DNA of 64,000 nucleotides from Limnochordia bacterium (GTDB taxonomy: Bacteria > Bacillota > Limnochordia > DTU080), in the NCBI GenBank assembly GCA_050951545.1, contig JBMNJG010000011.1, positions 1-64,000 on the forward strand. Direction: 5' to 3'. The notes beneath the pieces are model-generated. The model saw only the letters and a program-made list of their open reading frames with translations. It did not search any database and had not been told where the DNA came from. Positions 1 to 64,000 of the stretch are shown here, one piece after another (within the stretch, counting starts at the first letter, position 1; each line of letters starts with the position of its first letter). The position numbers and the translations under genes were made by a program.

Positions 1-50
1 ACTCTAGTAAACCCTAGTTTAGTTCTAGATATTCTATATATATGGTCAAG

Positions 51-149
51 TTTTAATAGGGCAACCCGTAACTTTTAATAGGGCAGCCCGTAACTTTTAA
101 TAGGGCAACCCGTAACTTTTAATAAGGCAGCCGTTAATTTTTAATAGGC
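51..149. repeat. Tandem 22-bp direct repeats (iteron-like), consensus TTTTAATAGGGCARCCCGTAAC
   Basis: Units at 51-72, 73-94 and 95-116 (near-identical), 117-138 (degenerate) and a partial unit from 139. There are no spacers. An AT-rich tract (1-50) flanks them and they abut the 3' end of a Rep-like gene. Confidence 0.9.
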
Positions 150-986
150 GATTTTAGACGTTAAGGTTTTGTGTCTTAACAGACGTCCTGGTCTCAGATA
201 GACCTTTATCCATCTGTCAACCCTCTCAATCAATTTATATCGTTCTAGTTCCTCCAATATTGGGGTTAGATTCGTACGTTCAATTTTAGCTAGCTTACAG
301 AGTTTAGAAAGGGAAATATCGCAGACGTCCCATTTACGGTTGCGGATATAATCATCGTAGTTAACCCCGGTCCAATCCCCACCGTAATCCTCCCCTTCGA
401 TAACAGAATATAGTTCAAAATCCTGCTTCGCGACAGCACGCATGGTCAAATAAAGAACCTTCGCCCTTGGTTTTAGCTCAGCCCATATTCCGTTATCAAT
501 AATGCAGTTATAAAAATAGATTGCTCCTCCATGCTGTCTGGTCTCGTCCAGCATGGGTTTGCGGAAGAAGCCCACTCGGTAGATGTAGAAATGGCGGGGG
601 CCATCTGTAACCTTTTCTTTTGTTAGCAGTCCGGCGTTCTCTAATTCCTTCAAGGCATTGCGGACGCTGTTCTCGCTCACTCCTGCAAAGCGGGCAATAT
701 TTTTCTGCGATATCTGGAAGGCTTCATCCTTCTCAAAATCGGCCTCACAGCAAAGCACCGGATAAACAGCCAGGGCCGCTTTCGATAAGCCTAGCTCAAG
801 TATCACGCTTTTAGGAATAGCCCGGAAGCTGTCCATGTTAAGTTGGTCTATATCAGAAAAAGCCTTCTCCTTTGGCCTATTGTACACTTGCCTGAACACC
901 TCCTTTTGCTGTTTCTTTTTCTCTTCCTTCTGTCTCTGAATATCCCGTAATATAGCCATCCCCGGGATTCTTCTCTTTGTCATCAT
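141..986 (-). CDS. Putative plasmid/phage replication initiator with two winged-HTH domains
   Basis: Two wHTH-like segments: LSKAALAVYPVL..ISQKNIARFAGVSENSVRNALKELENAGLL and LKPRAKVLYLTM..ISLSKLCKLAKIERTNLTPILEELERYKLI. An SD (AAGGAG) lies upstream and iterons are adjacent. Confidence 0.7.
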   Translation of the reverse strand: MMTKRRIPGMAILRDIQRQKEEKKKQQKEVFRQVYNRPKEKAFSDIDQLNMDSFRAIPKSVILELGLSKAALAVYPVLCCEADFEKDEAFQISQKNIARFAGVSENSVRNALKELENAGLLTKEKVTDGPRHFYIYRVGFFRKPMLDETRQHGGAIYFYNCIIDNGIWAELKPRAKVLYLTMRAVAKQDFELYSVIEGEDYGGDWTGVNYDDYIRNRKWDVCDISLSKLCKLAKIERTNLTPILEELERYKLIERVDRWIKVYLRPGRLLRHKTLTSKIAY

Positions 987-1002
987 CCATCGCTCCTTCG
1001 AT

Positions 1003-1209
1003 CTACATTATTTTCCTTTTCATTTCCCTCGCGAAATTCCTCCAGCGTTGGAAGGCTTCTTCTGTAGCTTCGTCCCTTTTGAACCGCAAGAATACGTCCC
1101 CGTGTTTGCCTCTTCCTACCGCTACAGGACGCAGGCCACAGTCTAAGAAGTATTGAGCCTGAACCAAGTTATAAACATACACATCCCCTCGGTTTTTAGT
1201 TCGGGGCAT
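1003..1209 (-). CDS. Small mobile-element protein (DUF5659-like)
   Basis: 68 aa with a VYNxxQAxYFxxxG...FxxF...W pattern, strong SD (GAGGTGA), directly upstream of rep. Confidence 0.55.
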   Translation of the reverse strand: MPRTKNRGDVYVYNLVQAQYFLDCGLRPVAVGRGKHGDVFLRFKRDEATEEAFQRWRNFAREMKRKIM

Positions 1210-1331
1210 CGTTCATCACCTCATCTTTCCACTTTTTGTCCCTCCCCCTCATTATACAAATGAGGTTAATTTCATTAAGGGAGGAGGAGGAGGAGGAAGG
1301 ATAAAACCATATATAACATTTCGGTTATGTG

Positions 1332-1380
1332 CCGCCCGGTAGCCCCAGAAGCGCCACCAGGGCGGGAAAGCGCGCCCTTA
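1332..1380 (+). other. Putative MOBQ-type origin of transfer (oriT)
   Basis: Inverted repeat CCGCCCGGT...ACCAGGGCGG is followed directly by AAAGCGCGCCCTTA, resembling the MOBQ nic core TAAGTGCGCCCT. Confidence 0.5.
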
Positions 1381-1516
1381 GGCGGTGAAATAGAGCCCTT
1401 CGGGCGATCAAAATGAGCAAAAAGGGCTTCGCGAAGACCGCATCGCTAGGTTCTTACCACCAACCCAAGCGAACGCACGGAGATTACCGCAGTTTTTTGC
1501 GTGGCCCCGTCCTGAT

Positions 1517-3232
1517 CAGGACTTCCGCAAGCCACTAAGTTGAAGGCACCCTGAAAGGGCCTATGAAGGGGTATTGGGGGCCTAGCGGGAAGAGGGACCT
1601 TGTTCGAAAATTCTGTCAGTCAATTCGCGCGGTTGGCGCGGATGTGAAGATAAAGACTTCTGGTGGCGTAAGAAGAGAATCCCCGTAGCTGCCGAATGCA
1701 GTAGTTACCAGCCGCTGCGAAAGGGGCTACGGGGAAACATGGCAGATGTGTTTGAACGGTTCGTTAACTATTGTAATGGAACCTACGGCGTTGAGCAACA
1801 CCTTCGGCAGGTTAAGGATGGCCGGGTCCGGCCGCGTTACGGATTGCCTGGCCTAACATGGAAGATGATGATAGGCATTGTTACGGGGATTCGTAGCATG
1901 AATCAGTTGGCGGAGGCCATCCGTGACGGTAGCTATGATGGTGTAGCTGGCACGGACCGCCCTAGTGCTGATACGTTCATCTACGCTTTTGAGCGGGTTG
2001 ACCGCGACAGTCTTGTACGGGCAAGTGACGCCATCATCACCAAAGCCAGAAGGAACAAGGCGTTGGACCAGACACGGGTTGAGGGTTTCCGCGTCGTGGC
2101 AATCGACGGCACAGGGTTGTTCTCGACCAAGAGCGAGCGTTTGGGCCATGCAGGTCACCATCGGAAGGACGTGCATGGCGGAAGTGTCGAGAAGGAAAGG
2201 TATCTGGAGCATGCCCTAGGCGTCCAGTATGTGAGCGCATCAGGGACAAATCTCCTTTTAGACATGGTGCGCATACCGGCCGGACAGGGAGAGACGACTG
2301 TCGCCCGAGCCGTGCTTAAGGACCTCTATCAGCGTCATTGCCGGTTTTGCGATGTTGTGACCGTGGACGCCGGTTTCGCTGGGAGCCCCTTTCTTAACAC
2401 CGTACTGGGACAGAATAAGCATGTTATCGTTCGGGTAAAGCAGGAGGACTACAACATCATCAAGGATGCCGATGCTCTTTTTGAAGGACAAAGCCCCAAC
2501 GAGGTACACCGGCGTGTTCGATTGAAGGCCGAAAGCAATACGGTGTATGATGTCCAGACCTGGGAGGACGAGGGCTTCACCAGCTGGGAGGGCGTGAATG
2601 AGCCCTTGCGCTGTATTAAGGTTCGTGAGATACGCAGGGAGCTCAACGCGGCCGGTGAGACGATCAAAGAGCAGGAGGTAACCACTCACTTTGTGACCAA
2701 TGCCAGCAGGAAGATAATGCCCGCACTGACTGTGTGGAAGATAGCGCACCGGCGCTGGGACATCGAGAATGGTGGGTTCCATTTCCTGAAGCATCATTTC
2801 CACCTAGGCCATGCCTACTGCTACGAGCCACAAGTCATTGAGGTTTTGCTCACGCTATTCGTCATGGCCTACAACCTGTTTCAGCTGTTTGTGAGGCGCA
2901 ACCTACGGTCCTACAAGTGGGGCAGAGTGACGTTGCGGGGAGTCATGCGGCAGATCCGCGACGGCATGGTCGTGGTGGCCTATCTGGCTCGCAGGCGGGT
3001 GAGGGAAAAGGCCTACCCACCTAGAGAGATGGTAGTCGTTACGTAGGTCGGAGAAGGCCGATCTGCACACGGGAGAATAACTACCTCGGGCCGCAGTAGA
3101 CGTATTCTCTGGGGGTAAGGGGGCCTTATTACCTGCGAGCCACCCGAATGACCGGAGCGAAGTGAAGAGACAGCAGGACGAAGGAGCGCGCACCTCGTCA
3201 GGGACCAGCGGCGGTTCCTTGCGGAAGTCCTG
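1517..3232 (+). mobile_element. Complete insertion sequence (1716 bp; DDE type, ISAs1/IS4-like)
   Basis: Perfect 15-bp TIRs CAGGACTTCCGCAAG (1517-1531) and CTTGCGGAAGTCCTG (3218-3232). The 9-bp target duplication CGTCCTGAT is at 1508-1516 and 3233-3241. Confidence 0.95.
1739..3046 (+). CDS. DDE transposase (DDE_Tnp_1-like)
   Basis: VVAIDGT, VVTVDAGF and HRRWDIEN motifs give the D-D-E triad; the ORF lies within the TIRs. Confidence 0.93.
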   Translation: MADVFERFVNYCNGTYGVEQHLRQVKDGRVRPRYGLPGLTWKMMIGIVTGIRSMNQLAEAIRDGSYDGVAGTDRPSADTFIYAFERVDRDSLVRASDAIITKARRNKALDQTRVEGFRVVAIDGTGLFSTKSERLGHAGHHRKDVHGGSVEKERYLEHALGVQYVSASGTNLLLDMVRIPAGQGETTVARAVLKDLYQRHCRFCDVVTVDAGFAGSPFLNTVLGQNKHVIVRVKQEDYNIIKDADALFEGQSPNEVHRRVRLKAESNTVYDVQTWEDEGFTSWEGVNEPLRCIKVREIRRELNAAGETIKEQEVTTHFVTNASRKIMPALTVWKIAHRRWDIENGGFHFLKHHFHLGHAYCYEPQVIEVLLTLFVMAYNLFQLFVRRNLRSYKWGRVTLRGVMRQIRDGMVVVAYLARRRVREKAYPPREMVVVT

Positions 3233-3249
3233 CGTCCTGATGGGAATGG

Positions 3250-3278
3250 TTGCCGAATATGCCATACAGGTATACAAT
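3250..3278 (+). promoter_or_regulatory. Sigma-A-type promoter of the XRE gene
   Basis: TTGCCG-17 nt-TACAAT. Confidence 0.6.
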
Positions 3279-3301
3279 AGCTAGATGCGGGGGGTGGCGG
3301 T

Positions 3302-3679
3302 ATGAGCTGGCTTGTCGAGCAAGTGGGTCTGCGGATCAGGGAGTTGCGTAAGCAGTCGGGCTATACGCTCGAGGAGCTCGGTGCACGTTTGGGAATGAAA
3401 GGGCACAGTGTATGGCGACTGGAGACCGGGCGGCGCACCCCGAGTTTGGAGCTCATCGAGAAGCTGGGGGAGATTTATGGGGTAACACCTGATTACTTCT
3501 TCGAAGCCGATTCGTCAGTGACCACACGGCCCGAGGCCAAAGAGCTTGACCCGCTTCTTCAGGATCTTTGGGAAGAGTGGAATCAACGCCTCCATTGTGA
3601 GCATCCTATGAACAGAGATCAGGCCGCAGCAGTTCTCAGGGCCATGTTAGGCGCCCTGAGAGATTTGGAGGTTGAATAG
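3302..3679 (+). CDS. XRE-family HTH transcriptional regulator
   Basis: RIRELRKQSGYTLEELGARLGM..VWRLETGRRTPSLELIEKLGEIYGVTPDYF is a typical HTH_3 domain. Confidence 0.9.
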   Translation: MSWLVEQVGLRIRELRKQSGYTLEELGARLGMKGHSVWRLETGRRTPSLELIEKLGEIYGVTPDYFFEADSSVTTRPEAKELDPLLQDLWEEWNQRLHCEHPMNRDQAAAVLRAMLGALRDLEVE

Positions 3680-3934
3680 GTCTTGGTGATCCAGCGAGTC
3701 TGTCAGTCGTCGGTGATCGACCAAAAGGCACACGAAAAAGGGAAGGAAAATAGTTCATCCGGCCAAAGGTATCGAAAAACTGGTGGTTTCGTTGCCTGTA
3801 ATCCTTGCGGATGGCATGCGAGGCGTGTAAAATAGAACGCAGTGTTAAAAAGAGTGTCTTAGTCGTTATGGCCTTTAGATTACGTGACGGTAGATGGGGC
3901 AGAGGCTTTTTCGCTGCTTTGGTTAGGTCAAATG

Positions 3935-3963
3935 TTGACAGATGGGGTATATCACGCTACAAT
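3935..3963 (+). promoter_or_regulatory. Sigma-A promoter of codY
   Basis: TTGACA-17 nt-TACAAT. Confidence 0.7.
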
Positions 3964-4113
3964 ATCTGCAACCACTACTGTTTTGCATAGGGTAGCACTT
4001 CCGCAATCGACCAAATACATGATTAACAACCGTTAAGTGGGAGTCCGTCGGGAAAGGTCTTGTCGTCCCGATGGGAGTCCCAGCAGAAACCAACGGTCGG
4101 AGAAGGGGAAAGG

Positions 4114-4902
4114 GTGAAGGATCTAATGCTCCTCAAGAAGATGAACAAGCTTACCCAGATTCTTCAGAACGAGGGTGGCGCTATTGATTTCAGTGATCTC
4201 GGAGGTACCCTCCGAGACGCTGTAGGCGAGTGCAGCGTGTACGTTGTTAGCCGCAAGGGCAAGCTCCTGGGCTATGCTCTCGAAGGTGACTTTGATAGCA
4301 CGCCTTTCGATGCCGAGTGGATAGATACAGGGTACCTACCTGAGGATCTGGCGAATGGCCTACTCAAGGTGGGTGTCATGTCAAGTGAGACCGAGGCCTC
4401 CAAGGTAACTGGTGGGCATAACTCGATTGTGGCTCCTGTTGTCGGTTCAGGCAGACGCGTCGGTACCCTTCTGGTGGTCAGAGAAGCCGGGAACTTTACT
4501 TCGGATGACATGGTGTTGACCGAGTACGCCTCTACAGCAGTCGGGCTGATCATGAGCTACCTGCTGGATATGGAAGAAGAGGACGAGGCTGAGGAAAAGC
4601 GCATGGCGCGTTCGGCGATTCGCAGCCTTTCATACTCGGAGATCCTTGCCATGCAGCACATCTTCGATGAGCTTGATGGCGACGAGGGTCTGCTGGTCGC
4701 TTCGCGTATAGCTGATGAGGCCGGCATCACGCGCAGTGTTATTGTCAACGCGCTTCGCAAGCTCGCCTCGGCTAACGTCATCGAGTCGCGTTCCCTCGGA
4801 ATGAAGGGCACGTATCTGCGTATCCTCAACCGCGAGGTGCGCAATGAGCTTGATAGGCAGCGTTATCCATATCTCACGAGCGGTGGCAAGAAGCAGGAGT
4901 AG
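4114..4902 (+). CDS. codY: GTP/BCAA-sensing transcriptional repressor CodY (start GTG 4114 or ATG 4126)
   Basis: YVVSRKGKLLGY in the GAF domain; LSYSE..EGLLVASRIADEAGITRSVIVNALRKL..IESRSLGMKGTY in the HTH domain. Confidence 0.96.
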   Translation: MKDLMLLKKMNKLTQILQNEGGAIDFSDLGGTLRDAVGECSVYVVSRKGKLLGYALEGDFDSTPFDAEWIDTGYLPEDLANGLLKVGVMSSETEASKVTGGHNSIVAPVVGSGRRVGTLLVVREAGNFTSDDMVLTEYASTAVGLIMSYLLDMEEEDEAEEKRMARSAIRSLSYSEILAMQHIFDELDGDEGLLVASRIADEAGITRSVIVNALRKLASANVIESRSLGMKGTYLRILNREVRNELDRQRYPYLTSGGKKQE

Positions 4903-4945
4903 TCCACTTTGCCTGGTGTTGACTACGGCCAGGCTGTGTGAACAC

Positions 4946-4979
4946 AGTAGCGGGGGCCTCACGGGTCCCCGCTGCTTTG
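4946..4979. terminator. Probable bidirectional terminator between codY and dinB
   Basis: Hairpin AGCGGGGG..TCCCCGCT between convergent genes. Confidence 0.6.
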
Positions 4980-4986
4980 TCAGTGC

Positions 4987-6036
4987 TTAGAACAGCCCCA
5001 GCTGGCAGTAGGAAGTCAATTCGGACACGTAGACCCCCAGGAGGCGGACGGGGCGCTTGGGTTGGAGAGAGCGCAAGAGAGAATGCGCAGTGTTCATGAT
5101 GTGAACGGAGGTCTGCACACCTTGGGGTGTGCGGCGTTGCCGTGATACAGTGTCGAAATCACTAAAGCGTACCTTGAGACTGACAGTCCTTGCGTACCGA
5201 CCGTCCTGTTGCAGGCGTTGTGCGACTCGCTCGCTAAGGTTTCTCAGTTCTTCCGTAAGAAGCGCGCCGGGACGCAGGTCAGTGGGAAATGTGATCTCGT
5301 GACCGATGGATTTGGCTGGGCCAGGAGGCTCAACGGGTCGTTCGTCGATGCCGCGACAGAGGTCATATAGTATAGTCCCCCATTTGCCTAGCTGCTGGCT
5401 GAGCCAGCCAAGGCTCTTCTGGCGCAGGTCAGCCACAGTATGCACTCCCAGGCCAGCAAGCCGCTCTGCCGTTTTCTCGCCCACCCCCCACAGCTTGCGA
5501 ACAGGCAAGGGCAGAAGAAGGCCATCGACGTCTGAAGGGCGTATCACGACAAGACCGTCAGGCTTGCGGAGATCCGAGGCCAGTTTGGCCAGAAATTTGC
5601 AGGGAGCGATCCCAACGGATGCTGTACAGCCAACAGCGTCAACTACTCTCTGCTTAATGGCCAGCCCCATCTCCTCTAGGTCCGGGAAAAGATGCGCATC
5701 GGCAGTCATGTCGAGAAAAGCCTCGTCGATAGACAGAGGCTCGACCACGGGAGCTAGCTGTTGGAATACCTCGTGCACTTGGGCCGAGACCTCGCGATAG
5801 CGCTCGAAACTGGGCGGTATGAAGATGCCTTGAGGGCACAGACGGGCAGCCTGTACAATAGGCATGGCAGAGTGAACGCCAAGGCGACGGGCTTCATAAG
5901 AGCAGGAAGCGACCACAGCTCTTCGGGAATCTTTGTATCCGCCCACGATAAGCGGCTGGCCACGGTATGCAGGGTGAAGCTGCGTCTCTACAGCGCAGTA
6001 GAATGCATCCATGTCAACGTGTACAATGATACGCAC
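4987..6036 (-). CDS. dinB: DNA polymerase IV (Y-family)
   Basis: HVDMDAFY, SYEARRLGVHSAMP, SIDEAFLD, KFLAKLASDLRKPDG and VRLLGV motifs. Confidence 0.96.
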   Translation of the reverse strand: MRIIVHVDMDAFYCAVETQLHPAYRGQPLIVGGYKDSRRAVVASCSYEARRLGVHSAMPIVQAARLCPQGIFIPPSFERYREVSAQVHEVFQQLAPVVEPLSIDEAFLDMTADAHLFPDLEEMGLAIKQRVVDAVGCTASVGIAPCKFLAKLASDLRKPDGLVVIRPSDVDGLLLPLPVRKLWGVGEKTAERLAGLGVHTVADLRQKSLGWLSQQLGKWGTILYDLCRGIDERPVEPPGPAKSIGHEITFPTDLRPGALLTEELRNLSERVAQRLQQDGRYARTVSLKVRFSDFDTVSRQRRTPQGVQTSVHIMNTAHSLLRSLQPKRPVRLLGVYVSELTSYCQLGLF

Positions 6037-6056
6037 AGAGTTGCCTCCCGGAAGGG

Positions 6057-6086
6057 CGTACAGGTGTTCCCGTGTGCATTATATCA
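6057..6086 (-). promoter_or_regulatory. dinB promoter (extended -10) with LexA/SOS-box-like site
   Basis: The minus strand reads TGaTATAAT (6086-6078), followed by GGAAC-ACCT-GTACG (6070-6057), one mismatch from the Firmicutes GAAC-N4-GTTC core. Confidence 0.6.
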
Positions 6087-6116
6087 TGTCCGCATTACAG
6101 AAGGGGTGAAAAGCCC

Positions 6117-7358
6117 ATGAAAGCTGTGTTATTCGCGGTGGATGCTCATACTCCTGGCCTCGGGGTCGACGAGTCTCTCGTCGAACTCGGTCAGCTAGCC
6201 TCTTCTGCCGGAGCTACCGTGGTGGATGAGCTTGTACAACGCCGCGAGGCTCCGGATGCTTCTACCTACTTGGGGACGGGCAAGGTACTGGAGCTGGCTG
6301 AGCTGATGGAGGATCTGGATGCGGAACTGGCGATTTGCGACGATGAGCTAACCCCTGCTCAAGCGGGCAACCTGTCGGAACGGCTCGATCGACGAGTGGT
6401 TGATCGCACGCAGCTGATTCTCGACATCTTTGCCAGTAGGGCTCAGAGCAGAGAAGGAAAAGTGCAGGTGGAGCTGGCCCAGCTGCGCTACCTGCTTCCG
6501 AGACTGGCAGGGCAAGGTCTGGTATTGTCCCGACTCGGTGGTGGCATCGGCACACGAGGTCCAGGTGAGACCAAGCTGGAGAGCGACAGGCGGCATATCA
6601 GGCGCAGGATAGCAGAGCTGAGGCGGGAGCTGGATCGGATACGACAGAGGCGTCGTCTGCAGAGGGAATCTCGCCAAGCGTCGCACGTGCCTGTCGTGGC
6701 TCTGGTGGGCTACACCAATGCAGGTAAGTCGACACTCCTGAACGCGCTCTCCGGAGCATCAGTTCCGACGCAAGATCACCTTTTCTCCACCTTGGATCCA
6801 ACTGTCCGGGGGGTAGAGCTGCCGCGGTATGAACAGCGCGTCTGCATTGTCGATACGGTAGGTTTCATCCGTAAGCTGCCACATGATCTGATCGCTGCCT
6901 TTAGAGCAACGCTCGAGGAAGTGGTGGGCGCTGACATGCTGGTTCATGTGGTCGATAGCTCGCACCCGCAGATGTGGCAGCAGATGGAAGCCGTCCAAGA
7001 GGTCTTGGTAGAGCTGGGAGCGGCAGATAAGCTACTGGTAACGGCTTTCAACAAGAAGGACCGACAAGAGCCACAGGTACTGGCCACTTTTGTGGCCCGC
7101 ACTCCACATTCATGTACCATCTCTGCGCGATCTGGAGAGGGCTGTATGGCCCTGCTGGAGTTGGTAGAGGAGCTCCTGCCCGAACGGTACGTAGTCCGAG
7201 CTTATCGCATTCCCTATAGTGATGCGGGTGTGGTTTCGTGGCTTCATGCTTCGGCTCGAGTGCTGCACGAGGAATTTGATGGGGATGCAGCGAGGCTCAA
7301 GGTGGCGATAAGGCAGCAGCTGGCAGAGCAGGTACGGCGTTTCGAGGAGCCATTGTAA
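6117..7358 (+). CDS. hflX: Ribosome-splitting GTPase HflX
   Basis: GGGIGTRGPGETKLE, GYTNAGKST, DTVGFI and NKKD motifs. ATG 6117 follows an SD-like GGGGTGA. Confidence 0.96.
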   Translation: MKAVLFAVDAHTPGLGVDESLVELGQLASSAGATVVDELVQRREAPDASTYLGTGKVLELAELMEDLDAELAICDDELTPAQAGNLSERLDRRVVDRTQLILDIFASRAQSREGKVQVELAQLRYLLPRLAGQGLVLSRLGGGIGTRGPGETKLESDRRHIRRRIAELRRELDRIRQRRRLQRESRQASHVPVVALVGYTNAGKSTLLNALSGASVPTQDHLFSTLDPTVRGVELPRYEQRVCIVDTVGFIRKLPHDLIAAFRATLEEVVGADMLVHVVDSSHPQMWQQMEAVQEVLVELGAADKLLVTAFNKKDRQEPQVLATFVARTPHSCTISARSGEGCMALLELVEELLPERYVVRAYRIPYSDAGVVSWLHASARVLHEEFDGDAARLKVAIRQQLAEQVRRFEEPL

Positions 7359-7441
7359 TGGCTCTGGCACAATATGCTCTGCCTTCTTGAATGACGCTGT
7401 AGTAGAATAGGGTAGTGCTAGGCAGAAGAGGTGGCCCTTTA

Positions 7442-8386
7442 ATGAGCAGTCGCTTTTCCTACGGTGGGCAGGCAGTGATTGAGGGCGTCATGATGCGGGG
7501 GCGCAATAGCCTGGCTATTGCTGTTCGCCGCCCTTGCGGTGACATTGTGGTTAGCGAGAACGCCATAGGCGGCATTACGCGCCGCTATCCGTTCCTGAGA
7601 TGGCCGTTGGTTCGCGGTGTGGTAGGCTTGGTAGAGGCCCTTGTGATCGGTATGAGAGCTTTGAGTTTTTCCGCAAGTCAGTTCGCAGACGAAGGTGAAG
7701 GCGAGGAGCCATTAGGCATCAAGGAGATCATTCTTAGCATGCTCTTTGCCGTCGGGTTGACTGTAGTTTTATTCGTGATGTTACCCGCCTATCTGGTCAA
7801 ACTTGTGCAGATGCATATTGTGAGTAATCTAGTGCTCAACCTCATAGAAGGCTTTGTGAAGATAAGTCTTTTTTTGCTCTACGTAGCTCTCATCTCTTTT
7901 ATGCCCGACATCCGGCGCGTCTTCGAGTACCACGGGGCCGAGCACAAGACCATCAATTGCTATGAAGCAGGCATGGAGCTGACGGCGGGCAACGTCTGTA
8001 ACTGCAGCCGTTTCCACCCACGTTGTGGTACCAGTTTCATTGTCATAGTCATGCTGACGGGAATCCTGATCTTCTCGTTTTTCGGACGTCCGCCTTTCGT
8101 GACTCGAGTGCTGCTACATCTGGGTTTGTTACCTGTGGTTGCAGGGATCTCCTATGAGTTTATTCGTCTGGCTGGGCGTCAGCAAAAAAGCTGGTATGTC
8201 TGGCTTCTGTCGCGTCCGGGAATCTGGATGCAGTTCTTGACGACGCGCGAACCCGACCAGCAACAGGTGGAAGTGGCCATCCGTTCTCTCGAATTGGTGT
8301 TAGAACACGACGCGCGGACAGCGCAGGAAGCTGGCCGAACAGTGGTTGAGATGTTTGGGAGTGATGGTCGATGCTTGCGAAGCTAG
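7442..8386 (+). CDS. DUF1385 family membrane protein
   Basis: [31 protein letters not shown] and LTTREPD motifs; usual neighbour of prfA/prmC. Confidence 0.9.
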
Positions 8387-9450
8387 AGAGCATCGCTGAA
8401 CGATACCGCCAACTCACCGATGAGTTGGGCGATCCTTTAGTGGCGGGAGATGCTGAGCGTTACCAGCAGGTGGCCAAGGCCCATCATGCTTTGGAGGAAG
8501 TCGCAATTAGTTATGAGGAGTATAAGAGGGTACAGAATGAGCTGGAACAGGCTCAGGAATTGCTCTCAGATGCTTCCTCTGATGCGGAGCTGCGTGAGCT
8601 GGCTCAAAGCGAAATCGATCTACTCACTGATCGGCTGGCCATGCTGGAGGAGCAGCTGAAACTGCTCTTGCTGCCCAAAGATCCCCGTGACGAGAAGAAC
8701 GTGATCATGGAGATTCGAGCTGGGGCCGGAGGCGACGAGGCGGCGCTGTTCGCGGGTGATCTGCTACGCATGTATACGCGCTATGCGGAGAGACAAAACT
8801 GGCAGGCGGAGCTTCTCAGCAGTAGTGAGACAGAGTTGAGAGGCTTCAAGGAAGTCATCTTTATGATCAGTGGTCGTGGAGCCTACAGCCGACTGAAGTT
8901 TGAGAGTGGTGTGCATCGTGTACAACGTGTCCCTGATACTGAGGCCAGCGGCCGGATCCATACTTCCACAGCTACCGTGGCCGTCATGCCTGAGGCACAG
9001 GATGTAGAGGTAGCCATCGATCCTAATGACTTAAACATCGATGTCTTTCGTTCCGGTGGGCACGGTGGGCAGAGTGTCAACACTACAGACTCTGCGGTGC
9101 GCGTGACGCACTTGCCTACAGGGTTGGTGGTGACCTGTCAGGACGAGAAATCGCAGCTGAAGAATCGTGAGAAGGCCATTAAGGTACTAAAAGCCCGGCT
9201 GCTTGACGCGATGCAACAGGAACAAGACTCGGCTCTTGCAGAGGAGCGGCGCAGTCAGGTAGGCACTGGCGACAGGTCAGAGCGCATCCGAACCTATAAC
9301 TACCCCCAGAGCCGTTGCAGTGACCATCGCATTGGCTGGACAACACACGATCTGGCGGGGATACTCGATGGCGACCTAGACGCGGTGATTGATGCCTTGG
9401 CTACGCGACAGCAGGCTGATAGGCTGAAGAGAGCTGACGGTTCGAAGTGA
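8371..9450 (+). CDS. prfA: Peptide chain release factor 1
   Basis: GGQ motif ([16 protein letters not shown]) and RF1-specific PxT (VPDTE). Confidence 0.97.
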
Positions 9451-10319
9451 CAGTGCGGCATTCGGTGCTCCAGTTGGTCGGCTTGAGCACCTCATATTTG
9501 ACTGATCGAGGAGTCGAGTCACCCCGGCTCGACGCTGAGGTGCTGCTGGCGTATGTCTTAGGGATGGATAGGCTAGGGATCTACGTCAACTTTGATAGGC
9601 CTTTGGAGCCTCAAGAGGTTGATCGCTACCGACAGGCCATTTGGCGGCGCGGGCGTCGGGAACCTGTGGCCTACATTGTGGGGGAGAAGGAGTTCATGGG
9701 CCAACCCTTCTCTGTTTCGCCCGCCGTGTTAATCCCCAGGCCAGAGACCGAGTTGCTCGTGGAGGCAGTGGTCGCCAGGTTACAGGAGCAGGCTGTCTCG
9801 CCGCCAATCTCTGTAGTCGATGTGGGCACAGGTAGCGGTGTGATCGCGGTCATGTTGGCGTTACTGCTCCCCCAGGCCGTCATTACCGCTTGTGATGTGT
9901 CTTCACAGGCTCTTGCCTTGGCTAGGCAAAACGCCGCTCGCCATGGTGTGACGAAGCGTGTCGATTTTGTGCACAGCGATATGCTGCGCACCTTGCCTGT
10001 TGATGCGCGCTACCATTGCATTGTCAGTAACCCGCCCTATATTGCCGAGGAGGAACTGGCCAGCCTGGCTCCCGAGGTGCAGTATGAGCCACGGGCAGCA
10101 TTGGCGGCAGGAGCCGATGGGCTTGCACTGATTAAGCGGCTGATGGCGGAGGCCCGGGATCGGCTGACTGATGGGGGCTTGCTAGCTATGGAGATAGGTG
10201 CTGTCCAGGCCGAAGCAGTACGTCTGCTAGCCAAAGAGCACTTTGGTACGCATGCTGAGGTAGTGAAAGACTACGCTGGCCGCGAACGCTTTGTTTTTGT
10301 GCGGAAGGTGGAGCCGTGA
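9447..10319 (+). CDS. prmC: Release factor glutamine N5-methyltransferase
   Basis: [16 protein letters not shown] and SNPPY motifs; overlaps the prfA stop. Confidence 0.96.
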
Positions 10320-11407
10320 AGACACGGGTTTTCAGGCTGGAGGCGAATGCCTCGTGGCATGAGGCGCTGCGCGTCGCCGCCACTGCCTTACGGAACGGCG
10401 AACTGGTTGCTTTTCCTACCGAAACTGTGTACGGTTTGGGCGGCCATGCGCTGGATGAACTGGCAGTTCGCAGGATCTTCGCGGCTAAGGGACGTCCAGC
10501 CGACAATCCACTGATTGTACATGTTCCCAGTGTGGAGGCTTTGCGTCCCCTGGTCGCGACAATTCCCCCTCAACTGCCTTTGCTGGCGCGCTGCTTCTGG
10601 CCGGGGCCTCTTACGCTAGTACTGCCGCGTTCTTCAATCGTACCCGACGTAACCACTGGTGGCTTGGACAGCGTGGCCATACGCCTGCCCAATCATCCGG
10701 TTGCCCTAGCACTTCTGCAGCGAGTTCGGGTGCCTTTGGCGGCACCTAGCGCTAATCGGTCTGGTCGCCCGAGTCCCACCCAAGCAAGTCATGTGCTTGA
10801 TGATCTGGCAGGGCACGTGGCGGTGGTGTTGGATGGAGGCTCAGCGCGAGTCGGAGTGGAGTCGACGGTTCTAGACCTCACTGGTGAGCTTCCCACCATC
10901 CTTCGGCCGGGAGGCATTACTCGCGAGCAACTGGCCGCGGTGTTGGGTGAGGTCGTGGTCGACAGCAGGGCGAGGGCTCTCCCGAATGGCGACATCGAGG
11001 CGAGTGAGCCCGTGCGGTCACCCGGGATGAAATACCAGCATTACGCGCCACAGGCTCCAGCTACCCTTGTGGAAGGCGAACCACCGGGTGTGTGGCAAGG
11101 GTTGTGCGACTTGCTTCAGATGCAGGGCGCCAAACGCTACGGTCTGTTGGTGAGCCGGGAAGGCGAGGAGTGGTTGCGGCAGTGTGAGCTGCCGCCTGGA
11201 GCGGTGATACTCTGCCTTGGGTCTCGAAACCACCCGGAGGAGTTCGCCCAGCACCTGTTTTCTGCTCTGCGCACCATGGATGAAAAGCAAGTTGAAGCCA
11301 TTTTTATAGAGGGGATCTCTGAGGAAGGCCTAGGTTTGGCTGTGATGAACCGTCTACGGCGCGCTGCTGGTGGACGCATTGTGGCAGCCGATAGGGTGGG
11401 ACGCTAG
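10316..11407 (+). CDS. sua5: Threonylcarbamoyl-AMP synthase (Sua5/TsaC2)
   Basis: PTETVYGLG, KGRPADNPLIVH, APSANRSG and SPGMKYQHYAP plus a SUA5 C-terminal domain. Confidence 0.95.
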   Translation: MKTRVFRLEANASWHEALRVAATALRNGELVAFPTETVYGLGGHALDELAVRRIFAAKGRPADNPLIVHVPSVEALRPLVATIPPQLPLLARCFWPGPLTLVLPRSSIVPDVTTGGLDSVAIRLPNHPVALALLQRVRVPLAAPSANRSGRPSPTQASHVLDDLAGHVAVVLDGGSARVGVESTVLDLTGELPTILRPGGITREQLAAVLGEVVVDSRARALPNGDIEASEPVRSPGMKYQHYAPQAPATLVEGEPPGVWQGLCDLLQMQGAKRYGLLVSREGEEWLRQCELPPGAVILCLGSRNHPEEFAQHLFSALRTMDEKQVEAIFIEGISEEGLGLAVMNRLRRAAGGRIVAADRVGR

Positions 11408-11564
11408 GCGATGAGCGTGGCCGCCGAGTCAAGGTCATCTTCCTTGGCTACTCGGATAGGGCCTGCAGGTCATGTGGAAAGAGACGTGGTATGCGGAGCC
11501 GCGTTGGTCGAAGGCTCAGCGAGTGGCCCCCGGTGTAGGTCTCATGTCGGACCCTGTGCGCCTC

Positions 11565-11861
11565 TTAGCTGCGTTCAGCCTGCCGGATGAATACTGCCTC
11601 TTGCCCGACGTAGCCGCACTGTTGACAGCGGACCTCTAGATCGGGCTGTCCGTCGCTTTTGGTCAGAGTCTCCAGATCGTCCGAACGGTAGACGATCTGG
11701 CCATTGTCGGGATCCTGATGGATCTCCTGAGCGATTTTGTAGACGATACAAAAGCGACTGGCATTCGTCTTACAGACTGGGCAGGTGTAGGCTCGGTTGG
11801 CACGCTTCTTGCTTAATCGATTCTGGCGCAATCTACCAGCCCCTTCGAAGTTGTCGCGCAT
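11565..11861 (-). CDS. Small CxxC...CxxC zinc-ribbon protein (start uncertain)
   Basis: YTCPVCKTN...RCQQCG; fills an intergenic gap on the opposite strand. Confidence 0.6.
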   Translation of the reverse strand: MRDNFEGAGRLRQNRLSKKRANRAYTCPVCKTNASRFCIVYKIAQEIHQDPDNGQIVYRSDDLETLTKSDGQPDLEVRCQQCGYVGQEAVFIRQAERS

Positions 11862-11886
11862 GGCTTCTGGTCGGCCTCCATAGGAT
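11858..11886 (+). promoter_or_regulatory. Possible sigma-E (mother-cell) promoter
   Basis: GCATGGC-14 nt-CATAGGAT upstream of the MntP/YtaF-family gene. Confidence 0.35.
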
Positions 11887-11914
11887 GAGGTAGATGAGCG
11901 CGGGGGGTGGGCCA

Positions 11915-12526
11915 GTGAGTCTAGCAGAGACTATCGCCTTGGGGCTGGCCTTGGGGGCTGACTCGCTGTCTGTCTCTATCGGTATCGGAATGGTTAGCAT
12001 ACGGTTGTATCGTGTGTTGAAACTGGCCATGCTATTCAGCGTTACGCAAGGGGTGCTACTGGTCGGGGGCGCTAGGCTAGCCATGGCCTTTCACCTGCTG
12101 CTAGAGAGCATATTCGTGAGTCATTGCGCTTTTGCCCACACAGATCCCCTGGAAGCCCTGCATGTCGTGTTTTCGCTAGTCGGGGCGACCATCCTGTGCG
12201 TAGTAGGTGTCAATCTCATCCGCAACTACATCATGTACAGAGGCGATAGGAGGCCGGTCTTCTACAAGGGACGGGCAGCGCTGATGCTCCTCACGTTAAG
12301 CGTCAGTATGGACGCCTTCTCGAGCGGTGTGGGGCTGGGGATATCGGAGGGGGAGGGTTTGGTCAGAGTCGGAGCGATCGTGACCGTAGTGATCTTTGTC
12401 ATGGCGTTCGCCGGTTTGCGGGCGGGGCATCGCATCGGACGGGTTATTGGGCGTGCTGCCGAGCCCGTCGGAGGCGTCGCGCTTATCTTGCTAGCTATGC
12501 GCTTTGTCTTGGGGACACTGCATTAA
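11915..12526 (+). CDS. MntP/YtaF-family membrane protein (putative manganese efflux pump)
   Basis: Two repeats, ALGADSLSVSIGIG and SVSMDAFSSGVGLG; AEPVGGVALI; occupies the ywlD position after sua5. Confidence 0.85.
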   Translation: MSLAETIALGLALGADSLSVSIGIGMVSIRLYRVLKLAMLFSVTQGVLLVGGARLAMAFHLLLESIFVSHCAFAHTDPLEALHVVFSLVGATILCVVGVNLIRNYIMYRGDRRPVFYKGRAALMLLTLSVSMDAFSSGVGLGISEGEGLVRVGAIVTVVIFVMAFAGLRAGHRIGRVIGRAAEPVGGVALILLAMRFVLGTLH

Positions 12527-12617
12527 TGATGGCAGGAAAGGCGGTCGCTGGCGTGGAAACGAATAGCGAACGAACAGTGACGACGTCTGTACATGTCGTC
12601 AACGTGGGTGGGAAGTC

Positions 12618-13559
12618 TTGCGCAGGGAGATAGCACGCATAAAGCGTATCGTATTCGTGTGCACGGGAAACACCTGTCGCAGTCCTATGGCAGAGGCTCT
12701 CTTCAGGAAGCTCACTCAAGAGGCTGGCTTGAGCATCGAGATTGCGTCCGCGGGCGTATATGTCTCGCCGGAAGTTCCGGCCTCACGAGGGGCTGAACGT
12801 GCCATGCAGGCGTGGGGGCTCAGCCTGCGAGAACATAGGGCGCGTAGTACAGATGACCAGTATTTCGGGCCGGGTGATCTGGTGCTGACGATGACGCGGC
12901 GTCACCGTGAGCTGTTGCTGGCCAAACATCCGTATCTTGAGGGCCGCGTGCATGTCCTCGGGCAGTTTGTGGGCCTGCCTGGTGATACGGATGTAGTGGA
13001 TCCGTTCGGTGGCAGTGATAGCGAGTACGAGGCTAGTGCCCGGGAACTTGATGAGCTCCTGCGGCTGCTCTTGCACAAGCTTCAGAATGACAACAGGTCG
13101 GAGATGATCATAGTGCGAGTGGCGGTTGGATGTGATCACGCAGGATATGCTCTGAAGACGGCAGCGCTCGAAGCTCTAGAACAGGAACAGTGCGAGGTTG
13201 TGGATTGCGGTACCTTCTCTGACGAGTCGGTCGACTATCCTGATTTCGGGGCGGCAGTAGCCGAGAAGGTCGTCGGGGGCGAAGCCGATTTTGGCGTAGT
13301 GATATGTGGTACAGGCATTGGTATTTCCATAGCGGCAAATAAAGTGCACGGAGCACGTGCCGCCTTGTGTCATGATACTTACTCGGCTCGCATGAGTCGC
13401 GCTCACAATGATGCCAACATCCTGGCCTTGGGGGCGAGAGTGGTGGGGCCTGGCCTGGCTCAGGAGATTATCAGGGCCTTTGTGACAGAGCAGTTCGAAG
13501 GCGGCAGGCACCTTGCACGCCTACAGAAGATAGCGGCTCTGGAAGGCGTCGGAAATTGA
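12618..13559 (+). CDS. rpiB: Fused low-molecular-weight protein (arginine/tyrosine) phosphatase and ribose-5-phosphate isomerase B
   Basis: N-terminal FVCTGNTCRSPMAE and DPFGG; C-terminal GCDHAG, VDYPD, CGTGIGISIAANKV, HNDAN and FEGGRH; no stop between them. Confidence 0.92.
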   Translation: MRREIARIKRIVFVCTGNTCRSPMAEALFRKLTQEAGLSIEIASAGVYVSPEVPASRGAERAMQAWGLSLREHRARSTDDQYFGPGDLVLTMTRRHRELLLAKHPYLEGRVHVLGQFVGLPGDTDVVDPFGGSDSEYEASARELDELLRLLLHKLQNDNRSEMIIVRVAVGCDHAGYALKTAALEALEQEQCEVVDCGTFSDESVDYPDFGAAVAEKVVGGEADFGVVICGTGIGISIAANKVHGARAALCHDTYSARMSRAHNDANILALGARVVGPGLAQEIIRAFVTEQFEGGRHLARLQKIAALEGVGN

Positions 13560-13630
13560 CCTAAACGGTTGGTTGGTTTACAATGCGAGGGTCTGACGTG
13601 GCAGTCCAGGGCGATAGAGGGGTGATACTA

Positions 13631-14725
13631 GTGTCATCATTCATGGTGGCCGCTGGGGTAGCAGCCGTCTTAGCCTACGGTTTCACCATTCCGGTACGGC
13701 ATCTTGCCCTAAGAACGGGGCTTGTCGATCGGCCCGGTGAGCGGCGTGTTCACCTCAAGCCCATACCTAGTGGGGGTGGAGTGGCGATTCATGCGGCTTT
13801 CTGGCTGACTGTGCTTTTTAGCCAGGGCCTTTTCGCGCCGCGAGTACCTGCGGGTATGGTCTCCCTGTTCTGGGGGTCTACGGCTATCGTGCTGATTGGC
13901 CTGTTGGATGATCGCTTTGAGCTTCGCCCTTTGCTCAAGTTTGCGGGTCAGTTAGCTGTGGCTGTTCTTGTCGTACGGCACGGACATCGCATTGAGTTCG
14001 TTACCAACCCCTTTGGCGGTGGCATGCTTTACCTAGGCTTGTGGGGATACCCCCTGACGGTTTTCTGGATCGTGGCTATCACGAATATGGTGAATTTCAT
14101 CGATGGCCTTGATGGCTTGGCTGCAGGTGTCTCAGCCATTGCTTGCGTGCCGCTGGCGGTCGTAGCCTTGCAGATGAACCGTCCGAGCATCGCCTTACTC
14201 ACCTTTATTTTGTTAGGCAGTATATCCGGGTTCTTGCCGCACAACTTCAACCCAGCTCGTATCTTCATGGGCGATACTGGGGCGATGTTTCTTGGTTTCA
14301 TGCTCGGCGTGATCGCTGTCGACGGGGCCCTAAAAGGTGCGGCGACAATCGCCCTAACCATTCCGATTCTGGCCTTGGGTGTGCCAGCCTTTGATGTCCT
14401 TTTTGCAGTGATCCGCAGGGTTGCGGCAGGTCGGCCTTTCTATGAGGCAGATCAGGGGCATCTGCACCATCGGCTACTGGCCCTGGGGTTGACACAGAGG
14501 CAGGCTGTGCTGACGCTGTATGTGATCAGTGGTCTGCTGGGCCTGGGGGCTGTCTGGTCTTTGGGTCTGAAGGAGTGGCAGGGCATTGTGGTCTTCGCAC
14601 TGATCCTCCTATGTGCGATCGTTTTGGGTCAGCGGGTAGGCGTGCTGCCATCGGTCTACCATCAGGGGGCATGGGCAGATAGCGAATACGGACAGGGGAC
14701 TTCTGGCGATGACAGACATAGCTAA
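13631..14725 (+). CDS. Undecaprenyl-phosphate GlcNAc-1-phosphate transferase (TagO/WecA, MraY-like)
   Basis: GLLDD, NFIDGLDGLAAG, IFMGDTGA and HLHHRLL motifs. Confidence 0.93.
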   Translation: MSSFMVAAGVAAVLAYGFTIPVRHLALRTGLVDRPGERRVHLKPIPSGGGVAIHAAFWLTVLFSQGLFAPRVPAGMVSLFWGSTAIVLIGLLDDRFELRPLLKFAGQLAVAVLVVRHGHRIEFVTNPFGGGMLYLGLWGYPLTVFWIVAITNMVNFIDGLDGLAAGVSAIACVPLAVVALQMNRPSIALLTFILLGSISGFLPHNFNPARIFMGDTGAMFLGFMLGVIAVDGALKGAATIALTIPILALGVPAFDVLFAVIRRVAAGRPFYEADQGHLHHRLLALGLTQRQAVLTLYVISGLLGLGAVWSLGLKEWQGIVVFALILLCAIVLGQRVGVLPSVYHQGAWADSEYGQGTSGDDRHS

Positions 14726-15863
14726 GGTGCCTACAGTGATGGTGGTCTTTGGCACGCGGCCGGAGGCCATCAAAATGGCTCCAGTCGTCCGAGCGCTTCA
14801 TGATGCGCCTCTTCGTTCTAGCGTAGTCGTGACGGGGCAGCACAGGGACATGCTTGACCAAGTGCTGCAGCTGTTTGCCATCACACCCGATCACGATTTG
14901 GACATTATGCGCCATGGCCAGACTCTGACGGATATCACTGTGCGTGTGATAAGCGGTCTCGAGAAGGTGTTGCAGCAGGAGAGACCGGATGTTGTGCTGG
15001 TGCATGGCGACACGACCACTGCATTGGCGGGTGCGCTGGCTGCGTTCTATCAGCGGATCCCAGTGGGACACGTAGAGGCAGGTTTGCGCACGGAGAATGT
15101 CTATGATCCTTTTCCCGAGGAAATGAACAGGCGGCTCATAGACCGGGTCGCCGAGATGCATTTCGCGCCCACACAGACCGCGAAGCAGAATCTGTTGCGC
15201 GAGAACGTCCCATGCTCCTCGGTTTTCGTTACAGGTAACACGGTCATCGACGCTCTTTTGTCAGTGGTGCGGCCCGACTATCGTTTCCGAGATGCTCACT
15301 TGGCAAAGATCGCTGCCTTGCCCGAGCGGGTGCTTCTGGTTACCACTCATAGGCGGGAGAATGTAGGGGAGCGCATGGTCAGCGTATTTCGGGCGTTGCG
15401 TGAGATTCTCAGTCGTTTCCCAGACACACGAGTTGTCTTTCCTGTACACAAAAACCCGGCAGTCCGGACGTTGGTCAGGCAAGAGCTGGGGGAGCTCGAA
15501 CGCGTGCACTTGATTGAGCCTCCCGAATACGAGGAGTTCGCACACTTGATGAGCCGTGCGTTCCTGGTACTCACAGACTCCGGAGGTATTCAGGAAGAGG
15601 CGCCTGCGTTGGGCAAACCCGTCTTGGTACTGCGGGAGACCACGGAGCGTCCTGAAGGGATAGCGGCTGGCACCTTGCGCAAGGTGGGTACCGCTACCGC
15701 TACCATTGTGGCAGCGGCTAGTGAGCTGCTGAGCGATAGCCGCGCCTATGCGTGTATGGCACAGACAGCCAATCCATACGGTGATGGGCGGGCAGCACAG
15801 CGCATTGTTGAGGTTTTGCAGGCTCGTCTACTCTGTTGGCAGAAGGAGGCTGCGCCTTCTTGA
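14709..15863 (+). CDS. wecB: UDP-N-acetylglucosamine 2-epimerase (non-hydrolysing)
   Basis: FGTRPEAIKMAP, VHGDTTT, GHVEAGLR, TDSGGIQEEAP and NPYGDG motifs. Confidence 0.96.
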   Translation: MTDIAKVPTVMVVFGTRPEAIKMAPVVRALHDAPLRSSVVVTGQHRDMLDQVLQLFAITPDHDLDIMRHGQTLTDITVRVISGLEKVLQQERPDVVLVHGDTTTALAGALAAFYQRIPVGHVEAGLRTENVYDPFPEEMNRRLIDRVAEMHFAPTQTAKQNLLRENVPCSSVFVTGNTVIDALLSVVRPDYRFRDAHLAKIAALPERVLLVTTHRRENVGERMVSVFRALREILSRFPDTRVVFPVHKNPAVRTLVRQELGELERVHLIEPPEYEEFAHLMSRAFLVLTDSGGIQEEAPALGKPVLVLRETTERPEGIAAGTLRKVGTATATIVAAASELLSDSRAYACMAQTANPYGDGRAAQRIVEVLQARLLCWQKEAAPS

Positions 15864-15940
15864 GGTACAGTTAGGTCTTGGCGGATTTCCCTTTACGTGT
15901 GCCCTGTGGTACACTCATGAATGACAATAAGGATTGCTGT

Positions 15941-16056
15941 CTCCGAAACCTTTTCTTGCAAAGGTACGGGGGACCCACTCTTTGGGGGTGAGTCCTGGAG
16001 GCTGCTCCAGGTAGGGCAACTTGGGTGCCCAAACCCGTCAGCTAACCTCGTAGGAG
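15941..16056 (+). ncRNA. c-di-AMP riboswitch (ydaO/yuaA class)
   Basis: CTCC/GGAG P1 enclosing CCGAAACC..AGGTACGGGGGACCCA..TGGGGGTGAGTC..GTAGGG..CCCAAACCCGTCAGCTAACCTCGTAGG, matching the ydaO consensus blocks. An extended -10 (TGgTACACT) lies at 15907-15915. Confidence 0.88.
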
Positions 16057-16062
16057 TACTCC

Positions 16063-16109
16063 AAGCGGATGGATCAGCCCGTTTCGGGCTGGATGCATGC
16101 GCTTTTTTT
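16063..16109 (+). terminator. Intrinsic terminator, the riboswitch expression platform
   Basis: TCAGCCC-GTTTC-GGGCTGG core with AAGCG/CGCTT outer pairs, then T7. Confidence 0.8.
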
Positions 16110-16133
16110 GCGTCTCAAAGGAGGCTTCGGCGC

Positions 16134-16370
16134 TTGAACAAGGGGCTGTACCAGTTCGCTAAATACAGCGGCATCGGGCTCTCTTGGGTGTTGACAACGG
16201 CTGCCTACCTCTACTTGGGTTATACTGCGGGTAACTGGGTCGATGTCAGACTGCGAACGACGCCCGCTTTTTTATTGGTGGGAACCATATTGGCTATGCT
16301 ACTGAGCCTGTGGACACTGGTAGCCGAGGTTCGGGCGCTCACGTCTGACGACACAACCTCGGAAAATTGA
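16134..16370 (+). CDS. AtpZ/AtpI-family (ATPase gene 1) membrane protein
   Basis: TTG start after AAGGAGG; LGYTAGNWVD..TTPAFLLVG motif with two TM helices; first gene of the atp operon. Confidence 0.8.
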   Translation: MNKGLYQFAKYSGIGLSWVLTTAAYLYLGYTAGNWVDVRLRTTPAFLLVGTILAMLLSLWTLVAEVRALTSDDTTSEN

Positions 16371-16390
16371 TGGAGGAGGGATGATGACGC

Positions 16391-17074
16391 TTGCAGGACA
16401 AAACACAGGCACTCGCTCATGTGATGGACCATATTGTCCGGCGCGTGGTGTTTCGCATCGGACCTGTCGAGATCACCTCGACCGTTGTAAACACCTGGAT
16501 CGTGATGGCAGTGTTGTTTGCGGCTGTATTCGTCTTGACGCGCCGCCTCGAGGAGAAACCACGGGGAGTTCAAGCGCTGTTGGAGATCATCATTGAGTTT
16601 TTCTACTCCATGATCGATGGTGTCATGGGCAGGGAGGGTCGCAAGCATCTTCCCATCGTCGGGTCGTTGTTTATCTTCATCCTCACGCTGAATTTCGGCT
16701 GGGTGATTCCGGGCTTGATGCCGCCAACTACCGACTTGATGACCACCGCTGCATTGGGCGTGACGGCTGTAGTGTTGGTTCAGGTAACCCTCCTGCGGGC
16801 CAAGGGAGCGAAAGGGTATCTCCGACACATGGCGCAGCCCACTGTCGTCATGATTCCGATGAACATCATTGAGGAGTTGGTGAAGCCATTTTCGTTGGCT
16901 GTGCGTCTGTTTGGCAACATGTTTGGTGAAGAGATGGTGGTTACCATCCTCTTTCTGCTGGTTCCCGTTCTGGCGCCTACGCCAGTAATGGCTCTTGGTC
17001 TGCTTATGGGGACTATTCAGGCCTACATTTTCAGTCTGCTGATCGTGACCTATCTGGCAGCAGGAGACGAATAG
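16391..17074 (+). CDS. atpB: ATP synthase Fo subunit a
   Basis: PPTTD, PFSLAVRLFGNM (essential Arg) and IQAYIFSLL motifs. Confidence 0.96.
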   Translation: MQDKTQALAHVMDHIVRRVVFRIGPVEITSTVVNTWIVMAVLFAAVFVLTRRLEEKPRGVQALLEIIIEFFYSMIDGVMGREGRKHLPIVGSLFIFILTLNFGWVIPGLMPPTTDLMTTAALGVTAVVLVQVTLLRAKGAKGYLRHMAQPTVVMIPMNIIEELVKPFSLAVRLFGNMFGEEMVVTILFLLVPVLAPTPVMALGLLMGTIQAYIFSLLIVTYLAAGDE

Positions 17075-17120
17075 ATAGGATCGGTTAGGCAAGAAGCGCA
17101 TTGAAGGGGGAAGTATCAGG

Positions 17121-17342
17121 ATGTCGAGTGGGTTCTTAGCAGTCTCTTTAACGGTAATGGTTCCGGCACTGGTCTCTGCTTTTTGTCAGGGATGGGCGAC
17201 TACTTCTGCAGTCAATGGGATGTCGCGTCAGCCAGAGGCAGCAAATGAGATCCGCACCACGCTACTGGTGGCACTGGCTTTTATGGAGGCCCTGACGCTG
17301 TTTTGTTTTGTTGTGGCCATCCTTATTTGGGTTAAGTTGTAG
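17121..17342 (+). CDS. atpE: ATP synthase Fo subunit c
   Basis: RQPE loop and the conserved Glu in AFMEAL. Confidence 0.95.
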
Positions 17343-17386
17343 ACGCAAGAGGACCAGCGCAGGAGAAGACTAGGAGGATTCCAACA

Positions 17387-18214
17387 GTGTCGCTCCCCTT
17401 ATGTTTCTTGACTGCGGTTGCTGAGGCGGCTCCCGCCAATCCGGTGTCGTTGCATCCGTGGACGTTTGTCTTCCAGGTCCTTAATGTGCTTGTGGTCATC
17501 GGGGGTCTCACTTTTTTGTTGTTCCGACCCTTGGGGGCGCTAATGAAGAAGCGGGAGGACCACATTGAGGAGTCTCTCGCTCAGGCTGGGCAGGCTCGGC
17601 AGGAGGCAGGGGCGCTCCGCGCAGAGTACCAACAGAAGATTCGTTCAGTACGCGAAGAAGCCCAGGGGATTCTTGATCAGGCTGCCAAAGATGCGCAAGA
17701 GTATGAGCGCGTCCGGAAAGAAGAAACCGATGCAGTGTACGCCCAAATGCTTGCAGAGGCCAGGATGGAAATAGAAGACTCCAGGCAGGCAGTCCTGGCT
17801 TCTATGCATGAGGAAGTGGCCACTATGGCAGTCATGGCTGCAAGCCAGGTGCTTGGGCGGGCCATAAGTGATGAAGAGCATCGGGAGATCCTGCGGGATT
17901 TCATTGAGAAGGTCATGGAGCTTCCGCAGGTCGTCAAGGAACTGGCTCATGCCGCAGAAGATGGTCGTGACATCTTGCGAGTAGAGCTGATCACAGCGGT
18001 GCCCTTGCCCGATGATCTTTGCCAGTCGCTACGGCAGCGGCTCTCACAGGTGGGAAAAAAGAAGGAGGTCCGCCTTGTACTGCGGCAGGATCCAGACCTT
18101 GTAGGCGGGGCCAGACTGCGAATTGATGGTGTACTCGTTGACGACAGTATCGGCGGCCGTCTCCGCCGCCTTGAGAGGTTTGTGATGGAGGATGGGTCTC
18201 AGACAGAACACTAG
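17387..18214 (+). CDS. atpF: ATP synthase subunit b fused to the C-terminal domain of delta
   Basis: [19 protein letters not shown] coiled-coil (b), then [31 protein letters not shown] (delta/OSCP C-terminus). Confidence 0.9.
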
Positions 18215-18222
18215 CCACAGAG

Positions 18223-19842
18223 GTGACGCGAGTGACGATTCGTTCCGAAGAGGTTGGTACGGGTATTAAGCAACGAATACAGCACTTCGAACCCGGCGTC
18301 ATGCTAGAGGACGCGAGGGTCGTATTGCCTGATGCACTTCGCGGATTGGCCGATGAGATGGGTGTAACCCTCAAGCAACGCATCAGTCGCTTCCAACCTG
18401 AAATGATTGTAGAGGACATTGGTACTGTGCTGCTAGTCAGTGACGGCATCGCCCGCGTGCGAGGTTTACGAGAAGCTATGGCTGGCGAGTTACTGCAGTT
18501 TCCAGGTCAGCTCGTGGGCATGGCTCTCAACCTGGATGAGGACAGCATCGGCTGCGTGTTGCTTGGCTCCTACGACCATGTTAGAGAAGGGGACGAAGTG
18601 CGCCGTACCAGACAGATCGTGCAGGTGCCCGTAGGCGAGGCCCTAATCGGGCGTGTGGTTGATCCTCTAGGGCGCCCGCTGGACGGAAAGGAACCGGTCA
18701 TCACTACTGCGTATCGATCCGTGGAAGCACCTGCTCCCGGAATTGTCGATCGTCAGAACGTACATGAGCCGCTTCAGACAGGGCTTAAGGCTATTGACGC
18801 GCTGACTCCCATCGGTCGGGGTCAGCGGGAGCTGATCATCGGTGACCGGCAGACGGGGAAGACAGCGATTGCCATCGATACGATTGTCAACCAGAAAGAT
18901 CAGGGGGTAGTCTGTATCTACGTGGCCATCGGTCAAAAAGCGTCTACGGTGGCGGGTATCGTGGACAAGTTACAGGAGCACGGGGCTATGGAGTACACCA
19001 TTGTCGTTTCAGCTTCTGCAGCTGATCCGGCTCCGCTGCTTTTCATTGCACCATATGCTGGGACCGCTATGGGTGAGGAATTCATGTACGCTGGCAGGCA
19101 TGTGCTGTGTGTCTACGATGATCTGACGAAACACGCAGCAGCCTACCGCGAGCTATCACTTCTCTTGCGGAGACCGCCCGGACGCGAGGCCTTCCCAGGC
19201 GATGTCTTCTATCTGCACTCACGGCTGTTGGAGCGAGCCGCCAAGCTGACGGAGGCACGAGGGGAAGGTTCGTTGACGGCTTTGCCTATTGTAGAGACTC
19301 AGGCCGGAGACGTTTCAGCCTATATTCCCACAAACGTTATCTCCATTACTGATGGACAGATCTTCTTGGAGTCCGATCTGTTTTATGCGGGACAGCGGCC
19401 TGCCATCAACGTGGGCATTTCCGTCTCTCGCGTGGGAGGCGACGCTCAGCTCAAGCCTATGCGGAGTGTGGCCAGTTCCCTACGTCTGGATCTTTCTCAG
19501 TACCGTGAGCTAGCTGCATTTGCCCAGTTTGGGGCCGACATAGATAAGGCCACGAGGGCGCGTCTTGTTCGAGGCGAAAGGGTACAAGAGATTCTGAAGC
19601 AGGGGCAGTATAGGCCAATACCTATCGCCGAACAAGTGGTAGTCTTGTTTGCTGCCATTCACGGCTATCTTGACAGGCTAGAGACGGATCTTGTTCAAGA
19701 TTTTGAACAGCAGCTTATCAGCTTTATGCGTTCTGGCTATGGTGGATTGCTGGAGAGTATCGCCCAGGGTGACTGGGACGAAGCGATGCGGGCAGAGCTC
19801 CGTGGTGCTGTAGAGGAGTTTGCTGGCAGCTTCGCCGCGTAG
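18223..19842 (+). CDS. atpA: ATP synthase F1 subunit alpha
   Basis: [17 protein letters not shown] and [26 protein letters not shown] motifs. Confidence 0.98.
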
Positions 19843-19859
19843 GGAGGTGTTTCTCGCAG

Positions 19860-22171
<2,312 letters not shown>

Positions 22172-22585
22172 GTGGGGCGCAAGCTAAATCTAGATATCGT
22201 GACGCCTAAGAGGCGCATCCTAAGTGAGGATGTGCAGTATGTGGCACTCCCTGGTGTACAGGGTGAGCTGGGGATTCTCTATGGCCATGCTCCACTCGTG
22301 GCTGGGCTGACTATCGGAGTATCCCGGTTCGGCGAACTAGGTGGCAAGATGCGGCGTGCCTTCATCTCTGGTGGATTTGTGGAGGTGCGTGACAACAGAG
22401 TCATCGTACTGGCTGACGCAGCTGAGTTAGCTGAGGAGATCGATGTTGTGAGGGCTCAAGCAGCCAAAGAACGTGCTGAGCGGCGCTTGCGTGAGCGGGC
22501 GGCTGATCTAGATTTCAGACGGGCGAGCAGCGCTTTGCAGCGGGCCATCTATCGCCTGAAGACCGCGGAAGTTGGCAAATCATGA
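22172..22585 (+). CDS. atpC: ATP synthase F1 subunit epsilon
   Basis: IVTP, GELGILYGHAP and ISGGFVEV with a C-terminal helical hairpin. Confidence 0.96.
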   Translation: MGRKLNLDIVTPKRRILSEDVQYVALPGVQGELGILYGHAPLVAGLTIGVSRFGELGGKMRRAFISGGFVEVRDNRVIVLADAAELAEEIDVVRAQAAKERAERRLRERAADLDFRRASSALQRAIYRLKTAEVGKS

Positions 22586-23673
22586 TGCCTCATGTAGTGC
22601 ATGTTCTTCCCTATCTGGAAACTGGGGGTACCGAGCGCCACGTGCTCACCCTTATCACGAGCTTACAGCTGCTCGGACTATGCACGGGTGAGGTGTTGGC
22701 TCCGCCTGGTCCCTTTTCCGAAGTGTTGGCAGAAAACGGTGTAACCTGGAGTGCCTTTCATTCTGCGCAGTCGGGGCTGTTCCGCTCTGCGCGGAGTTTT
22801 CGTCATGTTCTCGGGTCGAAACTCGAGCGAGCCTCACTGGTGCATGTTCACGCCTCGCCCGATCTGCTACTTCTGGCGAGTCTAGCGCAGAATCTGCGTC
22901 GGCCCCGAGTCTTGACAGTGCACGGGTTCCACGGCCGAGGAGGGCCAGTCAGCTACCGTTTGGCTGCAATGTGCGCCAATCGTTTCGCTGAAGCACTGAT
23001 TTGTGTTTCCGAATCGGAGAAGCGACTGCTATCGGCGGCGGGCGCTTACCCAGCCAAGCTCCATCGTGTCTACAATGGCGTGGCTGACGTAGCATCAGGT
23101 GACTGTGCCAGAGGTCCCGAAGTGCGTATCGCCTTTGTGGGTAGACTGTCTCCGGTCAAGGGGGTAGACGTGCTCTTGTCTGCCTTTGCACAGCTGGAGC
23201 AGGCCCTGGCTGGAAGGATTGCCGTGACTCTGGAGATCATGGGTACGGGCTCCCAGGGCTCAGAGCTAAAGGAACTGGCAATGCAGCTGGGTATCGGCGA
23301 CCGAGTGCATTTCCTAGGATATGTGCCTGACGCGGCGGAGCGTATTGCTCAGTGTGATGTGTTCTGCCTGCCTTCACGCGAAGACATGTGCCCGCTAGTT
23401 TGCGTGGAAGCTATGGCTCAGGGGAAGCCTGTCGTGGCTACTGGTGTCGGAGGCCTCCCCGAACTGGTAGTCCCTGAGGAGACAGGGCTCCTCGTGTCGT
23501 CTGACGATGCGGGTGCTCTTAGCGCAGCCTTGCTGCGGCTTGTCGACGATCCCATGTTGCGTAGGCGTATGGGGGCGGCCAGCAGACGTCGCTTTGAGGG
23601 GTTCTTCACGCAAGAGGTCATGGCTCGTCAGACCTATCGAGTATATGAATCTGCAGGCATTCATGAGGTATAG
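22582..23673 (+). CDS. Glycosyltransferase family 4 (GT-B)
   Basis: GGTERH, FVGRLSPVKG and LPSREDMCPLVCVEAMAQGKPVVAT motifs. Confidence 0.92.
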   Translation: MMPHVVHVLPYLETGGTERHVLTLITSLQLLGLCTGEVLAPPGPFSEVLAENGVTWSAFHSAQSGLFRSARSFRHVLGSKLERASLVHVHASPDLLLLASLAQNLRRPRVLTVHGFHGRGGPVSYRLAAMCANRFAEALICVSESEKRLLSAAGAYPAKLHRVYNGVADVASGDCARGPEVRIAFVGRLSPVKGVDVLLSAFAQLEQALAGRIAVTLEIMGTGSQGSELKELAMQLGIGDRVHFLGYVPDAAERIAQCDVFCLPSREDMCPLVCVEAMAQGKPVVATGVGGLPELVVPEETGLLVSSDDAGALSAALLRLVDDPMLRRRMGAASRRRFEGFFTQEVMARQTYRVYESAGIHEV

Positions 23674-23732
23674 CATTCCCATATCCTGCGAAGGCTTAAG
23701 GTAGGTATGTGCAGGATATGGGGGTGCAATGA

Positions 23733-24440
23733 ATGTCGTTTTCCTGGCGTAAGCGTATGCGGGCTAGAGCGACTATGCTTTGGGAAAAGGCCCGGGGCTG
23801 GTCGCAATCTTTCGTGGTATGGATCGTGTGTGGTGCAGCCATTGCCGCACTGCTCGTAGGCCGGTCGGTTCTGGTTCAGCTACTCCCAACAGTGCCTAGA
23901 GCGGCGATCTCCCAGCAAGAAAATGTAGTCCTTCAGCTGGAGCCTGAGCAAGAGCAAGAGCGAGAGGCTCCCCCTCCCGCTATTGAGCAAGTGCAGCCCG
24001 AAGAAGAAGTGATCGCTGTGAGCGAAGTCATAGCACCAATCGCTCCCTTCGATCCCACAAAGGCCGTGATGCCAGTGCAGGGTGAGGTGGTGCGCATTCC
24101 GGGCTGGTATCGCCATCCGGAATACGGCGACTGGCGACTCTCCCCTGGTATCGAGATCAAACCACTGCAGCCAGGTCAGAAGGTTGTTTCCTCCTATGGG
24201 GGCGTGGTTGCCCAAGTGAGCAAGTCGCGCACGGGTGGATGGGACGTGGTGCTCACCCATCAAGGCGATTGGAGCTCAGAGTACCGCGGCCTCGAAGAGG
24301 TGGTAGTAGAGCCTCAACAGGCCGTTTCTCAGGGGAGCTTGTTGGGAACAAGTCTAAGGGACGATGAGGCTGCCATCGCTTTTGTGCTTCGGCGCGGCGA
24401 GGGCTGGGTTGATCCGGGAAAATACCTATCACAGCAATGA
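23733..24440 (+). CDS. SpoIIQ-like protein: one TM helix plus a degenerate M23/LytM domain
   Basis: PVQGEV..WR..GIEI..G.V..V and WVDPGKYL give the M23 fold without the Zn ligands; immediately upstream of spoIIID-mbl as in Bacillota. Confidence 0.7.
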   Translation: MSFSWRKRMRARATMLWEKARGWSQSFVVWIVCGAAIAALLVGRSVLVQLLPTVPRAAISQQENVVLQLEPEQEQEREAPPPAIEQVQPEEEVIAVSEVIAPIAPFDPTKAVMPVQGEVVRIPGWYRHPEYGDWRLSPGIEIKPLQPGQKVVSSYGGVVAQVSKSRTGGWDVVLTHQGDWSSEYRGLEEVVVEPQQAVSQGSLLGTSLRDDEAAIAFVLRRGEGWVDPGKYLSQQ

Positions 24441-24454
24441 CGGATGGTCAGCTA

Positions 24455-24483
24455 GAATACGGTTCGGCCCCCGGCATATACAT
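24455..24483 (+). promoter_or_regulatory. Sigma-E-type promoter of spoIIID
   Basis: GAATAC-14 nt-CATATACAT. Confidence 0.55.
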
Positions 24484-24510
24484 TTAGCAAAACGGCGAGG
24501 GGGTCCGACG

Positions 24511-24774
24511 ATGCGCGACTACATCCGCAAACGCGTTGTTGATATCTCGCAGTACATCGTCGACACAAGAGCGACGGTACGCCAGGCGGCTGCCGTTTTC
24601 GGGGTCAGCAAGAGCACCGTTCATAAGGATATGACTGAGCGCCTTCCGAGGGTGAGCAAAGACATGGCTCGTCGTGTGAAGCGAATACTGGATCGCAACA
24701 AAGCAGAGCGCCATATTCGCGGCGGCGAGGCAACGAAGAGGAAATACGGTCGTCAAAATCGCCAGGCTTCGTGA
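24511..24774 (+). CDS. spoIIID: Sporulation transcription regulator SpoIIID
   Basis: ATVRQAAAVFGVSKSTVHKDMTERL..NKAERHIRGGEATKRKY. Confidence 0.97.
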   Translation: MRDYIRKRVVDISQYIVDTRATVRQAAAVFGVSKSTVHKDMTERLPRVSKDMARRVKRILDRNKAERHIRGGEATKRKYGRQNRQAS

Positions 24775-24913
24775 ACTGGCTGCACATTGACCCGACAAGC
24801 GTACTCCTCAATCAATCCAAAAGCAGAAGGGAATCCCTATCCCATCGTCGAAAACCTGCTTCTGACATAGGCCAGAATCTTGATCCCACAGGCCGGTTAA
24901 GGGGCAGGAGCAC

Positions 24914-25927
24914 ATGATTGCACGAGAGATTGGTATCGACCTTGGTACTGCCACGGTCATTGTCTATGTGCGCGGCAAAGGCGTCGCGCTAGCGGAGCCT
25001 GCGGTTGTGGCTCGTGAGACCTCAACCGGACTTGTGGTAGCTATAGGCGAAGAGGCCCGGAGGATGATAGGCAGGACTCCAGGCAACATAGTGGCCACTC
25101 GGCCGTTGAAGGACGGAGTAATCGCAGACTATGATGCGACACTGATGATGCTTCGCTACTTCATGGAGAGGGTCTGTGGCCGACGAAGGTTTTTTCGGCC
25201 GGAGATCGTTGTCTGTGTTCCCTCTGGCGTGACCAGCGTGGAAAAACGGGCTGCGCTGGAGGCATGTATGGAGGCTGGAGCAAAGCGGGTTCATCTGATT
25301 TCCGAACCGATGGCCGCTGCTATCGGGGCGGGGATGCCAGTAGAAGAGCCGGGAGGCAATATGATTGTTGACGTAGGCGGAGGTACCACCGACATCGCCG
25401 TGATCAGTCTGGGCGGCGAGGTTGTTAGTGACTCCTTGCGTATCGCTGGAGACAGCTTCGATGATGCTATCGTACGCTATGTACGCAAGGAGCTCGGACT
25501 CATTATCGGTGAACGCACTGCGGAGGACGTCAAAATCGGTCTGGGGAATGTGTTCGAGCCTAACCGTAGTCAGAGGATGGAGATCCGTGGGCGCGATTGC
25601 GTTACAGGCCTGCCCAAGACAGTAGCTATCTCGCAGTACCAGATGGCAGAGGCCTTAGAGGAGGCGGTGCGGGCGATCATTCAGGCGGTGCGCGCAGTGT
25701 TGGAGCGCACGCCTCCGGAACTGGCGGCTGACATCATTGACAAGGGCATTATCCTCACTGGTGGGGGTTCCATACTGCCAGGCTTGACTAACAGAATCGG
25801 TGCCGAAACAGATATCCCCGTTGAGTTGGCGGATGACCCCATTTCTGCAGTGGCCATTGGGACCGGAAGGGTTCTCGAGGATTTAGAGCGCATGCGCCAT
25901 GCGCGTGTGCTGGTAAGTCGGGTGTGA
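24914..25927 (+). CDS. mbl: MreB-family actin homologue (Mbl position)
   Basis: IGIDLGTA, RPLKDGVIAD, DVGGGTTDIA and TPPELAADI motifs; follows spoIIID. Confidence 0.9.
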   Translation: MIAREIGIDLGTATVIVYVRGKGVALAEPAVVARETSTGLVVAIGEEARRMIGRTPGNIVATRPLKDGVIADYDATLMMLRYFMERVCGRRRFFRPEIVVCVPSGVTSVEKRAALEACMEAGAKRVHLISEPMAAAIGAGMPVEEPGGNMIVDVGGGTTDIAVISLGGEVVSDSLRIAGDSFDDAIVRYVRKELGLIIGERTAEDVKIGLGNVFEPNRSQRMEIRGRDCVTGLPKTVAISQYQMAEALEEAVRAIIQAVRAVLERTPPELAADIIDKGIILTGGGSILPGLTNRIGAETDIPVELADDPISAVAIGTGRVLEDLERMRHARVLVSRV

Positions 25928-27177
25928 TTTCTGCGGTAGGTTTCATTCCTGTTCTTATGCTCATTTGCCATATCGTGTTGCTTCCCCTCTCTCCAGTGGC
26001 CATGGCCGTAGAGTCTGATCCGCTGAGTTCAGACGACGCTTCTATCGCTGTACCTGTGCTAGACGACCAGGTCAAGGCCGAACAGAAAACGTCAACGTCT
26101 GATCGACCGCTGGAAAGCTGTGAGATTGCTCCTGGCGTCAGCCTGGTCAAGCAGCATAGAATCGAGTCCTATGGTCCGGTAGCAGTAAACATCCTGGCGG
26201 TCACTCCGACGCCGCAGGTAAGCCTATCCATTGGGCTGGCCACACGCGGCAGCTTGGGGCTCGAGCCGCTATCTGCGATAGCCGAGCGTGAGGGGGCACT
26301 AGCAGCTGTCAATGGTACCTTCTTTCACTGGAGCGGCCTCCCTCTGGGGCTCTTGGTCGACAGGGGTGTCTTGATCAGCGCACCAGTCTACGAGCGGACA
26401 ACCCTGGTCATGCTCACTGATGGATCAGGGGGTCTAGATCGGGTTTTGCTACGCATTTGGTTGCAGCTAGCCGACGGCACGCGACTACCGGTGCACGGTG
26501 TCAATCGGCAAGCCAAAAGCGGCGAATGCGTCATCTACAACACTGCATTTGCTCGCGAAACCCCCTCGTTCGCACCTGAGCAGGAGCTTGTGCTCCGTGA
26601 TGGGATCGTAATCGGTCGGGCCTATGGCGGGACACCTCTGGCACCAGGGACCGTGGTGGTTGCTGGTGATCCTACTGGCAGGCTGCGAATGCTCGAGGTA
26701 GGAGAGCATTGCCGGGTGGCCTGGGAGATCCACCTGTCTGAAGCGAAAGTGACGATTCCAGGCGAGTGCGTCTGGTTTGCGTTGGGTGGAGGTCCACGTC
26801 TGGTCACGCGGGCGAACATCACAGTGACTTCAGACCGCGAGCAGTTTCGTTCCGATGTTTCTCAGGGGCGTGCTCCACGTACTGCGATCGGTTTCACTGC
26901 AGAAGGTACTCTACTTCTCGTCACGGTAGATGGGCGACAACCGAGTGTCAGCGTAGGCATGACGCTCGAGGAACTAGCGGCGCTGATGGTCGAGTTGGGT
27001 GCCGTCGAGGCGATGAACCTCGATGGTGGCGGATCGACCACGATGGTAGTGCGCGACAACGTCGTTAACATGCCGAGCAACGGCGTTGAGCGTGCGCTGA
27101 GCAGTGCACTGCTCATCATGGTGGAGGCTGCCGAAGCAGCGGATGCTTTGGAGGCGGCGACAGTCACATGTCAGTAG
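25924..27177 (+). CDS. Exported phosphodiester glycosidase (NAGPA) family protein
   Basis: Signal-like N-terminus; AAVNGTFF, GGGPRL, APRTAIG, VDGRQ and NLDGGGST motifs. Confidence 0.88.
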   Translation: MISAVGFIPVLMLICHIVLLPLSPVAMAVESDPLSSDDASIAVPVLDDQVKAEQKTSTSDRPLESCEIAPGVSLVKQHRIESYGPVAVNILAVTPTPQVSLSIGLATRGSLGLEPLSAIAEREGALAAVNGTFFHWSGLPLGLLVDRGVLISAPVYERTTLVMLTDGSGGLDRVLLRIWLQLADGTRLPVHGVNRQAKSGECVIYNTAFARETPSFAPEQELVLRDGIVIGRAYGGTPLAPGTVVVAGDPTGRLRMLEVGEHCRVAWEIHLSEAKVTIPGECVWFALGGGPRLVTRANITVTSDREQFRSDVSQGRAPRTAIGFTAEGTLLLVTVDGRQPSVSVGMTLEELAALMVELGAVEAMNLDGGGSTTMVVRDNVVNMPSNGVERALSSALLIMVEAAEAADALEAATVTCQ

Positions 27178-27236
27178 CGTAGTGTGGAACGTCTTGCCAA
27201 AAGGGGGGAAGCGGTGCGTTTGCTCACATCGGGCGA

Positions 27237-29201
27237 ATGAGCCGCGACTGTGTGCCGGAGATCAGGTCTCGCAGGATAACAGTACTTCTTGCGGTTTTAT
27301 TCGCCGTGCTATTGAGTTCGTCTGCTACAGCTGGCAATATGCCACTGATCAGACCTATTACTTCCGTGCAGAAGGGCGAACGCGGCATCGGAAAGACGGT
27401 AGTATCAGCTACGACCGTCGAGGAGTTTGGCGTCGAAGTGCTTGGAGTTGTGGCAGGGACAGGTCCCTCTGGCGCTCTGATCCTCGTACGTACCTTTGGG
27501 CCCCTTATTGAACGGACAGGCGGCATTGCAGCTGGCATGAGCGGTAGCCCAGTCTTCATTGATGGGCAGCTTATCGGCGCATTAGCCTACGGTTTTTCGA
27601 TGGCAGACCATACGATTGGTCTGGTGACGCCTGCCGACGATATGTTGCAGATTCGCGAGCTGCTTACTCGAGACGGCGCTTCCGGCGGCGACAAGCTAGT
27701 GCTAAACGTGGATGGTAGGGCATGGTCGGGCGTCGTTGTAGCCCGCTATCCTGGGGAAGCCGATCTACTGCGGAGCGTGCTACCCGCGGATGTTGGGGTA
27801 GCTGTGCCTCTGGCAACTCCACTGGCGGTGAGCGGTCTCGGGCGGCGCACGCGGAGTATTCTGGAGTCATCGCTGGCAGGATGGAGCCTGTTTAGCGTGC
27901 CTGGTGGGAAGGCACCTTCGGGAGTCGAGGCACCAGAACTGGAACCTGGCAGCGCGATTGGTGTGCAACTCATTAGAGGCGATGTGAATTTGACAGCCTT
28001 GGGTACGGTGACACTTGTGGATGGCAACGGTTTCGTGGGTTTTGGTCATCCACTCATGAATCGAGGAAACGTAGACTTCTTTGCCACTGGTGCCTACGTG
28101 CACGAGGTCGTGCCTAGTATTGAGGTGCCCTTCAAGATATGCGCACCGTTGCAGCCTGTAGGGCGCCTGTCACAAGACCGGCAAGCGGGTGTAGCGGGTG
28201 TGCTAGGTGAGCTTCCTCAGGCGATCGCCGTCAAGGTGGAAGTGTATGACGCAGCTTCTGAGAGGCTGACTCAGTTGAGTGCTGAGATTGCCAATGATGA
28301 GGGTCTCACGGTGCCTTTGTTGGCCATCACCCTGCTTGAGGCCTTCGACAGAGCCATCGATCGGATCGGCGCGGGGACCGCCACGGTGATGGCTACCATA
28401 GAGGGGGAAGGCCTTCCCAGGCCCCTTGTTCGAGACAACCTGTTTTATAGCGCTTCAGATGTCTCTGCTGTCTCTTTGGGCGAGCTGCTTCTGGGGACGC
28501 AGAAGCTCTTAGCGAATGAGTTTGCCCCGATTGGGCTTAAGACCATTAGCATTCGGGCGGATATCGAACCCGGACGCCGGACGGCGCGCATTGAGTCTGC
28601 CCGCGCCAAGACTACCAAAGTAGTGGCTGGGGAGGCTGTGGAGATCGAAGTCAGTTTGCGACCGTTTCGCGAGGAGACGATCACTCGTACCTTGGTTCTG
28701 GACATCCCTGCGGGCATTGCACCTGGGGAAGTGACTGTCTTTGTGCGAGGCGGGGGATACGGTGCTCCGCGCTTGATAGCAGGGGAGCTCGCCGAGCAAC
28801 TTGGGGAACCGGGGCCTGAGCCAGGTGAAGACGATGAAGGGGACGTATCAGATACAGCGGCGAGTTTCGACAGATTTCTCGCAGCTTTGTTTGAGCGGGA
28901 CCGCAATTATGAGATTGTGGCGGAGTTCTATCCCATGCCTTCTGAGTACGAGTTGGGGATCGAGGAAGAGGCGCCTTCGGTTCTGCAGTTGGTCCAAGAC
29001 GAGGGGAAAACGGGGAAACATGAGCAGAAGGTGCCGTCTGGGCTGGGACAACTTTTTGCAGGCGAAGCGATGCTAGAGCCCGTGAAAGCTCGGCTCATGG
29101 CCCCCTACTATATCCAAGGTGCTATCAGTCTACCCCTGGAGATCCTGCCTGCCGTTGGTAACGTGGAAGACGGCGTGGACTCAACAAAGAGCGATGGGTA
29201 G
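27237..29201 (+). CDS. SpoIVB/peptidase S55 domain protein
   Basis: GGIAAGMSGSPVFIDGQLIGALAY and FGHP motifs; signal peptide. Confidence 0.88.
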   Translation: MSRDCVPEIRSRRITVLLAVLFAVLLSSSATAGNMPLIRPITSVQKGERGIGKTVVSATTVEEFGVEVLGVVAGTGPSGALILVRTFGPLIERTGGIAAGMSGSPVFIDGQLIGALAYGFSMADHTIGLVTPADDMLQIRELLTRDGASGGDKLVLNVDGRAWSGVVVARYPGEADLLRSVLPADVGVAVPLATPLAVSGLGRRTRSILESSLAGWSLFSVPGGKAPSGVEAPELEPGSAIGVQLIRGDVNLTALGTVTLVDGNGFVGFGHPLMNRGNVDFFATGAYVHEVVPSIEVPFKICAPLQPVGRLSQDRQAGVAGVLGELPQAIAVKVEVYDAASERLTQLSAEIANDEGLTVPLLAITLLEAFDRAIDRIGAGTATVMATIEGEGLPRPLVRDNLFYSASDVSAVSLGELLLGTQKLLANEFAPIGLKTISIRADIEPGRRTARIESARAKTTKVVAGEAVEIEVSLRPFREETITRTLVLDIPAGIAPGEVTVFVRGGGYGAPRLIAGELAEQLGEPGPEPGEDDEGDVSDTAASFDRFLAALFERDRNYEIVAEFYPMPSEYELGIEEEAPSVLQLVQDEGKTGKHEQKVPSGLGQLFAGEAMLEPVKARLMAPYYIQGAISLPLEILPAVGNVEDGVDSTKSDG

Positions 29202-29304
29202 GCATTCAGTGTGAAAGCTGGTAGAGTTTGTGCACAGGGGCGACCACCGCAGTGGCGAAGAAAACTCACCAGTGCTGCCTGCGGGAGGTGACCCCTGTTT
29301 ACCT

Positions 29305-32300
29305 ATGCGTAAATGGTATCGAATCATCGTTGCTCTTTCTTCCTTGTTGGCTATATCAGCTACGGCCATCAGTGTGAGTCTGCCGCAGATGGCGCCATTG
29401 CAGCATGCCAAGACAGTGTTAGTTCGTGAGTTGGGCGTGGTCCTTGGAGTGCCATGTGAGGTGCAAGCCGTCGAAGTGACCTCTACGGGCAGTGTCCGGT
29501 TGAGCGGCGTGCAGTTGATGCTAGAGTCCGCAGAGGCACAGGCTTTCGTGGAAGTAGGCGACGTCAGCGTCGACTTCTCGTTGTGGCGTCTGCTTCGCAC
29601 GCACACTGTCATGCAGTCTATTCGGGCCGTTCGTGTGCATTCCCCCCGAGTCAAACTAAGCGGATCAGGGCCTGATTTGCTCGCCCTAATGCCTGAAGCC
29701 CAGACGGGGTCAGATCTCGGGGTGAGCTTCCCCATAAGAGTAAGTGATCTTCAGGTCACCTGGAGGCACGAGACGTGGTCAGAGCGCTTGTTAGTGCTAC
29801 AAGCGGTGTCTGATGGTGGCTTGCGCGTTTCTCTCAAGCAAAGCGTGTTGACTTTGGCCGCACTGCCTTTTCCAGTGCAGATCAGCGGTCTCGGAGAGCT
29901 CGTCGATGCCTCGCGTCTGGACAAGCTGGCTTTACGTGTCACGACTCCCGTGGGCCGAGCCGATCTTACGGGGCAGGGGCACAGCTCTGACATTGCGTTT
30001 GGCGTGAAGGGCTCTTTTGCTGGAGATGCGCTCATGCAGACCTGGCCCTGGTGGCCGTTGTCAGGGGCGGGTCAGTTTGAGGGCAAGATACGGGCGAATG
30101 CCACTGAGGTCGTGGTTACTGATGGTATGGCTCACCAGGCCCGAAGCAAGGTCTCATACGCCGTTGCTGGCCGCTACGACAGAGACTCCGGGCACCTGGA
30201 CGGACAGGTACAGTCTGCGGCCTTGCCCGCTAGCGAAGCACTAGCTTGGGCGAGACTGGCCTGGCCTTGGGAAGGACAAGTCGCGGGGAGACTGCATATT
30301 CATGGGCCCCTGAGGCGCCTCGTCTACGACATCCGAGTGACAGGCGATGAAGGAAGAGCTTGGGGGCAGGCGTTCACGGATCTGCTGGTGGACGTGCGAG
30401 TGGCTGACGGAGTCACTACCATTGAGCAGGGGAAAATGGGTGTGGCTGGTGGGCAGCTGGCGGCTCGCGGTCACGTTGCAGGTGGAGCTATGGACCTTGT
30501 GTTTGAACCCCAGGGGATACTCGTGAGCGAACTCCCCTGGGATATCACACAGAGGGTGACGCCGGAGGCAGCGCTAGAAGCAGAGATCCGGGTGCATGGC
30601 CCTTCGTTGGCCCCGGAGATCTCTGCGACGTTTGACGTGCCTCTGGCTGCTATGCGCGGCACCGTTCAAGCCAGCTATTCGTGTGACGCGGCTAGCAGAC
30701 TCACCGCAGATGTGGAGCTCCAGGGGAGTCTCTCAGGTGTTCCCTACGCCGCGCGCATCGTAGGGCGTGGTTGGGCCCAAGAGTGGCGCCTAGATGACGT
30801 GCAGCTTGCGGCTCGGGGGGGCAGTGCGAGCCTGCAGGGGTCTGTGGCACCGGGCAAGGTGCGCATCGAAGGCCAGTGGAGCCAGCTGCCAATGGCGCTG
30901 CTGGGTGTGCCGGACGTGAGTGGGGGGATTAGCGGCTCTGTCGATCTGGTAGCTAACAGCGGCACGGCTCAGGGCAACCTACACTGGCACGCTTCTTCGC
31001 TTACTGTGGCAGGGTCCCGGATCGTAGCGGCTAGTGGAACGGTTGGACTGCGGGCAGGCAGGTTGCATGTGGAAGACTGGCACGGTACTGCGGCAGGACG
31101 ACCTGTGCAGGTGGAGGGCTCTTTGCCTCTCTTTCCTCAGGTGGCTTCTTTCCTAGGCATACGGCCCGAGGGCAGCATGGATCTACGGATCGCTGTGCCG
31201 TCTGGTCCGTTGGCGCCTTTGCTTGTTTGGCTGCCGTTTTTCCCGGCTGGTCAGCCATGGGCGCGGTTGGTGCACGACGTAGAAGCCCATGGGGAGCTGC
31301 GCTTGCATGTGACAGGTACGCAGGCAGTGCCTATCCTTGACGGCGAAGCCAGCATTCAGAAGGGGAAGATCGCGCTTCCGCAACCATGGGGAAGTCTAGA
31401 TGGGATTCGGGCGAACGTGCTCTTTAAGGGGAGCACTCTGAGGTTTGAGAGGGTGAGTGCAGAGGGCCTAGGCGGACGCCTGAGCGCTGACGGTGAGATC
31501 GCGTGGCCAAATGCAGGAAGGTCCAGTGTACGTGGCCACATCACAGGTGATCTGCGCCCGAAAGTACCGGGGCTAGACGTGGAGGGAAATATACGCCTGC
31601 AACTTGACGGCACATTGGATGATCCCGGTATCACAGGCCAGATTGTATTGCGCAAGGGGACGCTGGATGTGGGGGCGTTCCAGGTGGCAGCGGGTCCGAG
31701 TCAAGCGGCCCTGAATCCTCGTCTGAGCGTGGAGCTCATGGTCAATCAGCTGCGTGTGAGAGCTGGATCGTTGCTGGACGTTCCCGTCAGAGGGCGGCTA
31801 CGGGCAACAGGCCGTGTACTGAATCCTGAGCTCTCAGGTCAGCTAGTGGCCGATCGTGGGCGCCTCAACTATCTGGGAACGAACTTTGTCGTGGAGGAGG
31901 CGGGAGCAGAGTTTTCGCCTTCGCGAGGAGTTCTGCCGCGGGTGTCGCTGTGGGGTACCACTTGGGTAGGCGGAACAACAGTAGCCCTGCAGATGAGTGG
32001 ACTTCTACCGCAGCTCGGGGCGCGCCTTACGAGTGAACCTCCACTTCCCCAGCAGGACATCGTGGCTTTGCTTGAGTGGCCCGGGCAATTGGCCCGGATG
32101 AACTCAGGGACGATGGATCTCATGGAGATCATGCAGAGGGGCATAGCGATGGGGTTGGTAGGCGAGGTAGAAGATGCTGTTCGTGAAGGCTTGGGGCTGG
32201 ATGATTTCCGTCTAGAGCCAGATCTGACGCAAAAGCGCGTCCGGCTTTCAATTGGCAAAGCGTTGCTGCCGCGTATTTATCTGACATATGAGCAGTCGCT

Positions 32301-32424
32301 GTTCTCAGAACCACGAGGCGATCTCAGCCTAGAATATGACCTGGACAATGGATGGAAGCTCTCTGCTGGTGTGGGGGACGGAGGTGACGTGCGCTTGGGG
32401 GTTAAGGCGAAGAAGCGTTTCTGA
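29305..32424 (+). CDS. TamB/AsmA-like translocation and assembly module protein
   Basis: N-terminal anchor and ~1000 aa of Gly-rich beta repeats; TamB-like C-terminus (LTSEPPLPQQDIVALL..IGKAL..YLTYEQ); upstream of bamA. Confidence 0.8.
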   Translation: MRKWYRIIVALSSLLAISATAISVSLPQMAPLQHAKTVLVRELGVVLGVPCEVQAVEVTSTGSVRLSGVQLMLESAEAQAFVEVGDVSVDFSLWRLLRTHTVMQSIRAVRVHSPRVKLSGSGPDLLALMPEAQTGSDLGVSFPIRVSDLQVTWRHETWSERLLVLQAVSDGGLRVSLKQSVLTLAALPFPVQISGLGELVDASRLDKLALRVTTPVGRADLTGQGHSSDIAFGVKGSFAGDALMQTWPWWPLSGAGQFEGKIRANATEVVVTDGMAHQARSKVSYAVAGRYDRDSGHLDGQVQSAALPASEALAWARLAWPWEGQVAGRLHIHGPLRRLVYDIRVTGDEGRAWGQAFTDLLVDVRVADGVTTIEQGKMGVAGGQLAARGHVAGGAMDLVFEPQGILVSELPWDITQRVTPEAALEAEIRVHGPSLAPEISATFDVPLAAMRGTVQASYSCDAASRLTADVELQGSLSGVPYAARIVGRGWAQEWRLDDVQLAARGGSASLQGSVAPGKVRIEGQWSQLPMALLGVPDVSGGISGSVDLVANSGTAQGNLHWHASSLTVAGSRIVAASGTVGLRAGRLHVEDWHGTAAGRPVQVEGSLPLFPQVASFLGIRPEGSMDLRIAVPSGPLAPLLVWLPFFPAGQPWARLVHDVEAHGELRLHVTGTQAVPILDGEASIQKGKIALPQPWGSLDGIRANVLFKGSTLRFERVSAEGLGGRLSADGEIAWPNAGRSSVRGHITGDLRPKVPGLDVEGNIRLQLDGTLDDPGITGQIVLRKGTLDVGAFQVAAGPSQAALNPRLSVELMVNQLRVRAGSLLDVPVRGRLRATGRVLNPELSGQLVADRGRLNYLGTNFVVEEAGAEFSPSRGVLPRVSLWGTTWVGGTTVALQMSGLLPQLGARLTSEPPLPQQDIVALLEWPGQLARMNSGTMDLMEIMQRGIAMGLVGEVEDAVREGLGLDDFRLEPDLTQKRVRLSIGKALLPRIYLTYEQSLFSEPRGDLSLEYDLDNGWKLSAGVGDGGDVRLGVKAKKRF

Positions 32425-32552
32425 TAATCCATCCGGCGCCAGCCTTGCCGTAATCCGGGAATATGACCATGAAGTGCTGCAGCCATAGCAGCAGGTAAGG
32501 CCTCCTGTAAAGCAGAAGAGGCACATGCAGTTTCAAAGGGGGTTCGCATGCA

Positions 32553-34283
32553 ATGCACCATTCAAAGTATCGCCTTTTTCGGGTCGTTCTTGGTGTGCTT
32601 TTCATTCTCACACAGGCCTTGCAGCCAGCATTGGCGGCAGATGCCACCAATGCACCCAAGGCGATCCGCCAGCCTGCCGCAAAGACAGAAGAACCCATAG
32701 TGCGGGCTATAGCCGTAGAGGGGTTGCGCACTCTCTCGTCTGATGTGGTTCTCAAGGTGGTCAAGAAGACCGTTGTGGGCGAGCGGCTAGACCCCCAACG
32801 TGTGCAGGAAGACCTGCAGGCCATCATAGACACGGGCTTTTTCAGCAATGTAGAGGCAGCCTTGGCTCCTGCAGATGATGGCGTCAAGATCATCTTTCTT
32901 CCCACAGAGAACCCGCTCGTTCAGAGTATCAAGATCGAGACTGAGGTGCTCAAGCCGGAGTTGCTGCGCCCGTACTTTGCTCAAAAAGATGGCGAGGTGC
33001 TCAACTACCATCAGCTAGAGCGGGATCTTGATTCGCTTGAGGAGCGCGTGGCGGAAGCCCATGGTTACGTGGTGCAGCCTGTCAATGTGGCCATGTCACA
33101 GGCTGGCGAGCTTGGCATCTCTCTTTCGGCCGCCAGGCTGGGTGAAGTCACAGTCACGGGGAACACCAAGACTCGTGAGAAGGTGATCCGAAGAGAGCTC
33201 ACAGTCAAGCCTGGCGACTTCCTGAACATGTATCAGCTCGAAGGGGATCTACGCCGTGTGCTGCACCTTGGTTTCTTCGATGAGGTGCGTAGGTCGTTCA
33301 AGCCAGTTCCTGAGACCGACAAGTTCGATGTCGAGATTGAAGTGGTGGAGCGTTTGACGGGTTCGGCTGGTTTCGGTGCGGGGTACAGCACAGCAGACGG
33401 CCTTCTAGGCTATGTAGAGTACGCTGAAGAGAACTTCCTTGGTCGTGGCGAGCGCCTGAGCATCCGCTCCGAGTTTGCTCAGAGAAAGACTAGCTACGAT
33501 TTGGGGTTTTACGAGCCCTATCTGATGGGTTCGAGGACCTCATTCGGTGTCAATCTGTACAACAAGTCCTCAGATCTTGTTGAATACGAGAACGACGAGG
33601 AGCTTGGCTACCACGAACGCCGCGCTGGCGGGGATATTTCTCTCGGTCGGCCCATCGGTCCATACACTCGGGGGCTGATGACCCTCAAGATCGAAGACAG
33701 TGACATCACTCCTGACGTTGTCGGCAGCATAAAGGCCACGAGTAACAAGACGCGCAGTCTGACGCTGCAGTCGCGCACAGATACGACAGATCATCCTTTC
33801 TATCCGTTGTCGGGTATGCGGGCGAACCTCAGCGTGGAGTCAGCAGGCCACTTCCTTGGTGGCGATACTCAGTTCACCAAGTGGGTGGGCGAGACTAGCC
33901 GCTACTTTAAGGTGGGTCGAGCAGATCAGGTGTTGGCGCTGCGTCTCGTGGGGGGATTGGCCAGCGGCAATCTTCCGTTGCAGGACGAGTTCCGTGTGGG
34001 TGGCGCTGAGACCTTGCGAGGCTACAAGTACAGCGAGCTACGTGGTGATCGCATGGCCTATGCCAATGCCGAGTATCGCTTCAAGATAGCGAAGATGCTG
34101 CAAGGAGCGTTCTTTGTGGACGCTGGGCAGGCCTGGAGAAACGCGCAAGGACAACCCGATCGTCTCAAGGTTGGCTACGGGGCTGGGCTTCGTCTGGATA
34201 CGCCCTTGGGCATCATGCGTTTTGACTACGGCATTGGTGAAAGAGGCGGCGGCGTGTTCTTTAGCATCGGTCCATCATTCTAG
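32553..34283 (+). CDS. bamA: Omp85/BamA outer-membrane protein assembly factor
   Basis: POTRA repeats (GNTKTREKVIRREL), ENFLGRG, GGAETLRGY (VRGF-like loop), TPLGIMRFDYG and a terminal Phe. Confidence 0.92.
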   Translation: MHHSKYRLFRVVLGVLFILTQALQPALAADATNAPKAIRQPAAKTEEPIVRAIAVEGLRTLSSDVVLKVVKKTVVGERLDPQRVQEDLQAIIDTGFFSNVEAALAPADDGVKIIFLPTENPLVQSIKIETEVLKPELLRPYFAQKDGEVLNYHQLERDLDSLEERVAEAHGYVVQPVNVAMSQAGELGISLSAARLGEVTVTGNTKTREKVIRRELTVKPGDFLNMYQLEGDLRRVLHLGFFDEVRRSFKPVPETDKFDVEIEVVERLTGSAGFGAGYSTADGLLGYVEYAEENFLGRGERLSIRSEFAQRKTSYDLGFYEPYLMGSRTSFGVNLYNKSSDLVEYENDEELGYHERRAGGDISLGRPIGPYTRGLMTLKIEDSDITPDVVGSIKATSNKTRSLTLQSRTDTTDHPFYPLSGMRANLSVESAGHFLGGDTQFTKWVGETSRYFKVGRADQVLALRLVGGLASGNLPLQDEFRVGGAETLRGYKYSELRGDRMAYANAEYRFKIAKMLQGAFFVDAGQAWRNAQGQPDRLKVGYGAGLRLDTPLGIMRFDYGIGERGGGVFFSIGPSF

Positions 34284-34392
34284 CACTTGCCAGTGGATGG
34301 GCGCCCGAAACCACGCACGCGTCACGAGCAGCGTGAATGAAGGGCGCCTATGCGGATGATGCAGCGTATATGGTTCTTGGGAGGCATTCATT

Positions 34393-34827
34393 GTGGAAAA
34401 GAAGGGCAGAGTGGTTCTTACAGCATTCTTATTGCTGGTCACAGTGGTCAGTGTTCGTTGGGGGATATCCCGGGCGGCTGTGAAGGATGAATTTGGTCTT
34501 GTCGATATGCAGGTAGTCGCACAACGCTACATGCAGCCTGCGCTTGAGAAAGACCTCGAGCCGGAACTGCAGAAGCTTCAGAAAGAGTTCGATGCCAAGG
34601 CCAAGAATGCAAGTGACCAGGCCAAGGCTGAGCTTTTTACCACGTATCAGGGACGTCTAAACGCCAAGGAAGAGGAGATGCTAGAGAGTCTGCTGGCCAA
34701 GGTCTCTGCCGCGGCAAGTCAGGTGATGAAAGAGCGCGGGATGACCATCGTTTGCGATAAGGCAGCGGTAGTGGCTGGAGGTACTGACATCACTAGCCAG
34801 GTGCTGGCCAAACTGAAAGTGAAATGA
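34393..34827 (+). CDS. ompH: OmpH/Skp periplasmic chaperone
   Basis: Signal peptide, GLVDMQ, coiled-coil and GGTDITSQVL; lies between bamA and lpxD. Confidence 0.88.
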   Translation: MEKKGRVVLTAFLLLVTVVSVRWGISRAAVKDEFGLVDMQVVAQRYMQPALEKDLEPELQKLQKEFDAKAKNASDQAKAELFTTYQGRLNAKEEEMLESLLAKVSAAASQVMKERGMTIVCDKAAVVAGGTDITSQVLAKLKVK

Positions 34828-34860
34828 TGGGCATTGCCGCATGTGAAGAGGTGCAGTGAC

Positions 34861-35970
34861 GTGTACCGGTTAAGTGAATTGGCGCGTCTAGTGCAAGGTG
34901 ACTTGTCGGGTCGGGCCCCAACTAAGGCCATAGAGGAGACAGAGATCACAGGAGCTGCCTCCTTGGAGGATGCCGGCCCGACAGAGATCACCTTCGCTGC
35001 GGAAAAGAGAATGGTAGAACTGGCTCAGGCGACGCGCGCTGCGGCCGTTATCGTGACGCCGGATTTCCCGGAGCTCGACAAGCCAGTGATTCGGGTGATG
35101 CATGCTCGTCTGGCGTGGGCAAAGGTACTCGAGGTGTTTGCTCCCATTGCGGATGTTCCCCTTGGCGTACATGAAAGTGCCAACGTTGGCGAGGCCGTTG
35201 TGCTGGGAAAGGATGTCTCAATACAGGCACACGTTGTCGTGGGAGCTCGTACGCGTCTGGGCGAGGGAGTGGTTCTTTGCCCAGGCGTCTACATAGGCGA
35301 GGATGTCTCAATCGGCAGCGGTACCGTGGTCTATCCCAACGCAGTGATCCTCGATCGGGTCAAGGTAGGCAAGAACTGTCTTATTCATGCAGGAGCAGTG
35401 CTGGGTGCTGATGGTTTTGGTTTCGTAAGCACGTCAAGTGGCCATCGCAAGGTGCAGCACATCGGTAGTGTTGTCGTGGAGGATGAAGTAGAGATCGGGG
35501 CCAATAGCACAGTCGATCGGGCCACAACTGGAGTGACTACTGTAGGCCGAGGAACAAAGATCGACAATCTCGTGCAGTTGGGGCACAACGTGCAGATTGG
35601 ATCCGAATGCCTCATCGTGGCTCTGAGCGGCGTGGCAGGCAGTGCTGTAGTCGAACGCAGAGTAACCTTGGCCGGGCAGAGCGGAGTGGCTGGACACCTC
35701 CGCGTAGGTGAGGGCAGCACAGTGGCCTCTCGCGGTCTTGTCGCTAAGGATACACCGCCGGGCTCTTTTGTTTCCGGGTTTCCGGCTCGTCCACATGCGG
35801 AGAATATGCGCATGCTGGCGGCACAACAACGCCTACCTGCCTTGCTTAAGGATTTCGACCAGTTGCGGCGTCGGGTGGCTCGTCTGGAAGAGGAGAAAGA
35901 AGAGACTGTGGCGCTGCTGTACGAGCTGGAGGCGGAGCTTGAGAAACTGCGAGAGGGGGGGCCTGTGTGA
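34861..35970 (+). CDS. lpxD: UDP-3-O-acylglucosamine N-acyltransferase
   Basis: Hexapeptide repeats; GADGFGF, EIGANSTVDR and KIDNLVQLGHN motifs. Confidence 0.95.
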   Translation: MYRLSELARLVQGDLSGRAPTKAIEETEITGAASLEDAGPTEITFAAEKRMVELAQATRAAAVIVTPDFPELDKPVIRVMHARLAWAKVLEVFAPIADVPLGVHESANVGEAVVLGKDVSIQAHVVVGARTRLGEGVVLCPGVYIGEDVSIGSGTVVYPNAVILDRVKVGKNCLIHAGAVLGADGFGFVSTSSGHRKVQHIGSVVVEDEVEIGANSTVDRATTGVTTVGRGTKIDNLVQLGHNVQIGSECLIVALSGVAGSAVVERRVTLAGQSGVAGHLRVGEGSTVASRGLVAKDTPPGSFVSGFPARPHAENMRMLAAQQRLPALLKDFDQLRRRVARLEEEKEETVALLYELEAELEKLREGGPV

Positions 35971-37886
35971 GCCTGGTACGGCTCACCGGAGTAGAGCGTT
36001 ATTTTGGTGGTCAGCGACTCTTCGGTCCGGCGAACTCTGTGATGCACGCAGGGGACAAGATCGGACTGATCGGGCGTAACGGTGTGGGCAAGACCACTCT
36101 GCTGAGACTCATTGCTGGCTTGGATCATCCTGATGAAGGCGAGGTGCTGGTTGCAGCTCGGGCCAAGGTGGGTTTCTTGTCCCAAGGCGTGGCGCTTGAT
36201 TTTCGCGGTGCCCTGTGGGAGTACGCGCTGCAAGCCAGAAGCGACGCTCTGCATATGGCTGAGCGTTTGCGGCAGCTGGAGGCGGCAATGGCTGATCCGG
36301 TCGTGCACTCGGATGAGGCAAGGCTTGCTCACGTTCTGGATGAATACGCTCGGGTTCGAGGCTGCTATGAGCAAGCCGACGGTTACAGCAGTGAAGCCGC
36401 GATCCGTGCCGCGCTCTTTGGGGTTGGTTTCTGCGAGGCTGATCTTACACTACCTGTATCGGCCCTGAGCGGAGGCCAGAAAGCGCGGGCAGCATTGGCC
36501 CGTTTGCTCTGCAGCTCGCCGGATCTGTTGCTCCTTGATGAGCCTACAAATCATCTCGACATGGCGGCGACTGAATGGCTGGAGAACTATCTGAAGGAGT
36601 ACAGGGGTTCGCTGATCGTAGTCTCGCATGACAGGTCCTTTCTGGATGCAGCGGTCAACCACATATGGGAACTTGAAGAGAACCAGCTCCATACCTATCG
36701 AGGCAACTACTCATCGTCCAGAGTGGTGCGTGAGGAAAGACGAGTGCGAGCTGCCAAGGAGTATCTGTCGCAGCAAGAACAGATCACTGAGCTCGAGGCG
36801 TACGTCCGCCGCTACAAGGCGGGTAATCGGGCCACCATGGCTAGAAGTCGCGAGCGCGCTCTGGCGCGTCTCACGCCTGTCGACAAGCCGATGAATGAGG
36901 CGGGACCGATGCGCCTGCGTCTAGCGGCAGGTCCTCGCTCAGGGCGAGAGGTCGTCTGGCTAGACGGAATATCCAAGGTCTACGGTAACAAGCCAGTGCT
37001 CGATATCGATCACCTTCGTGTGTCTCGCGGCGAGCGCATAGGTGTCATTGGGCCCAACGGCTCGGGCAAGAGCACATTGGTCAAGATCATCGCCGGATTG
37101 CTAGCGCCTTCTGCAGGGAAAGTGGGCTATGGCAAGGACGTGGTGATCGCCTATTTCAGTCAGGAACTGCTTGATCTGAACGCTGACCTGACAGTGATCG
37201 AGGAGCTCCTTCAGGTCCGCGACATGAGTTTCTTCGAGCTCCGGAGTCACTTGGCTCTCTTTCTGTTCCAAGGGGATGACGTATACAAGAAGGTGGGTGT
37301 GCTGAGCGGGGGCGAGCGCAACCGGCTGACACTGGCGAAACTGGTCTTGTGTGAAGCGAACCTCCTGTTGCTAGATGAACCCACCAATCATCTCGATATC
37401 CCCAGCCAGGAGGCTGTTGAGGCAGCGCTACAGGAGTACGAAGGCACGCTGATTTTCGTATCACATGACCGGTTTTTCTTGAGTCGGTTGGCCCAACGCA
37501 TCTGGTCTCTTTCGGACACCGAACTCCAGGATTTCGCCGGAGGCTACCAGGAGTTTCGCATGTCGCAACAGGCATTGTCGCCAGAGCCAGACCCGCAGAG
37601 AGTGAGAGTGAAGCGGTCAGATTCTGATGCAGAGGAGCTTGCGCGGCGCCGGGCATTGCATAGGGCACAGGCTGAGCTCGAGGAGTTGGAGCAAGCAATT
37701 GCTGTGGCTGAGGAGCAGAAGCATTCCCTAGAGGCCGTCCTTGCCGATACCACTGTGTATGCGGATGCCGAGCGGGCTAAGCAGACAGCTCAGGCACATC
37801 GAGAGATTGTAGCCAAGCTTGAAGCTTTGTATGGGCAATGGGAACAGCAGGCGAGTGTCGTAGATGACAGCATCATGGGCTGCTAG
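35967..37886 (+). CDS. ABC-F family ATPase
   Basis: Two NBDs (GRNGVGKT/LSGGQ and GPNGSGKS/LSGGE), LLDEPTNHLD twice, no TM segment, C-terminal coiled-coil. Confidence 0.94.
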   Translation: MSLVRLTGVERYFGGQRLFGPANSVMHAGDKIGLIGRNGVGKTTLLRLIAGLDHPDEGEVLVAARAKVGFLSQGVALDFRGALWEYALQARSDALHMAERLRQLEAAMADPVVHSDEARLAHVLDEYARVRGCYEQADGYSSEAAIRAALFGVGFCEADLTLPVSALSGGQKARAALARLLCSSPDLLLLDEPTNHLDMAATEWLENYLKEYRGSLIVVSHDRSFLDAAVNHIWELEENQLHTYRGNYSSSRVVREERRVRAAKEYLSQQEQITELEAYVRRYKAGNRATMARSRERALARLTPVDKPMNEAGPMRLRLAAGPRSGREVVWLDGISKVYGNKPVLDIDHLRVSRGERIGVIGPNGSGKSTLVKIIAGLLAPSAGKVGYGKDVVIAYFSQELLDLNADLTVIEELLQVRDMSFFELRSHLALFLFQGDDVYKKVGVLSGGERNRLTLAKLVLCEANLLLLDEPTNHLDIPSQEAVEAALQEYEGTLIFVSHDRFFLSRLAQRIWSLSDTELQDFAGGYQEFRMSQQALSPEPDPQRVRVKRSDSDAEELARRRALHRAQAELEELEQAIAVAEEQKHSLEAVLADTTVYADAERAKQTAQAHREIVAKLEALYGQWEQQASVVDDSIMGC

Positions 37887-37906
37887 CAGGGAAAGAGGCA
37901 GGCAAT

Positions 37907-38989
37907 ATGCGTGTGCTTGATCGTTACACCTTCAGGGAATTCAGCGCGCCGTTTGTCGCCTGCGTGGCTGGTTTCACCGTGATGCTCTTGTCGGGTATTG
38001 TCTTTGAGTTGGCCGACCTCATTGTCAGCAAGAGAATGCCAGTCTGGATCGTGCTCCGCCTTCTTCTGTACAAAGTGCCGAGCGTCATGGTGATTACCCT
38101 TCCCGCAGGAGCCTTGTTTGCCACGCTCTTGAGTCTGGGCCGCTTTGCCAAAGACAGTGAGCTTACAGTCATGCGAGTCACTGGCTGCTCGTTTCGCCGT
38201 CTGGCCTTGCCCGTGTTCGCGGCAGCAGCCATGGTCAGTGTAATGACCTTTGCTCTAAATGAGTCTGTAGTCCCTGCGGCGAATCACCAGGCAGAGAATC
38301 TCTATCGCAAGGCGATTCTGCGTGACGCTCTAACTCAAGTGCAAGCGAATGTGTTCATGCGGGGACCGGAAGGTCGCACGTTTTTCGTGGGTGAGGTGGA
38401 CCGTAAGACGCGTCGCCTCCGGTCAATCATGATCTTTGAGCCACTGCGGGGTGCTGACTCGCCTTTTCCTGCGGTGATCACTGCTCGGGAGGGGTCGTAC
38501 ACGGAGGAGACCTGGCATCTGCTCGCTGGAGTACGCCGTGTGCTTGATGAAGATGGCTATGTACTTCAAGAGACGGGCTTTGATAGGCTGGATATTCCTG
38601 TGCAAGACAGCGAGAAGTTGTTTGGAGAGCAGAAGACGACCGATGAGATGACCCGACGTGAGCTAGGTGATCACGTTCGCCTATTCCAGAAAAGTGGCAT
38701 TGACGTTCAGCGGTTTGTGGTCGATTACCATCTGAAACTCGCCTTGCCTCTGGCTGCAGTGATCTGGGTCTTGGTGGCAGCACCCATGGCTGTAGCTTCT
38801 GCGCGAGGGGGCCGCTTCTATGGTGTGGTGGTCAGCATTGTTGTGGCGTTTGGCTACTACGTGGCAGTGGGCATCTTCCGTTCGCTTGGGGGCAATGGCG
38901 CCATCCCACCAGTGTTGGCCGCATGGAGCCCCAACGTGCTTTTTTCTCTAATGGGCCTAGCCCTTCTCATCTGTGTGGAACGCGTTTGA
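37907..38989 (+). CDS. LptF/LptG family LPS export permease
   Basis: RVLDRY, DSELTVMR, NESVVP and LAAWSPNV; 3 TM + jellyroll + 3 TM architecture. Confidence 0.92.
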   Translation: MRVLDRYTFREFSAPFVACVAGFTVMLLSGIVFELADLIVSKRMPVWIVLRLLLYKVPSVMVITLPAGALFATLLSLGRFAKDSELTVMRVTGCSFRRLALPVFAAAAMVSVMTFALNESVVPAANHQAENLYRKAILRDALTQVQANVFMRGPEGRTFFVGEVDRKTRRLRSIMIFEPLRGADSPFPAVITAREGSYTEETWHLLAGVRRVLDEDGYVLQETGFDRLDIPVQDSEKLFGEQKTTDEMTRRELGDHVRLFQKSGIDVQRFVVDYHLKLALPLAAVIWVLVAAPMAVASARGGRFYGVVVSIVVAFGYYVAVGIFRSLGGNGAIPPVLAAWSPNVLFSLMGLALLICVERV

Positions 38990-39054
38990 CAGATCTTGAG
39001 ACAAGGCGACCGCGATTCTTTATGGAATTTCTCGCTGGGAGGGGGCGGCAACGC

Positions 39055-41241
39055 ATGTTGGTCGACGCACGCATGCTGGCAGTGTTCAGCATCATAGCCC
39101 TCTTGGTGGTGCCGAGCTTCGCTGCTACTGTGCAGATCACTGGCGAGGAGTTCGCTGTAGTAGATATTGCATCCGGTCAGTTTACCTTCAACGGGCCAGT
39201 GACGGTCACAGATGGCGCGACAACGATCAAAGGCACTCAGCTGGTGTACCAGAGCAAAGAGGAGATCGTACAGTTTATTGGAGAGGTCACCATTGAGCAG
39301 GACGGAACCTCTATTCAAGGGAAAGATCTCGTCTATGATGCTAGCAAGGGTGAAGGTATGCTCGCAGAGGCCCTGGCGTCGACCGTCCCAGCGGGGGCGG
39401 TATCTCCGGTCTATGTCTCTGGCACACAGGTGACTGCTTGTCGCAGCCTAACCGTAATCGACGATGCTTCACTTACCACGTGCGATCCTGATCAGCCGGG
39501 GTACTTCTTGGCGAGCAAGCGCATCGAGATCCGACCTGGCGATCGCTTGGTTCTCCACAATGTGCGTTTTGTAGAGAGTGGTATGACCCTTTTTTACTGG
39601 CCTCGGGTGACCTTCTCTTTGAAACGAGCCGATCCCGACACCGCTTCTGAAGACGTGGCGTTGCCTCGCATAGGGTACTCGGCCGCCGAAGGCTGGTTCG
39701 TGAAGTCGTCTTTCGGCTATCGTGGACCGGCGGCCCAGCGGGGGCGTCTGTTGATTGATTACATGCAGCTTTTGGGCTGGGGGTTTGGCATCGACCATAC
39801 CCTTCGTGCCGACGGCGCGGGTAGTGAGGGAATCTACCTTTATGCACAACCAAACGTAAATACGGGGCACACGGATCTGCAGCTAAGCTTACATGGCGAG
39901 CGTGTACTGCCGGGTGACCTCGAGGTGTCGGCGAGTAGTACGATCTCCTCTGAGTACGATGAAGGGGAGGAACTGTGGCGTCATCATGAGCTCAGTCTAG
40001 CACAGCGACGTTCGGGAGGTAGCAGTCTGCTGCGCTATAGCGACAAAAGAGTGACGGGCGCCAAGGTGGGGCACGAGACGTATGCCACTCTGTCGCACAC
40101 CCAAAGGAGTGCGGGCGGATGGCGCTTCAGAGTCAATGCCAACGCTGATGTGCGAGATATGCCCGGCCTCGCGCACCGCAACTTGGTGGGCTATTTGGCG
40201 GACCTGGGACGCGAAACACCAAACTGGGGCTTTGACCTAACCGCAGAGGACCGCTTCAACCCTGAACTGGCCAAGGATGTCCCTTCGGATATTACCTGGA
40301 GCAGGGCGCAGCGTCTACCTGAGCTTCGTGTACGGATCAACCGTCTCTATCTTGCTGGCCGTGAGAGTCCATTCGCCGCAGACCTGGCATGGGGCAACCT
40401 CACTGAGGATCGGTTGTCGTTGCCGGCTCATGTGCGTACGAGCACTGACAGGCTGCATGTGACGCTCAAGATGAAGCCCTCTCAGCTAAGTCTCGGATCC
40501 TGGGGACGTTGGCGTTGGGGAGGTTCACTAACTAGGCGTGTGTATGGCACAGGAGAGAGGCAGTGGGTGGCTGCCGCTCAAAGTGATTACCGCTTGCCCA
40601 TCTCTTCGAAACTTGCGCTAAGCGCGGATTACCGCTATGAGCAGGGGTTAGGTGACCTCTCGCCCTTTCGATTCGATAGGGTGATCGACGAGGAGACACT
40701 CACTGCAGCCCTGAAGTATGATGCGAAGAACGCGGGGTGGCTACTCTCCGGGGGCTATGATCTGCTTAACGAGGTTCCTACCGATGTTGTGGGCAGTCTC
40801 CGTCTACAGCTGTCTTCGGCACTCAAGATGCAGGTGCAGGCTGCATATAGTGTGGTGGACTCGGATTGGATCTACACGATAGGTACGGTGCAGTACGTGC
40901 CTGACGAAGCCTTTACTCTACAGCTGGGCTCGAAATACAACATGCAGTCGAGGCGGTCTGAACGTGTGGATGCGGTTTTTCGCTGGGACCTGCAGAGCTG
41001 GAAGGTGGCCTATACTGGCATCTATGACGGGATCAAGAACGTGTTCGACCTTGGCGATTTCACGATCACGAGGGATCTTGGTTGTCGGGCGATCGATCTG
41101 CGCTACAACCAGAACCGCAAGGAGGTTTGGTTAGAGTATAGAATTCCAGCATTCCCGGCAGCAAGTGTAAAAGTAGGGGCCACAGAGAAACACTTGATGT
41201 TCGATGCCAAAGGCTGGGAGGAGGTCTTGGCAACCGAGTGA
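39055..41241 (+). CDS. LptD-like LPS assembly outer-membrane protein
   Basis: Signal peptide, OstA-like beta-jellyroll (..LTTCD..Y..), PRIGYS..GWF, a long amphipathic beta region and RDLGC near the C-terminus. Confidence 0.75.
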   Translation: MLVDARMLAVFSIIALLVVPSFAATVQITGEEFAVVDIASGQFTFNGPVTVTDGATTIKGTQLVYQSKEEIVQFIGEVTIEQDGTSIQGKDLVYDASKGEGMLAEALASTVPAGAVSPVYVSGTQVTACRSLTVIDDASLTTCDPDQPGYFLASKRIEIRPGDRLVLHNVRFVESGMTLFYWPRVTFSLKRADPDTASEDVALPRIGYSAAEGWFVKSSFGYRGPAAQRGRLLIDYMQLLGWGFGIDHTLRADGAGSEGIYLYAQPNVNTGHTDLQLSLHGERVLPGDLEVSASSTISSEYDEGEELWRHHELSLAQRRSGGSSLLRYSDKRVTGAKVGHETYATLSHTQRSAGGWRFRVNANADVRDMPGLAHRNLVGYLADLGRETPNWGFDLTAEDRFNPELAKDVPSDITWSRAQRLPELRVRINRLYLAGRESPFAADLAWGNLTEDRLSLPAHVRTSTDRLHVTLKMKPSQLSLGSWGRWRWGGSLTRRVYGTGERQWVAAAQSDYRLPISSKLALSADYRYEQGLGDLSPFRFDRVIDEETLTAALKYDAKNAGWLLSGGYDLLNEVPTDVVGSLRLQLSSALKMQVQAAYSVVDSDWIYTIGTVQYVPDEAFTLQLGSKYNMQSRRSERVDAVFRWDLQSWKVAYTGIYDGIKNVFDLGDFTITRDLGCRAIDLRYNQNRKEVWLEYRIPAFPAASVKVGATEKHLMFDAKGWEEVLATE

Positions 41242-41271
41242 GTGTTTCGAGGAGACGGGGAGGTGTCTTTT

Positions 41272-41925
41272 GTGCGGCGCGAGCATCGGAATCGGTGGAT
41301 CATGGCGGGTGTTCTCGTTCTTGTGGGGCTTTGCGCGGGCTCTGCGCTGCTACTGCTACGGGATGAAGCGATTCCGGTGACAGATACCAAGCTGACGCAA
41401 ACCACGGAGTTCTCTCGGCCTCGTTTGGTGGGATGGTCTAAGGGTCAACGTCAGTGGTCCCTGGAAGCCAGAACCATGAATGATGCGGGCAATGTAGTGA
41501 CATTAGAGAAGATCGAACATGGTGTTATTTACCGTAATGAGCGAGAGTTTCTCACTTTCAACGCTGGAAAGGCTGTATGGCAGAAGAAGGTGGGCAGTCG
41601 AGATAGCAGCGACCTGTCACTTTCCGAGGGGGTCACTGTTTTGCAGAACGGACAGCCAGTCATGGAGACTGCCAAACTGGAATGGAAAGAGGCCACCAGC
41701 TTGCTTATCGCTCCTGAAACCGTCTACTTCACATACGATGGCAGTAAGGCTCGGGCTTCGCGTCTGACTCTCAACTCGGTAACCGAAGACGTCATCTTGG
41801 AGGGTGATATCGATCTTGCCCTGCAAGATGGGACGCTCATTGCGGTACAGGGTAGGCTCGTCTACAACATGAAAACAGGATCCTTCCGCATAGAAGGGAT
41901 GCAACAGTTCGACATCAGCACTTAG
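41272..41925 (+). CDS. LptC-like periplasmic LPS export protein
   Basis: Single N-terminal TM, G.RQWSLEA, and METAKLEW beta-jellyroll pattern. Confidence 0.72.
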   Translation: MRREHRNRWIMAGVLVLVGLCAGSALLLLRDEAIPVTDTKLTQTTEFSRPRLVGWSKGQRQWSLEARTMNDAGNVVTLEKIEHGVIYRNEREFLTFNAGKAVWQKKVGSRDSSDLSLSEGVTVLQNGQPVMETAKLEWKEATSLLIAPETVYFTYDGSKARASRLTLNSVTEDVILEGDIDLALQDGTLIAVQGRLVYNMKTGSFRIEGMQQFDIST

Positions 41926-42015
41926 ATGGCAGTAGCTTCCTTTGTGTGAAGATAGTGCTGGGCAGCCCGACAGCCTTCGCATGGTATAATGCGAGCTGGA
42001 CGGGGGTGTAGGGCT

Positions 42016-44100
42016 TTGCGGCAGCTATGGCGTTCAGGCTTTGGACGTGATATATCGGTTGTTCTTCTGGTCACTATTGTTGTTGGTAGTCTAACCGCTA
42101 GCGGTCTCTCCATAGCTGCTGACAGGTATTTCACTGCCAGTGTCAATCATTTGGTTGGCGACTATGGAGAGTATGATCTTATTGTGCATGTGCGGGAGGA
42201 AACGCAAGAGGCCTTCAACAAGACCCTCCGTCCTGTGATCGATAAGCGTATTCCGGGCTCGCGCGTGAAACGCGGCCCCAACGTGGCCGGCAAGGCCAAC
42301 TTCTTTGTGGCTGTAGCTGACAAACACAAATCGCGTCACGTTTTCGAGAACTTGGGCAAGTGGATGTCAGATCTGCCTGGCTATGCAGGGGTGACGTTCA
42401 TCACTGAACCAAGCGTAGTCATGCGTAACGTGCATTCAGGTGTACGTGAGACTTTCACAAACGAGCTTACAGCCATGGAGGGTGTGCGTTTCGTCTTCCG
42501 CGACGGGGGTAGTCTCGTAGCCATCGTCGATTCCCCAGGCCGAGCGGAAGAGATCTACAAAGCGGCTCGCGAGCTGGCGGCGCGGCATTCGATTCTTGAA
42601 GTACGTTTTCCTTTCGAATATCAGGCGGCTGCTAGTTTTGACCAAACCGCGACTGATGTGGAGAAGGCCCTGCAGGGCATGTGGGGCAGAAGTGCCGTCC
42701 GTGACGTGAGTGTAGCAGATCAGCCAGACGAGATGGATTCGTTTGTGGCAGCACTACGTGAGATGAAGCGATTCCTGCTGAGTTACGCCACGCAAGCTGA
42801 AGTGCGGCTGGCAGGTACGAGCGCTGTAGGGGTGAATGATGTCTTGGAGCTTGCTGAGACAGCATCCTCTACCAATAGAGCCGTCATGCGAGTGACAAAT
42901 GTAACGGGAGATCTGGCGCGGGGTTACGTTGAGAGTGGTGACGCTACCCCCTTTTTGGCTAAAGGGGCGGAGGCGTATGTGCGGGCTACGAGTGAACGCC
43001 GCAGTGTCGGATGGGCGGTACTGACCAATGAGCGTTTGCAGCTCGTGGAGGCTATCGACACGAGTCTCAAGCTTCTGGGTCAATTGCAGGCACTCGCCGA
43101 TGATGCGCAGGGCGCTGTACAGAATGCCGAGACAGTCTTGACCACCTTTGAGGCGGCCCTTGTGCAACTCGATGAGGTACAAGAGCAGGTCCGTCAGATC
43201 AACGAGGAGCTGACTACGAAGAGCAAGATCGATCCGGGCCAGATTCTCATGTCGGTTCTGCTTTCCGGTGTCGTCAAGAAGCTTCAACCGCAGGAGACGA
43301 AACCAGCGGATTTGGAGACTGTCGACGTGCCTGGTATGCAGGTAGCATTGCAGCAAATGTCAGATCGTCTGACGGCGATAGCTGCCCTAGACGTGGCGAC
43401 CATCGTGCGGGAGGTTCGTCGTGTACGTGATAACCTACCGCAGCTTAGCGATGAGGAAATCGGGGACTCATTGCGGCTAATCGACAGATACCTAGAAGGT
43501 CAAGTTGTGCCGGGTGATCGTCTGCAGTATGTGGTGCGGCAGCAGGTAGACGCTGAACAGAGCGCAGCTCTGATACGAGGCGTGTTGAAGCGCTCTGACG
43601 TGGCGCTTTTCACGTCGCCAGCGGCACTAGTCAATCCCGATGCGAGAGCGACTCTGTTTGGCGTGTTAGGTCAAGTGCGACGAACGATAGCCGGGATCGT
43701 AGCGCTCGTTCTTGCTCTCTTTGCGCTAATCGCGGACCAGGCTACCATCTTCTCTGCGGCACGAGTGTTACAGCAGGCCAGTGGGCGCAAACGTCGCTGT
43801 CTCGATGCTGAGGACGCCTATGCGGCGCTGATCGGCCTGGTTCTGCTGGCTGGCATCTATGCGAGTAGTCGGGCCGCCATTCCGGGAATGACCTTGTGGC
43901 GCATGCTACCAGTCGGGGCGCTCCTAGGCTTTGGTGTCGGCAGGCTGTCGCGACGGATCAGTCCAGTCGATGCAGATGAAGTGGTAGCTGCTGAGGCGCT
44001 GGGGCTAGATGCTGCGCAGCTGATGCGTGAGATTGTGGTGCCTGCGAGTCGTCCTGGACTCCTGTGGTTACTGAATCGACCGCAGCAGGTCTTTCGTTGA
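42016..44100 (+). CDS. Uncharacterised membrane protein with a large extracytoplasmic/coiled-coil region and a C-terminal ABC-permease EAA-like motif
   Basis: N-terminal TM, three C-terminal TMs and EVVAAEALGL..LMREIVVPASRPG. TTG start after GGGGGTG; extended -10 TGGTATAAT at 41982-41990. Confidence 0.7.
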   Translation: MRQLWRSGFGRDISVVLLVTIVVGSLTASGLSIAADRYFTASVNHLVGDYGEYDLIVHVREETQEAFNKTLRPVIDKRIPGSRVKRGPNVAGKANFFVAVADKHKSRHVFENLGKWMSDLPGYAGVTFITEPSVVMRNVHSGVRETFTNELTAMEGVRFVFRDGGSLVAIVDSPGRAEEIYKAARELAARHSILEVRFPFEYQAAASFDQTATDVEKALQGMWGRSAVRDVSVADQPDEMDSFVAALREMKRFLLSYATQAEVRLAGTSAVGVNDVLELAETASSTNRAVMRVTNVTGDLARGYVESGDATPFLAKGAEAYVRATSERRSVGWAVLTNERLQLVEAIDTSLKLLGQLQALADDAQGAVQNAETVLTTFEAALVQLDEVQEQVRQINEELTTKSKIDPGQILMSVLLSGVVKKLQPQETKPADLETVDVPGMQVALQQMSDRLTAIAALDVATIVREVRRVRDNLPQLSDEEIGDSLRLIDRYLEGQVVPGDRLQYVVRQQVDAEQSAALIRGVLKRSDVALFTSPAALVNPDARATLFGVLGQVRRTIAGIVALVLALFALIADQATIFSAARVLQQASGRKRRCLDAEDAYAALIGLVLLAGIYASSRAAIPGMTLWRMLPVGALLGFGVGRLSRRISPVDADEVVAAEALGLDAAQLMREIVVPASRPGLLWLLNRPQQVFR

Positions 44101-44135
44101 GCCATGTCTTGAGAATCCGCGTCTAATCCCTGGCG

Positions 44136-45059
44136 ATGATGCAGAGTAGAATGATGCGCAGGAGGGTGAAGCCAGTGTTGCAGGTGTATGATCTCCGCAA
44201 GGAATACGGTAATGAGGCAGCCTTGGTTGGCGTCACGCTCTCCGTCGCACGTGGTGAGACAGTGGTACTCATGGGCCCCAGTGGCTGCGGAAAATCCACT
44301 CTCCTGCGGTGCATAAACAGGCTCGTAGAGCCCGATGCAGGCGAGATCTGGTTTGAAGGTCAGTCAGTACGCGACATGAACGACGAGCAGCTGCAGGTCT
44401 ACCGCCGCCGCTTGGGTTTCGTGTTTCAGCATTTCAACCTGATCACCCGTTTGTCTGTATTGGAGAACGTGGCTCTAGGGCTGATCATGGCTGGCGCCCA
44501 GCGAGAGGTCGCCCTGCAGGCGGCAGAGGTAGCTCTGGAGAAAGTAGAGATCGGTCGTGTATTGCACCATAGGGTCCCTTCGGCTTTGAGCGGAGGGCAG
44601 CGCCAGCGGGTGGGGATTGCCAGGGCCATTGTCGCCCAACCCGATCTGATGCTATGGGACGAGCCGACGGCCTCCCTAGACCCTATTTTGGTGCAAGAGG
44701 TTCTGGCAGTCATGGAAGAGCTGGTGGTCTGCACTGGGGCTGGAATGCTCATTGTCACCCACGAATTGCCTTTTGCTCTTCGCCTGGCTGATCGGTTGGT
44801 GATCATGGAACAGGGCCGCATTGTGGAGCAAGGCGCTCCTCAGGCGGTTCTCACTGCACCAGTGTCCGAAGTGGGCGCGGGCTATCACCGACTCTGGCAG
44901 GCGCGCTATCTTGAGGGAGGCGGCCACAAGCAGGCGTATCGACACCGTACGGGTCACTCGCTACAAGTGGCGGCAGGATCGCCACTGAGCGTGCAGAAGA
45001 AGTGGGCGGCTGGACCTCAGGTTGGCAGGCGGCATGCGCCTGTCGAGATCGGGACATAG
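44136..45059 (+). CDS. ABC transporter ATP-binding protein (GlnQ-like; true start probably 44167 or 44176)
   Basis: GPSGCGKSTLLRCIN, LSGGQRQRVGIARA, DEPTASLDP and VTHE motifs. Confidence 0.9.
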   Translation: MMQSRMMRRRVKPVLQVYDLRKEYGNEAALVGVTLSVARGETVVLMGPSGCGKSTLLRCINRLVEPDAGEIWFEGQSVRDMNDEQLQVYRRRLGFVFQHFNLITRLSVLENVALGLIMAGAQREVALQAAEVALEKVEIGRVLHHRVPSALSGGQRQRVGIARAIVAQPDLMLWDEPTASLDPILVQEVLAVMEELVVCTGAGMLIVTHELPFALRLADRLVIMEQGRIVEQGAPQAVLTAPVSEVGAGYHRLWQARYLEGGGHKQAYRHRTGHSLQVAAGSPLSVQKKWAAGPQVGRRHAPVEIGT

Positions 45060-45090
45060 GCGGGAGTGTAATCACAGGAGGGCGAACTGC

Positions 45091-45963
45091 TTGGATTGGC
45101 AGCAGACGATCAGGCAACCCTTCAGCGTAGAAGGCGTAGGTGTGCATTCTGGCACAGTGTGCAGGCTGGGTTTTCATCCAGCGCCAGCTGGTTCAGGTGT
45201 TGTGTTTCAGCGTATCGACCTGCCTGGTCGGCCATTAATTCCGGCACATATCGGGAATGTCGACAGCAGTCTACGCTGCACGCGTATCGCCAAGGGGAGA
45301 GCTTCAGCATCTACCGTGGAGCATGTCATGGCGGCTTTGTATGGTATGGGCGTTGACAACTGCCACCTTACATTGGACGGTCCGGAAATCCCTATCGTCG
45401 ACGGAAGTGCAGCGACCTTTTCGCGCGAGCTGAAGGCGGCCGGGGTCGTGGAACAGATGCTCCCCCGCCAGTACATCGAGCTAATGCAGCCTCTCTGGGT
45501 TAGCGATGCTGACCGTCATATGGTGGCTCTTCCCAGCGATAGGTTGCGCGTCAGCTTCACTTTTACCAACGACAAAAGACACCCAGCACTGTCGGATCAA
45601 TATGCAGAGTTTGACGTGACCCCGGAGGTCTTTGAGGAGGAGATTGCCCCAGCGCGCACCATGGGATGGCTTGCAGAGGTGGAGGCTTTGCGTCGCCAAG
45701 GGCTGATTCAAGGCGGCAGCAGCGATATTGCTGTTGTTATTGGGGAAGAATCTATTCTGACACCACTGCGCTATCCCAACGAGCTCGTGAGACATAAGAT
45801 CTTGGATACGATCGGGGATCTAGCGTTGGTAGGCCGCCTGCATGCCCATGTGATATGCATTCGCAGTGGGCACGAGATGAATGCATTGCTGGGGCGAGCT
45901 ATCCAGCGGGCAATGCGTCCCGAAGATTCGTGTGTCTCACTGGCGCCGAAAGGGAGCGTGTAG
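45091..45963 (+). CDS. lpxC: UDP-3-O-acyl-GlcNAc deacetylase
   Basis: QQTI..GVGVHSG, STVEHVMAAL, IVDGSA, HKILDTIGDL and SGH motifs. Confidence 0.96.
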   Translation: MDWQQTIRQPFSVEGVGVHSGTVCRLGFHPAPAGSGVVFQRIDLPGRPLIPAHIGNVDSSLRCTRIAKGRASASTVEHVMAALYGMGVDNCHLTLDGPEIPIVDGSAATFSRELKAAGVVEQMLPRQYIELMQPLWVSDADRHMVALPSDRLRVSFTFTNDKRHPALSDQYAEFDVTPEVFEEEIAPARTMGWLAEVEALRRQGLIQGGSSDIAVVIGEESILTPLRYPNELVRHKILDTIGDLALVGRLHAHVICIRSGHEMNALLGRAIQRAMRPEDSCVSLAPKGSV

Positions 45964-45979
45964 AGAGGAAGATCTCCGA

Positions 45980-46969
45980 ATGAAAGCTATTCTGCCGGTG
46001 GCGGGCATGGGCACTCGTCTACGTCCGCTTACCCATACCACCCCAAAGGCTCTGGTGCATGTCGCTGGGAAACCGATCCTGGGACACATTCTTGATGCTC
46101 TAGTGCCCTTGGGGATCGATGAAGTTGTGCTTATCGTGGGGCATCTCGGTGAGCAGATTGTCCGTTATGTGCAGTCCGCTTACCCCATTCGGGTTCGGTG
46201 CGTGGAGCAGCCTGAACGCCGCGGTTTGGGGCATGCGGTCTTCTTGGCGAAGGAGGCCTTCAGCGAGGATGAGCCCACACTTATTGTGTTGGGCGACACT
46301 ATCTTCAGCGCGGATCTTGGCAGTGTTCTGGCTGCGGGAGAAAGCGCCATCGGTGTTCATGAGGTGGAGGATCCCACGCGCTTCGGGGTTGTGGAGCTGC
46401 ACGGGTCACGTATCCGTCGCCTCGTGGAGAAGCCCGCTGTTCCGCCGAGCAACTTGGCTATCGTGGGTGTCTACTACCTGGCAAGTAGTAGAAGGCTTTT
46501 CTCGGCCTTGCAGGAGATCATCGATCGAGACATCAAAGTCAAAGGTGAGTACCAGCTTACTGATGCGCTACAACTGCTTATCGAGCGTGGTGAGAAGATA
46601 AGCAGCTTTCCAGTACCAGATTGGCTGGACTGCGGCAATCCGGAGACGCTGTTGGGCAGCAATCGCTTGCTGCTTGACAAACAGAACGGCAATGGTGAAT
46701 TGAAACCAACTCAGGAGTGCATCATTGTTCCCCCCGTATCGATTGCACCATCTGCGAAGATCACCCAGTCGATCATTGGCCCCTATGTCAGCATTGCTGA
46801 GGGTGTTGAGGTACATCAGTGTATCATCCGCAACAGCATCGTCAATCGCGAGGCGCATGTGGCCAACGTTCTTCTCAGCGATTCGATCATCGGGGAACGA
46901 GCGGCTGTCGGAGGCACCTACACACAGGTAAATGTAGGAGATTCCTCTGATATTCGAGTGGCGGGCTGA
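45980..46969 (+). CDS. Sugar-phosphate nucleotidyltransferase (glucose-1-phosphate thymidylyltransferase-like) with a C-terminal beta-helix
   Basis: AGMGTRLRPLT..PK, LVEKP, GEYQLTDAL and WLDCG motifs. Confidence 0.9.
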   Translation: MKAILPVAGMGTRLRPLTHTTPKALVHVAGKPILGHILDALVPLGIDEVVLIVGHLGEQIVRYVQSAYPIRVRCVEQPERRGLGHAVFLAKEAFSEDEPTLIVLGDTIFSADLGSVLAAGESAIGVHEVEDPTRFGVVELHGSRIRRLVEKPAVPPSNLAIVGVYYLASSRRLFSALQEIIDRDIKVKGEYQLTDALQLLIERGEKISSFPVPDWLDCGNPETLLGSNRLLLDKQNGNGELKPTQECIIVPPVSIAPSAKITQSIIGPYVSIAEGVEVHQCIIRNSIVNREAHVANVLLSDSIIGERAAVGGTYTQVNVGDSSDIRVAG

Positions 46970-47001
46970 GCAGTATCTTCCTGAGGTGCCAATGGCTTGC
47001 C

Positions 47002-47031
47002 TTGACAGGCTGTTTGGCTAGGCATTACAAT
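47002..47031 (+). promoter_or_regulatory. Sigma-A promoter of fabZ
   Basis: TTGACA-18 nt-TACAAT. Confidence 0.65.
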
Positions 47032-47055
47032 GACCTTCAAAAGGAGGTGTGCCCT

Positions 47056-47496
47056 GTGATTTTCGACATCAGTGCCATTCGTAGGTTTCTGCCACATCGC
47101 TATCCGATGCTACTGATCGATCGGGTTTTGGAGTGGGAACCCGTGACACGTGCTGTGGCATTGAAAAACGTCTCAATTAACGAACCATTCTTCTCAGGGC
47201 ACTACCCCGATTCACCCATCATGCCAGGGGTGCTGATTGTTGAAGCCATGGCTCAAACTGGCGGCATCGCGATGCTGACAGGCGATGAGAGTTCTGCTCT
47301 GCCGATTCTCGCTGGGATTGATGCAGCTCGTTTCCGCAAGCTAGTCGTGCCCGGAGATCAATTGCGCCTTGAGGCCACGGTGATCCGCGGCGGGAGTCGG
47401 ATGGGGAAAGTGTCTGTTGCTGCCACTGTGGATGATGGACTTGTGGCCCAGGCTCAGCTTCTGTTCACTTACATGGAGAACCCTCTCCACTCATGA
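47056..47496 (+). CDS. fabZ: 3-hydroxyacyl-ACP dehydratase
   Basis: LPHRYPMLLIDRV and NEPFFSGHYP..MPGVLIVEAMAQ motifs; GTG start after AAGGAGGTG. Confidence 0.96.
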   Translation: MIFDISAIRRFLPHRYPMLLIDRVLEWEPVTRAVALKNVSINEPFFSGHYPDSPIMPGVLIVEAMAQTGGIAMLTGDESSALPILAGIDAARFRKLVVPGDQLRLEATVIRGGSRMGKVSVAATVDDGLVAQAQLLFTYMENPLHS

Positions 47497-47655
47497 CCGA
47501 CAAATAACAGGTTGTTTCCAGTGTTTTCGGTAACAATGCTCTATCCATATGCTCAGTGATCTTGTATAGTCGCGGGTTGGGTATTCATAACCCGATTAGT
47601 AGAGGATGTCTTTGAAAGGGAGGAAGTTACCGGAATCGTCCGGTGACGCCGTGGA

Positions 47656-48477
47656 ATGAGCTCTGCCGAGCGCAAGGTGGACACTAAAGTCATACCGCTT
47701 CATACTCGAATCCATCCCAGTGCCATAGTCCACTCGAAGGCGCAGGTAGGGGCAGGGGTGGAAATCGGGCCTTTTTCGATAGTTGGGGAGAACGTAGAGA
47801 TTGGCGACGGAACGGTAATAGGTGCTCAGTGCGTGGTCGATGGGTGGACGAAGATCGGACGAGAGAACAAGATCTATACGGGAGCAGTGGTGGGTAGCGA
47901 GCCACAGGATCTCAAGTTTCGCGGTGAGAAGACCTACCTGTCCATCGGTGATAATAACATCATAAGAGAGTATGCTACCATCAGTCGGGGTACTGAAGGC
48001 GGAGGCGGAGAGACACGCATTGGCAACGATAATCTCGTGATGTCGTATGTGCACGTAGGACATGACGTGCAACTGGGCAACCATTGCGTCATCGCCCACG
48101 CAGCCGGTATCGCGGGGCATGTTACCATTGAGGATCGCGTGGTTCTTGGGGGTATCGTAGGCGTACACCAGTTCACCAAGATCGGTCGAATGGCCATGGT
48201 TGGTGCGCACTCTATGGTCACCAAGGACGTTCCACCCTACACGTTGGTGGACGGCGACCCAGCGAGGGTCTATGGGATAAACATCGTAGGCCTGCGCCGC
48301 AACGGATTGTCACCCGAGACACGCATGGAGATTCAGCGGGCCTATAAGATTCTCTACCGGTCGGGCTTGAATATCTCGCAGGCGATAGAGCATATGGAGA
48401 GGGAGTTAGCAGGGAGTGAGGAAATTGATCACTTTCTGCGCTTCCTACGCAGTGCCGATCGCGGTATCTGTCGCTAG
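47656..48477 (+). CDS. lpxA: Acyl-ACP--UDP-GlcNAc O-acyltransferase
   Basis: IHPSAIV, PQDLKFRGE, HVGHD, HQF, KDVPPY and NIVGLRRNG motifs. Confidence 0.97.
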   Translation: MSSAERKVDTKVIPLHTRIHPSAIVHSKAQVGAGVEIGPFSIVGENVEIGDGTVIGAQCVVDGWTKIGRENKIYTGAVVGSEPQDLKFRGEKTYLSIGDNNIIREYATISRGTEGGGGETRIGNDNLVMSYVHVGHDVQLGNHCVIAHAAGIAGHVTIEDRVVLGGIVGVHQFTKIGRMAMVGAHSMVTKDVPPYTLVDGDPARVYGINIVGLRRNGLSPETRMEIQRAYKILYRSGLNISQAIEHMERELAGSEEIDHFLRFLRSADRGICR

Positions 48478-48530
48478 AGCGGAGGCGTATGCAGCACCTA
48501 GACAGTCTTCTGTGGGAAGCGTCTAGCGGG

Positions 48531-48564
48531 CCAGGTGTTTGCTTCTGCAGGCACCTGGGTTTTT
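48531..48564 (+). terminator. Probable intrinsic terminator after lpxA
   Basis: CCAGGTGTTTGC-TTCT-GCAGGCACCTGG followed by GTTTTT. Confidence 0.6.
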
Positions 48565-48596
48565 ATGCTGATCTTTGGTCAAGGAGGCTGAGCACT

Positions 48597-49424
48597 TTGG
48601 CCGATCGGATTGGGATATTGGCTGGCCATGGCCGCCTACCTGTGTGTTTTGCTGCAGAGGCTAGGAAGCAAGGGCTGGAGACGGTAGCAATCGAGCTAGC
48701 TCCTGGTGCCGATCCCGAGCTCACCACACTCGTAGAGCATCTGTACCCGGTGTCCATGGGATGCTGGCAAGAGGTAATAGACACATTGCACGAGCTTCAG
48801 GTGAGAGAACTCTATCTGTTGGGCAAGGTAGACAAGCGTTTTCTGTTTAGCGGTGCACAGATGGATGCTCGCTTCTTGCGCCTGGTTGCGTCTTTACCCG
48901 AGAGAAACGATGACAGTGTGATTCTCGCCTTTGTGGCTGATCTGGAGCGAGAGGGTTTCGCAATCGGTGACCAACGCTATCTTTTGAGTGATCTCTTGGC
49001 CGGAAGCGGCCCTCTATCTCAGCGTCATCCTACGCCCCAGGAGTGGAGTGACATTGCCTTTGGCTTCCGCATGGCCAAGGGCGTCGCTGGGTTGGACATC
49101 GGTCAAACCGTGGTGGTGAAAGCTGGCGCCGTTCTGGCTGTCGAGGCCATCGAAGGTACCGACGAGTGCATCATGAGAGGCAGTGCGCTAGGAGAGCAGG
49201 ATGTCGTTGTGGTGAAAGTAGCCAAACCGCATCAGGACCTGCGTTTTGATGTGCCGACGGTCGGGGTCAACACTATAGCCACCTTAGCGAAGGCTCGAGC
49301 GCGGGTGTTCGCCTTTGAAGCAGATACTACCTTTGTGATGGATCGGGCCGAGACTGTAGCCTTGGCTGATCGATACGGCATATCCTTGTTTGGATATGCA
49401 GACGAAGGAAGTGCTTCTCGATAG
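48597..49424 (+). CDS. lpxI: UDP-2,3-diacylglucosamine hydrolase LpxI
   Basis: IGILAGHGRLP, LDIGQTVVV, AVEAIEGTD and QDLRFDVPTVG motifs. Confidence 0.94.
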   Translation: MADRIGILAGHGRLPVCFAAEARKQGLETVAIELAPGADPELTTLVEHLYPVSMGCWQEVIDTLHELQVRELYLLGKVDKRFLFSGAQMDARFLRLVASLPERNDDSVILAFVADLEREGFAIGDQRYLLSDLLAGSGPLSQRHPTPQEWSDIAFGFRMAKGVAGLDIGQTVVVKAGAVLAVEAIEGTDECIMRGSALGEQDVVVVKVAKPHQDLRFDVPTVGVNTIATLAKARARVFAFEADTTFVMDRAETVALADRYGISLFGYADEGSASR

Positions 49425-49448
49425 GCGCAGCGGACGGAGGGTGATCGT

Positions 49449-50654
49449 GTGAAGGTCATGATGGTGGCGGGCGAAGCATCTGGTGATATGCACGGTGCGC
49501 GCCTGGCTCGCGAGATCATGGCCATCGAGCCGACGGCTCGCTTGTTTGGTATGGGCGGAAGTCGCATGCGTCAAGCCGGGGTACGTCTGCTCTATGACCC
49601 GACGAGTATCAGTGCCCTTGGTTTCGTGGAAGTACTAAGGAATGTCCAGCTCTTGCGACGGGTTCTCTTGCGCCTGGGTCAGGTGATGGAGCGGCAGAAA
49701 CCCGATGTCCTCGTGGTGATCGACTTCCCTGATTTCAATATGCGTTTGGCAGAGATGGCCCGTGGACGGGAGATTCCCGTGGTCTACTATATTAGTCCAT
49801 CTGTCTGGGCGTGGCGTAAAGGCCGAGCGGAGAAGATTGGCCGCATAGTCAACTGCGTCTGCGCCGTCTTCCCTTTTGAGGTACAAGTATATCGTGAGGC
49901 GGGCGCGCCAGTCTGTTTTGTTGGGAATCCACTTGTGGATAGTGTGCGGGCGAGCGTCGGGCGTGAACGCTTGCTGTCAGAGTTAGGGCTTGATCCGCAG
50001 GCCCCCTTTTTCGCGCTGTTGCCCGGAAGTCGGGAGCAAGAGATTCGTGCTTTATTGGAACCGATGCTGAAGGCGGCAGCCCTTATCACGGACCAGATGC
50101 CGCGAGCCAATTTCGGTGTTGCTCAAGCCCATACTGTCTCGGGAAAGCTGGTGGAACGCCTGGCGCGGACCACGCGAGGGGTTAGCGTGACTGTTGTGGA
50201 AGACCGCACCTATGACGTGTTGGCCGCGGCCGATGCGGCGATTGTGGCCAGTGGCACTGCTACGCTCGAAGCAGCCCTGTTGGATACGCCGATGGTGATG
50301 GTCTACAAACTGGCCTCCAGTACCTACCATATCGCCAAGCTATTGGTGAAGACACCCTACGTGGCCCTGCCCAACGTTGTGGCCGGGCGGGCAGTGGTCA
50401 GGGAGCTGCTTCAGCATGAGGTTCAGCCAAATGCGATGGCTGCTGAGATTCTCTCTTTGTGGCATGATCAAGAGCGCAGAGAACAGATGCGCAGTGATTT
50501 GGCTGAGGTGCGGCGCCGTCTTGGCAAACCGGGGGCAGTAGCTAGGGCGGCCCAGGTCGTCATGTCTGTGGCCCGGGGCCAGGATTTCGCGCCGCACTGC
50601 TTGGAGCTCAACGCGGAGGCGGATGACCATGGACGTTGTTTTGACCGCGAATAG
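49449..50654 (+). CDS. lpxB: Lipid-A-disaccharide synthase
   Basis: AGEASGDMHG, IDFPDFN, YISPSVWAWR, LLPGSR and SGTATLE motifs. Confidence 0.96.
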   Translation: MKVMMVAGEASGDMHGARLAREIMAIEPTARLFGMGGSRMRQAGVRLLYDPTSISALGFVEVLRNVQLLRRVLLRLGQVMERQKPDVLVVIDFPDFNMRLAEMARGREIPVVYYISPSVWAWRKGRAEKIGRIVNCVCAVFPFEVQVYREAGAPVCFVGNPLVDSVRASVGRERLLSELGLDPQAPFFALLPGSREQEIRALLEPMLKAAALITDQMPRANFGVAQAHTVSGKLVERLARTTRGVSVTVVEDRTYDVLAAADAAIVASGTATLEAALLDTPMVMVYKLASSTYHIAKLLVKTPYVALPNVVAGRAVVRELLQHEVQPNAMAAEILSLWHDQERREQMRSDLAEVRRRLGKPGAVARAAQVVMSVARGQDFAPHCLELNAEADDHGRCFDRE

Positions 50655-51906
50655 CCCCGGTGAGGTAGCGGCCTGGTTAGCCCCTGCAGTCGAGGGCTTG
50701 CGTCGAGTGGCGCCACACTGCACCATCTCCGTATTCGTTCCTCCGTGTACCTTTGCCAGTGGTGCCGAGTGCGCGGTAGTGGCAGCTATGGTCGGGGTGG
50801 ACGGCGTCTACGGGCCGCGGGAGTTTGTCAAGTTTGTGCTGTGGGGAGCTCGTCCGGAAGGTTTCCGCCCAGGTAGCATCGGTGCGGTCTGTTTTCTGGG
50901 AGGCGACCTTCTCTCCGCAGTTCTGCTAAGTCGTCGCCTAGGTCTGCCTGCTGTGGCCTACACGGAGGGGCGTGTCGGCTGGAACAAGAGCTATCGCAGG
51001 TTTTTTCTGCCTGATGAGAGGGCACGACGTCGAGCTCTACATAGGGGAGCATGTCCGGAGCAGTTGGAAGTGATCGGCGACCTCATGCAGGATGCCGTGC
51101 GGCCAATCTGTAATAGCAGGAGTGAGATTAGAGAACTCCTGGGCATTCCTGACAATCGGTTGGTAGTATCGCTATTTCCCGGCAGCCGGCCGTTTGAGCT
51201 GCGCTTCATGCTTCCCTTTTTTCTGCGAACAGCGGAGCGTCTGGTCCAGGAGACAGAGTTTCCCCCGTATTTCCTGTTGAGTGTGGCTCCTTTTGCTGAT
51301 GATGAAGCGTTTGCTCACGCGGTGAAGGAGGGCGCCAACTCGCGGATGCAGATCACGGCCATGGAGCCGTCAGCCTGTGGACCAGCTACATCAGCTTGGT
51401 GGCTGAACAGTGGCACAGTGAGTGTAGCGGCGTACAAGGGAATGCAGTATGACATCATGCTGGCCAGTGACTTGGCGCTCACTGTTCCTGGCAGCAATAC
51501 GGCGGAGATGGCTTTTCTCGGGCTACCGATGGTGGTGGTGCTGCCTCTCAACCGGGCGGAAGAGATACCTCTGGAGGGCATTTCCGGGCTGATCGGTCGC
51601 CTACCGCTCGTGGGCAGGCTTCTGAAACGGGCTGCTGTGCTGGCGGCGGCAGAACGGGTAGAGTTCGCGGCGTTGCCCAATCGCAAGGCTGGAAGGCTGT
51701 TGGTTCCCGAGGTGCGGGGGCACATTGATCCGGAAGACGTGCTCGCTCCTGCCGTGGCTCTGCTGTGTGAGCCAGAGAGAAGACAGGAGCTTGGCCAGCA
51801 GCTCCGGGAGGCGATGGGGCAGGCGGGGGCATCTGATCGGCTGGCTGAGGCCATCGTAGCTGTGGCGAGCGAATCGCGCAGGGAAAGAGTAAAGAGTAGT
51901 CCTTAG
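50623..51906 (+). CDS. LpxB-like GT-B glycosyltransferase (divergent paralogue)
   Basis: NSPGE, FLGGD, LFPGSR, PGSNTAE and ALPN motifs; translationally coupled to lpxB. Confidence 0.75.
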   Translation: MTMDVVLTANSPGEVAAWLAPAVEGLRRVAPHCTISVFVPPCTFASGAECAVVAAMVGVDGVYGPREFVKFVLWGARPEGFRPGSIGAVCFLGGDLLSAVLLSRRLGLPAVAYTEGRVGWNKSYRRFFLPDERARRRALHRGACPEQLEVIGDLMQDAVRPICNSRSEIRELLGIPDNRLVVSLFPGSRPFELRFMLPFFLRTAERLVQETEFPPYFLLSVAPFADDEAFAHAVKEGANSRMQITAMEPSACGPATSAWWLNSGTVSVAAYKGMQYDIMLASDLALTVPGSNTAEMAFLGLPMVVVLPLNRAEEIPLEGISGLIGRLPLVGRLLKRAAVLAAAERVEFAALPNRKAGRLLVPEVRGHIDPEDVLAPAVALLCEPERRQELGQQLREAMGQAGASDRLAEAIVAVASESRRERVKSSP

Positions 51907-51921
51907 CGGGGAGGCATTGTT

Positions 51922-53655
51922 ATGAAACGCAGCACGCCGATGCGCTTGCTAGGTCTTATGGCACCCTACCTGTGGGCGGTTGTACTGGGTGGAGCCATGG
52001 TAGCGTTCTCAGCGTTCATACAGCTTCTCCTACCCATTGCCCTAGGGAGAGGTCTCGTGCAAAGGGTACTGATTGAGAAGCAGGATGTGCAGTTTCTCAA
52101 CCTCTTGGCTGTCGGCACCATTGCCCTATATGCCGTCAAGGGGGTGTTTCAGTACGGACAGATCTACATCTTGGCTTACTCCGGACAGTGCTTAGTTCAC
52201 GATCTACGTAATGCCGTTTTTGAGCATCTGCAGCGGTTGTCGTTAAGCTTTTATGAACGCAGTCGTACGGGTGAGACCATCGCTTGTCTGACCAATGATC
52301 TCACAGTCTTACAGGAGGCAGTGACCTCCGGGTGGCGCGACTTCATCCACGATGTGCTCTTGCTTGTTGGTGTGATGGTTGCCGTTTTCTGGCTGCATTG
52401 GCGTCTGACCGTCGTGGCCCTGCTGGTCTTTCCCTTGGTGGGGTTTACGATCAACGTTTTTGGTGGCAAGATCCGATTCTTCTCGGGTCAAATGCAGGAG
52501 AAAGTGGCGGAGATTGCGTCCCAGCTACAAGAGACTTTAACTGGCGTGCGTGTGGTCAAGGCATTCACCATGGAAGAGGAAGAGAGAGCTCGCTTTGCAG
52601 GTAAGAACGAGCAGACCTTTGCAGCAGGCATGAAATCAGCGCAGATGATCGCCACTGTCTTTCCTATGGTGGAGCTATTCACGGTCTTGGGCATGGTCGG
52701 TGTCCTTTGGTATGGTGTACGCGAGGTGGTGGCTGGCAGTCTTCTCGAAGGCGACTTGATCGCCTTTGTCGGTTACCTGGGTATGACCGCTGCTCCCATC
52801 AACGGGATTACGCGAGCTCTCAACCAGTTTCAGCAAGGGTTTGCGGCTGCCGATCGTGTCTTCGCTCTTTTGGATGAGGAAGTCGAGGTCAAAGAGATCC
52901 GCCGTCCTCTCGAGCTGAAGCCCGCCAAAGGGCGCGTGGCCTTTGAGAACGTTACGTTCGCCTACTGCCCTGGCGTTGAAGTGCTGGAGGACATCAACCT
53001 GGTGGTCGAACCGGGGGAGGTGGTTGCCCTGGTTGGGCCCAGCGGAGCAGGCAAGAGTACACTTGTCAATCTGGTCCCCCGTTTCTTTGATCCTTCCAGC
53101 GGTCGGGTGACGATCGACGATATTGACATAGCTACTGTGTCTTTGCGCTCGTTGCGCTTTCAGATCGGTCTCGTACCTCAGGAAACCATTCTTTTTGGGG
53201 TGAGTGCTGCTGAGAATATCCGCTACGGCCGACCCGACGCCAGTATGGAGGAGATTGTCGAAGCTGCCCGTTTGGCCAATGCCGACGAGTTCATCTCTGC
53301 GTTGCCAGAAGGATATGATACGCTGGTTGGGGAGCGTGGAGCCTCTCTTTCTGGTGGTCAGAAGCAGCGAGTAGCTATTGCGAGAGCGGTGTTGCGAGAC
53401 CCTCGGATTCTGATTCTTGACGAAGCGACATCTAGTCTGGATGCTGAATCAGAGGCACAGGTACAGGAGGCGTTGGAGCGATTAATGCATAATCGCACAA
53501 CGTTTGTCATTGCCCACCGACTTTCCACGGTGATGCACGCGGATCGGATCATTGCGATGGAGGGCGGCCGGATCGTGCAGGAGGGTAGCCACACAGAGTT
53601 GATGGCTGTTGACGGGCTCTACAAGCGCCTCTACGAGGTGCAGTACTCGCTATGA
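51922..53655 (+). CDS. msbA: MsbA-like lipid A flippase (ABC exporter)
   Basis: TMD plus NBD (GPSGAGKST, LSGGQKQR, DEATSSLD, IAHRLST) inside the lpx cluster. Confidence 0.85.
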   Translation: MKRSTPMRLLGLMAPYLWAVVLGGAMVAFSAFIQLLLPIALGRGLVQRVLIEKQDVQFLNLLAVGTIALYAVKGVFQYGQIYILAYSGQCLVHDLRNAVFEHLQRLSLSFYERSRTGETIACLTNDLTVLQEAVTSGWRDFIHDVLLLVGVMVAVFWLHWRLTVVALLVFPLVGFTINVFGGKIRFFSGQMQEKVAEIASQLQETLTGVRVVKAFTMEEEERARFAGKNEQTFAAGMKSAQMIATVFPMVELFTVLGMVGVLWYGVREVVAGSLLEGDLIAFVGYLGMTAAPINGITRALNQFQQGFAAADRVFALLDEEVEVKEIRRPLELKPAKGRVAFENVTFAYCPGVEVLEDINLVVEPGEVVALVGPSGAGKSTLVNLVPRFFDPSSGRVTIDDIDIATVSLRSLRFQIGLVPQETILFGVSAAENIRYGRPDASMEEIVEAARLANADEFISALPEGYDTLVGERGASLSGGQKQRVAIARAVLRDPRILILDEATSSLDAESEAQVQEALERLMHNRTTFVIAHRLSTVMHADRIIAMEGGRIVQEGSHTELMAVDGLYKRLYEVQYSL

Positions 53656-53674
53656 AGCACAAGGGAGCCAGCAT

Positions 53675-54865
53675 ATGAGCACTCGTTTGCTTGTCATCAG
53701 CAATGGTCATGGTGAGGACACCATGGGTGTCTTGCTGGGATGCGCTCTGCGTGGGCGTGGTCTGGCGGTCTCGGCCTTTCCTCTTGTAGGTGAGGGCCGG
53801 GCCTATGTCTCTGCTGGTCTACCCGTGGTTGGCGTGCAGGCGGCCATGCCTTCAGGCGGTTTTGTATTGGAAGGGATACATGGCCTGTGGCAGGATGTAC
53901 GTGCAGGCCTGCTGAAGCTCACCTGGCGGCAGACACAGGCGATGCGTCAGCTTTCTAGCGAGTCAGATTGGGCCGTGGGGGTGGGTGATATCTACCCTCT
54001 CTTGATGAATGCTCTTTTCCTGCGCCGGCCCTTTTTGTTTGTGCCTACTGCGAAATCCGATTACATTCGGGGCCACTTTGGTTGGGAGGTCGCCCTGATG
54101 CGGGCCCATTGCCGGGCCGTTTTCCCTCGCGATTCTCGCACAGCGGCTGCTTTGGCCGCTCAAGGGGCGCCAGCGGAATATCTTGGTAATCTGATGATGG
54201 ATGCCCTACACATTACCGGGTACGACTTTGGGGTAGGTGATCGGCCTATCGTCGCCCTGCTACCAGGGAGCCGAGAACCTGAGGCCTATCGCAACACACG
54301 GCTCATGCTGAGCACCGTGCAATCTTTGTGCAACGATCCTGACATGGTCGGGGCGCGGGCGCCCGTCTTTCTGCTGGCACTAGCTGGGGGACTCTCAGAG
54401 ACGGAGCTGGCGGCTGTGGTTGGTCAAGGCGGCTGGCGGTGGCAGTCAGAGACGGCTGGCGGAGGGTCTCTCATATCTGGCGATGGCGGCTGTCGGGTGA
54501 ATGTCGTCCGAGGCCGATTTGGCGACGTGGTGGCCCAGGCTTGCGTGGTTCTGGGTATGTCGGGTACGGGCAACGAACAGGCGGCAGGTTTGGGCGTGCC
54601 AGTGGTGGCACCCATCGGGCCGGGACCTCAGTTCACCAGACGCTTCGCGCTCGATCAACAGCGGCTGTTGGGGGAGGCTGTATGGGTTGTTGAGCAGGGA
54701 GCGGAGGCGGCTGCTGCGGTACGTACCCTGTTGCTTGATGAGCAGAGACGTCGGCGTATGGGTCGCGTAGGCGAGGAGCGCATGGGCGTGCCCGGGGCTA
54801 CGCTGCGGATGGTGGAACGTATGCTGGCGGTAATGAGCTCTGAGACGGTAGGGGGAGAGGTGTGA
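53675..54865 (+). CDS. Lipid-A-disaccharide-synthase-related protein (TIGR03492-like)
   Basis: ISNGHGED, PLVGEG, PSGGF, TAKSDY, GNLMMD, LLPGSR, GTGNEQAAGLG and GPQFT motifs. Confidence 0.8.
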   Translation: MSTRLLVISNGHGEDTMGVLLGCALRGRGLAVSAFPLVGEGRAYVSAGLPVVGVQAAMPSGGFVLEGIHGLWQDVRAGLLKLTWRQTQAMRQLSSESDWAVGVGDIYPLLMNALFLRRPFLFVPTAKSDYIRGHFGWEVALMRAHCRAVFPRDSRTAAALAAQGAPAEYLGNLMMDALHITGYDFGVGDRPIVALLPGSREPEAYRNTRLMLSTVQSLCNDPDMVGARAPVFLLALAGGLSETELAAVVGQGGWRWQSETAGGGSLISGDGGCRVNVVRGRFGDVVAQACVVLGMSGTGNEQAAGLGVPVVAPIGPGPQFTRRFALDQQRLLGEAVWVVEQGAEAAAAVRTLLLDEQRRRRMGRVGEERMGVPGATLRMVERMLAVMSSETVGGEV

Positions 54866-55806
54866 GTCAGCATCAGGTGTTGCCAGTGATCAGCGTGGTG
54901 ATCCCCGTCTATAATCGGCGCGTGATTATGGCGAAGACACTAGGCTATCTGAGCCAGCAAACACTAGACCCGACGCGGTTTGAAGTGGTTGTGGTAGATG
55001 ATGCCTCTACGGATGGTACCGGAGAGATGATCAAGAGTCTCAAGCCTCCCTACCTCTTGCGTTACTTTTCTATGCCCGAGCGTGGCGGCCCTGCGGGGGC
55101 ACGCAACAAGGGGGTGCGTGAAGCACAGGGGAGTCTGATCGTTTTCATCGATAGTGACTTGGTGCCAGCTCCTGAGCTGCTCGAGGCGCACCTGGAGGCG
55201 CATCAGTCGGCAGACAACGTGATAGGGCACGGGCCAGTGATTCATACCACTGATTTGGACAACCCTACGGCCACGCGCATGAAGCTGACTGACATGTCGC
55301 GAGCTTTCTTTGCGACGGGCAATGTGTCAATTCGGCGTGAGCACTTGCTGAAGGCTGGGTTGTTTGATGAAGAGTTTCGGGAGTACGGCTGGGAAGACCT
55401 GGAGCTAGGCCGACGTCTACGGCGTTTGCAGCTGCAGGCGGTACCAGTTCCTGAGGCTAAGGGCTATCATTATAAGGCATCTCTGCAACTCTCTCAGCTG
55501 CCCGCGCTCATGGAGCGCGAGCGGCAGCGGGCTCGCACTGCTCTCATCTACTACCGCAAGCATCCGGAACGTGGCGTGCGCATGTCCATTGAGCTGAGCC
55601 CGGTTTTCTTCTGGCTAGATCGCTCGTTCAGCGCCGGGGGCTGGACTGAGCGAGAGTCTACACAGACGTTTCTCAGGCGTCTGGAAGCGCGCGGCTGTCA
55701 CTTGCCTCTGCGAGTTCTGGTACGACTGATCACCCATCATGCTTACATGGATGAGCTGCGGAAGGCTCTTCCACCCGAAGATCCAGCTCGGCGCTGGGTA
55801 CGTTAG
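54862..55806 (+). CDS. Glycosyltransferase family 2
   Basis: SVVIPVYNR, VVDDASTD, FIDSD (DxD) and YGWEDLELG motifs. Confidence 0.92.
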   Translation: MSQHQVLPVISVVIPVYNRRVIMAKTLGYLSQQTLDPTRFEVVVVDDASTDGTGEMIKSLKPPYLLRYFSMPERGGPAGARNKGVREAQGSLIVFIDSDLVPAPELLEAHLEAHQSADNVIGHGPVIHTTDLDNPTATRMKLTDMSRAFFATGNVSIRREHLLKAGLFDEEFREYGWEDLELGRRLRRLQLQAVPVPEAKGYHYKASLQLSQLPALMERERQRARTALIYYRKHPERGVRMSIELSPVFFWLDRSFSAGGWTERESTQTFLRRLEARGCHLPLRVLVRLITHHAYMDELRKALPPEDPARRWVR

Positions 55807-55824
55807 GCGAATCGAAAAAGGAAG

Positions 55825-56760
55825 GTGACCCTGTTGCAGTCATCACGAGTTCTGGTGACCGGAGGCGCTGGTTTCATAGGTTCTCACATCGTGGATGCGG
55901 CTCTGGTCGCGGGCCATGAGGTAGCGGTAATCGACAACCTGTCGACTGGGTATGAGAGGAACCTCAACGGTCAGGCTCGGTTCTTTCGAGCGGATATTAC
56001 CGATCGAGCCAGAGTCGGGCAGGTTTTCTCTAGCTTCCGTCCTGAGTACGTCATTCACCATGCCGCGCAGATTGATGTCCGCCGCTCTGTGTCCGATCCT
56101 GCCCATGATGCCCGCGTAAACATTGAGGGTTCTATCAATATCCTCGAGGCGTGTCACACACACGGTGTGCGTAAAGTGGTGTATGCCTCTTCAGCTGCTC
56201 TTTATGGTGATCCTCGTTATCTGCCTGTCGACGAGGAGCACCCTGTAGCCCCATTAGCGCCCTATGGAGCTTCGAAACATACGGTGGAGCATTACCTGGA
56301 GATCTTCAACAGCTTGTATGATTTGTCGTACACAGCACTGCGTTACTCGAATGTCTACGGACCGCGCCAGGATCCAAAAGGTGAAGGTGGCGTAGTGGCT
56401 ATCTTTACCGACCGCCTCCTGAAGGGGGAAGGGGTGCGCATCTATGGCGATGGTGAGCAGACTCGAGATTTCGTGTTTGTGCATGACATTGCCCGGGCGA
56501 ACTTGCTGGCTTTGGCATCATCGTACTGCGGTATCATCAATATTAGTGGGGGAAGCGAGATCAGTGTCAACGCGCTTTTCGAGACCATGGTGCGCGTCCA
56601 TGGCCAGTCAGTCTCCTGTACGCATGCCCCTGAGCGCGCGGGCGAGATTCGACGCAGTATTCTCGCCAATAACCGAGCGAAAGAGGCTATTGGATGGGGA
56701 CCCGCCGTGGATCTCGAGGATGGTCTGCGGGAGACCTTGACCTACCAGGCGCGTGGCTAG
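55825..56760 (+). CDS. NAD-dependent nucleotide-sugar epimerase/dehydratase
   Basis: TGGAGFIGSH, YGASK (YxxxK), NVYGPRQ and GDGEQTRDF motifs. Confidence 0.93.
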   Translation: MTLLQSSRVLVTGGAGFIGSHIVDAALVAGHEVAVIDNLSTGYERNLNGQARFFRADITDRARVGQVFSSFRPEYVIHHAAQIDVRRSVSDPAHDARVNIEGSINILEACHTHGVRKVVYASSAALYGDPRYLPVDEEHPVAPLAPYGASKHTVEHYLEIFNSLYDLSYTALRYSNVYGPRQDPKGEGGVVAIFTDRLLKGEGVRIYGDGEQTRDFVFVHDIARANLLALASSYCGIINISGGSEISVNALFETMVRVHGQSVSCTHAPERAGEIRRSILANNRAKEAIGWGPAVDLEDGLRETLTYQARG

Positions 56761-56857
56761 TCTGTTTCTGCCAGCTGTGCCAGGAAGTGAATAGAGGTTG
56801 CGGTACTGGAGGGCGAGAAAAGTAGATGATGGGACAGCAGTAGAAGAGGACTCCAAC

Positions 56858-57577
56858 ATGAAAATCGTAGCTGAGGGCTTGGTCAAATCGTACCACGGGC
56901 GCCGCGTGGTAGACGAGGTAACCCTGTTCGTGGAACGAGGCGAAGTGGTGGGGCTGCTGGGGCCCAACGGTGCTGGCAAGACCACCACATTCTACATGAT
57001 CGTCGGCTTGGAGCGTCCTGCAGCCGGCAGAATTCTCCTTGATGGAGAGGAGATCACTCGGGTAGCCATGTACAAGAGGGCTCGTATGGGCATTGGCTAT
57101 CTGGCGCAGGAGTCGTCGGTATTTCGCAAGCTGACCGTCGAAGAGAACATCCTTGCTATTCTGGAGGTGCGTGGGCTATCTCGTGAGATGCAGCGGCAGC
57201 GCTGCGACGAGTTGGTGGAGGAGTTTGGCCTGGGTGAGGTGCGCCATCACAGGGGCTTCATGCTCTCCGGAGGTGAGCGGCGGCGAACCGAAATCGCTCG
57301 AGCGTTGGCCGCTGAACCATCCTTCATCTTGCTGGACGAGCCGTTTGCTGGGGTTGATCCCATAGCCGTGGCAGACATCCAACAGATTGTGGCCCTGCTC
57401 AAAGAGAAAAGCCTCGGTGTTCTCATCACCGATCACAATGTCCGTGAGACTCTTGCTATAGTCGATCGGGCCTATATCATGCACCAGGGAAAGATCTTGG
57501 TGGAGGGATCTAGCGAGGCGATTGCTAACGATCCTGTGGCCCGCAAGTTTTACTTGGGCGAGAGGTTTGCGCTATGA
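56858..57577 (+). CDS. lptB: LPS export ABC ATPase
   Basis: [33 protein letters not shown] and ITDHNVRET motifs. Confidence 0.97.
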
Positions 57578-58659
57578 GGATTCTTTCGCGACATCTGGTT
57601 CACGAGATGACTATGCCCATGCTCTTTGGCGTGTGCGCCTTCACGAGCCTGTTCGTCAGTGGTGACCTCCTCAACCTGGCGAATCTTGTGGTCGAGACGG
57701 GGGCCCCCATAGCAGCTGCGCTTAAGGTTTTTCTACTGAAGCTGCCTCAGATAGTGGTCTGGACCTTCCCTATGTCCGTTTTGTTGGCCGCCCTACTGTC
57801 TCTCTCACGGCTCTCCGCCAACAGTGAGATTGTGGCGATGCAAGCTGGTGGAGTCAGTTTCGTACGCATGATAGCGCCCTTGCTGGCAGTGGCTCTGCTC
57901 GTCAGTGTAGCGACATTTGCTATCCAGGAGGCAGTGGTACCAGCGGCCAATACCAAGGCGCACCGAGTGATGGTTCAGGAGATACATGGGGGGCAGCTAC
58001 CCACAGTGACCAGACACGTCGTCGTGAAACGTTTCCAGGGCGGTGATCTTGACTGGCTTTTGTACGCAAGAAACCTGGATGGCAAAACGCAGGTGCTCTC
58101 TGACGTTACTATTATGCGAATGCAACAAGGCAAGCCACAGCAGGCAACGTATGCCGGGCGTGTGGTTTGGGAGAAAGACACCTGGTATATGGAGGAAGGC
58201 CGTACCTGCATCTTTGGTGAAGAGTCGGCCTACACCATGGAGTTTGGCTCTGGCAGGCAGCCCATAGTCTTGGGACACACTCCTCAGGAGCTAGCGGCAG
58301 TGCAAAAAGACCCTGAGCAGATGAGTCTGGCAGAGTTGCGCGAGCATATAGGCATCTTGCGCTCACAGGGTGCGGAGGTCGATGGCCTGGAGGTCAAGAT
58401 GCATCTGAAGTACGCGATACCTCTGGCCAGTCTGGTCTTTGCTTTGGTTGGAGTGCCCCTTGGCATTCAGCCGCATCGCTCGGGAACGTCTATTGGTTTT
58501 GGCTTGAGCATTATCGTTATCTTCATCTACTACACACTGATGACCCTAGGCTCTGCTTTGGGACAGGGTGGATACCTTGTACCTTGGTTAGCCGCTTGGA
58601 TACAGAACATTGTGCTCGGCGTTTTTGGTATCGTGCTCATGATACGTCAGAGACGATAG
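57574..58659 (+). CDS. LptF/LptG family LPS export permease
   Basis: [22 protein letters not shown] and LAAWIQN motifs; coupled to lptB. Confidence 0.92.
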
Positions 58660-58724
58660 GATCGCACGGACGGAGCATCTTCGCACCGGAGGCGGGCTAC
58701 ACAGCCACGAGAGGTGCGACCCTC

Positions 58725-59945
58725 ATGTCCGGTCTGCAGCTAGTTCTCGGCCTGATCACGGCCGGGGCCATCATTGCCTATATTGGCGACCGCATCGGCA
58801 TGAAGGTGGGACGAAAGCGTCTCACCCTCTTTGGCCTGCGACCCAAATACACCTCCATCGTTATCACCCTGATCACGGGTGCTCTTATCTCAGGCGCTTC
58901 GATTGGCCTGCTTACCTTCGTGTCGCGAGACATTCGGACGGCGCTGTTTCGGATGAAGGAGATACAGACGGAGTTGGCGCAGAACCGAAGGAGTCTGCGG
59001 GACAGTCTAGAGAGTCTCAAAGACTTGGAGGCCACCGTAGCAAGCCAACGGGCGGAGTTAGGCGCTATAGAAAAGAGCCGGGACAGCGCCCTGCGGGAGA
59101 AGGATCTCGCGCAAGCTCAGCGTGATCAGCTCAAAAGCGAGCATGACAAGATGGCGGCCAACCTGGGCGAGCTTCAGGATGAGGTGGAAAGCTGGAAGAG
59201 GCAGGTGGCGGAGCTACAGGAGCTCGCGAGCACATTGGAGGACAGCGTGACGCGCATGCGAAGTACTGAGCAGCAGCTGCGACGAGACGTGATCGCTTTG
59301 ACGGACCAGTTTCTGGCGTTGGAGAATCAGATGCGTGCGGGCAATTTCATCTTTGCCAAAGAGGAGATAATTGCTGCTGCAGTGATCGAGGCCAAGCGCT
59401 CACTACCACAGGTAGAGAAGGATCTCTTGACCCTACTGGAGACCGCCGATCAAGTAGCGTTAGGTCGGGGGGCGAGGATTAGCGGCAAAGAGCGGGCCGT
59501 AGTTTTGGCCCGCGACGAGTATTTTTTTGAGGCGGCGAACGTTCTCGCTGGTACCAAGGAGCGTTGGGTGGTACGCGTTGTCGCCTCCCGTAACACAGTG
59601 AAAGGGGAGCCTGTGCAGGTCTACTTCCACCTGTTCCCCAATGAGCTCATTTATCGCCGGGGCGACGTGATCGCTACAAAGGTGGTAAAAAGGGGGGGAG
59701 CGGATAATGAACAGGCACTTCTTTCCCTTTTGCAGGAAGTGAACCGGATTGTGATCAACAAGGGTATGATCACTGGTGACCGTGGCGATGTGGGCAGTGT
59801 GGCGGGTGAGCAGTTTGTTGAGGCCATTGTACGTTTGCGTCGTCTGGGGGGGCAAGCCCAAGTCTCAGCTGTGGCTGCTGATGATGTCTATCTGACAGAA
59901 GGTCCGTTACGGTTGGAGTTACGGGTGGAGACCAGCAAAGGCTGA
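58725..59945 (+). CDS. DUF3084 domain protein
   Basis: IAYIGDRIGMKVGRKRLTLFGLRPKYTS followed by a long coiled-coil. Confidence 0.9.
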   Translation: MSGLQLVLGLITAGAIIAYIGDRIGMKVGRKRLTLFGLRPKYTSIVITLITGALISGASIGLLTFVSRDIRTALFRMKEIQTELAQNRRSLRDSLESLKDLEATVASQRAELGAIEKSRDSALREKDLAQAQRDQLKSEHDKMAANLGELQDEVESWKRQVAELQELASTLEDSVTRMRSTEQQLRRDVIALTDQFLALENQMRAGNFIFAKEEIIAAAVIEAKRSLPQVEKDLLTLLETADQVALGRGARISGKERAVVLARDEYFFEAANVLAGTKERWVVRVVASRNTVKGEPVQVYFHLFPNELIYRRGDVIATKVVKRGGADNEQALLSLLQEVNRIVINKGMITGDRGDVGSVAGEQFVEAIVRLRRLGGQAQVSAVAADDVYLTEGPLRLELRVETSKG

Positions 59946-59969
59946 AGTAGTACGCAGAGGAGGGGAGTC

Positions 59970-61520
59970 TTGTTTGATATCCTGTTACGTGGGGCTCGCC
60001 TGGTAGATGGCACTGGAAATCCTTGGCGTTGGGCGGATGTTGGCGTTGTGGACGGTAAGATCGCGGCGGTAGGTCGCCTTTCATCGCTTGGAGGACAGCG
60101 CGTGATAGAGGTCGATGGCCGAGTACTGGCGCCTGGCTTCATTGACGCGCATGTGCACCTAGATACGGCCTTGTTAGTGGAACCAGATGCCTCGCCCCTG
60201 TTGGCCCAAGGAGTCACCACAGCCATTTTAGGGCAGGACGGTCTTGGTTTTGCTCCGGCCAGTCAGGCCACCCTGAGGTATATGGAGGAGTATGTGGAAG
60301 CTTTCAACCCGCCTTTCAGTTTTCAGGAAGACGCTGAAGGGCTTAGCGTGGCCCGGTATCTGACGCATTTTGACAAGCGGGTGGCCGTCAATGTAGGTTA
60401 TCTGCTACCTCACGGGACGATTCGCTACAACGTGTTGGGTGCTGCAGATCGGCTACCCGATGACAGTGAGTTGGCCACAATGGTGCGGCAGATAGGCGAG
60501 GGGATGGAGCAGGGAGCGTTGGGTCTTTCAACGGGCTTGGAGTACATACCAGCTGTCTTCTCTGATACCGCGGAGATCACTGCTCTATGCAGGGAGGTGG
60601 CCCGTTACGATGGACTCTATGTCACGCATATGCGCAACTATAAGAAATGCAGCAAGGAGGCCGTGGCAGAGGTGTGTGCGATAGCGCAAGGGGCCGATGT
60701 AGCTGCACATATCTCGCACTTTAACCTGCCTGCCAGAATCGGTCTACCCTTGATCGATGCCGCTCGGGGCAACGGCGTGGATGTCACCATCGAGAACTAC
60801 CCCTATCTCGCTGGGTGTACAGTGCTCTCGTATTTCCTACCCGGTTGGGTGTCGGAGGGCAGCCCGCGGGAGACCATGGCTCGACTGGCTGACGCCGAGG
60901 TGCGCCGACGACTGGAGCCAGCTCTAGCGGCAGTGGATTGGTCAGAGGTACTCTTCTCATACGTCCCCGGAGAGACGAACCGCGGATTGGAGGGCCAGCG
61001 GGTGGCAGAGGCTGCCGTGCAAGCTGGCAAGAGTGTGACGGATTTCGTGTGTGATCTGCTCGTAGCGACTGACCTGTGTGTGGGGATCATCCAGTTCCAT
61101 ACAGAGCGCAACGAGGACGACTTGCAGGCTACGATGCGCCATCCTGCTCAGTTGTTCGGTAGCGACGGCATTTACCGTGGACAGAGAGCTCATCCGCGAG
61201 GCTGGGGCGCTTTCGCTAGGGTGCTCGCACGTTATGTGCGAGAGAAGCAGGTGCTGATGCTATCTGACGCCATCCGCCGGATGAGCGCTCACCCCGCGAC
61301 GCGCTATGGACTGTGGGATAGGGGCTTGGTGAGAGAGGGCTATGCGGCTGATCTGGTCGTCTTCGATCCAGAGCGTATAGAGGATCGGGCCACCTTCCAG
61401 GATAGTCGACAACTGGCCGCAGGCATGGATCTGGTCTTGGTGAACGGCCGTGTTGTGTGGGATGAGGGGCGTCATACCGGAGAAATGGCTGGGCGGGCTT
61501 TGAAACGCAAGCCTCAGTAG
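59970..61520 (+). CDS. N-acyl-D-amino-acid deacylase (amidohydrolase)
   Basis: DGTGNP, PGFIDAHVH, GLSTGLEY, THMR, GSDG, HPRGWG and ADLVVFD motifs. Confidence 0.9.
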   Translation: MFDILLRGARLVDGTGNPWRWADVGVVDGKIAAVGRLSSLGGQRVIEVDGRVLAPGFIDAHVHLDTALLVEPDASPLLAQGVTTAILGQDGLGFAPASQATLRYMEEYVEAFNPPFSFQEDAEGLSVARYLTHFDKRVAVNVGYLLPHGTIRYNVLGAADRLPDDSELATMVRQIGEGMEQGALGLSTGLEYIPAVFSDTAEITALCREVARYDGLYVTHMRNYKKCSKEAVAEVCAIAQGADVAAHISHFNLPARIGLPLIDAARGNGVDVTIENYPYLAGCTVLSYFLPGWVSEGSPRETMARLADAEVRRRLEPALAAVDWSEVLFSYVPGETNRGLEGQRVAEAAVQAGKSVTDFVCDLLVATDLCVGIIQFHTERNEDDLQATMRHPAQLFGSDGIYRGQRAHPRGWGAFARVLARYVREKQVLMLSDAIRRMSAHPATRYGLWDRGLVREGYAADLVVFDPERIEDRATFQDSRQLAAGMDLVLVNGRVVWDEGRHTGEMAGRALKRKPQ

Positions 61521-61673
61521 AGACGCCGGCTACTCGAGGGCTGGGTGCCGATTCCCGCTTTGTCAGAATCTGTGCCCAGCCTCTGAGCAGGACAACAGGA
61601 GGTAGGAGCGAAATATTGAATCGTGACTAACAGGTGTTAGTCATGCACTTGGTTTGACGAGGGAAGGAGGTGT

Positions 61674-61958
61674 GGGTAGCAAGGACAGGAGTCATCTCGC
61701 GATCGATGTTAGGCAGACGGCATGTCTTCACACCAGCTGACACAGCAAAAGCCAACAGACACATCGACTCCTGAAAGGGCATACACCAGACACAGTAAAC
61801 CTTGTGCGTCTTGAGGACCAGCCGCGACGTGAGGAAACATGGACACTCACGAATGGGTGTGGGCTCTGCGCACAGATCAGAGCGCCGCCGCGGTGCTTTG
61901 AAGTCCCTCTCTATGGATCACAGATGTTGCCGCACGGTGTATGCCTTCCTTGCTTCCC
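61674..61958 (+). ncRNA. Unassigned ~285-nt multibranched structured RNA in the leader of an outer-membrane protein gene
   Basis: Nested helices: GGGTAGCAAGGA/TCCTTGCTTCCC; CAGGAGTC..GATGT/ACATCGACTCCTG; GGCATACACC/GGTGTATGCC; GAGGAC/GTCCCTC; ACACTC/GGGTGT; GCTCTG/CAGAGC. Confidence 0.65.
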
Positions 61959-61962
61959 GGCG

Positions 61963-62697
61963 ATGAATCGCTTTTTTGCAGCAGCGGCCCCCAGAAACCT
62001 CCGCAGTTTTGTTGTAGCAGCAATGGTACTAGCCGCAGCCCTCCTTCCCCTCTCACCAGTGCAGGCCTTGGCTTCGCCGGTTGCCTCTGATAGTCGTTCG
62101 CCTTATGCGAATCTCGGTGTGGACGAGCTCTCCCAGTATCTCAGGCATCAGAAGAAGCGGATGCAGGCGGATGTTGGCCTAGAGGAATCCGTTGTGAAGG
62201 GTACCTCCTCAGATAATGCTGGGCAGGTTCACATCCTAAGTGCGCCGTTGCCGTGGGGAGCGTCGGCATCAGTCAGTGCCCGTCTTGAGCCAGTCGATTT
62301 GGACAGGCTGCGGGCGATTACGGCCAATGCACCGGAGCGGGCCCGAGAACAGGAGACTCGGGTCGGCGTTGATGGAGCTGTGCGTCTGGGCGACGTGGGT
62401 GCCTTGCGCATTGGCTATGAAGTGACACAATGGCAGGATAAGGGGGCAGCCAAGGTAGCGACGGTGGCGGATGCAGGTCTGGAATACAGTCTTACTGAGC
62501 GGGCGCTGCTTGCTGCGGGCTATAATCTGGACCGAGATCACACCGGTACGACGGCTACAACGAATGTTGATGTTGGCTATGCTATCACTAAGGGTGCTAC
62601 GTTTCGTGCGGGCTACCAGCTGGTCAGCTTCAGTGATGCTGGCAGCCGCGAGTACAAGGCGAATGTGGCTCGGGCGAACCTTACGCTGCGCTTCTAG
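61963..62697 (+). CDS. Outer-membrane beta-barrel (porin-like) protein
   Basis: Sec signal peptide from ATG 61963 (MNRFF..LSPVQALA), amphipathic strands (AGLEYSL, AGYNL, VGYAI, AGYQL) and a C-terminal ..LTLRF beta-signal. Confidence 0.75.
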   Translation: MNRFFAAAAPRNLRSFVVAAMVLAAALLPLSPVQALASPVASDSRSPYANLGVDELSQYLRHQKKRMQADVGLEESVVKGTSSDNAGQVHILSAPLPWGASASVSARLEPVDLDRLRAITANAPERAREQETRVGVDGAVRLGDVGALRIGYEVTQWQDKGAAKVATVADAGLEYSLTERALLAAGYNLDRDHTGTTATTNVDVGYAITKGATFRAGYQLVSFSDAGSREYKANVARANLTLRF

Positions 62698-62712
62698 CCC
62701 GGAGGTTGCCAC

Positions 62713-62742
62713 TTGACATAGCAGGGGTTTGTGTGACATAAT
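62713..62742 (+). promoter_or_regulatory. Sigma-A promoter of rnpB
   Basis: TTGACA-18 nt-CATAAT with a TG extension. Confidence 0.7.
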
Positions 62743-62783
62743 GCCGATGCGCACCGATGGTGCGTCTGTATTGTGTCTTCATT

Positions 62784-63122
62784 CTTGAAAGTACGATGGA
62801 TGGTCGCTGGTATGTCCCTTGCGACGTACTAGAGGAAAGTCCGGACTCGGCTGTTTCGCGCAAGCGAGCAGAAAGTTGGTGCCCGGCGCAAGCCGGGGCG
62901 GAGCGATCCGACGGAGGCGAACAGAGACCCTTTGGGCTCTTATTAGCTATAAAAGGACCATAGAGACGAGCTTGTCCGGCAACGGACAAGGTGGAACGCG
63001 GTAACCCCCTCCACCGAGCAACCCAAATTATGGTAGGGGCAGCCCCAATGGGGCCAGCAGGTTCGCCTGCTGAGAGAGATGACCATCCTCGACAGAATCC
63101 GGCTTACAGTCGTGCTTTCAGG
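62784..63122 (+). ncRNA. rnpB: RNase P RNA (B-type-like architecture)
   Basis: GAGGAAAGTCCGGACTC and ACAGAATCCGGCTTA (P4); GTGGAACGCGGTAACCCC; GAGCAACCCAAATTATGGTAGGGG; P1 TGAAAGTACGA/TCGTGCTTTCA. Confidence 0.95.
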
Positions 63123-63258
63123 GCTTTGATTGGGCGCAAAGGCTGCTTGTAGGCCCGTGTGGCTCCAATGGGAGGTGCGCGGGCTTCTGCGTTTTAACAG
63201 GCCAGCAATTGGGGCTTGAGGAGGAAAGGGTAGATGTGGTAAGCTAGCGATGCGTAAT

Positions 63259-63334
63259 GAGCCCGTAGCTCAGGTGGCAGAGCACCGGACTTTTAATCCG
63301 GGTGTCCAGGGTTCGAGTCCCTGCGGGCTCACCA
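63259..63334 (+). tRNA. tRNA-Lys (anticodon UUU)
   Basis: GAGCCCG/CGGGCTC acceptor stem, CCGGA-CTTTTAA-TCCGG anticodon arm, GTTCGAG T-loop and encoded CCA. Confidence 0.97.
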
Positions 63335-63338
63335 AGAA

Positions 63339-63382
63339 AAAACACCTCCACGAAGCGGTTTTCGGGAGGTGTTTCTTGTTTG
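63339..63382. terminator. Bidirectional terminator between tRNA-Lys and the integrase
   Basis: AAACACCTCC..GGAGGTGTTT hairpin with A-rich and T-rich flanks. Confidence 0.7.
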
Positions 63383-63432
63383 TTGGGGGTGATCCAAACG
63401 GCGTTTTACGACCAAAGTACGACCAATAGAAT

Positions 63433-64000
63433 CTAGCGAGCGCCTTTCTCCTTGCTGAAAAGCTCATCGAGTTTGGCGGCGGCATCCCTCTGCAGTGTGG
63501 GCATGACGTGGCTGTAGGTGTCCAGGGTGAGGTTAATGCTAGAGTGGCCCAGACGTTCCTGCACGATCTTGGGGTGAACCCCCTTGGCGAGAAGCAACGT
63601 GGCAGCGGTGTGGCGCAGATCATGAAAGCGAATGTCGGGAAGCCCGGCTTCTTTCAGCAGAGGTTTGAACGAACGACGCACTAGATTCTGCTTGCGGATA
63701 GGGCCACCTTCGGTGTCGCAGAAAACCCATGGCGAAGCTGTGAGTCCTTCTGCTAGCATGTGTTTCCTGTGTTCACGTAGGGCTTGCACGGCTAGCTCTG
63801 GCAGAGTGATAGACCTTCGTCCTGCGGCGCTCTTGGGTTCGCCCACAACCAGAGCGCTACCCACGTTCTTCAGTGTTCGCTGCACTGATAGCGTAGCCTG
63901 TGCAAGATCAATGTCGGACCACTGTAGGCCAAGCAGTTCCCCTTGGCGCATCCCTGTTGTCGCTGCCAACACGTAGAGGGCATAGAGGCGATCCTGTTCT
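63433..64000 (-). CDS. Tyrosine recombinase/integrase, C-terminal part (5' end beyond the window)
   Basis: TGMRQGE (R), PKS (K), FHDLRH (HxxR), LGHS and DTYSH (Y) catalytic residues. Confidence 0.95.
   Translation of the reverse strand, partial: EQDRLYALYVLAATTGMRQGELLGLQWSDIDLAQATLSVQRTLKNVGSALVVGEPKSAAGRRSITLPELAVQALREHRKHMLAEGLTASPWVFCDTEGGPIRKQNLVRRSFKPLLKEAGLPDIRFHDLRHTAATLLLAKGVHPKIVQERLGHSSINLTLDTYSHVMPTLQRDAAAKLDELFSKEKGAR

Follow-up and report, generated by a model that had tools for sequence, protein, structure and literature searches.

The window (the whole stretch of 64,000 nt of bacterial DNA that was analysed) carries a gene for a secreted protein of 244 aa which resembles outer-membrane beta-barrels, and the leader of this gene contains a Shine-Dalgarno (SD)-like box, conserved blocks and several predicted RNA helices. 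The features of the locus were assigned as follows.

61560–61573, plus strand: start of the similarity to same-genus relatives in alignment A1 (TTGTCAGAATCTGT; TTGACAGAATGTG in G002 and L052)
61623–61644, plus strand: hairpin H0 (GUGACUAAC / GUUAGUCAU, 9 bp), from MFE and centroid folds
61645–61670, plus strand: 5′ strand of helix L, pairing with 62040–62062 in MFE and centroid folds
61664–61672, plus strand: SD-like box AAGGAGGUG, with 9 contiguous Watson-Crick pairs to the 3′ end of the organism's own 16S rRNA
61674–61685, plus strand: 5′ arm of the closing helix P0 (GGGUAGCAAGGA), from folds, RNAalifold and covariation
61686–61773, plus strand: domain 1, closed by helix P1 (61686–61693 / 61766–61773), from folds and alignment
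61778–61945, plus strand: domain 2, closed by helix P2 (61778–61787 / 61936–61945), from folds and alignment
61829–61833 / 61846–61850, plus strand: stem of hairpin H in domain 2, with the 12-nt loop GAAACAUGGACA, from the alignment
61947–61958, plus strand: 3′ arm of P0 (UCCUUGCUUCCC), from folds, RNAalifold and covariation
61963–62697, plus strand: gene for the 244-aa secreted, outer-membrane beta-barrel-like protein, from its signal peptide and database matches
62014–62039, plus strand: hairpin within the signal-peptide codons (62014–62021 / 62032–62039), from the alignment
62040–62062, plus strand: 3′ strand of helix L, in codons 26–34, from folds, RNAalifold and alignment

The encoded protein looks like an outer-membrane beta-barrel, with about nine predicted strands, a match to Pfam OMP_b-brl at E = 4.7e-4, which is below the family cut-off, and a Foldseek TM score of about 0.4. 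These matches are weak and do not establish a 'porin', the name used in an earlier, sequence-only reading of this DNA. The start codon proposed there stood: ATG 61963 was invariant in all six aligned rows and is directly followed by the signal peptide, and in-frame extensions upstream of it were not conserved. Three other starts were rejected. GTG 61804 shares the reading frame, but in G002 a stop codon lies 14 codons ahead of the ATG; ATG 62023 (Met21) was not conserved; and an in-frame ATG 60 nt upstream in G003 was not common to the other lineages. A paralogous outer-membrane protein gene (G000:C11, ~148.7–149.8 kb) has an ambiguous start and a weak SD and was left out of the comparison.

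The layout of the leader recurred in four lineages, representing three genera, of one uncultured Bacillota family from anaerobic digesters. Directly ahead of ATG 61963 the sequence reads CCTTCCTTGCTTCCCGGCG and contains no SD, and in all four lineages the 20 nt 5′ of the AUG were pyrimidine-rich and devoid of a usable SD. The motif AAGGAGG is located at 61664–61670; in the 15 nt that follow it no ATG, GTG or TTG occurs at a distance of 4–12 nt, and the only GTGs nearby overlap the motif or lie 1 nt 3′ of it. Direct reading of the sequence thus bore out both starting observations of the sequence-only reading, namely a start codon without SD and an SD without an AUG at the usual spacing. The box AAGGAGGUG is complementary to the 16S rRNA 3′ end of the same genome (...GGATCACCTCCTTTCTAAGG), and the corresponding box of G002 and L052, GAAAGGAGGTG, forms 11 pairs with the 16S 3′ end. 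It is the sole SD of the gene and is placed 292 nt from AUG 61963, with distances of 285, 285, 223 and 324 nt in the relatives, which is too far for direct action. The neighbouring gene carries a contiguous GAGGAGGGGAG 6 nt ahead of its TTG start, and the pattern GGAGG-N4-10-ATG was found 16 times in the 64-kb window, in all cases on the coding strand.

The segments GGGTAGCAAGGA (61674–61685) and TCCTTGCTTCCC (61947–61958) pair at 11 of 12 positions with a single T-T mismatch, and looping out the stretch that they enclose joins AAGGAGG-TGT to GGCG-ATG at a spacing of 7 nt. These arms and this spacing had been pointed out before, and the closing stem, P0, indeed appeared in both the MFE and the centroid structure of every fold run (window locus, L052, G003 and G005). 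Its arms are GGGUAGCAAGGA/UCCUUGCUUCCC at the window locus, GAGUGUUUGGG/CCCAGACACUC in G003 and GGUGU(C)GGGUAA/UUACCCACACC in G005. The enclosed RNA varied from ~215 to ~315 nt among the four lineages. The spacings once looped out were 7, 8, 8, 8 and 11 nt, in the same order as the distances given above. By prediction and covariation, the base of the structure would therefore put the SD within the ~5–13 nt from the AUG that characterize a split site. The sequence-only reading had proposed examining whether this effective spacing is constant among homologous genes, and it stayed at 7–11 nt while the real distance ranged from 223 to 324 nt. The longest spacing, 11 nt, was that of G005. A spacing of 11 nt between SD and AUG is at the long end of the functional range.

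Inside P0, the closures of P1 and P2 agreed with the two inner domains described earlier. P1 comprises 8 pairs, with changes on both sides in 5 of them in alignment A3 and in 4 in alignment A4, and domain 1 contains the invariant blocks CUCGCGAUC (61696–61704) and GUCUUCACACCA (61724–61735). P2 comprises 10 pairs (76.7% of cells paired), and 4 of them had changed on both sides. Hairpin H has 5 pairs, 2 of them changed on both sides, its stem being GUGAG/CUCAC, UGGAG/CUCCA or CUAAGA/UCUUAG in the three genera; its loop reads GAAACAAGGNAA in the relatives. Altogether, three blocks of 9–12 nt were invariant and fell in predicted unpaired parts. The invariant blocks resemble the 3′ minor domain of 16S rRNA in matches of no more than 6–9 nt, which are not collinear. 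Upstream of the box, H0 was represented in the alignment by 10 pairs, of which 4 had changed on both sides (91.7% of cells paired).

While the geometry of SD, closing stem and AUG described in the sequence-only reading was upheld, that reading had overlooked helix L, in which the SD box pairs with codons 26–34. The 5′ strand of helix L is composed of a distal part (GCACU.GGU, 61645–61653), a middle part (61656–61659) and the proximal purine box GGGAAGGAGG (61661–61670), and its 3′ strand of the anti-SD-like CCUCCUUCCC (62040–62049), C-U-C (62050–62052) and ACCAGUGC (62055–62062). In the window-locus fold, 61661–61670 and 62040–62049 form 10 Watson-Crick pairs and the GGUG tail of the SD box remains outside the helix. 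Equivalent helices were present in the folds of L052, G003 and G005, with a length of 17–23 bp across lineages and lineage-specific distal parts. For the proximal part, 3 of 11 pairs had changed on both sides and 89.4% of cells were paired; G002 and L052 have an A in place of a G of the leader (GGGAAGG to GGAAAGG) and, opposite it, a T in place of a C of the coding sequence (CCTTCCC to CCTTTCC). The hairpin within the signal-peptide codons had 6 pairs, 5 of which had changed on both sides (88.9% paired). Since the SD was paired in helix L in every predicted fold that included coding sequence, it is predicted to be masked by default. In these folds the locus looks like a gated split site, not like a constitutively looped one.

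The leader folded with an energy z-score of −2.41, and 4 of 100 shuffles folded equally well; when ~130 nt of coding sequence were added, z was −3.43 and none of 100 shuffles reached it. The reverse strand folded as well (z = −3.35, 1 of 100 shuffles), so that energy alone neither proves a structure nor identifies its strand. The comparative set was a 6-row alignment (A4) of four related lineages of one family, whose relatedness inflates the shuffle statistics. On this set RNAalifold, run unguided, found the same helices including P0. Over all helices, 88.7% of cells were paired compared to 41–47% with slid partners, and 30 of 70 pairs had changed on both sides compared to 16.1 ± 2.4 in shuffles (reached in 0 of 500, a figure inflated by related rows). 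For P0 alone, 90% of cells were paired versus 47–63% with slid partners, and the covariation score was 0.54 versus 0.27 ± 0.055 (0 of 500 shuffles, likewise inflated by related rows); by the weaker measure of changes on both sides, seen in 5 of 10 pairs, the same count was also reached by 37 of 500 shuffles. In A4 the registers of P0 and of distal L shift by 1–4 columns between genera, and column-based counts therefore understate the pairing; distal L was read from single-sequence folds only. Unlike the folding energy, the 43 G-U cells versus 15 A-C cells counted from the alignment tables favour the plus strand. A minus-strand ORF at 61627–61782 was rejected, as it is accounted for by DNA conservation and the same counts speak for the plus strand. 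Covariation, which the sequence-only reading had proposed to look for, was seen in this alignment: the geometry of SD, closing stem and AUG covaries in four lineages.

The element was always located ahead of the same ortholog and was not found where this ortholog is missing. In the sister family f2, the syntenic ortholog (G006) has an ordinary, undivided SD, GAGGGGAGGG, 8 nt ahead of a TTG start, and its intergenic region measures just ~165 nt. The covariance model R1 matched strongly only in 4 of the 12 genomes from the order and in 4 of the 95 from the class. Another seven matches were weak (E 4e-4 to 8e-3), and since the six loci inspected lacked the invariant 11-mer, the weak matches were treated as chance. 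Searches with exact patterns gave 20 and 23 loci, with 3 and 4 true cases among them. Within the 3.64-Mb genome, the one DNA match was the locus itself and the next best match of the covariance model had E = 0.17; blastn against plasmids gave no match to the element. A MITE or dispersed repeat, named in the sequence-only reading as what could overturn it, was rejected on the grounds of this single copy. The Rfam search proposed there matched no known family at the locus: with Rfam 15, no covariance-model match was obtained for 61560–62080 at E up to 10, and nothing beyond RNase P RNA and a tRNA for 58000–64000 at E up to 1. The RNase P is of class B, and the organism belongs to the Bacillota.

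Between the source genome and G002, the leader reached 97% identity in 30-column stretches, compared to 61% for the protein. The upstream gene differs in G002, yet the similarity begins at 61560–61573, where the conserved TTGACA/TTGTCA box may be a −35 box. The promoter scan gave no sigma-70-like site upstream of the leader, and a −10 element sought by eye after the box or within H0 was not placed. In contigs of RNA libraries from four of four runs, the leader ran unbroken into the coding sequence without a joint, which speaks against the earlier idea of an excised or spliced element. The region 61453–61605 had no RNA cover in the four runs, with the reservation that contigs cannot demonstrate absence. 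One of the contigs, which comes from a relative, begins at 61644, contigs being unable to show RNA ends, and contig depth was ~12–22 over 61746–62325 and ~3 over the 3′ coding sequence, values which cannot rank parts of the gene.

The best explanation of these data is that 61623–62062 (~440 nt) forms one conserved structured translation-initiation region for the beta-barrel-like protein. With a probability of roughly 45%, and hence tentatively, we regard it as a split ribosome-binding site of the kind found in T4 genes 25 and 38, with an insert about ten times as long and with helix L as its gate. P0 would loop out the two-domain RNA and bring the SD to 7 nt from AUG 61963, and we infer from the predicted folds that the 30S subunit would use this SD for that AUG. 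Helix L would pair the same SD box with CCUCCUU of codons 26–34 and thereby mask it, so that initiation should require L to be open and P0 to be closed; this gating role is suggested by the folds. A kinetic logic seems likeliest, in which SD, P0 and AUG are transcribed ~80 nt ahead of the 3′ strand of L and a 30S subunit could load before that strand emerges. Translating ribosomes would then hold L open, and mRNA that is not being translated would close. A sensor function that sets P0 or L may reside in the looped-out domain and its three invariant blocks. It counts against the split site that a folded domain of 215–315 nt between SD and AUG could get in the way of the 30S subunit.

To our knowledge, the split SD/AUG sites described so far belong to one phage group, with looped-out segments of less than 20 nt. 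According to the account in PMC3014915 (Nivinskas 1999; Malys and Nivinskas 2009), an intervening structure shortens the distance from 22 to 5 nt in T4 gene 38 and from 27 to 11 nt in gene 25. Like there, the SD is too far from the AUG, an intervening structure would restore a working distance, and close relatives share the arrangement while more distant ones lack it. Unlike the one small hairpin that this account describes for the phage genes, the insert comprises 215–315 nt in two multi-helix domains, and it is situated on a bacterial chromosome ahead of a gene for a secreted protein, with an extra SD-masking helix; the present case is known from sequence and prediction. A folded domain between two parts of a binding site is also a feature of the bacterial thrS mRNA, where the 30S subunit accommodates the domain without unfolding it. 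Unlike here, SD and AUG are not separated in thrS; the part that is split off is a single-stranded region further upstream, and the hairpin serves as the operator at which the product of the gene acts.

The box could alternatively serve as a STAB-SD-like stabiliser, binding the 30S subunit only against 5′-to-3′ decay while the AUG is started by another route, weak or SD-free. For cry3A of Bacillus thuringiensis, a strong SD-like box well ahead of the start was described (Agaisse and Lereclus 1996), with no role in initiation according to PMC4113751, and the box at the present locus likewise is almost perfectly complementary to the 16S 3′ end and far from the start, up the 5′ leader of a Bacillota mRNA. 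The class B RNase P would fit as well, and so would the location of the box towards the 5′ end of the conserved block. However, cry3A in that account has a normal SD of its own at the start codon, whereas none was found here in four of four lineages. A stabiliser would also leave unexplained the pairing of the box in helix L and the covarying helix that joins box and AUG, running in every lineage from 3–4 nt past the box to 4–7 nt before the AUG. We consider this role rather unlikely.

A similarly doubtful explanation is an SD-independent regulatory leader or sensor, in which the purine box is a mere strand of L, and L together with P0 either keeps the AUG closed in a three-way junction or provides a target for a double-strand RNase, until opened by a ligand, a protein, a small RNA or temperature. 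The SD-like make-up of the box could be retained merely through its pairing with Leu-Leu-Pro codons (CUC CUU CCC), a point against the split site. L amounts to 17–23 bp in each lineage, the three invariant, predicted-unpaired blocks are typical of binding sites, and long-range masking of an SD has precedents: in E. coli gnd, an internal complementary sequence at codons ~67–78 masks the ribosome-binding site according to what is reported in bioRxiv 10.64898/2026.10.22.760973, and in Bacillus subtilis, anti-SD-like coding sequences, otherwise depleted from genes, pair long-range with ribosome-binding sites as described in PMC12697547. Like in these cases, as far as their accounts go, a pyrimidine-rich, anti-SD-like coding stretch is the complement of the SD and pairs with it in the predicted folds; unlike in these cases, the masked SD is itself 223–324 nt from the AUG and the pairing covers 17–23 bp with lineage-specific distal parts. 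On the other hand, an SD-independent leader would leave the AUG without a ribosome-docking element in an SD-reliant phylum, while the box keeps its 16S complementarity, including the GGUG tail that lies outside L in the window-locus fold. The Rfam search at E up to 10 recognised no known sensor class.

It is likewise improbable, on our estimate, that the two-domain RNA as a whole is a sensor whose folded state (P0 closed) assembles SD and AUG, and that L, to which the coding sequence contributes a copy of the anti-SD, keeps the SD bound until displaced by a ribosome or a signal. Under such a reading CUCGCGAUC, GUCUUCACACCA and the GAAACAAGG loop would be candidate contact points for a ligand, a protein or rRNA, and the locus would be a bacterial 'site-assembly' switch, a principle of regulation that differs from the common case in which a contiguous site is masked.

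Coupling to a small upstream frame, with ribosomes that end a short ORF at or beside the AUG restarting on the gene, is very unlikely. In genus g1 a 17-codon frame (ATG 61913 to TGA 61966) that G002 and L052 have retained runs into the start, with ATGA as the overlap, and in G005 a 6-codon frame stops 2 nt ahead of the AUG, but G003 and L063 have no such frame, the small frames are not conserved across genera and also lack an SD, and the conservation they show is explained by their location within P2 and P0, two helices that covary. As a last alternative, the element would lie ahead of the gene by chance, as a non-coding RNA gene of its own, an insert that is processed or spliced, or the remnant of a mobile element. 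This would match a large, highly structured leader better conserved than the coding sequence, but hardly deserves credence given the single copy always ahead of the same ortholog, helices that extend into the coding sequence, RNA-library contigs without joints, and no match to an intron or ribozyme family or in plasmids.

Judged by its covariation, the region is an undescribed structured RNA motif, whatever its mechanism. Three long-range helices were predicted, one of which joins the leader to signal-peptide codons, and RNA structure would thus constrain the protein-coding sequence. The reach of the finding is so far narrow, comprising one uncultured family of anaerobic digesters and one gene. 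If ribosomes start across 215–315 nt as proposed in the gated split-site reading, gene finders and rate models that seek an SD within ~15 nt would miss a class of sites, and the 30S subunit would prove able to accommodate a very large structure between SD and AUG. In the Bacillota, long leaders that appear to be 'SD-less' would then merit re-examination.

The leader lies between an amidohydrolase gene and an open reading frame for a protein of 244 aa.

Features of the locus
59970-61520, amidohydrolase gene (Pfam Amidohydro_3, E = 9e-32)
61521-61962, intergenic region between the amidohydrolase gene and the 244-aa open reading frame
61963-62697, + strand, open reading frame of 244 aa starting at ATG 61963, with a typical signal peptide and the C-terminal end ...LTLRF

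The sequence-only reading had called the gene product a porin, a label not justified by the weak Pfam OMP_b-brl match (E = 4.7e-4, under the curated cut-off) and the weak Foldseek matches to outer-membrane barrels (best E = 9e-4, TM 0.41). The AlphaFold2 model, computed from a 5-sequence alignment, contained nine strands and had a mean pLDDT of 62, reaching ~80 over residues 130-244. Because of these weak results the protein, as modelled, is here named outer-membrane beta-barrel-like. Its C-terminal barrel region also matched two 365-aa open frames of the same genome with equal scores (G000:C11:149530-149781 and G000:C14:16964-17215, E = 4.2e-5). The two frames lie on separate contigs and represent either duplication of a paralog or a duplication in the assembly; the N-terminal part of the C11 copy is SLH-like.

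Judged from the sequences, we give a probability of about 0.45 to the reading that the locus is a gated split ribosome-binding site. As noticed earlier, no start codon lies within working distance of AAGGAGG (61664-61670) and a pyrimidine tract stands in front of ATG 61963. Likewise, the arms 61674-61685 and 61947-61958 pair at 11 of 12 positions to form a closing helix (P0), and inside it the helices P1 (61686-61693/61766-61773) and P2 (61778-61787/61936-61945) each close one of two domains. The 3' end of the genome's own 16S rRNA reads ...GGATCACCTCCTTTCTAAGG, with which the window's Shine-Dalgarno (SD) box AAGGAGGUG forms 9 Watson-Crick pairs; the box GAAAGGAGGUG of two same-genus relatives, G002 and L052, forms 11 with the same 16S end. 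In every lineage the 20 nt ahead of the AUG lacked an SD-like run, and the neighbouring gene has a contiguous GAGGAGGGGAG 6 nt ahead of its start. Measured from the final G of the core (GGAGG or GGGGG), the real distance to the AUG varies widely, whereas the spacing left after subtraction of P0 and the RNA it encloses is nearly constant across lineages (7-11 nt looped out versus 223-324 nt). The proposed arrangement of SD, closing stem and AUG is thus conserved, as predicted helices, among four lineages. That the box acts as a STAB-SD-like stabiliser seems unlikely to us, since a gene with such an element keeps an SD of its own.

SD-to-AUG geometry in the lineages (G003, its variant L063 and G005 belong to other genera of the family)
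Window: real distance 292 nt; linkers UGU + GGCG; looped-out spacing 7 nt
G002: real distance 285 nt; linkers UGUA + CGGG; looped-out spacing 8 nt
L052: real distance 285 nt; linkers UGUA + GGUG; looped-out spacing 8 nt
G003 / L063: real distance 223 nt; linkers UGU + UGGCG; looped-out spacing 8 nt
G005: real distance 324 nt; linkers UAAA + CGUAACC; looped-out spacing 11 nt

A second purine-rich, SD-like run, AGGAGGTAGGAG, occurs at 61596-61607 upstream of hairpin H0 (61623-61644), and G002 and L052 carry GGGGGAG or GGGGGAAGAG at that position. The start codon is included in a terminator-like hairpin at 61959-61972 (GGCGAUGAAUCGCU followed by UUUUUU); this hairpin is peculiar to the window, with no conservation in G002, G003 or G005.

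P0 was present in the minimum-energy and centroid structures of the window and of every other single sequence folded. Its arms are unlike between genera: 5' GGGUAGCAAGGA and 3' UCCUUGCUUCCC in the window, 5' GAGUGUUUGGG and 3' CCCAGACACUC in G003, and 5' GGUGU(C)GGGUAA and 3' UUACCCACACC in G005. Covariation was assessed on an alignment of 6 rows from 4 lineages, reaching from H0 through codon 36. Unguided, RNAalifold returned H0, a long-range helix L, P0, P1, P2, a hairpin whose 12-nt loop is conserved and a hairpin in the signal-peptide codons, together 70 pairs, 29 of them changed on both sides. Over all 70 pairs, 88.7% of cells were paired, compared with 79.8 +/- 0.9% in shuffled alignments (0/500 reach 88.7%) and 41-47% with slid partners, and both-side changes occurred in 30/70 pairs versus 16.1 +/- 2.4 (0/500) and 4-10, respectively, figures that come from few, related rows and a structure taken from those same sequences. 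Taken by itself, P0 also covaries: 90% of its cells were paired (47-63% when slid) and its covariation score was 0.54 against 0.27 +/- 0.055 in shuffles (0/500); both-side changes affected 5 of its 10 pairs, a count also obtained in 37/500 shuffles. P1 showed such changes in 5 of its 8 pairs on a 5'-domain alignment. The reverse strand equals the + strand in folding energy, and the + strand is favoured because the pair tables contain 43 G-U versus 15 A-C cells.

Three blocks show no variation among the lineages: CUCGCGAUC (61696-61704), GUCUUCACACCA (61724-61735) and, as a hairpin loop, GAAACAAGGNAA (61834-61845). Pairing is conceivable between ACACC and the GGUGU linker that joins SD box and P0. 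The own 16S 3' region also contains GTCACACCA, GTAACAAGGTAGCC and GGATCACC, a likeness of 6-9 nt, not collinear, that may be due to chance.

When folds were extended by ~130 nt of coding sequence, the SD box was no longer free. Helix L, absent from the sequence-only reading, pairs GGGAAGGAGG (61661-61670) perfectly with CCUCCUUCCC (62040-62049) in codons 26-29 and continues through 61656-61659 with 62050-62052 and GCACU.GGU (61645-61653) with ACCAGUGC (62055-62062), giving ~21 bp in the predicted fold. It recurs at equivalent places in G003 (~23 bp) and G005 (17 bp) with quite different distal sequences; the L052 fold resembles that of the window, and where the box has G in the window but A in G002/L052, the coding sequence changes correspondingly from C to U. 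Folds including L were clearly more stable than shuffles in the window, G003 and L052 (z = -3.4 to -3.7, 0/100) and in G005 (z = -2.0, 2/100). In effect, an internal anti-SD copy forms the 3' strand of L. In a study on B. subtilis, anti-SD-like sequences pair long-range with ribosome-binding sites and are otherwise depleted from genes (PMC12697547); the internal complementary sequence of gnd, as given in bioRxiv 10.64898/2026.10.22.760973, is the classic case of this kind. We consider a regulatory leader, with the box serving only as one strand of L, improbable, about as much so as the stabiliser.

A search of 61560-62080 against Rfam 15 gave no match (E up to 10), so that no known family lies at the locus; the sole matches nearby were RNase P RNA class B (62792-63111, 186 bits) and a tRNA (63259-63331). 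A 371-nt stretch of the leader is single-copy in the 3.64-Mb genome, where a covariance model of the 5' domain found only its own locus (next match E = 0.17), which rules out the multicopy MITE considered earlier; the plasmids searched held nothing similar. In four metatranscriptome libraries, contigs (61746-62325, 61783-62306, 61766-62173 and 61683-62058) extend without a break out of the leader into coding sequence, evidence of continuity rather than of RNA ends or levels. No splice joint was seen in them, contrary to the suggestion of an excised or spliced element, and a separate, processed or mobile RNA is very improbable. Coupling to small upstream frames is equally far-fetched, these frames not being conserved across genera.

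Among 41 genomes (the window's own and 40 relatives), one relative, G002 of the same genus, matched the leader in a DNA search (78% identity); parts of the leader are more conserved than the gene (30-column stretches up to 97%, proteins 61%). Reading of upstream regions revealed the same blocks before orthologs in G003 and G005. Scans with an exact pattern made from two invariant blocks gave 20 loci in the genomes of 185,579 species, 3 of them real (G002, G003, G005), and 23 in metagenome contigs, 4 of them real: the new variant L052, L063, which is a slightly different copy of G003, and two identical copies. Strong covariance-model matches (E <= 3e-27) were confined to 4/12 genomes of the order, the same 4 of 95 in the class, and seven weak matches elsewhere look like chance. 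The four lineages covered all belong to one uncultured family, whose members G001 and G004 have neither leader nor ortholog.

G002 and G003 share the order DUF3084 gene, leader, outer-membrane protein gene, RNase P RNA. DUF3084 lies directly upstream in G002, G003 and G006, a member of sister family f2; only in the window does the amidohydrolase gene intervene, which looks like an insertion leaving the leader intact from 61560 on. In G005 (L005/L024) a long GC-rich, terminator-like hairpin followed by UUUU ends only ~20 nt before H0 and thus leaves little room for a promoter; transcription of this leader may come by read-through out of the upstream gene, or begin within H0 or downstream of it. 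In G006 the intergenic region ahead of the syntenic ortholog measures just ~165 nt, and a contiguous GAGGGGAGGG stands 8 nt before TTG; in the simplest history, therefore, the family's ancestor would have acquired an insert that divided an ordinary site.

Directly 3' of the outer-membrane protein gene lies a near-consensus promoter-like site (TTGACA-18-CATAAT with TG extension, 62713-62742), separated from the RNase P RNA by a small terminator-like hairpin (62749-62765). The tRNA is probably Lys-UUU, given its anticodon loop CUUUUAA. Beyond it, a minus-strand open frame (63433 to beyond 64000, past the window end) has motifs that we take to resemble a tyrosine recombinase/integrase; together they look like a tRNA gene used as an integration site.

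From the helices, the 16S complementarity and the transcript continuity, which the analysis shows, we infer how a gated split site might work. P0 would bring SD and AUG together as one site with 7-11-nt spacing, like the assembly described for T4 genes 38 and 25 in PMC3014915, and L would mask the SD. Because transcription would arrive at the 3' strand of L ~80 nt past the AUG, loading of a 30S subunit could take place co-transcriptionally, before that strand exists; subsequent ribosomes would hold L open and idle mRNAs would close. Full-text searches for split SD or ribosome-binding sites, in a literature mostly outside subscription journals, gave the T4 and thrS cases only; within it the principle is already in print, unlike the scale, the occurrence in a bacterium and the additional masking helix. 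The looped domain, with its three invariant and mostly unpaired blocks, may add a sensing function.
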